Assembly (NCBI GenBank): GCA_964601385.1
Contig: CAZRNJ010000002.1
Location: 1-38,005 of the forward strand
DNA: 38,005 bases
Direction of reading: 5' to 3'
DNA from: an uncultured Bacteroidales bacterium
Lineage (GTDB): Bacteria; Bacteroidota; Bacteroidia; Bacteroidales; JBBRXJ01
Below, in pieces: positions 1-38,005 of this stretch; within the stretch, counting starts at the first letter, position 1; each line of letters begins with the position of its first letter. Under the pieces are notes generated by a model, which ran no database searches, was not told the DNA's origin, and worked only from the letters and a program-made list of their open reading frames with translations. The position numbers were made by a program, and so were the translations under genes.

Positions 1-2
1 TT

Positions 3-224
3 AAAGCAGAGTGAATAACCTTACAGGATAACCCAGCAAACAGCGAATATCCTATGCCATTATTGGTTGCCGACATGGATGATGTTTATGTAGGACGTAT
101 CCGCAAAGATCTGTCTAACCCGAATGGAATCACGTTCTGGTGTGTTGGCGATCAGATACGCAAAGGAGCCGCCCTTAATGCGGTTCAAATTGCCGAATAC
201 ATGATTAAAGAAAAAATGTTTTAA
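3..224 (+). CDS. asd: aspartate-semialdehyde dehydrogenase, C-terminal fragment (5' end outside window); contains an in-frame TGA at 12-14
   Basis: The frame reads [72 protein letters not shown]. This matches the conserved Asd C-terminus (VGRIR...RKGAAxNAVQIAE). Stop TAA at 222-224. Confidence 0.8.
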
Positions 225-227
225 ACA

Positions 228-259
228 AAGAGCCGCTGAATACGCGGCTCTTATTTTTT
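228..259 (+). terminator. rho-independent terminator after asd
   Basis: Stem AAGAGCCGC / GCGGCTCTT with 7-nt loop TGAATAC, followed by A + T6. Confidence 0.8.
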
Positions 260-276
260 ACAGGAAAAAATATAAT

Positions 277-963
277 ATGAAATTAGATTCCGATCTGCTT
301 AGGTTTTTAAATACGCTCAGCAGAAATAACAACCGTGAATGGTTTGAAAAAAACAAAAAACGATACCTTGCATTAAAAGAAAACTTTGAAGAATTTATTT
401 CAGGGATTATTGCCGGATTATCAAAAACCGACAAAACAATTGCAGGCCTGGATGCCCGGAAATGTCTCTTCAGAATTTACCGCGATGCCCGTTTTTCACA
501 CGATAAAAGACCATACAAAACCAATTTCGGCGCCGAATTATCAATGGGTGGCAAACGCAGTCGCTTTGCCAGCTATTATATTCATATCGAACCAGGTGAA
601 TGCTTTGCCGGCGGCGGCGTATATATGCCCGAACCCGATGTGCTGAAAGTCATACGTACAGAAATATATCATGACACAGACACCTTTAAACAGATTCTTA
701 AAACAAAAAAATTTCAAAATACATTTGGCGAACTGGATGATTTCGATATGTTGAAAACAGCACCCAAAGGATTTTCACCGGATTTTAAAGATATCAATCT
801 GCTGAAATACAAACATTATATTGTGGGAACAGCAATATCCGACACAGAAATCACTTCGCCCGGTCTGCAAAAGAAAATTATCAAAACATTTGAAACCATG
901 TATCCGTTCAACCGTTTTCTCAATTCGGCTATCATGACCTTAGAAAAAACCGGCCAGGAATAA
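277..963 (+). CDS. DUF2461 (TIGR02453) family protein
   Basis: 228 aa. N-terminal FLxxLxxNNNREWFxxNKxxY and central RIYRDARFSxDKxPYKTNFG are typical of this family. Confidence 0.75.
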   Translation: MKLDSDLLRFLNTLSRNNNREWFEKNKKRYLALKENFEEFISGIIAGLSKTDKTIAGLDARKCLFRIYRDARFSHDKRPYKTNFGAELSMGGKRSRFASYYIHIEPGECFAGGGVYMPEPDVLKVIRTEIYHDTDTFKQILKTKKFQNTFGELDDFDMLKTAPKGFSPDFKDINLLKYKHYIVGTAISDTEITSPGLQKKIIKTFETMYPFNRFLNSAIMTLEKTGQE

Positions 964-1593
964 AAACATAGTTAAAAAAACCAGCACAACTCCGTTTAAA
1001 AAACCGGCATACACCTGAAAAGCGGTGTGTGATTGAGTAATGACACGAACACTTCCTGTTAGCCCCGACAATATAAGCAATGATATCAATAATAGAATTC
1101 CGCTAACACCATAATAAAACACAAGTATTATATGCAGTCCTATTAATCCGCCCCAGCCCGTTGTATGCAAGCTGATACTAAAATACCGGCTAATCAGCGC
1201 TGTGTTAAGCGTTGTTATAAATACCGCAAATAGAAACGAACACAAAATAACCGGCGCCCGGATACGTATTAAAAAAAAATAACACAAAAAATATGTTACT
1301 GCCATTATCAGTAATGGCACAATTCGCTCATTACCCGGGATATGGCCCGAATATGCAGTTACCTGTTGATAATACCTGAAAAGCATGATTAATCCGGGCA
1401 GTAAACCCGTAATTGAAAACATTATACTTAAGAAAAGAAGTTTTGTTTGCAACGAATAAAGATTAAATTGCGGAAGGGTAAATGAAATTATGGCAATACC
1501 AATGACAGGAATAAAAATAGGATGTAACAGATAAGATAAAAATCCTGCAATCGCAGAAAATGACTTATTATAACTACCATTTTCCAATATCAT
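940..1593 (-). CDS. polytopic membrane protein, weakly PAP2-like
   Basis: 217 aa with about 6 hydrophobic helices. SLHT and SVRVITQSHT resemble degenerate PAP2 C2/C3 motifs. The 3' end overlaps the convergent DUF2461 gene by 24 nt. Confidence 0.5.
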   Translation of the reverse strand: MILENGSYNKSFSAIAGFLSYLLHPIFIPVIGIAIISFTLPQFNLYSLQTKLLFLSIMFSITGLLPGLIMLFRYYQQVTAYSGHIPGNERIVPLLIMAVTYFLCYFFLIRIRAPVILCSFLFAVFITTLNTALISRYFSISLHTTGWGGLIGLHIILVFYYGVSGILLLISLLILSGLTGSVRVITQSHTAFQVYAGFLNGVVLVFLTMFLFLAGFF

Positions 1594-1666
1594 AAAATAA
1601 AATCTATTTTACCATTTATTAATCGTTTGGATTTTATCATATCAAAATAACACATTATGGTTAACC

Positions 1667-3280
1667 TTATGGCTGTATCCCCACAATCTCTCCAATCGCT
1701 GTTCCTGCAACAGTTTCGGGCATACTGATACCAGACAGGACACAAAGCGTAGGCATCACATCAGTAATCTGAATGTCTCTTACAGTGATACCCGGCGTGA
1801 TCGGGCCGCCATACCAGAAAGCAGCTACTGGTAAAGTGTTATTCCGTATTGTTTCGATATAATTTGTTTCGGCCCATCCGGGTTCAAGTACAATCACCAG
1901 GTCGCCCGAACGGCCGGCATGAAAGGTGCGCTGCACTTTCTGAAAGACACCTGAAGTATAATTATTTGCCAACAGAGATGTTGAAGTCAACACCTGATAA
2001 ATACCCGAGCTTTGAATCAGAAAACCAGCCGCCTTTTCCTGAAATGCCGATAATGATAATTTCGACTCATCAATCAGTTGACGATTAAAATAAATATTTT
2101 TATTATAATAAAACGGTAGCCATTCTTTATTTCCATACAAAATGTTGAGGTAGCTTTTTAACAGATAAATTGTTTGAGTCGGTTTAAAATATCCGGCAGG
2201 TATCTTAAAATCGGCCATAAATGCCGGCTCATCAGCAGTACCCCCCGATGAGGTGAGGACAAGAATAAAATTTTTCTTTCCGCAATGATCATCTAAAAAA
2301 TCGAGAAAATGGCCGAGATCCTGATCAAGACGCAGATACATATCCTGCATCTCTACCGACCGCAAACCAAAACTTTTATCAATGGCGCGCGATATTGTAA
2401 ATGCAACCGAAAGATAATCGGGAATGCTGTCTTTCCCCATCTTTTCATTAATAATGGTTGCAATAGCAAAATCTTTAGTATAGCTGTTTCCCCAAGGTAT
2501 TGTTTTCAGCAGCTTATATCCATATTTACTTTTTAATCCCGCGAGATTGTATGGAAACGTAATCTGCTGGCCAATACCCTGCTCATATTTATTATTGTCG
2601 GTAAGACACTGTTTATAACTGTCTAAAGGGAAAAAAGTATTCCATTCACGATTCAGATAAATATCGAATAACCGCTTTCTGTTGAATTCCTGAACCCATG
2701 CAGGTAATGAATCGGCATAATTACTGGAAGTAATCCACCATCCATTATCTTCGTTCATCCAATAACAGCCATCGGCATTATGACCGGTTGTGAGAATAGC
2801 GCCCTGCGGCTCCGGCGAAATACCAATCACAACAGAAGCATTCTGAGTATTAATCTGTAAATGATCGGCCAAGGTTGTACATAAAAGTTTTGAACCCGAA
2901 TACCCGCGAGTACCATCAACGGGTAACGGATTAAGTTTACGATATTGATCATCATCAACACATTCGATAACAGTATTCTTCAGTGAATTAAAAAACTTAT
3001 CGGCAATAATCCCATGCTGAGAAGGAAAGGCGCCGGTGGACAGCGTAGCATAGCCCTGGGAGGGTTGACTCGACAGGTAGGGAACCGATACATTCCGGCA
3101 ATATCGTCCTTCAGCGGCCAATCGTTTGAATCCCTTATCGCCAAAATACGGCCAGTACTGCTGCAATTGCTGCTCCGACATATTATCAATTACAAGTAAC
3201 ACGACCATTCGCGGCAATGAAGCAAAAGACGGTGATACAATCGAACCCATAAATAACAATAAGGCGAATAGCTTCAGCAT
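1667..3280 (-). CDS. alkaline phosphatase / type I phosphodiesterase-nucleotide pyrophosphatase family protein, secreted
   Basis: 537 aa. Signal peptide MLKLFALLLFMGSIVSPSFA, metal-site-like VVLLVIDN, and LSTGAFPSQHGI (TG..P..HG motif). Confidence 0.7.
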   Translation of the reverse strand: MLKLFALLLFMGSIVSPSFASLPRMVVLLVIDNMSEQQLQQYWPYFGDKGFKRLAAEGRYCRNVSVPYLSSQPSQGYATLSTGAFPSQHGIIADKFFNSLKNTVIECVDDDQYRKLNPLPVDGTRGYSGSKLLCTTLADHLQINTQNASVVIGISPEPQGAILTTGHNADGCYWMNEDNGWWITSSNYADSLPAWVQEFNRKRLFDIYLNREWNTFFPLDSYKQCLTDNNKYEQGIGQQITFPYNLAGLKSKYGYKLLKTIPWGNSYTKDFAIATIINEKMGKDSIPDYLSVAFTISRAIDKSFGLRSVEMQDMYLRLDQDLGHFLDFLDDHCGKKNFILVLTSSGGTADEPAFMADFKIPAGYFKPTQTIYLLKSYLNILYGNKEWLPFYYNKNIYFNRQLIDESKLSLSAFQEKAAGFLIQSSGIYQVLTSTSLLANNYTSGVFQKVQRTFHAGRSGDLVIVLEPGWAETNYIETIRNNTLPVAAFWYGGPITPGITVRDIQITDVMPTLCVLSGISMPETVAGTAIGEIVGIQP

Positions 3281-3408
3281 AATTGATTTTTGGCTTAAAA
3301 ATAATCAAATTCATACACTTTTCTTCTCTCACTCAAAGGCCGTTTACTTAACAATATTTTTATTCTAAGGAATTCTATATATCTTTACACGCTTTTTTAT
3401 TCAGGCGC

Positions 3409-5391
3409 TTGCAACGATTATTGTCATCGAACAACAGCCGGCATACCATCGGGCTAAGCTTGGGCGGCATACTCATCAGTCTTGGTATTGTATTTGGCGA
3501 CATTGGTACCTCTCCTCTGTATGTTATCCGCGCTATTATTGCAGGCCGCGATGTAATCGAACCCGATTTTATTTTCGGCGCCCTGTCCTGTATTTTCTGG
3601 ACACTGACATTCCAGACAACCATCAAATACATAAGCATAACCCTTAATGCCGATAATAAGGGTGAAGGTGGAATTTTTGCGCTTTTTGCCCTTATCCGCA
3701 GACGATATAAATGGGTTTATCTGCTGGCTGTCATTGGAGGCAGCACCTTGCTGGCAGATGGTATTATTACTCCTGCCATCACAATCACCTCGGCCGTTGA
3801 GGGCTTAAACATCAATTATCCCGACCTGCCGGTAATTCCTATTGCTTTAATAATTATTTTCCTTCTGTTTATTCTCCAACAATTCGGCACAAAATTTCTG
3901 GGTAACTCTTTTGGGCCGATGATGATTATCTGGTTTCTGATGCTCGGCACACTTGGAATTGTTCAGGTTTTACAATATCCGGGCATCCTCAATGCCCTGA
4001 ATCCCTATTATGTTTTCCGGTTCTTCAGCTATCCCGGCAGTTTTATTCTTTTAGGTGCTGTATTCCTTTGCACCACAGGAGCTGAGGCCTTATACTCTGA
4101 TATCGGACACTGTGGTGCTAAAAATATCCGGATTTCATGGATTTTTGTAAAAGTCACACTCATCCTTAATTACATGGGGCAAGGAGCATGGATATTGAAA
4201 AATCAGGATTTGGTTAATAGTTCCATCAATCCATTTTATGCTATTGTACCCTCCTTCTTCATTATTCCGAGTGTTATTATTGCTACCATTGCAGCCATTA
4301 TTGCCAGTCAGGCCCTCATTACAGGAACCTTTACTCTAATCAGTGAGGCCATTTCGCTTAACTTCTGGCCCCGGGTAAAAAAAAATTATCCCACACTAAT
4401 TAAAGGTCAGGTCTATGTCCCTTCAATCAACTGGTTTTTGTGCATTGCCTGTTCGTTTGTCATCCTCTTCTTCAAAGAATCGGCAAATATGGAAGCAGCA
4501 TACGGCCTGTCTATTACCATTACCATGCTGATGACTACTCTGATGCTGGCATTTTATCTGCGCACCCGGCATACAAATCCCATACTCATTGGTTTGATGC
4601 TTCTCCTCTTCCTTACCATCGAGGGTTCATTTCTTATTGCCAACCTGAACAAATTTTATAATGGCGGTTGGTTCACGGTATTTATTGCTGCTATTTACAG
4701 CATTGTTATGTATACCTGGTTTAATGCACGAAAAATGCGAAATATGTTTCTCATCTTTGTACGGCTCAATAATTATATTCAGGTACTAAAAGACCTGTGT
4801 CATGATGAATCGGTTCCCAAATTTGCATCCAACCTTGTGTATATATCACGGGCCAATAATAAATCTGATATCGAATCGAGTATCATGTATTCGATCCTGA
4901 ATAAACATCCCAAACGTGCCGACAGATACTGGTTCCTGCATATTGATATTGGCGATGAACCCTATACTCTCGAATACGAAATTACACAGTTTGTGCCCGA
5001 CACCATTATCAAGGTTGACTTCTATCTGGGTTTTAAAGTAGAACCAAAAATTAATCTTTATTTCCGGCAGGTTGTTCATGAGATGCTTGAAAACAAAGAA
5101 ATTGAACTGACCAGTAAATATGAATCATTAAAAAAACATAACATCGCCGGTGAGTTTCAGTTCGTAATCATTGACCGAATACCGAATTACGACTTTGATT
5201 TTTCGGTACACGATAACTTTATCGTGAAGCTATACCAGATTCTGCGCTTGTTAGGAACATCAGAAATCAAAACATTCGGACTCGACAACAGCAATATACT
5301 CATTGAAAAAGTACCGTTGGTGCCTGAAGATCTGAGTCATTCAAATTTAGAGATGCACCGGCGCAACGCACCAACCAGTCATGTTAACTGA
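3409..5391 (+). CDS. kup: KUP/HAK/KT potassium uptake transporter
   Basis: 660 aa. Hallmark GDIGTSPLYV, then about 12 TM segments and a cytoplasmic C-domain. The track start is TTG, so the exact start is uncertain. A near-consensus -7 box TATCTTTA lies at 3380-3387. Confidence 0.9.
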   Translation: MQRLLSSNNSRHTIGLSLGGILISLGIVFGDIGTSPLYVIRAIIAGRDVIEPDFIFGALSCIFWTLTFQTTIKYISITLNADNKGEGGIFALFALIRRRYKWVYLLAVIGGSTLLADGIITPAITITSAVEGLNINYPDLPVIPIALIIIFLLFILQQFGTKFLGNSFGPMMIIWFLMLGTLGIVQVLQYPGILNALNPYYVFRFFSYPGSFILLGAVFLCTTGAEALYSDIGHCGAKNIRISWIFVKVTLILNYMGQGAWILKNQDLVNSSINPFYAIVPSFFIIPSVIIATIAAIIASQALITGTFTLISEAISLNFWPRVKKNYPTLIKGQVYVPSINWFLCIACSFVILFFKESANMEAAYGLSITITMLMTTLMLAFYLRTRHTNPILIGLMLLLFLTIEGSFLIANLNKFYNGGWFTVFIAAIYSIVMYTWFNARKMRNMFLIFVRLNNYIQVLKDLCHDESVPKFASNLVYISRANNKSDIESSIMYSILNKHPKRADRYWFLHIDIGDEPYTLEYEITQFVPDTIIKVDFYLGFKVEPKINLYFRQVVHEMLENKEIELTSKYESLKKHNIAGEFQFVIIDRIPNYDFDFSVHDNFIVKLYQILRLLGTSEIKTFGLDNSNILIEKVPLVPEDLSHSNLEMHRRNAPTSHVN

Positions 5392-6559
5392 TACGTTGTT
5401 CGTGTTCGGTCAAGTTTCGGATTAGCCAAAACACAACACGCATAAGATAAAAGGACAAGCGGTCTCCGATTCGCCCCGAAAACCCTTTACCGGTAAAAAA
5501 ACGGCTTGCATCTACCGGCCTGCTATCCTGAATTATAATCTTTTCTATCTGATCGTTCATTCGTGATACCCATTCAGATGAAACCACATCGGCATTCATC
5601 TCAACACTTCCGTACTCACTCAGGTGATTCAGATTATATGAACCAATGGTAGCCCATTGTTTATCCACAATCGCTATTTTACCATGTACCATGGCCGGCT
5701 GATATTCATAAATTTTTATGTTGTATTTAAACAGCCAGTAATAAAGATAATTGGTAGCCCTCTTCATTAATACAGCGTCTGTTTTTTCAGAGAACAAAAT
5801 CCGGATCTTTACATTGCGCTGTGCGGCTTTGCGTAATGCACGCATTATCGTTTTTCCGGGTAAAAAATAACTGGCAACAATGGTTATACTCGCCCGCGCA
5901 TGACGAATGGCATAAAGATAACCCGACGATATGCTTCGCTTAGCTCTTATCCAGTCGTGCTGCCGAATGCGAACCAAAAGGCCATCCATAGGCAAAACGG
6001 ACTTTTTCTTCCGCCGGTAATGTTTATTGGTTCGCTTCCATTTGCGCTGTAACAGATTAAAACAAATACCTGCGACCTGTTCGGCAACCGCGGCTTTAAT
6101 CACTACTCCAAAATCAAGCCATGGCTTCTCATTGTGATTTCCCCTGTAGCGGTCTGCAATATTTATGCCGCTAATCACTACAATTGAACGGTCAATAACC
6201 AGCACTTTATGGTGAAGTCGCCGGCCGAACTTCAGCGTCCACAGATTCACCGGAGAATAAAAACGCAGTGTAATCCCCGGCCTGCGAAGTTGTTGAATAA
6301 ATGCTTCACTGAGATGATTACATCCATAGGCATCAAACAATAAATAAACCGTTACACCGCGGCTTGCTGCCTTAATAAGTGCTTGTACTACCTCATTTCC
6401 TGTTTTATCTTCATCGAATATATATACCTGAAGATGTATCTCCTTTTTGGCCGCATCAATGAGTTGCACGATAGTATTAAAATAATCGTCGCCACTTAAC
6501 AGCAGAGTCACCGAAGCCGCTGAATGAAATTTTTTTAAAAATCCTTTGGTAAAAATCAT
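5384..6559 (-). CDS. phospholipase D family protein, cardiolipin synthase (ClsB-like)
   Basis: 391 aa with two HKD motifs (HHKVLVIDRS...GINI and HGKIAIVDKQWATIGSYNLN). The 3' end overlaps the convergent kup stop by 8 nt. Confidence 0.8.
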   Translation of the reverse strand: MIFTKGFLKKFHSAASVTLLLSGDDYFNTIVQLIDAAKKEIHLQVYIFDEDKTGNEVVQALIKAASRGVTVYLLFDAYGCNHLSEAFIQQLRRPGITLRFYSPVNLWTLKFGRRLHHKVLVIDRSIVVISGINIADRYRGNHNEKPWLDFGVVIKAAVAEQVAGICFNLLQRKWKRTNKHYRRKKKSVLPMDGLLVRIRQHDWIRAKRSISSGYLYAIRHARASITIVASYFLPGKTIMRALRKAAQRNVKIRILFSEKTDAVLMKRATNYLYYWLFKYNIKIYEYQPAMVHGKIAIVDKQWATIGSYNLNHLSEYGSVEMNADVVSSEWVSRMNDQIEKIIIQDSRPVDASRFFTGKGFSGRIGDRLSFYLMRVVFWLIRNLTEHEQRIS

Positions 6560-6592
6560 AGATGATTAAATCACCTGAGACAACAACCGGCT

Positions 6593-7381
6593 CTAACGGC
6601 CATCAATAAAACGGCCTATTCCGCCGAGTATAGAGCCCTCCTCTTTACCCTTGCCCATAAGTGATGGTGCTTGACGAATAATCCTGTCGGCAAGCCGTGA
6701 AAATGGCAATGTTTGCAACAATACAGTACCTGTTCCCCGAAGAGTAGCCAAAAATATCCCTTCGCCGCCAAACAGAACCGACCTCAGATTGCCCGCAACC
6801 TGAATATCATAATCAAGGCCGGGAGAGAAGGCAACAATACATCCGGTGTCAATAAATAATGTTTCATTTTGCAGTTTGCGCTCAATAACAGTTCCGCATG
6901 CATGCAAAAACACCAATCCGTTGCCCGATAGACGCTCAAGTATAAAACCCTCGCCTCCGAAAAGGCCGGCGCCAAACCGTTTAGTAAATGCAATATCAAG
7001 TTGCACGCCAAGCGCGGCACAAAGAAATGCATCCTTTTGACATAACAACTCGCCTCCATTTTTTATCAGATCAACAGGAATTATTTTCCCCGGATAAGGC
7101 GAGGCAAATGTCACGCGTTTACGGCTTGCTGCCTGATTTGTAAAATGAGTAAGAAATAACGATTCTCCGCTAATCAGGCGCTTTCCTGCATTAAACAATT
7201 TATTCAATAAGCTCTCATCAGGTCTGCTGCCATCGCCCATGCGCGCCTCATAGCTAATGCCTTCTTCCATCCAGTTCATGGCGCCTGCCTCGGCAATAAC
7301 CGTTTCTCCGTTATCAAGCGTAATCTCAACGGCCTGCATATCATCGCCGTATACTGTATAATCTATCTGATGTGCATTCAT
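6593..7381 (-). CDS. AIM24 / TIGR00266 (DUF124) family protein
   Basis: 262 aa. The N-terminus [28 protein letters not shown] and repeated GGEGF/GGEGI glycine-rich strands are characteristic. Confidence 0.75.
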
Positions 7382-7386
7382 ACTGG

Positions 7387-8982
7387 TCAGTGAAAAAAAT
7401 GTATCGTTTTACCCTTAGGATATTTTACTGAATATACAAACCGTGTTTTCTGCGACTGTGAAGGAGCTATGATATATCGCCAAAGCATCCGGCCGCTGTC
7501 AGTATCTACTAAAGCAGAACCTGATTCCGAAAGTTCAACTTCAATATCGTTATTACGCGATACCGGTATCTGGTCTAGTATTTCAATTTCAACAGCAATA
7601 TTCCTGTTATTACGTACCGTAATCTCAAAACCCTTAATTTCTTTTGTGTTCATGCCAATCATCTTTGTTTCTGTAAAATCGTTCAGTTGCTGCAAACGCA
7701 CCACAACCTTATCATCGCGGCCCAGAGACAACAACAGTGTATCACTGCTGGTTTGGGGGTTAATGAATGACTGGCCGATAAACATCCCGTCAGAAAAAAT
7801 ATTGGCATTACCCGGCAACAAATTATACTGCCCATAATTGGTAACACTCGCCAGCAAAAAAGCTCCGTCGTTTAACCGCGGTACTGTATGATAACGGTAA
7901 GCAACCGGCAAACTATATTCTTTAATTACTACCTTATAATTAGCGCCATCCGAAGGTATGGTTTGCAGTAATTCAATCATATATTCGTTGGCTATCTGTC
8001 CCTGTTGTTCTGTAACAATATATTCAGGCGGATCGCTCCGCTGTTCGTCATCACTAACGTTTTCCATCATCTGTGGCTTAGCGGCCGACTCTTCCAACAC
8101 AGCGGCTCGTGATTTATTCAATACCGGCATGGGTTGATGAAAATCTACAAATAATGGATAAAGCAATGGCCTTTTATTATCAACAGCCGGATTACCGGTT
8201 GAAACCGTAAGCTTTACATTTTTCCAGTCATACCCCGTATTCTGATGTACATCTGCCTTATATGTCAGTTGAATCGGTTTATCGCTTCCCGACGACCGGA
8301 TATCATAAACCGGGTCCCAGCCGGCCTGAGATGTAAGATATGAAAAAACAATTTTTACCTTTGCTGTTCCGGCTGCAGCCAACGTCACCACTACTTCACC
8401 GGTTGGCCGCGTGCTTATGCCATTCAGTATACTTAACTGGTTTTCTATTCGTTGTTTGATCCGTTGAAGGGCATCCGACTTTTTTGATTGTTCAAGCGCC
8501 GCTCCTTTTATTTCCAACATGCGTGACCTGAAATAGTCGGTTAATAATTTCAGTTCGGCAACAGTCATTTGTTGTTCATTCGATCCAAGCTTGGTATTAA
8601 CCGACAGAACCTGCTCCTCAGCTTTAAATACAGCCAATTTATCGGTTATACTACGCAAATTATATTCGATCTGTTTGAGCGAATCCTGCAACAGGGCAAT
8701 ATCCTGTTTCCGCTCCTGTTCATCCAAATAATTATGCCGGTAAACAGCCGAAAGTAAAGTGGCCTGTCCATTCACGGTAACCTGCAAACTAGTTGGCAAA
8801 ACAGCTTCGGTAATACCACCGATCACCTGCCCGGTTGTACCTGCCGATACTGTACACAGCGCTTCGTGTGTTACAAGCGCGTATTGCCGGTACACAGTTA
8901 CAGATTTAATCACTGACTCTGATTCATTGCCATAAACAACGCTAAATACGTAAAACAAAGCTACTATACACCTATTCATCAT
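7387..8982 (-). CDS. DUF4140/DUF4139 (MuiA-like, TIGR02231) secreted protein
   Basis: The start is placed at the second-block Met ([18 protein letters not shown], a signal peptide) rather than the ORF-track Met at 9057. It has a central coiled-coil and a C-terminal DUF4139-like beta region. It lies 5 nt upstream of the AIM24 gene. Confidence 0.65.
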
Positions 8983-9075
8983 ACCCTGCGTTTTATCATG
9001 GCAATAATTACCAATACAAATACACCATCGGACTATTCCGGCAACAATGTCTAACACAAAATACCGGTACAGTAC

Positions 9076-9273
9076 TTATTTCTGTTTAGCGCCGCCTTCC
9101 TTTGCTCCACCATGATTGCAGGCGCCGCCTTTTTTGGCCTGCTTGGTAGTGTCCTGCTTTTCGGTTTTTGCCTTTTTATCTTCTTTTTTCTTTTCCGGTT
9201 CTTGTGTGCCGGCAAATGATACGGCTGCCATAAACGACAACACTACTGAAAAAATTAAAATGCGTTGTTTCAT
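9076..9273 (-). CDS. small secreted lysine-rich protein, unknown function
   Basis: 65 aa. A clear signal peptide (MKQRILIFSVVLSFMAAVSFA) precedes a low-complexity K/E/G-rich tail with a single Cys (GGACNHGG). It is packed between same-strand genes with gaps of 33 and 18-93 nt. Confidence 0.5.
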   Translation of the reverse strand: MKQRILIFSVVLSFMAAVSFAGTQEPEKKKEDKKAKTEKQDTTKQAKKGGACNHGGAKEGGAKQK

Positions 9274-9306
9274 ATATTCTGTTTTATAGTTAATGCACCA
9301 AACAAT

Positions 9307-10575
9307 TTATTTATTATCGAATGTTTCATTATATACAACTGTATTCTGGTTATTTCTAAATTCAACATTATCTACTATCCCATATCCGCTAAATTTTAAA
9401 TGAATACATTTGATACTGCCCAATGACTGCGTGTATCCGAGTTTATAAATCAGCGTTTCGTTGACATACAGTTTTGCTGTATTATCACTTACATCAAAAC
9501 GAATAGTATTCCACTTCATCAGATTATAAGCGAGCGACTGTAATTCATCATAACGGCCGTTGCGCACCGAATCACCGGCAAAAAATGATGTCATGCTGGA
9601 ACAGCCCGTATTAGCCAGTTTAAAACCCGCATCACTTTCAGTAGCCAGCAGTAACATCTCTAGAAAACTACAGTTATTCTGGTTAAACCGACGCCTGAGC
9701 AAAACATCAAAGCTAACAGAAAATTTACTGTCCGTAATATCAAAATCAGCAACATTTTTATATTCTATTTCGAAATCGCGAGTAGTATCAACCCCTGCAA
9801 TAGCAGCTTCGCTAGCCGATATATTCATAGAACTATCATTAATCAGTAATGCCTTATCTATTAAATAATACTCATTATTTTGAATTACACCGCCATCCCA
9901 TCCATCCGACAAAACCAATACTTTCTCATGCGCAATTGGTTTATTTTTATAAATGAGCAGTACGTTATAATAATACGAATTAAAATAGGTATGCGTAACA
10001 ATATTCTCCGTTTTGGGCAACAATTCGAGTTTTCCGGTAGGATTGTACAACTCCCCGAAATCTATATATATTTCATCACCATGCAAGCCACTGATATCAT
10101 AATGAAATGCTGCCGTATGAGGATGATAGCCGCTTAAATTACGACCACTGAAATAATATTCTTCGGGAAAGATACGATTGTAAAAAATTGTTCCCATCCA
10201 GATGATAAAAGCAATAATAACGAGCGTCCCTCCTGACAGAATAATAATTCTACGGCTGATTTTTGTTTTGGATGGATTTGTCTTATTAAATTTCTCTTTA
10301 AAAGCCGACCAGCTTTCGAATCCAAGATATTTTGCTAATGCATTTTTTGTCTCTATCTGAGGATTGAATTTTTCCTTATACGATTTATCCTGTCCTAACA
10401 AACGACGGATAGATGATACACTTAGACGAACACTTGTAGATTGGAATATATCATCACTTAACCGGGTAAAGTGATAATTCGTCCACTCCTCTTTTCTGCC
10501 CCATTGTACCTTATTTTCAATCTCCCGGATGCATTGGTCTAAATGCCTTACCTCATGCTCCATCTGTCCGCTCAT
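9307..10575 (-). CDS. single-pass membrane protein, paralog A (cytoplasmic HTH-like N-domain, TM, PKD-like and jelly-roll-like ectodomain)
   Basis: The start is moved to Met16 (MSGQMEHEV...) because a TATTTTTG -7 box lies inside the longer ORF. TM segment RRIIILSGGTLVIIAFIIWMGTIF. Clear homology to 11085-12374 (EWTN(Y/F)HF, LSVSS(I/V)RRL, I(Y/F)IDFGE, THTY..SYYY, VLSDGW, G(V/I)DTTR). Confidence 0.7.
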   Translation of the reverse strand: MSGQMEHEVRHLDQCIREIENKVQWGRKEEWTNYHFTRLSDDIFQSTSVRLSVSSIRRLLGQDKSYKEKFNPQIETKNALAKYLGFESWSAFKEKFNKTNPSKTKISRRIIILSGGTLVIIAFIIWMGTIFYNRIFPEEYYFSGRNLSGYHPHTAAFHYDISGLHGDEIYIDFGELYNPTGKLELLPKTENIVTHTYFNSYYYNVLLIYKNKPIAHEKVLVLSDGWDGGVIQNNEYYLIDKALLINDSSMNISASEAAIAGVDTTRDFEIEYKNVADFDITDSKFSVSFDVLLRRRFNQNNCSFLEMLLLATESDAGFKLANTGCSSMTSFFAGDSVRNGRYDELQSLAYNLMKWNTIRFDVSDNTAKLYVNETLIYKLGYTQSLGSIKCIHLKFSGYGIVDNVEFRNNQNTVVYNETFDNK

Positions 10576-10600
10576 AGCAATAAAAACTGTTTGATTTAAA

Positions 10601-10608
10601 CAAAAATA
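10601..10608 (-). promoter_or_regulatory. Bacteroidota -7 promoter box (TATTTTTG) for paralog A
   Basis: The reverse complement of CAAAAATA matches TAnnTTTG, 25 nt upstream of the ATG at 10575. The same extended TTATTTTTGTT context occurs upstream of paralog B. Confidence 0.5.
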
Positions 10609-10725
10609 ACCATTATTCATTTAATTACAATAGAATCGAAGCTTTTTGTTTATACAAATTCTGGTTATATACAAAATATGCATTAAAACAGAGCCATAAA
10701 CGTATCAATAAAAATAAACCCATTT

Positions 10726-10753
10726 TATGCAATAGAAGGGTTTCTATTGCATA
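10726..10753. other. perfect 12-bp inverted repeat (TATGCAATAGAA / TTCTATTGCATA) with a 4-nt centre
   Basis: Read directly from the sequence. On the minus strand it is followed about 10 nt later by TTTATTTTTATT. It could be a terminator closing the paralog B transcript or an operator upstream of paralog A. Confidence 0.45.
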
Positions 10754-10870
10754 GCGATTAAGAAAACACATACCATTTGGCTTGTCTATCAACAACCTAA
10801 ATTCGGAATTAACCCAAATAATCCAATAATTTACCATTTCTAATGGTTTCCATTGAATAAGTTGAGTTAA

Positions 10871-11096
10871 TTTGAACCCGAATTTTTCAGTTATAAAAAA
10901 TCAATTGAAAAACACTCTTGAAAATCTAATCGTTAGCTAATTGCTAACAATAAGGTTTTTAAGGCGGCATCGCTTTCGCGTAGCTTATGCCTCCGCTAAA
11001 GCTACGGCAAAATGCGGATAGCGGAGCAAAGGATTACCGCGTTAATGCAATAAAAATGTTGGTTTTATAGTTTACAAGGAATTTCTATTGCAAAAT
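10871..11096 (-). repeat. structured dispersed repeat, copy 1 (full length, about 226 nt)
   Basis: Aligns by eye along its length with 17353-17547, with one 32-nt indel. It shares an exact 22-mer with all copies (10965-10986). The hairpins are described in the findings. Confidence 0.85.
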
Positions 11097-12374
11097 CACG
11101 GTTGAATCAACATCATTGACAAAATCATTCAACACAACAGTCCTATTACTATCAGCAAGCATGATATGATCCAAGGTAACGGGTCCCAAACAATAAAAAT
11201 GAATACCATATAATTCTCCAGCAGTTTTATTATAAGAAAAATTATAAATTTCATTTCCATTAATGCTGATTTTTGTCTTCATGCGGCTCGTTTTAATCAT
11301 AATCTGAACAAATTGAAAAAAATTTTGACTAAAACCATTCAATTCATTGAATCTTCCTGATCGTTTAAAATCGCTGAAGCTAATGCTTGACAGGCCGGAG
11401 CATCCCGGCGTAGTAAAGGTTGCCTTTAAATTATTGTACTTGCCAAGTAAAAGCACGGTGGCATCATGACAACCGCGGCTAAAAGTTGTCCGGCTGATTT
11501 TCATCCTGAAACTTAATGTTAGGTCGTCACACAAAACACCAAATCTGCGGATGTTTTTAAACTCCGTATAATAACTCCGTGTGGTATCAATACCATAAAA
11601 CGCCAATAAACGGGGAGCAAGATACAGGCATGTCTGATGACCAGAATCCCTGTGAATACTATAATATTTGGGGGGGGTGCGAGTAAAAACCCCATATTCC
11701 CATCCATCCGATAAAACATGTACTTTATCCTGCCATAAGATTTTTTTTTCCATCATTATCTTCACAGGATAATAATACGATTGCATATAAGTATGCGTAA
11801 GCACATGGCCACGATCAGGCAGCATTAACCGGTGGGGATTATGAAAAAACTCGCCAAAATCAATAAAAATATCATTATTTCCCTTATTAGAAACACTATA
11901 TTGCGTAATAACCGTTAAGGGTGGGTTTCCCTGGCTCGGAAATAGTGTGGCTACAACTTTTACCGGTCGTAAAAAATAATTACCTGCAAAATATGCTGCA
12001 AATAATCCTCCAACAATAAACAATACTAACCCAATCCGCAAATGAACATACTGCTTAATAACATTCCGTAACCAATATTTATAAATCGTTTCACGTTGTT
12101 TCTCTTTATATCCCAACCAGGTGACACAACCCATAAAACGGGCTAGTGTGGCTCTGGTTTCAGGCTGAGGTATAAAATCTATCCCGCTTGTAAACAGTCG
12201 CCTTACAGATGATACACTCAATGTATCTCCTGTTTTTTCGGTAATCAACTGACTGAGTTTCTGAAAATGAAAATTTGTCCATTCGGTACTTGGCCCCCAA
12301 TGCATCTCCTGTTCTATGTCTGAAAGGCATTTGCGGATGTATAATTTTTCAGTATGAATGAAACGAAAAAACAT
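11085..12374 (-). CDS. single-pass membrane protein, paralog B (same architecture as 9307-10575)
   Basis: 429 aa. TM segment LRIGLVLFIVGGLFAAYFAG. Homology blocks with paralog A are listed above. The last codons and the TAG stop lie inside repeat copy 1. Confidence 0.7.
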   Translation of the reverse strand: MFFRFIHTEKLYIRKCLSDIEQEMHWGPSTEWTNFHFQKLSQLITEKTGDTLSVSSVRRLFTSGIDFIPQPETRATLARFMGCVTWLGYKEKQRETIYKYWLRNVIKQYVHLRIGLVLFIVGGLFAAYFAGNYFLRPVKVVATLFPSQGNPPLTVITQYSVSNKGNNDIFIDFGEFFHNPHRLMLPDRGHVLTHTYMQSYYYPVKIMMEKKILWQDKVHVLSDGWEYGVFTRTPPKYYSIHRDSGHQTCLYLAPRLLAFYGIDTTRSYYTEFKNIRRFGVLCDDLTLSFRMKISRTTFSRGCHDATVLLLGKYNNLKATFTTPGCSGLSSISFSDFKRSGRFNELNGFSQNFFQFVQIMIKTSRMKTKISINGNEIYNFSYNKTAGELYGIHFYCLGPVTLDHIMLADSNRTVVLNDFVNDVDSTVILQ

Positions 12375-12382
12375 AAGAATAA

Positions 12383-12390
12383 CAAAAATA
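12383..12390 (-). promoter_or_regulatory. Bacteroidota -7 promoter box (TATTTTTG) for paralog B
   Basis: The reverse complement matches TAnnTTTG. Only 8 nt separate the box from the ATG at 12374, implying a very short or absent leader. Confidence 0.4.
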
Positions 12391-12754
12391 ATGATTTATC
12401 TTTATAACTCTAATAATTACTTCAATTATGCGCATTACCATCCTGTTGCTTTTCGTAATCTTTCTTAACGCTCCTTACGCCGTCCGATGAGTTGAGATTG
12501 ATTTGAAATATTTTAATCCTGACAGCATTCCGAAAAAAGCCGGTGAACAGGTTTTACCCGGAATATTGCAGTTGGAAAACTGCAAACAGTTCAACCAGTT
12601 TTTCCCGTTGAAGGTACCCGGTAACCAATTCCTTATATATCATCAGATTATTACCAGAATCAGTAAAAATTCTCAAATTATCTATAAATTAAAGAAATAA
12701 ATATTTTTTTGCCTCGTTTAAACTTTTTTAATTCTTCGATGTCTAATACCGGTT

Positions 12755-15208
12755 ATGCAGAATTTGTTTATCTTTTTGTTTTTTAGCATTGGTATTACCA
12801 TCGCCACGGCGCAGCGTCAACCCGGGATGGCTATGGCTGATCTGCCCAAAGAAGGTATTGTTACGGGTAAAGTTCAGGACTCATTAACAGGACAGCACAT
12901 AGAATATGCAACCATTAGTTTATTCCGTAAAAAAGACACCTCCCTGATAACCGGCACCATCACCGACTCGCTGGGGCTATTTCGGCTTGAAGGCCTTCCG
13001 TGTGGTAATTTCTTTATTGAAACCAGCTTTATTGGTTTTGCACATCAACGCACCCCGGCTTTTATGCTTACTCCAAAACAAAAAATCAAAGATATTGGTG
13101 TTATACGTTTGGTTTCTGCAGCAACGCTCACCGGCGAAGTGGAAATTACTGCTCAGCGGCCCAGAATTGAATTCAAACTCGATAAAAAAGTTATTAATGT
13201 CAGTCAGGACATATCCTCCGCAGGCGGCACGGCAGTGAATGTGCTTGAAAATACCCCATCGGTCGAAACCGATATCGAGGGCAATGTTACGCTGCGCGGA
13301 AGCACAAACTTTAAAGTTCTGGTTGATGGAAAGCCAACAATGCTCAAAGGAGCCGAGGCGCTCCGCCAGATCCCGGCCAACACCATCGAAACCATCGAGA
13401 TTATCACTAATCCATCGGCTAAATATGACCCCGACGGCCTGGCAGGTATTATTAATGTAGTTCTGAAAAAAAATAAAACCAGCGGCATAAGCGGAATGAT
13501 CAGTGGATCAGCCAGTAGCGATATGGGCTACAATAGTAGCGTGCTTGTTAACTATCGCACGACCAAATCCAATTTCTTCACAGGCGCAAGTATGAACTCT
13601 ATTAATCATTATGTTTTCCGCGATATCACCCGTGAAATCTATTCTGCCGATACCACCTATCTGCACTCATTGGGCAAAGGAAATATGGAACAGGATAATT
13701 ATAATTTCAAAGCCGGGATGGATTGGTTTCTGACACCCAAAACCTCCTTGTCATTATCGGGCGAGGCAGGCGAATCAAACGGCGGACGTATCTCTGCTCT
13801 CAATTTTTATGAACACGCGTCCATGGGTGATGAAAAATATTATATACGCGAGGGAACCAGGCGTGACCAGGGGCCGGAGTTTAGCAGTACTCTGTCGATC
13901 GATCATACATTTTCAGGCGAACAGAATAAAATCGAAGCTATGGTATTCTATTCGGCCAGACCTGAGACTGAAAACGCAGTCAATACCGAATATATTGCAG
14001 ATGCTTACTGGAATAAAATTGCATTCAGCGATTATCAGCAGCGCTCATTCAGTAATTCCGACAACTATAACTGGCGGATAAAAACCGACTACATAAGGAT
14101 ATTTTCGGAAGACAGCAAATTTGAGGCCGGCGCACAAAGTGATTTTGAAAGAGACAACGGAAATTACCGGTTCGAAAAAAACGACCTTATCACCGGCAAC
14201 TGGGTCAACGATCCGCTGCAAACCAACATGCTCGACTTCCGTCGCGACATCCATGCTGTATACTCGGTGTACTCCAATAAACTGGCCGGAATAGGATTTC
14301 AGGCCGGTCTACGGGGCGAGTTAACCGACATGCTGATTAACCAGCGCACATCAGAACAAACTTTCCGCACCTATACTTTTGATTATTTCCCTGCCCTGCA
14401 CATCTCACGACAGCTTCCGGCCGAACAGCAATTGATGGCCAGCTATAGCCGGCGTATCAACCGTCCCGGAGGCCATGAACTGAACCCCTTCCGGTCGTAT
14501 ATGGACCGTCAGACATTCCGTGTAGGCAATCCGGCGCTCGAATCCGAATACATCAACTCGTACGAACTCGGTTACCAGAAGCGGCTCGGTATATCATTCG
14601 TTTCATTAGAAGGTTATTACCGCCAGACATTGAATAAACTCGAACGCATTTCCCGCTTACTGAACGACTCAACGACATACTACACATATGACAATATCTC
14701 AAGCGACTACTCAACGGGCATTGAACTTACAGCCAATATCATCTTTTCGCACTGGTGGAATGTATTTGCAACCGGCACTATGTACAACTACCGGATCAAA
14801 GGCACTCTGGATACTGATGGTGATGTGAACCAGACCACGAATACCTGGAATATGCGGTTTGCCAATAATTTCCGCTTAAAATGGAACACCCGGATACAGC
14901 TTACAGGCTTCTACTCGGCCCCGACAATTACAGCGCAGGGAGAGCGGGGCGAATTTCTGATGACCGGAATTGGTGTTCGCCATGATTTCCGGAAAGGAAA
15001 ATTCTCGGCAACATTCAATGTTAACGATATTTTCCAATCTATGAAAATTGATATTGCCTCCCGGACAACAAACCTCTACAGCCACTTTATTCTGACACAC
15101 GAAGCGCCAATCTTCAGCTTGTCGCTCACTTACCGCATCAACAATTACAAGGAACAAAAAGGTGAAAACGGCACAACACGTCCGGATATGAACAGTGGCG
15201 ACTTCTGA
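12755..15208 (+). CDS. TonB-dependent-receptor-like outer membrane beta-barrel protein (CarboxypepD_reg-like N-domain, plug, barrel)
   Basis: 817 aa. Signal peptide, then GKVQDSLTGQHIEYATISLF...GTITDSLGLF (carboxypeptidase-regulatory-like fold), plug-like VLENTPSVETDIEGNVTLRG, and a long beta-rich region ending in a C-terminal Phe. Confidence 0.8.
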   Translation: MQNLFIFLFFSIGITIATAQRQPGMAMADLPKEGIVTGKVQDSLTGQHIEYATISLFRKKDTSLITGTITDSLGLFRLEGLPCGNFFIETSFIGFAHQRTPAFMLTPKQKIKDIGVIRLVSAATLTGEVEITAQRPRIEFKLDKKVINVSQDISSAGGTAVNVLENTPSVETDIEGNVTLRGSTNFKVLVDGKPTMLKGAEALRQIPANTIETIEIITNPSAKYDPDGLAGIINVVLKKNKTSGISGMISGSASSDMGYNSSVLVNYRTTKSNFFTGASMNSINHYVFRDITREIYSADTTYLHSLGKGNMEQDNYNFKAGMDWFLTPKTSLSLSGEAGESNGGRISALNFYEHASMGDEKYYIREGTRRDQGPEFSSTLSIDHTFSGEQNKIEAMVFYSARPETENAVNTEYIADAYWNKIAFSDYQQRSFSNSDNYNWRIKTDYIRIFSEDSKFEAGAQSDFERDNGNYRFEKNDLITGNWVNDPLQTNMLDFRRDIHAVYSVYSNKLAGIGFQAGLRGELTDMLINQRTSEQTFRTYTFDYFPALHISRQLPAEQQLMASYSRRINRPGGHELNPFRSYMDRQTFRVGNPALESEYINSYELGYQKRLGISFVSLEGYYRQTLNKLERISRLLNDSTTYYTYDNISSDYSTGIELTANIIFSHWWNVFATGTMYNYRIKGTLDTDGDVNQTTNTWNMRFANNFRLKWNTRIQLTGFYSAPTITAQGERGEFLMTGIGVRHDFRKGKFSATFNVNDIFQSMKIDIASRTTNLYSHFILTHEAPIFSLSLTYRINNYKEQKGENGTTRPDMNSGDF

Positions 15209-15416
15209 AACAACCCGCCAAACTCTGATTCAGGCAGCGCTCCCGGTAAAGCAAAAAAAACAGCAACTATTGACAAATCTCTAAAACACCCTGTTCATCG
15301 GTGTTTCAGGTGAAATCATCCGCACCGGTACCGGAGCATCTATCCCCGATCAAAAAAAATGTCCTGGAATATGAAATTTTTGCTTACAGAATGTTAAATT
15401 TATTTTTTTATGTTTT

Positions 15417-15424
15417 ATCTTTGT
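15417..15424 (+). promoter_or_regulatory. -7 promoter box TATCTTTG upstream of pdaD
   Basis: Exact TAnnTTTG match, 56 nt upstream of the ATG at 15481. Confidence 0.5.
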
Positions 15425-15480
15425 GTTCAAATTAATAAACCATAATTTATGTTTAAAACTAAAAAATTTACCTAGCTAAA

Positions 15481-16083
15481 ATGAAAGACCTAGTTCTCAG
15501 TAATGCGTTAGTTAAGACAACTAACAGATTACGCAGCAATGCCCCTCTCCAGGGCGGCTTAATCATTGGTAACAGAATTCCGAAAGAATACTTTGTCACC
15601 AAGGGAACAGGAGAAAGTGAAATCACAGTGCATGCAGGGTCCTATCACCTTGCATTGAAGTCCGCCGGGATAGAAATGGCAAACATCATTACCTACTCGT
15701 CTATACTTCCCGGTATCGCCAAAAAAATCCACAAACCAAAAGAGATCATTCACGGAGCAGTTATGGAAACCATTATGGCGGTTGCTAACGGCCATAAAGG
15801 CGAACTGGTATCTGCCGGTATTATCAATGGCTGGCTGATTGACCGTGAAACAGGCCACCGCTACGGAGGTCTGGTTTGTGAACACAATGGCAATTACACC
15901 CTCAAACAGCTCGAAAATAAACTCGAAGCGAGTTTGAATGAGCTTTACATTAACGGGTTCGAAGAACGCTATGCGCTTCAAAACATCGAAATGCACACCT
16001 CATCGTTAACGCCCCGGAAAGAGTACGGTTCAGCCATCGTGGCGCTGTGCTTCACTAGTTATCTGTATCCCATCCTGGCCTGA
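15481..16083 (+). CDS. pdaD: pyruvoyl-dependent arginine decarboxylase
   Basis: 200 aa. IPKEYFVTKGTGES, HAGSYHLALKSAGIEMANIITYSSILP (self-cleavage serine region). The size and C-terminal region fit the PdaD family. Confidence 0.8.
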   Translation: MKDLVLSNALVKTTNRLRSNAPLQGGLIIGNRIPKEYFVTKGTGESEITVHAGSYHLALKSAGIEMANIITYSSILPGIAKKIHKPKEIIHGAVMETIMAVANGHKGELVSAGIINGWLIDRETGHRYGGLVCEHNGNYTLKQLENKLEASLNELYINGFEERYALQNIEMHTSSLTPRKEYGSAIVALCFTSYLYPILA

Positions 16084-16106
16084 TAACTTAACAACCACAA
16101 AATACC

Positions 16107-16139
16107 AAACTCCTTCTTCCCCGGAAGGAGTTTTTTTTT
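16107..16139 (+). terminator. rho-independent terminator after pdaD
   Basis: Stem AAACTCCTTC / GAAGGAGTTT with loop TTCCCCG, followed by a T run extending the 3' arm. Confidence 0.85.
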
Positions 16140-16218
16140 CTATATCATCATGTTTGAAATATTAAATCTTTTGTTAATATCTTTTAGTCCATGCTTTCTG
16201 ATTTTTTCTTTATTCTCT

Positions 16219-16226
16219 TAAGTTTG
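16219..16226 (+). promoter_or_regulatory. -7 promoter box TAAGTTTG upstream of the DHS-like gene
   Basis: Exact TAnnTTTG match, 37 nt upstream of the ATG at 16264. Confidence 0.5.
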
Positions 16227-16263
16227 CACCTGCAAATGATAAACATTAAAAACCATCACTGCA

Positions 16264-17286
16264 ATGAAAAAGAGAGAACTGCTCAGCAAAGAAATCGAAC
16301 ATATTGACATCAAATCGTTCGATTCAACACCCATTATCAATGCTATGCGAAAAATGTCGTTCTCATCACGCGAAACAGCAAATGCTGCCGATATTCTTCT
16401 GAAAATGATTAAAGACAAAGAATGTACCAATATACTCACCCTTGCCGGCAGTACCAGCGCGGGTGGCTGTATGCAGGTGTACGTTGACATGGTTAAGCAT
16501 AACATGATTGACGTGGTTGTTGCAACCGGGGCATCCATTATTGATATGGACTTTTTTGAAGCCATCGGGTTTAAACATTTTATCGGTCGCCGTGATATAT
16601 CGGACAAACGGTTGCGCGAATTTTACATTGACCGTATCTACGATACATTTATTGATGAAGACGAATTGCAGGAATGCGACAATACTATTAAAAAAATTGC
16701 CGATAAACTTAAACCCCGCCCCTATTCGTCACGTGAATTTATTAAACAGCTTGGAGCGTATCTGGTAAAAAATTCTGTAAAAAAAGATTCTCTCATTCAG
16801 GTTGCGTACGAAAAAAACGTTCCGATATTCTGTCCTGCCTTCTCTGACAGCAGCGCAGGATTTGGGCTTGTGAAGCACCAATGGGAAAATCCCGACAAAC
16901 ATGTTTCAATTGACTCGGTAAAAGATTTCCTCGAACTAACTATGATTAAAATGGCAGCAGGAACCTCAGGGCTCTTTATGATTGGCGGCGGTGTGCCTAA
17001 AAACTTTGCCCAGGACACCGTTGTCTGTGCTGAAATTCTTGGCAAAGCAGTGCCCATGCATAAATACGCCGTCCAAATCACTGTGGCTGATGTGCGTGAT
17101 GGCGCCTGCTCCTCATCTACACTGCAGGAAGCCAGCTCATGGGGCAAAGTAGATACCCTCTACGAACAAATGGTTTTTGCCGAAGCCACAACCGTTCTGC
17201 CGCTTATTACCAGTTTCCTTTATCATTCGAAAGCATGGAAAAAACGCGAAGCGCGAAACTGGACAAAGTTGCTCGATAAAAACTAA
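16264..17286 (+). CDS. deoxyhypusine synthase family protein (bacterial DHS-like / homospermidine-synthase-like)
   Basis: 340 aa. LTLAGSTSAGG, VDVVVATGASIIDMD and GGGVPKNF blocks are typical of the DHS NAD-binding fold. Confidence 0.8.
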   Translation: MKKRELLSKEIEHIDIKSFDSTPIINAMRKMSFSSRETANAADILLKMIKDKECTNILTLAGSTSAGGCMQVYVDMVKHNMIDVVVATGASIIDMDFFEAIGFKHFIGRRDISDKRLREFYIDRIYDTFIDEDELQECDNTIKKIADKLKPRPYSSREFIKQLGAYLVKNSVKKDSLIQVAYEKNVPIFCPAFSDSSAGFGLVKHQWENPDKHVSIDSVKDFLELTMIKMAAGTSGLFMIGGGVPKNFAQDTVVCAEILGKAVPMHKYAVQITVADVRDGACSSSTLQEASSWGKVDTLYEQMVFAEATTVLPLITSFLYHSKAWKKREARNWTKLLDKN

Positions 17287-17352
17287 ACAAGGATCAGATA
17301 TCATTTAACCCCGGGCTTTTTTCCATTGTCTGTTTATCCCAAATTTCACAAC

Positions 17353-17547
17353 ATTGAACCCTGATTTCTCAGTTGATAAATTTTAACTGAAAAAATCTCT
17401 TGAAAATCTAATCGTTAGCTGATTACTAACAATAAGATTTTCTAAGACGGCATCGCTTTCGCGTAGCTTTAGCGGAACAAAGGGTTGCTGCATTAATGAT
17501 ATAGAAATGTGGGTTTTATAGTATATAGGGAATTTCCATTGCAAAAT
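17353..17547 (-). repeat. structured dispersed repeat, copy 2 (about 195 nt, 32-nt deletion variant)
   Basis: Aligns with copy 1. Exact 22-mer at 17448-17469. Second hairpin at 17414-17430. It lies 83 nt beyond the stop of the minus-strand glycoside hydrolase gene. Confidence 0.85.
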
Positions 17548-17630
17548 ACAGAATAAACAATATAATTCGACAACATTGCCATAATCGCCATAACTGAATC
17601 ATTATTGAAAACGTTGATAATGCTTGTCTT

Positions 17631-19670
17631 TTATCGTATAACCGCCACCGGCATAACAGCACGACAAACCTTATCATAACTGATATTCAGGAAGTATAAT
17701 CCCTGACTGACTCCCGGTATTGATATTTGGACAATGTGTTTCCCACTATTAAAACTCCCGCCCTCCCATTGATAAACCATACTGCCACTAATACTAAATA
17801 AAGAAAAAGATACAACAGACGATGTTTCAGTGCTAAATTCAACATTTAACAGACCTGAAGCCGGATTGGGAAACACCCTCACACCTTTATAGCCATCTGC
17901 ATTTTGAGCGGCTGTGTTTTCCGGTAAAGCAAATAATGGATGATACTCCATCAGAAAAATACTGTCAAAATGATATTCCCTGCCTGCTACTGAGGCTAAT
18001 TGAAAGTCAACCTTCATTTCATCTGTCCACCCGGCCACACCTGCATCAAAAACAAAGGTCTGCGGCTGAGACATTAAAGTAACCTGTTGATAAATCATCT
18101 TGGAGTACGGTGAATGATTAATCTCAAATACCAGATAAACATCCACTGTATCATCGGCCTTGGCCTGTAGCGACAGATAATAATGATAACCCGTTTTCAC
18201 CTGTACTGGTTGTAGCAGTTGAACACACCATGGTGTGCCGGCTGTGCCAACATTTATCTGATATGACTGACTGCCCGACAGTTGTGATGTGGTATCAATG
18301 TTACCCGATGCCGTGAGTCCACACGACCGGTATAAATACCAGTTTGCACCATCATGCATAAACTCACTGTTCCGCAACTTATTCACAACCATTGGCAAAA
18401 TATACCGCAGGGTATCCATCATGCTGATATTCCCGGCCCTGTCAATCACATATCCGGTATATTGCAACGTATCACCTGCAAAATAAGTATCATCCGTCAG
18501 GAATGTATCAGTAGTATAATAAGTGCGGTAACCATTGGAAATCCTGTATCCGGCCAGCCCCGACCCACTATCAGTGGCTTTTCCCCATGTAAGACGATAA
18601 TGACCGGCATCCTCGGTTATGCTGAAATGACCGGCAACCGGAGCTATCGTATCGTTGTAACAACTCAACTGCTCGCGAAACATTTGTTCCGATGAGACAT
18701 GAAAATAGAGTGCCGAATCCATCTCGCCATTATAATGCTGCCTGACATATTCATTGATTTCGATCCGGCAGTCGCCCCATCCATACCAGGGCGAATCGGG
18801 GTTAGCATTCCAGTTCCAGTTAATATAACATAATGCCTTAATGCCCGGATGACTATGAATAAACGAAAAATATTGCGCAAACCAGACATCATATGAGGCC
18901 TGTCCGCTCGATGTACTATACCACTTTGATGTTGTTTCACCTATCATCACCGGTTTGCCTGCCACATGAGCAAAATTCATAAAATCTTCTGTATCGGTTT
19001 CTGTCATCCCTTCTTTCTTAAAAATATCAATGCCAAACCAGTCGACATAATTATGTCCCGGATAATAGGAATAAAAAGTATTGGTGCCATCCAGCGCATA
19101 TGCCCAAACGGTAGCAACTTCAAGATTGTTTGCGCGCAACGAATCAGTGATGATCCAATATGCCTGCCGGTAGGTACCCGACTCATAACCATTCCAGTAT
19201 CCGTTAAACTCATAACCAATGCGAATAAACGCCGGCCTGGCCAACCGTCTGAATCCCTTTACCAGATTACTAATTTCCTGATCATATAGTCCGGCAACAA
19301 CATCCTGCTCATAATGCTCTGAGGGTGTCCCGTCCTGTGTCATCGAAAGTCCGATCTGCGGAATCACAAAGCCCGGATAATGATCTAACTTTTCCTTTAA
19401 CCCGTCACTCCATGTGCTGTCCAAATTTTTTAATCCGATATAATACATATAGATCACCGGCTGATGGCCGCTATCCATTGCCAGATACCAGTAATTTGAA
19501 AACGCATCGTCATCCTGACCTGCTCCTGTAATTATTTTATCTTTTATTTCCAGCAATTGATTATAATTATTACGGTGAACAAACGGCTCACTATAGCTTA
19601 GCGAGCAATAAAAAATAAAAAAAACGATGAGTTTCTGACCGTTCATTTTTTCGTTGTATAATTTTTTCAT
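17631..19670 (-). CDS. secreted glycoside hydrolase (GH26-like catalytic domain, CBM4_9-like domain, T9SS C-terminal sorting domain)
   Basis: The start is set at MKKLYNEKMNGQKLIVFFIFYCSLSYS. GYEFNGYW and YYPGHNYVDWFGIDIF resemble GH26 motifs. The C-terminus VRVFPNPASGLLNVEF...GLYFLNI is a Por_Secre_tail. Confidence 0.65.
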   Translation of the reverse strand: MKKLYNEKMNGQKLIVFFIFYCSLSYSEPFVHRNNYNQLLEIKDKIITGAGQDDDAFSNYWYLAMDSGHQPVIYMYYIGLKNLDSTWSDGLKEKLDHYPGFVIPQIGLSMTQDGTPSEHYEQDVVAGLYDQEISNLVKGFRRLARPAFIRIGYEFNGYWNGYESGTYRQAYWIITDSLRANNLEVATVWAYALDGTNTFYSYYPGHNYVDWFGIDIFKKEGMTETDTEDFMNFAHVAGKPVMIGETTSKWYSTSSGQASYDVWFAQYFSFIHSHPGIKALCYINWNWNANPDSPWYGWGDCRIEINEYVRQHYNGEMDSALYFHVSSEQMFREQLSCYNDTIAPVAGHFSITEDAGHYRLTWGKATDSGSGLAGYRISNGYRTYYTTDTFLTDDTYFAGDTLQYTGYVIDRAGNISMMDTLRYILPMVVNKLRNSEFMHDGANWYLYRSCGLTASGNIDTTSQLSGSQSYQINVGTAGTPWCVQLLQPVQVKTGYHYYLSLQAKADDTVDVYLVFEINHSPYSKMIYQQVTLMSQPQTFVFDAGVAGWTDEMKVDFQLASVAGREYHFDSIFLMEYHPLFALPENTAAQNADGYKGVRVFPNPASGLLNVEFSTETSSVVSFSLFSISGSMVYQWEGGSFNSGKHIVQISIPGVSQGLYFLNISYDKVCRAVMPVAVIR

Positions 19671-19703
19671 TCTGATCATCCCCGTTTCCTCGATGATATT
19701 TAT

Positions 19704-19711
19704 CAAAGGTA
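19704..19711 (-). promoter_or_regulatory. -7 promoter box TACCTTTG for the glycoside hydrolase gene
   Basis: The reverse complement of CAAAGGTA matches TAnnTTTG, 33 nt upstream of the ATG at 19670. Confidence 0.5.
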
Positions 19712-20002
19712 TCTATAATTATTCCATTCTTTTCAATGCAAATTCTCTGTTGGAACAAACCTTTGTGCTTTTTAAAATTATTCGCATTTTTAAATTCTGT
19801 TTTGGGGATTAATCTAATTTGCAGGTCACATGATAAAAAATATGGGTTAAAACAAAAAAAATATTACTTTTTATTACTTAATATAACTTTTTTTATAGTG
19901 TGTATATAATTTTTTATTAAAATATTTTATTAAAAATAAAATATTTAATGGCATAGAAGAATTATTTTGCATTTTTACTATTCATATTTACATTTTTTAA
20001 TA

Positions 20003-20010
20003 TATATTTG
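20003..20010 (+). promoter_or_regulatory. -7 promoter box TATATTTG upstream of amt
   Basis: Exact TAnnTTTG match, 69 nt upstream of the ATG at 20080, within a very AT-rich spacer. Confidence 0.4.
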
Positions 20011-20079
20011 CAATATATTTAAATATTAAAACATTTATAACAAGTTTTATTACAATATATAAATAAAAATGGCAATTTT

Positions 20080-21426
20080 ATGAAAATTATTAGAAAAAGA
20101 ATTTGGTTATCCATTCTGTTTCTGGCAGGGATTGCCGGAAGCGCGATGGCAGCAGAACCGGTAGCAATTGATACAGGCGCAACGGCCTGGATGCTTACTT
20201 CAACGGCCCTGGTGCTGCTGATGGTTCCCGGACTGGCGATGTTTTACGGCGGACTGGTTCGAACCAAAAACGTACTGGGTACCATGATGCATAGTTTCGT
20301 ATCCATGGGAATTGTAGCTGTTCTTTGGGTTATAGTGGGTTATTCATTGAGTTTCGGGCCAAGTGTCCTCGGCGGATGGATTGGATGGAACAGTAACTAT
20401 CTGTTCCTGAATGGTATTGATGCTTCCATTATGTCTGCTGGTATTCCTGAATATGTATTCTCAATGTTTCAAGGCAAATTTGCCATCATAACTCCTGCTC
20501 TCATTGCCGGCGCTTTTGCCGAACGGGTAACATTTAAAGGTTATGTAGTATTTATCACTCTATGGGTTCTGCTAATCTATTCTCCGTTATGCCACTGGGT
20601 ATGGGCTTCGGATGGATTTCTGTTTAACATGGGTGCTATGGGTGCAATAGACTTTGCCGGCGGAACGGTCGTTCATATTTCTTCGGGTATCAGCGGGCTT
20701 GTGGCTGCTCTTTACCTTGGCAGCCGCAGAGGATATCCAAAAACAACCATGTCGCCAAGCAATTTAACCATGACTATAATTGGGGCCGGATTACTATGGG
20801 TGGGATGGTTTGGCTTTAATGCCGGCAGCAGTATTGCCAGCGGACTTCTTACAGCACAAGCCCTCACAGCTACTCAGGCCGCTGCTGCTGCAGGTGCGGT
20901 AGCGTGGATAGTCATTGAAAATATTCATCAGGGAAAGGCAACGGCTCTGGGCTTTGCCTCAGGTATACTTGCCGGATTGGTTGCAGTTACACCGGCAGCT
21001 GGCGTAGTGCAGCCCGCAGGGGCTCTGGCTCTTGGTTTTATCGCTGCGGCTGTATGCTATTCGGTTATTTTACTAAAAGGAAAACTCGGGTACGACGACA
21101 GTTTGGATGCCTTTGGAATACATGGTGCTGGCGGCATCACCGGAGCTATTTGCTTGACCTTCTTTATCCGTAAAAGCTGGATGGCCTCAGCAGCTCAAGC
21201 AGCAATTGATAAAGGTATTGCAACAACATGGACGTTATGGCACCAATTAGCCGTTCAAAGTATTGCTGTGGGTATTTCTATTCTTTATGCCGCCACTGTA
21301 ACGCTGATTTTGATTTTTCTCACCGACAAAATTGTAGGACTTAAATCCTCTGAAAATGATGAAATGCAGGGACTCGATGCCTCGTATCATGGTGAGCGGG
21401 GATATGGTATGCTTTCGCCTAACTAA
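20080..21426 (+). CDS. amt: ammonium transporter (Amt family)
   Basis: 448 aa. Signal peptide, then DTGATAWMLTSTALVLLMVPGLAMFYGGLVR and DFAGGTVVHISSG Amt signatures. Confidence 0.9.
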   Translation: MKIIRKRIWLSILFLAGIAGSAMAAEPVAIDTGATAWMLTSTALVLLMVPGLAMFYGGLVRTKNVLGTMMHSFVSMGIVAVLWVIVGYSLSFGPSVLGGWIGWNSNYLFLNGIDASIMSAGIPEYVFSMFQGKFAIITPALIAGAFAERVTFKGYVVFITLWVLLIYSPLCHWVWASDGFLFNMGAMGAIDFAGGTVVHISSGISGLVAALYLGSRRGYPKTTMSPSNLTMTIIGAGLLWVGWFGFNAGSSIASGLLTAQALTATQAAAAAGAVAWIVIENIHQGKATALGFASGILAGLVAVTPAAGVVQPAGALALGFIAAAVCYSVILLKGKLGYDDSLDAFGIHGAGGITGAICLTFFIRKSWMASAAQAAIDKGIATTWTLWHQLAVQSIAVGISILYAATVTLILIFLTDKIVGLKSSENDEMQGLDASYHGERGYGMLSPN

Positions 21427-21475
21427 TCAATATTATTATGATGTATCATTCATTTAATCTTTAAAGACAACCATT

Positions 21476-21820
21476 ATGAAACTTATCATAGCCATTATCA
21501 GGGAAAATAAACTCGACCAGGTGCGTGAAGCACTCATTGACGCCGAAATTACCCGCATAACCGTATCGCGCGTATCCGGTCACGGGCAACAGATGAAAGA
21601 AGAAGTGTATCGCGGTAAAAAAGTGATACCTAACCTTGTTCCTAAAATAAAACTCGAAATTGCCTGTAACGATGCTTTTGTAGACATCACCGTCAATGCT
21701 ATCCTCAAAGCATCTAAAACAGTGGATGGCGGCGCTTTGGGCGATGGGAAAATTTTTATCCTCCCTCTCGAAGAATGTATCCGCATACGTACCGAAGAAC
21801 GGGGAAGCAAAGCAATCTGA
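21476..21820 (+). CDS. glnK: P-II nitrogen regulatory protein
   Basis: 114 aa. MKLIIAIIRENKLDQVREAL...TVSRVSGHGQQ...GDGKIFILPLEECIRIRTEERG. Located immediately downstream of amt. Confidence 0.9.
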   Translation: MKLIIAIIRENKLDQVREALIDAEITRITVSRVSGHGQQMKEEVYRGKKVIPNLVPKIKLEIACNDAFVDITVNAILKASKTVDGGALGDGKIFILPLEECIRIRTEERGSKAI

Positions 21821-21842
21821 CCTTTTCAGCCGAAATTTTATA

Positions 21843-21877
21843 AACCCTTCATAAACCTGTTGTGAAGGGTTTTTTTT
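21843..21877 (+). terminator. rho-independent terminator after glnK
   Basis: Stem AACCCTTCA / TGAAGGGTT with an 11-nt loop, followed by a T run. Confidence 0.8.
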
Positions 21878-21897
21878 ATCTTGCAAAAAAATTACCA

Positions 21898-22356
21898 ATG
21901 AAAATTTATTTTGCCGGACCTCTTTTTTCACTCGCCGAAAAAGAGTTTAATAAAAAGCTGATTGCTGCCATTCAAAAAAATCTTAAACATGATGTAACTT
22001 TCATTATCCCGCAGGATTACGGTGAAGAGATTGCCGGTGACCCGGACTTTATTCAGAAAGCTTTCGACTTCTGCATTGCCGGGGTCAGGAATTGCGATGC
22101 TATTATTGCTGTGCTCGATGGCGCTGATGCCGACTCGGGAACCTGCATTGAATTGGGCTTTGGCTTTGCTCTGGGTAAACCGGTGATTGGTGTCCGTACC
22201 GATTTTCGCACATCCGAGGACCGTGGACTCAACCTAATGGTACCTGGCGTTTGCCATACACTTATCTGGAAACCCGGAGCCAATACCGACCAACTGGGAC
22301 TGGAAATTGCGCTTTGGCTGCATCATCTGTGCGAACAAATACTGCCACATAATTAG
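21898..22356 (+). CDS. nucleoside 2-deoxyribosyltransferase family protein
   Basis: The start is moved to MKIYFAGPLFSLAEKEFN (family N-terminal motif). The longer track ORF would begin inside the glnK terminator. Confidence 0.7.
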   Translation: MKIYFAGPLFSLAEKEFNKKLIAAIQKNLKHDVTFIIPQDYGEEIAGDPDFIQKAFDFCIAGVRNCDAIIAVLDGADADSGTCIELGFGFALGKPVIGVRTDFRTSEDRGLNLMVPGVCHTLIWKPGANTDQLGLEIALWLHHLCEQILPHN

Positions 22357-22546
22357 CCAAAAAAGTATTTAAATCAGAACTATTCCATTTTCCCTGCCGG
22401 TGTACTAATACAAATTTATATTCAACTGCATTTTAGCACAATTCCGCTCATACGACAACCGGTGATTTTAATCCTGGTAAATCAAAATGCCTTGATATCA
22501 TCTAAACCATTTTACTGCATATAACCCTGATTTTAGCTTTTTTCGC

Positions 22547-22554
22547 TATTTTTG
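22547..22554 (+). promoter_or_regulatory. -7 promoter box TATTTTTG upstream of pheT
   Basis: Exact TAnnTTTG match, 21 nt upstream of the ATG at 22576. Confidence 0.5.
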
Positions 22555-22575
22555 CCCGGTCTAAAAATTTTATCC

Positions 22576-25017
22576 ATGAAACTTTCTGTTAATTGGCTGA
22601 ACGACTATCTCGCTGTAAACATGGAGCCACAGCAACTGGCCGAAACACTCACATCTCTTGGTCTTGAGGTAGAATCGCACGAAACATGGAGCCCGGTTCC
22701 CGGGGGACTGAAAGGCGTAGTGGCAGGTGAAGTAATATCGTGCAGTAAACACCCGAATGCCGACAAGCTCAGCATAACTACCGTAAACATTGGTCAGCCC
22801 GAACTGCTTACTATTGTTTGTGGCGCCCCTAATGTACAACAAGGGCAAAAAGTACTTGTTGCTACCATTGGTACTGTATTGGGCTCCCAAAATAAACCCT
22901 TCACCATACAAAAAACAAAAATACGCGGTGAAACCAGCGAAGGCATGATATGCGCCCAAGACGAACTCGGACTGGGCAACGACCACAGCGGCATCATGGT
23001 ACTGCCACCTGATACCATTCCCGGAACACCGGCCGCAACCTGTCTCAACATTGCCACCGATACAGTATTTGAAATAGCCATTACACCCAACCGTATTGAC
23101 TGCGCATCACATTTTGGTGTGGCACGCGACCTGGCCGCCCGTCTGGCAATCAGTCAAAACATTACACTCCGTAAGCCGCCGGTTGATGCATTCAGCGTTG
23201 ACAATAATAGCAAGCCGTTTACTGTAATTATTGAGAACACGGCCGCATGCTCGCGGTATTCCGGTTTAACCATCTCCGGAGTATCCATCGCGCCATCACC
23301 CCAGTGGCTGCTTAACAAGCTTTCGTCTATTGGCTTAACGCCGGTCAACAATGTGGTTGACATCACAAACTTCGTGCTACACGAAATCGGTCAGCCCCTG
23401 CATGCCTTCGACGCAGATAAAATAAACGGAAAAAACATATTTGTAAAAACACTGCCCGATGGAACTCCATTCACCACCCTCGATGGGATTGAACGCAAGC
23501 TGTCGGCCGCCGACCTGATGATTTGCGACGCGAACGGCGGATTGTGTATAGCTGGAATATTTGGCGGCTCAGTGTCGGGAATCACTCCACAAACAAAAAA
23601 TATCTTCCTCGAAAGCGCCTGCTTTAATTCCGTTTACATTCGCCGCACATCTAAACGGCATGGTTTATCTACCGATGCATCCTTCCGTTTCGAACGAGGG
23701 ACAGACCCTGAAATAACCGTATACGCGCTGAAAAGAGCTGCGCTGCTGATAAAAGAGATTGCCGGCGGACAAATCTCTTCAACAATAACCGATATCTGTT
23801 CGACTCCATCCAATCCGGCTAAAATTGAACTGTCATTCAGTCGCATGTCATCTCTTATGGGCATTAACATTGATCCCTTGCGTATAAAAAAAATCCTTTC
23901 ATCACTCGATATCTCTGTTTTGCACGAATCATCCGAAGGACTTACCGTCAGCGTGCCACTCTACAGGGTAGATGTTAAAACCGAAGCTGATATTGTAGAA
24001 GAACTTTTACGGATCCATGGTTATAACACTGTTGAACCAAGCCATTCGGTATCTTTCGCCCCTGTACCGGGCAGGCATCCCGATCCCGAAAAACTGCGCA
24101 ATTCGGTGTCTGACCTGCTGGCTTTCGGCGGATTTAATGAGATCATGTGCAATTCCCTCTCCCGTTCTGATTACTACACAAACACCACAGTAGAAAAAAA
24201 CTCCGTATTCATAATCAATGCCCTGAGCCGCGAACTTAACGTCATGCGGCAAACATTGCTGTTTGGCGGCCTTGAATCCATTCTGCTCAATATCAATCAC
24301 CGGACATCCAATTTGCGGCTGTTCGAATTTGGCAACTGCTATGCTTATAACAAAAAAAACAGCAACGACCCACTTGACAGTTATCACGAATCTATGCATC
24401 TGGGCTTATTCCTGCTGGGCAACAACTGTATTGGCAACTGGACCACCACTCCTGCCAAAATGAGTTTCTTCACGCTCAAGGCATGGGTCGAAAAAATATT
24501 TAACCACCTCAATATTCCTGCCCGCATAACCGAAACCTGCAATTCCTCATCATTATGGCTCAACGGCGGATTAAGTTATCTATTCAAAAACAATGTTATT
24601 GCCGATGCGGGCATTGTTCATCAAAACCTGTTATCCCGTTTCGACATTAAAAACCCCGTATATTTTGCCGAAATCAATTGGTCGTTGATTCTCTCTCTGA
24701 TCAACACACAACCCGCTCCGTTTAGCGAACTGCCACGTTATCCCGAGGTACGGCGCGATCTGGCTCTTTTACTTGACCGGAACGTCAGTTTCGGCCAACT
24801 GAGCAAACTGGCCTTTGCAGCCGAAAAAAAACTCTTACGCAATATGTGGCTCTTCGATAGCTATGAAGATAATAAATTAGGCGAAAACAAAAAATCGTAT
24901 GCCATAGCTTTTATCCTTCAGGATTTCAACAAAACACTTACCGATAGCGAGGTAGATAAAACAATGAATAATCTGATTGCTCTATTTAAAAAAGAGCTGG
25001 ACGCGCAACTTCGTTAA
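22576..25017 (+). CDS. pheT: phenylalanine--tRNA ligase beta subunit
   Basis: Starts MKLSVNWLNDYL (canonical PheT N-terminus). It has the tRNA-binding domain (KHPNADKLSITTVNIG), B3/4, B5 and the C-terminal FDX-ACB region. Confidence 0.92.
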   Translation: MKLSVNWLNDYLAVNMEPQQLAETLTSLGLEVESHETWSPVPGGLKGVVAGEVISCSKHPNADKLSITTVNIGQPELLTIVCGAPNVQQGQKVLVATIGTVLGSQNKPFTIQKTKIRGETSEGMICAQDELGLGNDHSGIMVLPPDTIPGTPAATCLNIATDTVFEIAITPNRIDCASHFGVARDLAARLAISQNITLRKPPVDAFSVDNNSKPFTVIIENTAACSRYSGLTISGVSIAPSPQWLLNKLSSIGLTPVNNVVDITNFVLHEIGQPLHAFDADKINGKNIFVKTLPDGTPFTTLDGIERKLSAADLMICDANGGLCIAGIFGGSVSGITPQTKNIFLESACFNSVYIRRTSKRHGLSTDASFRFERGTDPEITVYALKRAALLIKEIAGGQISSTITDICSTPSNPAKIELSFSRMSSLMGINIDPLRIKKILSSLDISVLHESSEGLTVSVPLYRVDVKTEADIVEELLRIHGYNTVEPSHSVSFAPVPGRHPDPEKLRNSVSDLLAFGGFNEIMCNSLSRSDYYTNTTVEKNSVFIINALSRELNVMRQTLLFGGLESILLNINHRTSNLRLFEFGNCYAYNKKNSNDPLDSYHESMHLGLFLLGNNCIGNWTTTPAKMSFFTLKAWVEKIFNHLNIPARITETCNSSSLWLNGGLSYLFKNNVIADAGIVHQNLLSRFDIKNPVYFAEINWSLILSLINTQPAPFSELPRYPEVRRDLALLLDRNVSFGQLSKLAFAAEKKLLRNMWLFDSYEDNKLGENKKSYAIAFILQDFNKTLTDSEVDKTMNNLIALFKKELDAQLR

Positions 25018-25026
25018 TCAGCAAAC

Positions 25027-25548
25027 ATGAACCTTTCTGAACGGATAGAACTGATTAACGGCGATATCACAAAGATCACGGCCGATGCCATTGTTAATGC
25101 CGCAAACAATTCACTGCTTGGCGGTGGTGGTGTGGATGGTGCCATTCACCGTGCTGCCGGACCACAATTACTCGACGAATGCCGAACACTTAACGGCTGC
25201 CCTACCGGCCAGGCCAAAATAACCCGTGGCTATAATCTGCCTGCAAGATATGTCATTCATACGGTTGGCCCGGTTTGGGCAGAGGATAAAAAACAAGAAA
25301 AAAAACTCCTTACATCATGCTACCAAAACTGTCTCGCCATTGCCACTAAACAGAAACTGCTCACTATTGCATTCCCCAATATCAGCACCGGCGTTTACCG
25401 CTTCCCCAAAAATATAGCAGCCGAAATAGCTGTTCGTACCGTTTTTTCCTACCTTCAAAAGAATAAAATTCCGGAAAAAGTATTTTTTATCTGCTTTGAT
25501 AATGAAAATTATTGCATTTACCGGCAAATGCTTCAAAATTTTAATTAA
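25027..25548 (+). CDS. macro domain protein (O-acetyl-ADP-ribose deacetylase, YmdB-like)
   Basis: 173 aa. [35 protein letters not shown] is the canonical macro-domain motif. Confidence 0.85.
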
Positions 25549-25569
25549 AACCGAACATTCGAACAACTC

Positions 25570-26424
25570 ATGCAACAGATAAAAAACTATCTCTCACTGG
25601 TAACTTTCAGTCATACGGTGTTTGCTATGCCTTTTGCCCTGATTGGTTTTTTTCTCGCAATATATAATGGATACCCTTTTAGCTGGCGGCTACTGTTATT
25701 AGTAATTCTATGCATGATTTTTGCCCGCAATGCAGCCATGGCCTTCAACCGCTTTGTTGACCGTTCTATTGACCTGAAAAATCCACGCACCGCCCTGCGC
25801 GAAATACCCCGCGGTATCCTTCGGCCTCGTTCAGTTCTTTTTTTTACCGCTATCAATTCGATCTTATTTATCACTACTGCTGCTTTTATTAACTCGCTCA
25901 CGCTGGCCTTATCCCCGGTTGCTCTTTTCATAATCCTGGGTTACAGTTTTACAAAAAAATTTACTTCACTCTGCCATTTTATACTCGGACTGGGCCTGTC
26001 TCTTGCTCCCATAGGTGCTTATCTGGCTGTTGCATCCCGTTTTCAGATTATTCCATTATTATTTTCATTTATTGTCTTTTTTTGGGTTAGTGGGTTCGAT
26101 ATTATCTATGCATTACAGGATGAATCATTTGATAAAACTGAAAAACTTCATTCTTTACCTGTCCATATAGGCCGCCGCCATTCTCTTGTCTTTTCTGCCA
26201 TTGCTCATCTGTTTTCTGCCGCCCTTGTTATTTCTGCCGGCTGCATACTAAATGCTTCGTTTTATTATTGGTTTGGTTCTCTGATATTTATCGGCTTATT
26301 AATTTATCAGCATATTTTTATTACTCATGATAATATTAGCCATATTAACCGGGCATTTTTTACATTAAACGGTATTGCCAGCATTTTTTTTGCATTTTTT
26401 ACTATTGCCGATTTCCTGTTTTAG
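25570..26424 (+). CDS. UbiA family polyprenyltransferase (4-hydroxybenzoate-polyprenyltransferase-like)
   Basis: 284 aa with about 8 TM helices. ARNAAMAFNRFVDRSIDLKNPRT (NxxxDxxxD-type motif) and a second YALQD motif. Confidence 0.75.
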   Translation: MQQIKNYLSLVTFSHTVFAMPFALIGFFLAIYNGYPFSWRLLLLVILCMIFARNAAMAFNRFVDRSIDLKNPRTALREIPRGILRPRSVLFFTAINSILFITTAAFINSLTLALSPVALFIILGYSFTKKFTSLCHFILGLGLSLAPIGAYLAVASRFQIIPLLFSFIVFFWVSGFDIIYALQDESFDKTEKLHSLPVHIGRRHSLVFSAIAHLFSAALVISAGCILNASFYYWFGSLIFIGLLIYQHIFITHDNISHINRAFFTLNGIASIFFAFFTIADFLF

Positions 26425-26459
26425 CCATTTTCGGTTATCTTTAGGGGGTTTTATGCAAT

Positions 26460-29400
26460 ATGACGAGTAAGGATTTCTTTCGGTTCTCGCTGCTATGGCC
26501 GGTAATAACAATTGGCTGGCTGTTTCTTTCGTCTTTTTTTACAAGTATTATAATTGCACAATTTAATGCTTCCGAAAATATTTCTTCTACCCGCGGGCTT
26601 TCTCTGAATACTGTTAACAGCATCCTTCAGGACAACGACGGTTTCCTCTGGATAGCCACCGGATACGGGCTAAACCGATATGATGGTTACTCCTTTAAAA
26701 CTTTTTTGCACGATCCGCTCGACACAAACACCATTTCTGATAATATTATCCGTGCTTTACATATTGATAAAACCGGTTGTTTATGGATTGGTACAGAAAA
26801 TGGACTTAACAGATTCGATAAAAAAAGAAATCGCTTTGTCCATTATTTTTCTGACCCTTCCGACTTTAATTCCCTTAGCGATAATTCGATTCAATGCATC
26901 CTTCAAACCAAAGATTCATCATTATGGGTGGGGACTATGGCTGGTGGTTTAAGCCGGCTGGATATGAAAACTCAAAAATTCAAATCGTACCAGTACAATA
27001 CCAAATATCCCGGCGCTATCGGTGCAAATTATATCACCTGCATGGCCGAAGATTTTGAATCCAATTTATGGATTGGATGTGTAACCCGCGGATTGCATCT
27101 CTACAAACCGGAAGCCGATAGTTTTTCCCGCTTTGTTCATGACCCTTCAAATCCCAATTCTATCAGCAATAACAGTATACGCTCTCTATTTGTTGATAAA
27201 AACGGCATTGTTTGGGTTGGGACAATGAATGGACTGAATAAAATGATTAAAACAAATAAATCCATTACTTTCGAATCATCCCGTAACCCATTAATTAAAT
27301 CATCGGCAAACTGGATAAATAATATCTATTCTGATCGTGACAATACCATGTGGATCAGTTTCCTGGGTGATGGTATTTATCAGTTTAATCCTTCCAAAAA
27401 AACATTCTCTCCCGCAAAGATTGCCAATATTAACGATAATTCCCCCCTACCTGTGAATTGCATCTACGAGGACTGCTTTGGGCTTTTATGGTTTGGCACC
27501 TTCGATAATGGATTATTTAAACAAAATAAGCAGAACAGCCGCTTCTCTCTTTTCGAATACCATCCCGACTACTCGGGACTAAGCGGACGTGTCGTTACAG
27601 GTGTAGTTGAAGATAGAAATGGCAATGTGTGGGTTAGTACTCTGCGGGGCGGCCTTAACCAGATTTCCGGTAATGATAAAACACAACAAATTACCTGGAT
27701 CCAGGCGGCAAAAAATGATCCCTACCGCGCCGACCTTAATAAAATATTCACCCTGCTGATTGACCGGCAAAATATTGCCTGGATTGCCACAAATGCCGGT
27801 TTATTATCACTCCCGCTCTCACAACTCGAAGCAAAAAAAGTATTATCACTTTCCGATCTCTACTCCATCAACAATGAAAAAATAAATACGGTTATTTTTG
27901 ACCTTCTCGAAGACCATGACGGCATTCTTTGGGCTATCGGCTTAGGAGGACTGATGCGGATTGATAAAAACAGGGTTACGCCCGAAAAAGAACCGTATTG
28001 TATTTATACTTCAAACACAAAAGGACACAACAGCATAAGCAGCAACCGGGGATATAAACTGTATGAAGACAGCCACGGATTCCTGTGGATTGGCACTTCA
28101 AATGGTTTAAACCGTTTTGATAAAAAACTCGAACACTTCACCATTTACATCCATAACGACCGTAAATCAGGCAGTTTAACCAATTCTTTCATCCGCTCAA
28201 TTTTAGAAGATAAAAAAGCCGGTTGTTTGTGGATTGGAACTCAAGGCGGCGGGCTAAACCGGCTTGATTTATCGAAAGATATTTTTTCATCATTTACCAC
28301 AAAAGACGGATTACCCAATAACTGCATCTGCGGTATTCTCCAGGATAAAAAGGGCAACCTCTGGCTCAGCACTTACAAAGGGATTTCGTGCTTTAATACC
28401 GTTACACAAACCTGTAATAACTATACATGGAAAGATGGTTTACAAAATGATGAATTCAGGCCCGGTGTTTACTTTGCCGGCCAATCGGGACGATTCTATT
28501 TTGGCGGAATACAGGGGCTGAATATGTTTTTTCCCGACAGCATTACCAAAAATCTAATCAAACCGCGCATTGTATTCACCGAACTGCGCATATATAACCG
28601 GGTTGTAAATCCCGGGGAAGCCATAAAGAACCATCTGTTACTCCCCTCCGCGCTCCCGTACTGTAAAGAAATCTCTATCCCCCAGCGGTTTAAAGTTTTT
28701 TCTATCGAATTCAGCGCCCTGCATTTTAAAAATCCCGAAATGAACCGCTATATGTATATGCTCGATGGATTTGATAATACCTGGAATCAGACAAATAGCT
28801 CACAGCGGGTTATTACCTACACCAATCTGCCCGGTGGCACATATACTCTTAAAGTCAGCGCTGCAAACAGCGACAACGTCTGGACTACCGAATTTGCCAC
28901 ACTGACGATATGCATCAAACCGCCTTTTTATAAAACCATGCTCTTTTTTATTTTGCTGGCATTACTGCTTCTATCCGTATTCTTGTTCCTGATCCGCAAA
29001 CGGGAAAAGAAACTGATTTTTGAAAAAGATTTATTCGGCTACGATAGCAACCTCCTGCAAACCCTGATGGACAATATTCCCGACACCATTTACTTTAAAG
29101 ATAAAATCTCTCGATTTATCAAAATCAATAAAAAGAAAGCAGCCGAAATTGGTCTTACCGAACCCAAAGAAGCTATTGGTAAATCGGACTTTGACTTTTT
29201 TGAACATGACGATGCTTTAGCTGCCTATAACGATGAGCAGCGGATTATTCAAAGCGGAACCCCATTGATTAACAAGCTTGAGAAACGGCTGAAACAAGGC
29301 GTCGAAAACTGGTATCTGGCAACAAAAGTACCTATGTACAACGAAACGGGTACAATTATCGGAACGGCAGGCTTTACACGTAACATCACCGAACAAATAA

Positions 29401-30152
29401 AAATGAATGAACGGCTGGAACAAGCCCGCAGACAAGCCGAAGAAGCCGACCAGCTTAAAACAGCTTTCCTTGCCAATATGTCGCACGAGATACGTACCCC
29501 AATGAACGCTATTATTGGCTTTTCTGAATTGATTGATGACCCCGCGCTTGACGAAAAAGAAAAAAAATCATACATTGATTATATTAAACATAACGGAAAA
29601 GCATTATTATCCCTTATTGATGATATAATTGATTCGGCCAAAATTGAATCAAACCAGCTCATCATTAAAAAAACAATTTACGACCTTAATAAACTGCTGG
29701 ACGAACTATTGGTGTATTATAATCAGGAAAAGAAACAACGCAATAAAGATCAATTGAAAATCCGGCTGTCCAAGGCCATTCAATCCGAATCGTTCACTAT
29801 CTTTACCGATCCCTACCGGCTCAAACAGGTTTTCCATCACCTGATGAATAATGCCCTGAAATATACTGATACCGGTTTTATTGAGTTGGGATACCATTTT
29901 AAAGATAAAAATACAATTGAACTGTACGTGAAAGATACAGGTATTGGCATTCCTCCTGAAAAACTGCCAAATATTTTCAAACGGTTCAGTTATGCCGATA
30001 CCCGCATCAATACATCAAATAGCGGGACAGGATTAGGTTTGTCTATTTCCAAAAGTTTGATCGAACTCATGGGCGGATCCATCCGCGTAGAATCTGAACC
30101 CTTTAAAGGTACGTGCTTCTATTTTACTCTCGCTATTGCCGAGCCAACATAA
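26460..30152 (+). CDS. sensor histidine kinase with periplasmic Reg_prop beta-propellers and Y_Y_Y domain, TM, PAS, HisKA, HATPase_c (no receiver or HTH)
   Basis: 1230 aa. Many (F/L)WIGTxxGLNR(F/Y)D repeats, Y_Y_Y-like YMLDGFDNTWN...GTYTLKV, TM MLFFILLALLLLSVFLFLI, H-box FLANMSHEIRTPMN, G2 box GTGLGLSISK. Confidence 0.85.
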   Translation: MTSKDFFRFSLLWPVITIGWLFLSSFFTSIIIAQFNASENISSTRGLSLNTVNSILQDNDGFLWIATGYGLNRYDGYSFKTFLHDPLDTNTISDNIIRALHIDKTGCLWIGTENGLNRFDKKRNRFVHYFSDPSDFNSLSDNSIQCILQTKDSSLWVGTMAGGLSRLDMKTQKFKSYQYNTKYPGAIGANYITCMAEDFESNLWIGCVTRGLHLYKPEADSFSRFVHDPSNPNSISNNSIRSLFVDKNGIVWVGTMNGLNKMIKTNKSITFESSRNPLIKSSANWINNIYSDRDNTMWISFLGDGIYQFNPSKKTFSPAKIANINDNSPLPVNCIYEDCFGLLWFGTFDNGLFKQNKQNSRFSLFEYHPDYSGLSGRVVTGVVEDRNGNVWVSTLRGGLNQISGNDKTQQITWIQAAKNDPYRADLNKIFTLLIDRQNIAWIATNAGLLSLPLSQLEAKKVLSLSDLYSINNEKINTVIFDLLEDHDGILWAIGLGGLMRIDKNRVTPEKEPYCIYTSNTKGHNSISSNRGYKLYEDSHGFLWIGTSNGLNRFDKKLEHFTIYIHNDRKSGSLTNSFIRSILEDKKAGCLWIGTQGGGLNRLDLSKDIFSSFTTKDGLPNNCICGILQDKKGNLWLSTYKGISCFNTVTQTCNNYTWKDGLQNDEFRPGVYFAGQSGRFYFGGIQGLNMFFPDSITKNLIKPRIVFTELRIYNRVVNPGEAIKNHLLLPSALPYCKEISIPQRFKVFSIEFSALHFKNPEMNRYMYMLDGFDNTWNQTNSSQRVITYTNLPGGTYTLKVSAANSDNVWTTEFATLTICIKPPFYKTMLFFILLALLLLSVFLFLIRKREKKLIFEKDLFGYDSNLLQTLMDNIPDTIYFKDKISRFIKINKKKAAEIGLTEPKEAIGKSDFDFFEHDDALAAYNDEQRIIQSGTPLINKLEKRLKQGVENWYLATKVPMYNETGTIIGTAGFTRNITEQIKMNERLEQARRQAEEADQLKTAFLANMSHEIRTPMNAIIGFSELIDDPALDEKEKKSYIDYIKHNGKALLSLIDDIIDSAKIESNQLIIKKTIYDLNKLLDELLVYYNQEKKQRNKDQLKIRLSKAIQSESFTIFTDPYRLKQVFHHLMNNALKYTDTGFIELGYHFKDKNTIELYVKDTGIGIPPEKLPNIFKRFSYADTRINTSNSGTGLGLSISKSLIELMGGSIRVESEPFKGTCFYFTLAIAEPT

Positions 30153-30225
30153 AAACCTTATTGCATTGAAAATTTACAATTGTACCTGTTCCTTCCCTTT
30201 ACCCCCGATTACCATCTTTTTATAG

Positions 30226-30233
30226 TACCTTTG
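30226..30233 (+). promoter_or_regulatory. -7 promoter box TACCTTTG
   Basis: Exact TAnnTTTG match, 19 nt upstream of the ATG at 30253. Confidence 0.5.
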
Positions 30234-30252
30234 CAGTTTATAAAAAAAATGT

Positions 30253-33200
30253 ATGGGGATAAAAAATAAAAAAATATTCCTTTTGTTATTTGCCCTGTTT
30301 CCCATTCTTCCGGCAACATCCCAATACTTCGGCCAAAACAAGGTACAATACCGCCATTTCGATTTTAAGGTTTATGAAACTCCTCATTTCCGCATTTATC
30401 ATTATCTCAAAAACACGCAATCGCTCAATGCCCTGGCTACACTCTCTGAGCGATGGTATACAAGACATCAGGCCGTATTTAAAGATACGTCTTTTGAAAT
30501 TAACCCTGTTATCTTATATAATAATCATGCCGACTTTCAGCAAACAACCATTATTGAAGGCATGATTGGTGTCGGAACAAGCGGTGTTACCGAAGGTTTC
30601 CGCACACGCGTAATTATGCCCTTTCTCCAATCGAATAAAGAAACGTCTCACGTCTTTGGCCATGAGCTTGTGCATGTTTTTCAGTACAACATGATGAAAA
30701 ATCACGACAGCTTAATGCTGAGTTCCATCATGAACATACCAATCTGGATGATTGAAGGTCTTTCCGAATACCTCTCCATTGGCCGGAAAGATGCTTTTAC
30801 TTCGATGTGGATGCGCGATGCCGTTAAACAAAATCGTATCCCATCTATGAACGATCTGGTTACCCGGCCCGACCTTTACTTCCCTTACCGGTACGGACAT
30901 GCTGCATGGGCTTTTATTACAGGGCTGTGGGGCGATGATATTATCCGTCCCTTATTTATAAATACAGCACTTTATGGCTTTGAACGCGGATTTAAATACA
31001 CACTTGGCGTTTCCCCCGACACCCTGTCTGTTGCCTGGAAACGAATGATTACGGCAAAATACAAGCCATTGCTCGACTCGGCCAATGACAACCGTGTAGG
31101 CGAACTACTATTCTCAACCGAAAATGCCGGTGAAATTAATATCTCCCCGTCAATCAGTCCGGATGGCGAAAATATCATTTTCTTGTCTGATAAAGATGTA
31201 ATTTCACTCGACTTGTTCCTTGCCAATCCGAATACCCGTAAGATATCGCATAAAATAACACGCTATATGCAAAAGGCATATATTGACGAATACAAATATT
31301 TCACCACTTCGGGCAGTTGGTCTCCAAACAGTAAAAAATATGCGGTCACAACATTTATCAAGGGTCAGAATAAGCTACTCATTCTTGATGTAGAAAAAGG
31401 AAGGATTGTAAAAAAAATCCGGATCCCGTCACTCGAATCATTTTCAAACCCTGGCTGGTCGCCCGATGGTAACCGTATCGTACTGGCCGGACAAGAAAAC
31501 GGGCAAAGCGATCTGTATCTTTACAACCTGCAAAACGGTAACCTGGAAGTGCTCACAAACGACTGGTATAGTGATTTTCAACCCGCCTGGTCGCCCGACG
31601 GCAACTATCTTGTTTTTGTCAGTGACCGCGGCCCCGATACACAGCTCGATAAACTAATCTTCGGATCCTACAAACTTTGTATTATGGATATGCGTTCCTA
31701 CCAAATCTCAACTCTGCCTGTCTTTCCCGGCGCCGATAATATTGACCCTCATTTTTCACCCGATGGCCATTCTGTTTATTTTCTATCCGATGCCGATGGT
31801 TTCCGTAACTTATACCGCTACGATATTGCCGATAACCGTGTGTTTAAACTTACCGATTATTATACCGGCATCTGCGGCATCACGTCCCTCTCTCCGGCTA
31901 TTAGCATATCACAAAAAACCGGTGATATTATTTATACTTTATACGAAAAAGGCAACTATTCAATCTATAAAGTCAGTCCTTCGGATCTCATTCCAATTCC
32001 TGTTAATCCAACCGATATCAATACAACCATTGCTGTTCTGCCTCCTGCCGATAATCTGTCGCCCGGTGTTTTTGTTAACCAAAACCTCGAGAATCATTTC
32101 GTAGACAGCAATTACATATTTCGAGAAGAAAAATACCATTCAAAATTTCGTGTCGAATATATTGGCAGTACTGGCGTAGGCGTGGGTGTCAGCCAATACG
32201 AAACAGCAATGTATGGTGGTGTCAGTTTCTGGTTTAGTGATATACTTAAACGGAATCAGATTTTTACTGCGGCACAAGTAAACGGTGAAGTGGAGGATTT
32301 TGGCGGCGCCTTTGTTTATATCAATAAAGAACACCGTGTCAACTGGGGATCAGGTATCAGCCATGTTCCCTACCGCTATTCGTTCTTCTATTACAAACCC
32401 GACAGTTTAGATGGCGCCTTTGTAGATAACCTTGTGATGATTGATTACCGGACATATATTGACGAACTATCCCTCTTTAGCTATTTCCCGGTGTCACGTA
32501 AAAACCGCTTCGAAACCGGCATTGGAATCACCCGCTATAGTTTTACCATTGACAGCATCAATAATTATTACACATCAGGATACAGGGTTGATAAAACCGA
32601 AAAGCGGCTCGAATCACCCAAAGCCCTCGGTGTTTATTCTACTTACGTGGCCTATGTAGGCGATGATTCGGACTTTGGATTTACCTCACCCATGAAAGGA
32701 TACAGATACAGGGCCGAAGTGGAAAAAAATTTCGGCGATATCAATCTGGTGGGCGTGCTATTTGATTACAGAAAATATTTTTTTATTAAACCGGTCTCAC
32801 TGGCCTTCCGCAGTTTCAATTACACCCGACTGGGACCTGGAAGCGAAAAAGCTCTTTACCCTCTGTACATTGGTTACGACTACTATCTTCACGGATACAA
32901 CTATTGGAGTATGGAACGCTACCAATCAAAAAACAGTACACTCAGCACAAGCGACCTTATCGGTAGCCGCATGATTGTAATGAATACCGAATTCCGCTTC
33001 CCCTTCAGCGGACACCGGCGTTTATCATTTATCAGTTCCAAATTTTTCTATACTGACCTGATATGCTTTTTTGACGGAGGATTGGCCTTTTCGCGTAACG
33101 ATGTGATTAAACTAACATGGGAGCCGCAACCCGAAGCGCGTGTACCTGTTTACAGTACCGGTATTGCCTTACGGTTTAACCTTTTTGGCATGATGGTACT

Positions 33201-33282
33201 TGAACCCTATTATGCTTATCCTTTCCAGCGACAGCTTGGCCATGGAGTATTTGGCCTGGCACTGCTCCCCGGCGGTTGGTAA
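30253..33282 (+). CDS. large envelope protein: N-terminal HExxH peptidase-like domain, TolB-like PD40 beta-propeller repeats, C-terminal beta-barrel-like region
   Basis: 1009 aa. Signal peptide, HELVHVFQ zinc-protease-like motif, repeated SPDG/WSPDG PD40 motifs, and a beta-rich C-terminal third ending in an aromatic residue (GGW). Confidence 0.6.
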   Translation: MGIKNKKIFLLLFALFPILPATSQYFGQNKVQYRHFDFKVYETPHFRIYHYLKNTQSLNALATLSERWYTRHQAVFKDTSFEINPVILYNNHADFQQTTIIEGMIGVGTSGVTEGFRTRVIMPFLQSNKETSHVFGHELVHVFQYNMMKNHDSLMLSSIMNIPIWMIEGLSEYLSIGRKDAFTSMWMRDAVKQNRIPSMNDLVTRPDLYFPYRYGHAAWAFITGLWGDDIIRPLFINTALYGFERGFKYTLGVSPDTLSVAWKRMITAKYKPLLDSANDNRVGELLFSTENAGEINISPSISPDGENIIFLSDKDVISLDLFLANPNTRKISHKITRYMQKAYIDEYKYFTTSGSWSPNSKKYAVTTFIKGQNKLLILDVEKGRIVKKIRIPSLESFSNPGWSPDGNRIVLAGQENGQSDLYLYNLQNGNLEVLTNDWYSDFQPAWSPDGNYLVFVSDRGPDTQLDKLIFGSYKLCIMDMRSYQISTLPVFPGADNIDPHFSPDGHSVYFLSDADGFRNLYRYDIADNRVFKLTDYYTGICGITSLSPAISISQKTGDIIYTLYEKGNYSIYKVSPSDLIPIPVNPTDINTTIAVLPPADNLSPGVFVNQNLENHFVDSNYIFREEKYHSKFRVEYIGSTGVGVGVSQYETAMYGGVSFWFSDILKRNQIFTAAQVNGEVEDFGGAFVYINKEHRVNWGSGISHVPYRYSFFYYKPDSLDGAFVDNLVMIDYRTYIDELSLFSYFPVSRKNRFETGIGITRYSFTIDSINNYYTSGYRVDKTEKRLESPKALGVYSTYVAYVGDDSDFGFTSPMKGYRYRAEVEKNFGDINLVGVLFDYRKYFFIKPVSLAFRSFNYTRLGPGSEKALYPLYIGYDYYLHGYNYWSMERYQSKNSTLSTSDLIGSRMIVMNTEFRFPFSGHRRLSFISSKFFYTDLICFFDGGLAFSRNDVIKLTWEPQPEARVPVYSTGIALRFNLFGMMVLEPYYAYPFQRQLGHGVFGLALLPGGW

Positions 33283-33312
33283 TACTGGTATACATCGTAC
33301 ACCGAAATATTT

Positions 33313-33320
33313 TACCTTTG
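33313..33320 (+). promoter_or_regulatory. -7 promoter box TACCTTTG upstream of ychF
   Basis: Exact TAnnTTTG match, 22 nt upstream of the ATG at 33343. Confidence 0.5.
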
Positions 33321-33342
33321 CCGCAATCAATACATTTTTATT

Positions 33343-34440
33343 ATGGCATTACAATGCGGTATCATCGGCATCACCAACGTAGGTAAAACAACACTCTTCA
33401 ATTGCATGTCAACCAACAAGGCCGAAGTAACAAACTTTGCCTTCAGTGCCAGTAAATCAAATATAAGCGTCATCAATGTCCCTGACCAGCGATTATTTGA
33501 ACTGGAAAAAATTCAACCAACTGAAAAAATCGTTCATGCTACTGTTGAAATCATTGATATACCGGGGCTCACAAAAGGCGCTAATCAGGGCGAAGGCGTT
33601 GGCAATAAATTCTTGGCTGATATCCGCAATACCGATGCCCTGATTCATGTGCTGCGTTGCTTCGACGATCCCAATCTGCCTCACATTGACGGATCGGTAA
33701 ACCCCGTGCGCGACATCGAAACCATCAACTTCGAACTCCAGATCAAAGACCTCGAATCCGTTGAAAAAAAATTGCAGCGGCTCGAAAAAGCTGCTAAATC
33801 AGGCGATAAGGATGCTAAACGCGGAATTGAAATCCTTTCAAAGGTCAAAACTCATCTCGAAAATTTTCAGAATGTAGCATCTCTCAAACTTGACGATGCC
33901 GATAAAAAACATATTGACGACCTGTTTTTACTTACCGTCAAACCCATAATGTATGTATGTAACGTTGATGACCAATCAGCTATCAGCGGAAACAAGTATG
34001 TTGAACAGGTACAAAAATATCTTTCCGGCACTACCGCTTCCATGCTAATTATAGCTGGCAAACTCGAAGCCGAAATCGCTGAACTGGATGATGTAAACGA
34101 CCGAAATGAATTCCTCGCCTCTGTCGGGCTCTCCGAACCATCTGTCAACAAGCTTATTCGTGCCGCTTACGACCTGCTCGACCTGCAATCGTTCTTTACA
34201 ATAGGCCCTAAAGAAATCCGCGCATGGACTATTAAAAAAGGAATGAAAGCGCCGCAAGCTGCCGGTGTGATCCATAGCGACCTCGAACGTGGATTCATCC
34301 GTACAGAAGTTATTAAATATGCCGACCTGATCGCTCTTGGAAGTGAACTAAAATGCAAAGAGGCCGGAAAACTTTTTATCGAAGGAAAAGATTATATTGT
34401 ACAGGAGGCCGATTGCCTGCATATCCGCTTTAATGTTTAA
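33343..34440 (+). CDS. ychF: redox-regulated ATPase YchF (Obg-like GTPase family)
   Basis: 365 aa. CGIIGITNVGKTTLFN P-loop, DIPGL, and a C-terminal TGS-like region (GFIRTEVIKY). Confidence 0.92.
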   Translation: MALQCGIIGITNVGKTTLFNCMSTNKAEVTNFAFSASKSNISVINVPDQRLFELEKIQPTEKIVHATVEIIDIPGLTKGANQGEGVGNKFLADIRNTDALIHVLRCFDDPNLPHIDGSVNPVRDIETINFELQIKDLESVEKKLQRLEKAAKSGDKDAKRGIEILSKVKTHLENFQNVASLKLDDADKKHIDDLFLLTVKPIMYVCNVDDQSAISGNKYVEQVQKYLSGTTASMLIIAGKLEAEIAELDDVNDRNEFLASVGLSEPSVNKLIRAAYDLLDLQSFFTIGPKEIRAWTIKKGMKAPQAAGVIHSDLERGFIRTEVIKYADLIALGSELKCKEAGKLFIEGKDYIVQEADCLHIRFNV

Positions 34441-34879
34441 TCCGTTGAATAAAGCTCCCGACAAACGAATTATCCGTTTTATCCGTAGTCATCATGTACT
34501 CACAATGGCTACCTCCGCAAACAACATCCCCTGGTGCGCCAATTGCTTTTATGTATATTTGCCCGAATCCAATGAACTGCTTTTCACTTCAGATGATACA
34601 ACACGACATATCAGCGAAGGGCTGATGAATAATACCGTTGCCGGATCTGTTGTGCTTGAATCGCGATGGGTGGGGAAAATCCGTGGCCTGCAGTTTACCG
34701 GAACATTGCGTCCGGTTGAAAATTACGAACTGCCCCAATACCGCAAGCATTACCTCAAACGGTTTCCTTATACTGCGCTGACAAAACTAATGCTCTGGAA
34801 AATAATATTAACCGGATTAAAATATACCGATAACCGGCTGGGGTTTGGAACAAAAATTTACTGGCCGGAAAAAAAATAA
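34433..34879 (+). CDS. pyridoxamine 5'-phosphate oxidase-like (YhbP/UPF0306-like) protein
   Basis: The start is placed at the ATG overlapping the ychF stop (ATGTTTAA). The sequence HHVLTMATSANNIPWCANCFYVY...LQFTG fits the split-barrel family. Confidence 0.55.
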   Translation: MFNPLNKAPDKRIIRFIRSHHVLTMATSANNIPWCANCFYVYLPESNELLFTSDDTTRHISEGLMNNTVAGSVVLESRWVGKIRGLQFTGTLRPVENYELPQYRKHYLKRFPYTALTKLMLWKIILTGLKYTDNRLGFGTKIYWPEKK

Positions 34880-35560
34880 TCAACGATTATTGATTCGTGT
34901 ATTCCACAGTAATTCGGCAATCTTCAAATCGCGCAGTGTAGTAATTTTAATGTTTTCCGCATTCCCTTCAACGAGATGGATGCTGTGCCCTGCCGACTCA
35001 AGCACCAGAGCATCATCGGTAAACCGCTCGTTATATGGTTGCTGATAGGCCTCTTTTATCAACCCTGCCCTGAATGTCTGAGGTGTTTGTATAATCCGCA
35101 ATTGCTCCCGGTCTATCATCCGGTTTCCCCGGCTATCTTCTATTCGTACCGACTCGTGCATTATACCATATGGAACAGCATTGCCGAATTGTGATGCAAC
35201 ATCAAAACAACGCTCAATGGTAACCGGGCTTACCAACGGGCGAACGCCATCATGTATGGCCACTACCGAATCATCATCAATCAATGTCAATCCGTTCTGC
35301 ACCGAATGAAAACGCGTTGCTCCGCCAACAGTTGAATGATACCTGTAATCGAACCGATAAACCCTGCAGAGATCATCCCAGTACTTACGCTGTTTTTCCG
35401 GTAATACCACAACAATTTTATATGCAGCATTATGATTAAAAAAAATACGAATAGTTTGCATCAATACTGGTTCGCCGGCCAGCAGCATGAACTGTTTAGG
35501 AATCTCCGATTGCATGCGCGATCCGCTCCCTCCGGCAACTATCAGTATGGCCTTCTTCAT
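34880..35560 (-). CDS. ispD: 2-C-methyl-D-erythritol 4-phosphate cytidylyltransferase
   Basis: 226 aa. ILIVAGGSGSRMQSEIPKQF, VAIHDGVRPLV and QTPQTF are canonical IspD motifs. Confidence 0.9.
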   Translation of the reverse strand: MKKAILIVAGGSGSRMQSEIPKQFMLLAGEPVLMQTIRIFFNHNAAYKIVVVLPEKQRKYWDDLCRVYRFDYRYHSTVGGATRFHSVQNGLTLIDDDSVVAIHDGVRPLVSPVTIERCFDVASQFGNAVPYGIMHESVRIEDSRGNRMIDREQLRIIQTPQTFRAGLIKEAYQQPYNERFTDDALVLESAGHSIHLVEGNAENIKITTLRDLKIAELLWNTRINNR

Positions 35561-35563
35561 CTG

Positions 35564-36649
35564 CTAACGGTTAAATGCAATATTCAGTGAAAAAATATGT
35601 GAATACAGAGCAAGCGATTTATCACCAATATCAGTAAGCGCATAATCAAGATGAAAAGCAAGAAAACGTATACCCAGCCCTATATTCGGCTGAAAACTAT
35701 AATATTCGCCATCATAGCCCATGGCCTGCTGGATGTTGCCTATGCCGCCACGAACAAAAACAATATCATCATAATTGAACTGAATACCCATGTGCGGTGA
35801 TATACTGGCAAAATTGCTCTTAATCAGTTCGTGCCTTTTTCCGTCAAAAGTAATGTCAGCATCAATTTCTGTAAGCATGCTGAAGTGTTTGAACAACCGC
35901 GCATCGTATGCCACACCGCTGATCAGACGGGGCAAGGTAATTTCAAAAGAATTTTGCGGCATCTCATTCCCGGTAAGAGCAAACGGCTCCTCCAGCAACT
36001 CGTTATTAAAACTCCAGGCATTAAAAGTTGAGGTAACATCACGCCCTGCTGCACCGAAAAGCCAATTTTTATACCTGTACTGAGCGCCAACATCAAAACC
36101 AAAACCCCAGGACTGGGCAAATTCCCCAATTACACGGCGGATAATTTTAACATTTCCTCCAATACTTAACCCTTTTACGGATGGTTTACGCGCATACGAC
36201 AGTAATACAGCATAATCGGCAACTGAAAATTTCGTAATCCGGTTATAGTTAATATCACCGTTTTCATCATACAAATCGAGCGTATTCGGAATATCGTCAA
36301 CGCCAAAACGTACAATACTGGCTGCAAATCCGCTGGACGTATCGAGCCGCATAGCCGCCGCCAGATAGTCGAACTTGGCGATCTGCGCAAAATATTCGGC
36401 ATGCATCAGCCCGATCTCTATATCGCGCGATAGAAAAGCCAATCCCGCCGGATTCCAATAACCCGCAGTTACATCATTCACGCCGGCAACAATACTGTTG
36501 GCCATGGATAGTGGCCTGGCGCCTACACCAATAGCCAAAAACTCGTTGCTGTATTTTGGCGGCTGGCTATTTGCACGAAAAATAATCAGCAAAACCAATA
36601 CTAGCAGTTGAAACCGTCGCACATTCACAATAAACCATTTAGTAATCAC
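35564..36649 (-). CDS. PorV/PorQ-family outer membrane beta-barrel protein (T9SS-associated, FadL-like)
   Basis: 361 aa with a GTG start in the track. The N-terminal FLAIGVGARPLSMANSIVAGVNDVTAGYWNPAGLAF resembles the PorV/PorQ signature. The rest shows an alternating beta-strand pattern. Confidence 0.5.
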   Translation of the reverse strand: MITKWFIVNVRRFQLLVLVLLIIFRANSQPPKYSNEFLAIGVGARPLSMANSIVAGVNDVTAGYWNPAGLAFLSRDIEIGLMHAEYFAQIAKFDYLAAAMRLDTSSGFAASIVRFGVDDIPNTLDLYDENGDINYNRITKFSVADYAVLLSYARKPSVKGLSIGGNVKIIRRVIGEFAQSWGFGFDVGAQYRYKNWLFGAAGRDVTSTFNAWSFNNELLEEPFALTGNEMPQNSFEITLPRLISGVAYDARLFKHFSMLTEIDADITFDGKRHELIKSNFASISPHMGIQFNYDDIVFVRGGIGNIQQAMGYDGEYYSFQPNIGLGIRFLAFHLDYALTDIGDKSLALYSHIFSLNIAFNR

Positions 36650-36698
36650 AAATAAAACTATCTTTTATTACTTTTATTGCCATAAAATTAGCTTTTTT

Positions 36699-37445
36699 AT
36701 GGCTTCAAACAGTCCCTGGATAATACATATCCCTAATGCATTAACAGCATCGAACCTGTTTTGCGGATGCCTTGCGGTATCTGCTTCCTTCGGCAATCAG
36801 TACAGGGCAGCCCTGGGCTGGATCATTGCCGCTGCACTCCTTGATTTTGCCGATGGCTTTGCGGCCCGCCTGCTTAATATCAAATCTGAATACGGCAAAA
36901 TACTCGACTCCCTGGCCGATGTCATCAGCTTTGGCATTGCTCCGGCTGCCATTATGCACAACCTTTTTCGCCACATTTATATCACCTCACCTTTTCTCTT
37001 TGGTATTCCCGTAAGTGGATTCTTCAGCGAAATTGTAATTTTTTCTCCTTTCCTTATCACTGTTTTCTCTGGACTGCGGCTGGCTAAATTCCATCTCGAT
37101 ACCCGCCAAACGACATCATTCATCGGACTACCCACTCCGGCCAATGCACTATTCTTTTCGTCCCTTGCTTTTTTTCTCTTTTCGTCTCCCGGCCGCCTTG
37201 CACAAATATTATCATCCTACACCTTTTTATTACCACTCATTATCCTCTCCTGCTATCTGATGATTTCGGAAATACCAATGTTCGCCCTAAAATTTAAAAC
37301 ATTCCGGTGGGCTAAAAATAAAATCAGGTATTTTTTCATCATTATATCTGCCCTGCTCATTGGTTTTTTAAACATTCCCGCAATACCATTGATCATTCTT
37401 TTCTACATTTTACTCTCAATAATCAATTATAAAAAAACTGCTTAG
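36699..37445 (+). CDS. pssA: CDP-diacylglycerol--serine O-phosphatidyltransferase (CDP-alcohol phosphatidyltransferase family)
   Basis: 248 aa. DFADGFAARLL...G..LDSLADVISFG matches DGx2ARx8Gx3Dx3D. Multiple TM helices. Confidence 0.8.
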   Translation: MASNSPWIIHIPNALTASNLFCGCLAVSASFGNQYRAALGWIIAAALLDFADGFAARLLNIKSEYGKILDSLADVISFGIAPAAIMHNLFRHIYITSPFLFGIPVSGFFSEIVIFSPFLITVFSGLRLAKFHLDTRQTTSFIGLPTPANALFFSSLAFFLFSSPGRLAQILSSYTFLLPLIILSCYLMISEIPMFALKFKTFRWAKNKIRYFFIIISALLIGFLNIPAIPLIILFYILLSIINYKKTA

Positions 37446-37461
37446 GATTTTTCTATCCTAA
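37442..37461 (+). terminator. weak hairpin overlapping the pssA stop codon
   Basis: Stem TTAGGAT / ATCCTAA with loop TTTTCT, followed by CCTTTTAAT (a poor U tract). Confidence 0.3.
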
Positions 37462-37531
37462 CCTTTTAATCCTATATTTTATGAAAAAAACTGTTTTACT
37501 CTTATACCATTTGGAATTATAATTTAGTCCA

Positions 37532-37665
37532 AATGTCATCCGTATAATGCTTTACTTTGCTGCCCGCGTGTCGCTGAAGCTTCAGCGGGGGCACAAGCTA
37601 CGCGAAAGCGATGCCGATGTAACAAATGTTTAGTCCATTTACATTGGACAATTACATTTGTCCAA
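37532..37665 (+). repeat. structured dispersed repeat, copy 3 (diverged, opposite genomic orientation to copies 1 and 2)
   Basis: Exact 22-mer AAGCTACGCGAAAGCGATGCCG at 37595-37616. Upstream palindrome CGCTGAAGCTTCAGCG at 37572-37587. Downstream hairpin TTGGACA-N8-TGTCCAA at 37644-37665. The 5' boundary is uncertain (possibly about 37505). Confidence 0.7.
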
Positions 37666-37668
37666 TCG

Positions 37669-37815
37669 GTATTATTTGCTGTTTTGACATTATCTGCGTA
37701 GGGACAAACAAACGCCGACATTGATGGCAATGTTTACCCCACAGTTACCATTGGGTGCCGAATCGGGATGGCCGCCAACCTTTCTGATACCCATACCCCT
37801 GACAGTACCGAATAG
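37669..37815 (+). pseudogene. decayed fragment of a FISUMP (TIGR02145, Fibrobacter succinogenes major paralogous domain) lipoprotein gene
   Basis: One frame reads VLFAVLTLSA*GQTNADIDGNVYPTVTIGCRIGMAANLSDTHTPDSTE*. DIDGNVYxTVxIG..(W)MA(E)NL is the FISUMP signature. It has an in-frame TAG, no in-frame start, and is truncated after about 35 residues. Confidence 0.5.
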
Positions 37816-37953
37816 ATTAAAGTAATTGCTAAAATTACAGAATACCGTAAAATTGTTATTGAATAAATTCCAACTGTTTATATTTGTCACAAATTATTAG
37901 GGCCAATTAATATAGCTCCGGATATTTAATCAAAACATTTTACCATTAACTAC

Positions 37954-38005
37954 ATGGAACCAAAACAGATATTTAAAAAACATCTTGCACACACATCCTT
38001 ATTTC
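37954..38005 (+). CDS. possible 5' end of a CDS running off the window (MEPKQIFKKHLAHTSLF...)
   Basis: An ATG 68 nt downstream of an exact TATATTTG -7 box (37879-37886). It is too short to identify. Confidence 0.25.
   Translation, partial: MEPKQIFKKHLAHTSLF

Follow-up and report, generated by a model that had tools for sequence, protein, structure and literature searches.

The question raised by this locus is what a short sequence, repeated exactly beside genes that are unrelated to each other, might be. In the window, by which we mean the whole stretch of 38,005 nucleotides from an uncultured Bacteroidales bacterium that was analysed, the 22-mer AAGCTACGCGAAAGCGATGCCG has three exact sites, at 10965-10986 and 17448-17469 on the minus strand and at 37595-37616 on the plus strand, the same positions and strands as in the preliminary description. 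No match to it, even with three mismatches, appeared in 100 dinucleotide shuffles (chance expectation 0). The 22-mer is itself part of a unit of ~32-34 nt, YTTTGCTCnGCTGAAGCTACGCGAAAGCGATGCC. The preliminary description took the three copies for a structured RNA or terminator module lying in 3'-UTRs, and named a MITE-like element among its candidate explanations. We propose that the three copies are very probably MITEs (non-autonomous DNA transposons) of an uncultured Bacteroidota species, which share an internal module.

Copies 1 and 2 belong to one family, type I, whose ends were found by alignment and a TIR scan to be a 14-bp imperfect TIR, CCSGGATTTTKCAG...CTGAAAAATCSGGG, with a central mismatch. 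The copies themselves are real, but the limits first given for them had to be corrected, to 10877-11101 (copy 1), 17359-17552 (copy 2) and 37504-37672 (copy 3). The features of the two type I copies are as follows.

10877-11101, minus strand: copy 1, a complete type I MITE of 225 bp (nhmmer, type I profile, E = 5.9e-49)
11102-11106, minus strand: 5' target-site duplication of copy 1, TTCAA in the minus-strand reading, within the 3' end of a 429-aa ORF
11088-11101, minus strand: 5' TIR of copy 1, CCGTGATTTTGCAA (alignment and TIR scan)
11046-11093, minus strand: 5' hairpin of copy 1
11019-11032, minus strand: 5' part of the unit in copy 1, CCTTTGCTCCGCTA
10987-11018, minus strand: optional 32-nt insertion of copy 1, a diverged inverted duplicate of the unit, in which CGTAGCTTTAGCGGAG is the reverse complement of CTCCGCTAAAGCTACG
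10965-10986, minus strand: invariant 22-mer of copy 1, the 3' part of the ~34-nt unit
10921-10959, minus strand: hairpin H3 of copy 1
10883-10912, minus strand: hairpin H4 of copy 1
10877-10890, minus strand: 3' TIR of copy 1, CTGAAAAATTCGGG (alignment and TIR scan)
10872-10876, minus strand: 3' target-site duplication of copy 1, TTCAA, the identical 5-mer at both ends
17359-17552, minus strand: copy 2, a type I MITE in the short form, 194 bp (nhmmer, E = 8e-47)
17539-17552, minus strand: 5' TIR of copy 2, decayed, TCTGTATTTTGCAA
17448-17469, minus strand: core 22-mer of copy 2
17359-17372, minus strand: 3' TIR of copy 2

Copy 1 had been said to start after the stop codon of a gene, which is wrong, as the last five codons and the stop (11085-11087) of the 429-aa ORF lie inside the element. 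In nine of ten two-ended type I copies from several assemblies the flanking 5-mers are identical at the two ends while differing between copies (five kinds: TTCAA, TTTAT three times, TTAAA twice, TTTAA twice and TTAAT), and a permutation test that keeps flank composition gave p = 5.7e-5 for this matching. The matching 5-bp flanks are target-site duplications and the type I element is therefore a MITE. The 5-mers beside copy 2 differ (TTTAT versus TTCAA), and this copy is found without change in each of five independent assemblies of the species, which are 99.2-99.7% identical. In another copy, L024a, the entire 3' half is gone, but the terminal CCGGG and the matching TTAAA remain. The elements measure 139-260 bp, within the range of about 50-1000 bp usual for MITEs, and have no coding capacity; nor is any ORF common to the copies, in agreement with the preliminary description, since a 32-nt indel and a 32-nt tandem duplication, neither of them a multiple of three, break any frame. 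The TIRs and the co-varying 5-bp duplications thus bear out the candidate of a MITE-like element for copies 1 and 2, and type I may be regarded as a family of ~195-260 bp that would insert into AT-rich TTNAW targets and duplicate 5 bp on insertion.

Copy 3 carries the same internal module in a different backbone, type II, and has only about 80 nt in common with copies 1 and 2. A further fragment in the window belongs to type I.

37504-37672, plus strand: copy 3, type II backbone
37504-37515 and 37661-37672, plus strand: TIRs of copy 3, ATACCATTTGGA and TCCAATCGGTAT, matching at 10 of 12 positions
37549-37562, plus strand: 5' part of the unit in copy 3
37563-37594, plus strand: palindromic insertion of copy 3
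37595-37616, plus strand: 22-mer of copy 3
37622-37661, plus strand: 3' hairpin module of copy 3
12558-12626, plus strand: orphan type I 5' module, with a TIR-like CCGGAATATTGCAG and two hairpins (nhmmer, E = 1.5e-8, profile positions 1-70)

The orphan module stops after GGTAACC and has neither the core nor the 3' half. In the flanks of copy 3 no target-site duplication was recognised; an independent assembly breaks within this copy, the contig behind L042 ending 34 nt into the element. We suggest that type II would be a second MITE backbone, unrelated to type I, and that the unit may be a variable cassette inside such backbones.

The distribution of the elements is modular, multi-copy and independent of the flanks, which the MITE explanation also fits. 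Three full and two partial copies lie in about 50 kb of this species, and further copies, 76-95% identical, sit between unrelated flanks on other contigs from these metagenomes. The genes next to the copies are unrelated as well. Copy 2 is 86% identical to L022 over 202 nt with no similarity in the flanks, and copy 3 is 93-95% identical to L018 and L033 over 128-186 nt, again between unrelated flanks. Some versions lack the core, some modules stand alone, and both the 5' and the 3' module have alternatives. Four GTDB genomes have the exact 19-mer only once each, which speaks against the MITE explanation. For a comparison of presence and absence, none of the five assemblies of the species lacks copy 2, and the nearest other relatives are too distant, the closest homologues of the flanking genes paralog B and pssA being only 37% and 58% identical.

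If these are MITEs, type I would be moved in trans by a DDE-type transposase that cuts with a 5-bp stagger. The IS1380 family is common in Bacteroides, and 5-bp duplications are also made by Tn3-derived TIMEs, by Tn7, Mu and Tn402 types, and by some members of IS3, IS481 and IS21. The termini of these other families (GGGG..., TG...) misfit the type I ends. In the IS1380 family (ISEcp1, and the IS1186/IS942 group of Bacteroides), on the other hand, there are CC termini, a 5-bp duplication and often AT-rich targets (PMC6061673; PMC2887853). For ISEcp1, an IRL of CCTAGATTCTACGT and 5-bp direct repeats are described (PMC6061673; PMC2887853), and this IRL agrees with the type I TIR, CCGGGATTTTGCAG, at 8 of 14 positions. 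The CC termini together with the 5-bp duplication suggest that the mobilising enzyme of type I may be IS1380-like, although about 350 kb of fetched DNA yielded neither an IS1380-type transposase nor a full-length IS with type I ends. Across the same DNA the TIR scan and the type I profile likewise gave no autonomous element and no TIR pair enclosing a transposase. The sole transposase remnant in the vicinity, an IS3-type rve_3 remnant beside half a MITE in L041, was considered as the autonomous partner and rejected, as the CC termini do not fit and it appears to be an independent insertion into the MITE.

The alternative with which this locus was first presented is a structured non-coding RNA on the GAAA-loop strand, that is a 3'-UTR sRNA, an mRNA-stabilising or terminator module, or a cis-regulatory leader. 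The stems that were described for it exist. There are the outer stems GGCAT/ATGCC (copy 1) and GGCAC/ATGCC (copy 3) with the CGC-GAAA-GCG hairpin, the second stem-loops GTTAGC-AATTA-GCTAAC (copy 1), GTTAGT-AATCA-GCTAAC (copy 2) and TTGGACA-N8-TGTCCAA (copy 3), and the upstream stems CTCCGCTA...TAGCGGAG (copy 1) and CGCTGA-AGCT-TCAGCG (copy 3). Copy 1 folds much better than shuffles (z = -3.9 on the proposed strand and -2.7 on the other), hairpins H3 and H4 persist in the RNAalifold structure, where 11 pairs show double changes, and at two positions a G-U pair is conserved on the proposed strand where the other strand would give C-A. The compensatory changes that hold the pairing of H3 and H4 count against a reading as MITE only; however, palindromic double changes in mobile DNA can come from self-templated repair without selection on an RNA. 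The core pairs, in turn, are invariant and give no covariation signal, and the variant core of L024b breaks the third pair of the GAAA hairpin, uncompensated. The relative stability of sense and antisense flips from copy to copy, and the assignment of a strand from folding energies was dropped, as there is no consistent bias.

Gene context is mixed. Where copies lie between tandem genes, all three are co-oriented with those genes (n = 3, p = 0.125), but among the 15 copies with a callable upstream gene this gene is co-oriented in eight and divergent in seven. A terminator-like hairpin with a T-run is weak in copy 1 (three GC pairs) and absent in copy 2, and in copy 3 it is the type II hairpin. 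With cmscan against Rfam, no hits at gathering scores were obtained in the window, consistent with the earlier statement that no named RNA family is recognised; at gathering and permissive thresholds (E up to 10) nothing relevant was found in the window, in copy 1 or in seven related loci, in none of which (L007, L009, L012, L015, L021, L027 and L033) an Rfam match falls at the element. Around copy 1 the matches are at chance level only (E above 1; 13-18 bits against the 35-90 required). ARAGORN found no tRNA or tmRNA in the window. It speaks for an RNA that some MITEs are co-transcribed and have effects on mRNA, as documented for BrickBuilt (PMC4596501). Correia and BOX elements are further MITEs of this kind. 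Nevertheless an RNA gene would leave the flanking 5-bp duplications unexplained, and with no Rfam family, mixed gene orientation and no consistent terminator the headline claim of a 3'-UTR RNA or terminator module is unsupported; the element may be transcribed, but we consider an RNA of this kind very unlikely. The position of the repeat after genes is incidental, and the GAAA hairpin is the interior of a transposable element.

Two further ideas about the core were set aside. A hammerhead-like CUGAAG...GAAA has C at position 9, cannot form stem II and reads CUAAAG in the window copies, and a coding frame FAQLKLRESDA, or a mini-ORF ATG-CCG-NNN-stop, is shifted by the 32-nt indel or duplication, with downstream sequence that differs between backbones.

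Accepting that the copies are MITEs, the structure of the internal unit has still to be explained. It occurs singly, as in copy 2, as a tandem duplicate, as in L027, L028 and L033, or accompanied by an inverted partial duplicate, as in copies 1 and 3, where a local hairpin results. This inverted duplicate is the 32-nt extra sequence of copies 1 and 3, and is what would be expected from template switching at a quasi-palindrome. Outside the 32-nt indel, copies 1 and 2 are about 83% identical. It had been described as a deletion in copy 2 of the equivalent of 10987-11018; the absence of the 32 nt is borne out, but the reading as a deletion is not, and an insertion in copies 1 and 3 is favoured because the short form is commoner among type I and is the sole form in four of five distantly related elements (L007, L009, L012 and L020, with an insert present in L025). 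Besides copy 2 and these four, the insertion is missing in L015, L022, L032 and L019b. The GGCAT...ATGCC outer stem is restricted to copies with the optional insertion.

In other genomes of Bacteroidales and Marinilabiliales, the unit also lies within three or more additional elements bounded by inverted repeats, which together with types I and II gives at least five backbones from different families. The ends of the additional backbones carrying the ~34-nt unit are as follows.

L009/L020 backbone: inverted-repeat ends GTCTATAAA...TTTATAGAC
L007 backbone: inverted-repeat ends CCACGA...TCGTGG
L012 backbone: inverted-repeat ends GCAAAAGAT...ATCTTTTGC

Within type I, GCGAAAGCGATGCCG is identical in all nine aligned copies while the TIRs and hairpins of the same copies vary, and these nine include L024b, which was retrieved without the core as query. 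The interior of a neutral MITE is not usually conserved more strongly than its TIRs, so that the unit may have some additional function. One possibility is that the unit is a functional cis-element, such as a regulatory DNA motif or a site bound by a host or transposition protein, with the MITE backbones as its vehicles. This would be in keeping with its presence in at least five different backbones across families, with the invariance of GCGAAAGCGATGCCG, and with two 11-nt direct half-repeats that can be read directly in the unit (GCTGAAGCTAC and GCGAAAGCGAT, 7 of 11 identical); and as no closing helix around the unit is common to all backbones, a sequence motif is favoured over a structure. 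On the other side, the distant relatives were all retrieved by an exact 19- or 21-mer, an ascertainment bias by which the invariance of the core among them arises partly by construction. Moreover, both type I and type II have copies that lack the core (L018 2710-2823; L021 904-973), which makes the unit dispensable for persistence. We regard a cis-element as somewhat unlikely on present data. It complements the main MITE explanation, and the two are not mutually exclusive. That the unit is a selected cassette, a candidate protein-binding site or short RNA motif captured independently by, or moving between, at least five unrelated MITE backbones across Bacteroidales and Marinilabiliales, we consider unlikely.

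Could the unit instead be spread in its own right, as a REP/BIME-like element recognised at its hairpin and GTAG by a RAYT transposase (HUH, IS200/IS605-like)? The reverse complement of the core is CGCTTTCGC-GTAG-C, so that GTAG adjoins the CGC/GCG hairpin on the opposite strand, the palindromes are nested, and the inverted doublets of the unit resemble REPIN doublets. There is also a general likeness to REP, BIME and REPIN sequences in the short GC-rich imperfect palindromes within AT-richer intergenic DNA and in the inverted doublets and mosaic arrangements. To our knowledge, HUH/RAYT elements have no TIRs and make no target-site duplication, whereas type I has TIRs and 5-bp target-site duplications. 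Moreover, REPs usually number hundreds of copies, while the copy number here appears modest, with one exact 19-mer core per genome in four GTDB genomes; each unit lies inside a composite element of about 200 bp and does not stand alone; and no RAYT gene was noticed in a non-systematic look through the fetched loci. We think this origin extremely unlikely.

Of the matches to the core in the genome and metagenome scans, 12 of 17 and 2 of 16, respectively, were due to chance, in GC-rich or coding sequence, and were left out. The CTnDOT att core, GTANNTTTGC against GTAACCCTTTGC, has the wrong spacing; PLSDB had no blastn match to copy 1 or copy 3; three scans of viral contigs (with the 22-mer, with the TIR and 5' hairpin, and with a degenerate core) gave nothing, or one chance coding match, L043; and a literature search with the core string found no match.

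MITEs with hairpins and internal repeats do have precedents. BOX in Streptococcus pneumoniae and Correia/NEMIS in Neisseria are hairpin-rich intergenic repeats of about 100-350 bp that are co-transcribed with neighbouring genes; BOX is built of boxA, a variable boxB and boxC, and Correia elements have TIRs, target duplications (TA) and a central IHF binding site. The elements here resemble them in being modular, hairpin-rich, intergenic repeats, but BOX and Correia belong to other phyla and are unrelated in sequence, and Correia duplicates TA where 5 bp are duplicated here. BrickBuilt, a MITE of Porphyromonas gingivalis, has been interpreted as having "trapped" a repeat which it now spreads (Klein et al., 2015; PMC4596501). 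Like the present elements, it is a MITE-like Bacteroidota element, strictly intergenic, with leader and tail modules and short TIRs, with partial leader-only or tail-only copies, and with a short internal unit of variable copy number, 23 nt in BrickBuilt and about 32 nt here (PMC4596501). However, there is no sequence similarity between the two. The BrickBuilt TIRs, GAGACCTTTGCA, match IS5-family ISPg elements, in contrast to the CC... ends and 5-bp duplication here; BrickBuilt has up to about 23 tandem units, against one or two direct units with inverted partial units; and it is species-restricted, whereas the present unit is common to several families (PMC4596501). With BrickBuilt and BOX in mind, our best guess is that the unit may be a module to which a protein binds sequence-specifically, or else a cassette that the elements have trapped and now spread.

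These results remove the RNA lead, as the supposed "GAAA-hairpin RNA" forms the inside of a transposable element. They describe an apparently new family of MITEs from an uncultured lineage of Bacteroidota, in which the 5-bp duplication is clear and the target is TTNAW. Assemblies break at its copies, and one gene has had its C-terminus rewritten by it. As genomic parasites, MITEs are ordinary; the unusual feature here is the shared module alone. This unit is nearly unchanged across MITE backbones and bacterial families, and should an unbiased census show the same, it would exemplify a cis-element that MITEs have spread in Bacteroidota. The conserved unit would then be a starting point in the search for its recognition protein, and on the cassette reading, if true, MITEs would wire a common cis-element next to many unrelated genes.

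The 22-mer AAGCTACGCGAAAGCGATGCCG has three exact matches in the window, at 10965-10986 (-), 17448-17469 (-) and 37595-37616 (+), and none of 100 dinucleotide-preserving shuffles matched it, even with three mismatches. It lies within three repeats, of which the first two are referred to as type I and the third has a separate backbone, type II.

Repeats of the window
10877-11101, minus strand: copy 1, type I
17359-17552, minus strand: copy 2, type I
37504-37672, plus strand: copy 3, type II

Reading and aligning the three regions confirmed every stem listed in the preliminary description. Between copies 1 and 2, identity is ~83% across two blocks (88 and 78 nt), and the similarity of copy 3 to them is limited to ~80 nt around the core. 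The alignment also shows that 32 nt at 10987-11018 are missing from copy 2; this had been described as a deletion in copy 2, but the better reading is that copies 1 and 3 carry an insertion.

Further copies in Bacteroidota, a check proposed at the outset, were found in both GTDB genomes and metagenomes. When each GTDB species, represented by a single genome, was scanned with the 19-mer GCTACGCGAAAGCGATGCC, 17 loci were returned, 12 of them attributable to chance in GC-rich or coding DNA; a further one, L002 (Muribaculaceae, Bacteroidota), was rejected as a relative, being a chance match in coding sequence. The four genuine relatives, all from Bacteroidota, are a Bacteroidaceae MAG (L007), Marinilabilia (L009) and two Bacteroidales MAGs (L012 and L015), and in each of them the match reaches upstream to CTTTGCTCnGCTGAAGCTACGCGAAAGCGATGCC as in copy 2, the 32-nt segment being absent. 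Of 16 loci from a metagenome scan with a 21-mer, 14 are real; several share a sample, five stretches being from Ga0209381 and five from Ga0101944, samples that also hold the window's own species. As the distant relatives were fished with the exact core, the identity of their cores is in part built into the search, and independent evidence of core conservation is limited to ~15 nt of extra upstream sequence and the copy L024b.

From the alignment of copies, read on the sense strand of the preliminary description, we derived the anatomy of type I, whose ends form an imperfect inverted repeat of ~14 bp.

Anatomy of type I, 5' to 3'
5' end: CCSGGATTTTGCA
5' hairpin module: one of two alternatives
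Conserved block: GGTAAYCCTTTGCTCnGCTG-AAGCTACGCGAAAGCGATGCCG
H3: long hairpin, apical sequence wholly different between subfamilies, pairing kept
H4: second hairpin, TTTTTCAGTTGAG...CAACTGAAAAA
3' end: AAATCSGGG

Directly outside these ends lie 5-bp direct repeats, which vary between copies and match within a copy.

Sequences flanking type I elements, 5'/3'
Copy 1: TTCAA / TTCAA
L015, L019a and L022: TTTAT / TTTAT
L021 and L024a: TTAAA / TTAAA
L024b and L032: TTTAA / TTTAA
L027: TTAAT / TTAAT
Copy 2: TTTAT / TTCAA, a mismatch; its 5' terminal inverted repeat (TIR) is decayed too

When the 3' flanks were shuffled among copies, at least nine matches were reached in 5.7e-5 of permutations (permuted mean 2.3). 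Since the flanking repeats are direct and not inverted, they cannot belong to a helix; they are target-site duplications. They persist in the diverged type I element L015 (full TTTAT duplications) and in L024a, where all sequence 3' of the core has gone but the terminal CCGGG and matching TTAAA are retained.

Conservation is much higher within the elements than around them: identity is 93.5-95% between copy 3 and L018 or L033 and 86% between copy 2 and L022, with unrelated flanks in each case. Copy 2 is kept in five of five independent assemblies (99.2-99.7% identical) of the species, which is without a close sequenced relative, the best pssA homologue being 58% identical. A contig from an independent assembly, L042 (Logan SRR5580902), stops 34 nt into copy 3 (L042:1-34), which fits a repeat-induced assembly break; other contigs of the species also begin or end within a few kb of element copies.

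The position just 3' of a gene, which had been noted for the three copies, does not extend to the family, where contexts are convergent, divergent or tandem and, of the 15 copies with a callable upstream gene, 8 have it co-oriented and 7 divergent. The window genes are those of an ordinary chromosome (Kup, PheT, YchF, IspD, PorV, pssA, a TonB-dependent receptor, AmtB, deoxyhypusine synthase), with no transposase among them. Convergent genes flank copy 2; copy 3 has pssA on one side and, on the other, a co-oriented aminotransferase gene (in the downstream extension L041); and copy 1 is placed between two paralogs that are 30% identical. The first 17 nt of copy 1, together with the duplicated TTCAA, encode the end of the 429-aa ORF (…DSTVILQ; 11085-11106, -), its last five codons and stop being supplied by the 17 nt; the paralog at 9307-10620 ends otherwise (…NETFDNK). 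These tandem paralogs (9307-10620 and 11085-12374, -; 437 and 429 aa) have no Pfam domain, and a search with one of them, paralog B, at E ≤ 1e-20 among 5.8 billion sequences found three proteins, namely both paralogs and one 37% identical, so that the family is essentially orphan.

About 130 nt upstream of the TonB-dependent receptor gene (12755), a type I 5' module stands alone at 12558-12626 (+); it comprises a TIR-like end and two hairpins and breaks off after GGTAACC. Another short repeat, in which the hairpin GCAATAGAAAcccTTCTATTGC precedes ATAAAATGGGTTTATTTTT, is found at window 10726-10766, L032:964-1004 and L041 ~2455-2490; the window site is 92.7% identical to that of L032, and the repeat is similar to the 5' hairpin seen in the copy 1/copy 2 subtype. 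With one mismatch allowed, the window has 7 occurrences of TGCAATAGAAA, where 1.5 are expected. The genes at 15481-17286 (+), one for a pyruvoyl-dependent arginine decarboxylase and, immediately downstream of it, one of the deoxyhypusine-synthase family (E = 3e-92), probably form a polyamine (homospermidine-type) pair that is unrelated to copies 1-3.

A structured RNA or terminator module of the 3'-UTR had been proposed as an alternative to a MITE-like element. Using cmscan with Rfam 15, we found no family that would explain the element: the window had no hit at gathering scores, chance-level microRNA and snoRNA models alone appeared near copy 1 (13-18 bits, E > 1), and none was seen at the element in related loci; the window also has no tRNA or tmRNA genes. 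Against shuffled controls, copy 1 has the better fold on either strand (z = -3.9 and -2.7), and RNAalifold on nine type I copies retained H3 and H4, with double changes at 11 pairs and two conserved G-U positions on the proposed sense strand; pairs internal to the conserved unit are invariant and uninformative either way. Sense and antisense minimum free energies differ by up to 8 kcal/mol in a copy-dependent direction, and terminator-like sites are weak or absent. In mobile palindromic DNA, self-templated repair yields double changes, and the hairpin conservation fits such DNA as well as a transcribed element. On these results the RNA reading is unsupported, and the element may be co-transcribed.

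The type II backbone, with ends ATACCATTTGGA...TCCAATCGGTAT and its own 5' and 3' modules, is common to copy 3, L018, L028 and L033, around which we looked for a flanking duplication and found none convincing. In distant relatives the unit sits within still other inverted-repeat-bounded elements, and no common closing helix surrounds it across the backbones compared.

Type II modules found separately, and ends of other backbones
L021 904-973, L021 1320-1389 and L023 374-443: type II 3' module as ~64-nt core-less element
L024 9506-9545 and L027 3440-3485: type II 3' module as solo fragment
L024 2661-2715: type II 5' module alone
L009 and L020: ends GTCTATAAA...TTTATAGAC
L007: ends CCACGA...TCGTGG
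L012: ends GCAAAAGAT...ATCTTTTGC

At 10770-10781 (+), in the interval that separates copy 1 from the start of the 437-aa gene, a lone type II-like terminus with one mismatch, ATACCATTTGGC, could be left over from another small element or have arisen by chance (10 matches at ≤2 mismatches against 6 expected).

The conserved unit itself, YTTTGCTCnGCTGAAGCTACGCGAAAGCGATGC(C), is ~32-34 nt long and has three states; core-less copies also exist.

States of the unit
Single: copy 2, L015, L022, L032, L019b; distant L007, L009, L012, L020
Tandem, 32-nt period: L027, L028, L033
Split between GCTG and AAGCTACG by a 32-34-nt insertion

The splitting insertion is a palindromised or inverted copy of neighbouring unit sequence: in copy 1, CGTAGCTTTAGCGGAG is the reverse complement of CTCCGCTAAAGCTACG; in copy 3, L018, L021 and L033 it is the near-perfect palindrome GTGYCGCTGAAGCTTCAGCGGAGGCAC; and in L019a it is doubled. 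Therefore the outer stem GGCAT/ATGCC, although it exists as described, is restricted to copies that bear the insertion. Tandem units run head to tail without a spacer (L027:3285-3350, L028:520-570, L033:2733-2790), GCGAAAGCGATGC being followed directly by TTTGCTCnGCTGAAGCTACGCGAAAGCGATGCC at the junction. L009 has a ~100-nt GC-rich nested-hairpin insertion beside the unit, which its relative L020 lacks. The inverted partial duplicates of the unit appear to derive from template switching at a quasi-palindrome. L024b, retrieved by flank similarity and not by the core, carries the variant unit GCTGTAGCTATGCAATAGCGAAAGCGATGCC, in which the C of the third CGC/GCG pair is substituted without compensation and GCGAAAGCGATGCCG is unchanged; this points to conservation of sequence over structure. 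In behaviour the unit recalls the trapped repeat of BrickBuilt (PMC4596501) or boxB of BOX elements.

Type I is non-coding and ~200 bp long; it has TIRs and, at TTNAW sites, 5-bp target duplications that vary, and its organisation is multi-copy and modular, with decayed and truncated copies; the TIRs, variable duplications and multi-copy modularity are MITE features. We propose that it would be moved in trans by a DDE transposase making 5-bp staggered cuts, possibly of the IS1380 type, given the CC termini and 5-bp duplication that are hallmarks of that type; ISEcp1, an IS1380-type element, has the IRL CCTAGATTCTACGT and 5-bp direct repeats (PMC6061673; PMC2887853), and the type I TIR agrees with this IRL at 8 of 14 positions. 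No full-length autonomous partner was found in ~350 kb of locus DNA or in plasmid and viral collections. At L041:2493-2994 (reverse), ~7.5 kb past the 3' end of the window, lies a 116-aa C-terminal remnant of an IS3-family transposase (rve_3, E = 4e-20), and 45 nt after it a type I 3' half ending in AAAAATCAGGG followed by TTAAA. The arrangement suggests that an IS inserted into the unit of a MITE and that a deletion followed, and the remnant was rejected as the parent element.

For copies 1 and 2 the MITE alternative is right, and it very probably holds for copy 3. The kind of element is already well known, and these copies add a new example; the sole unusual feature is a short internal unit common to several backbones and several bacterial families, which is worth an unbiased census.
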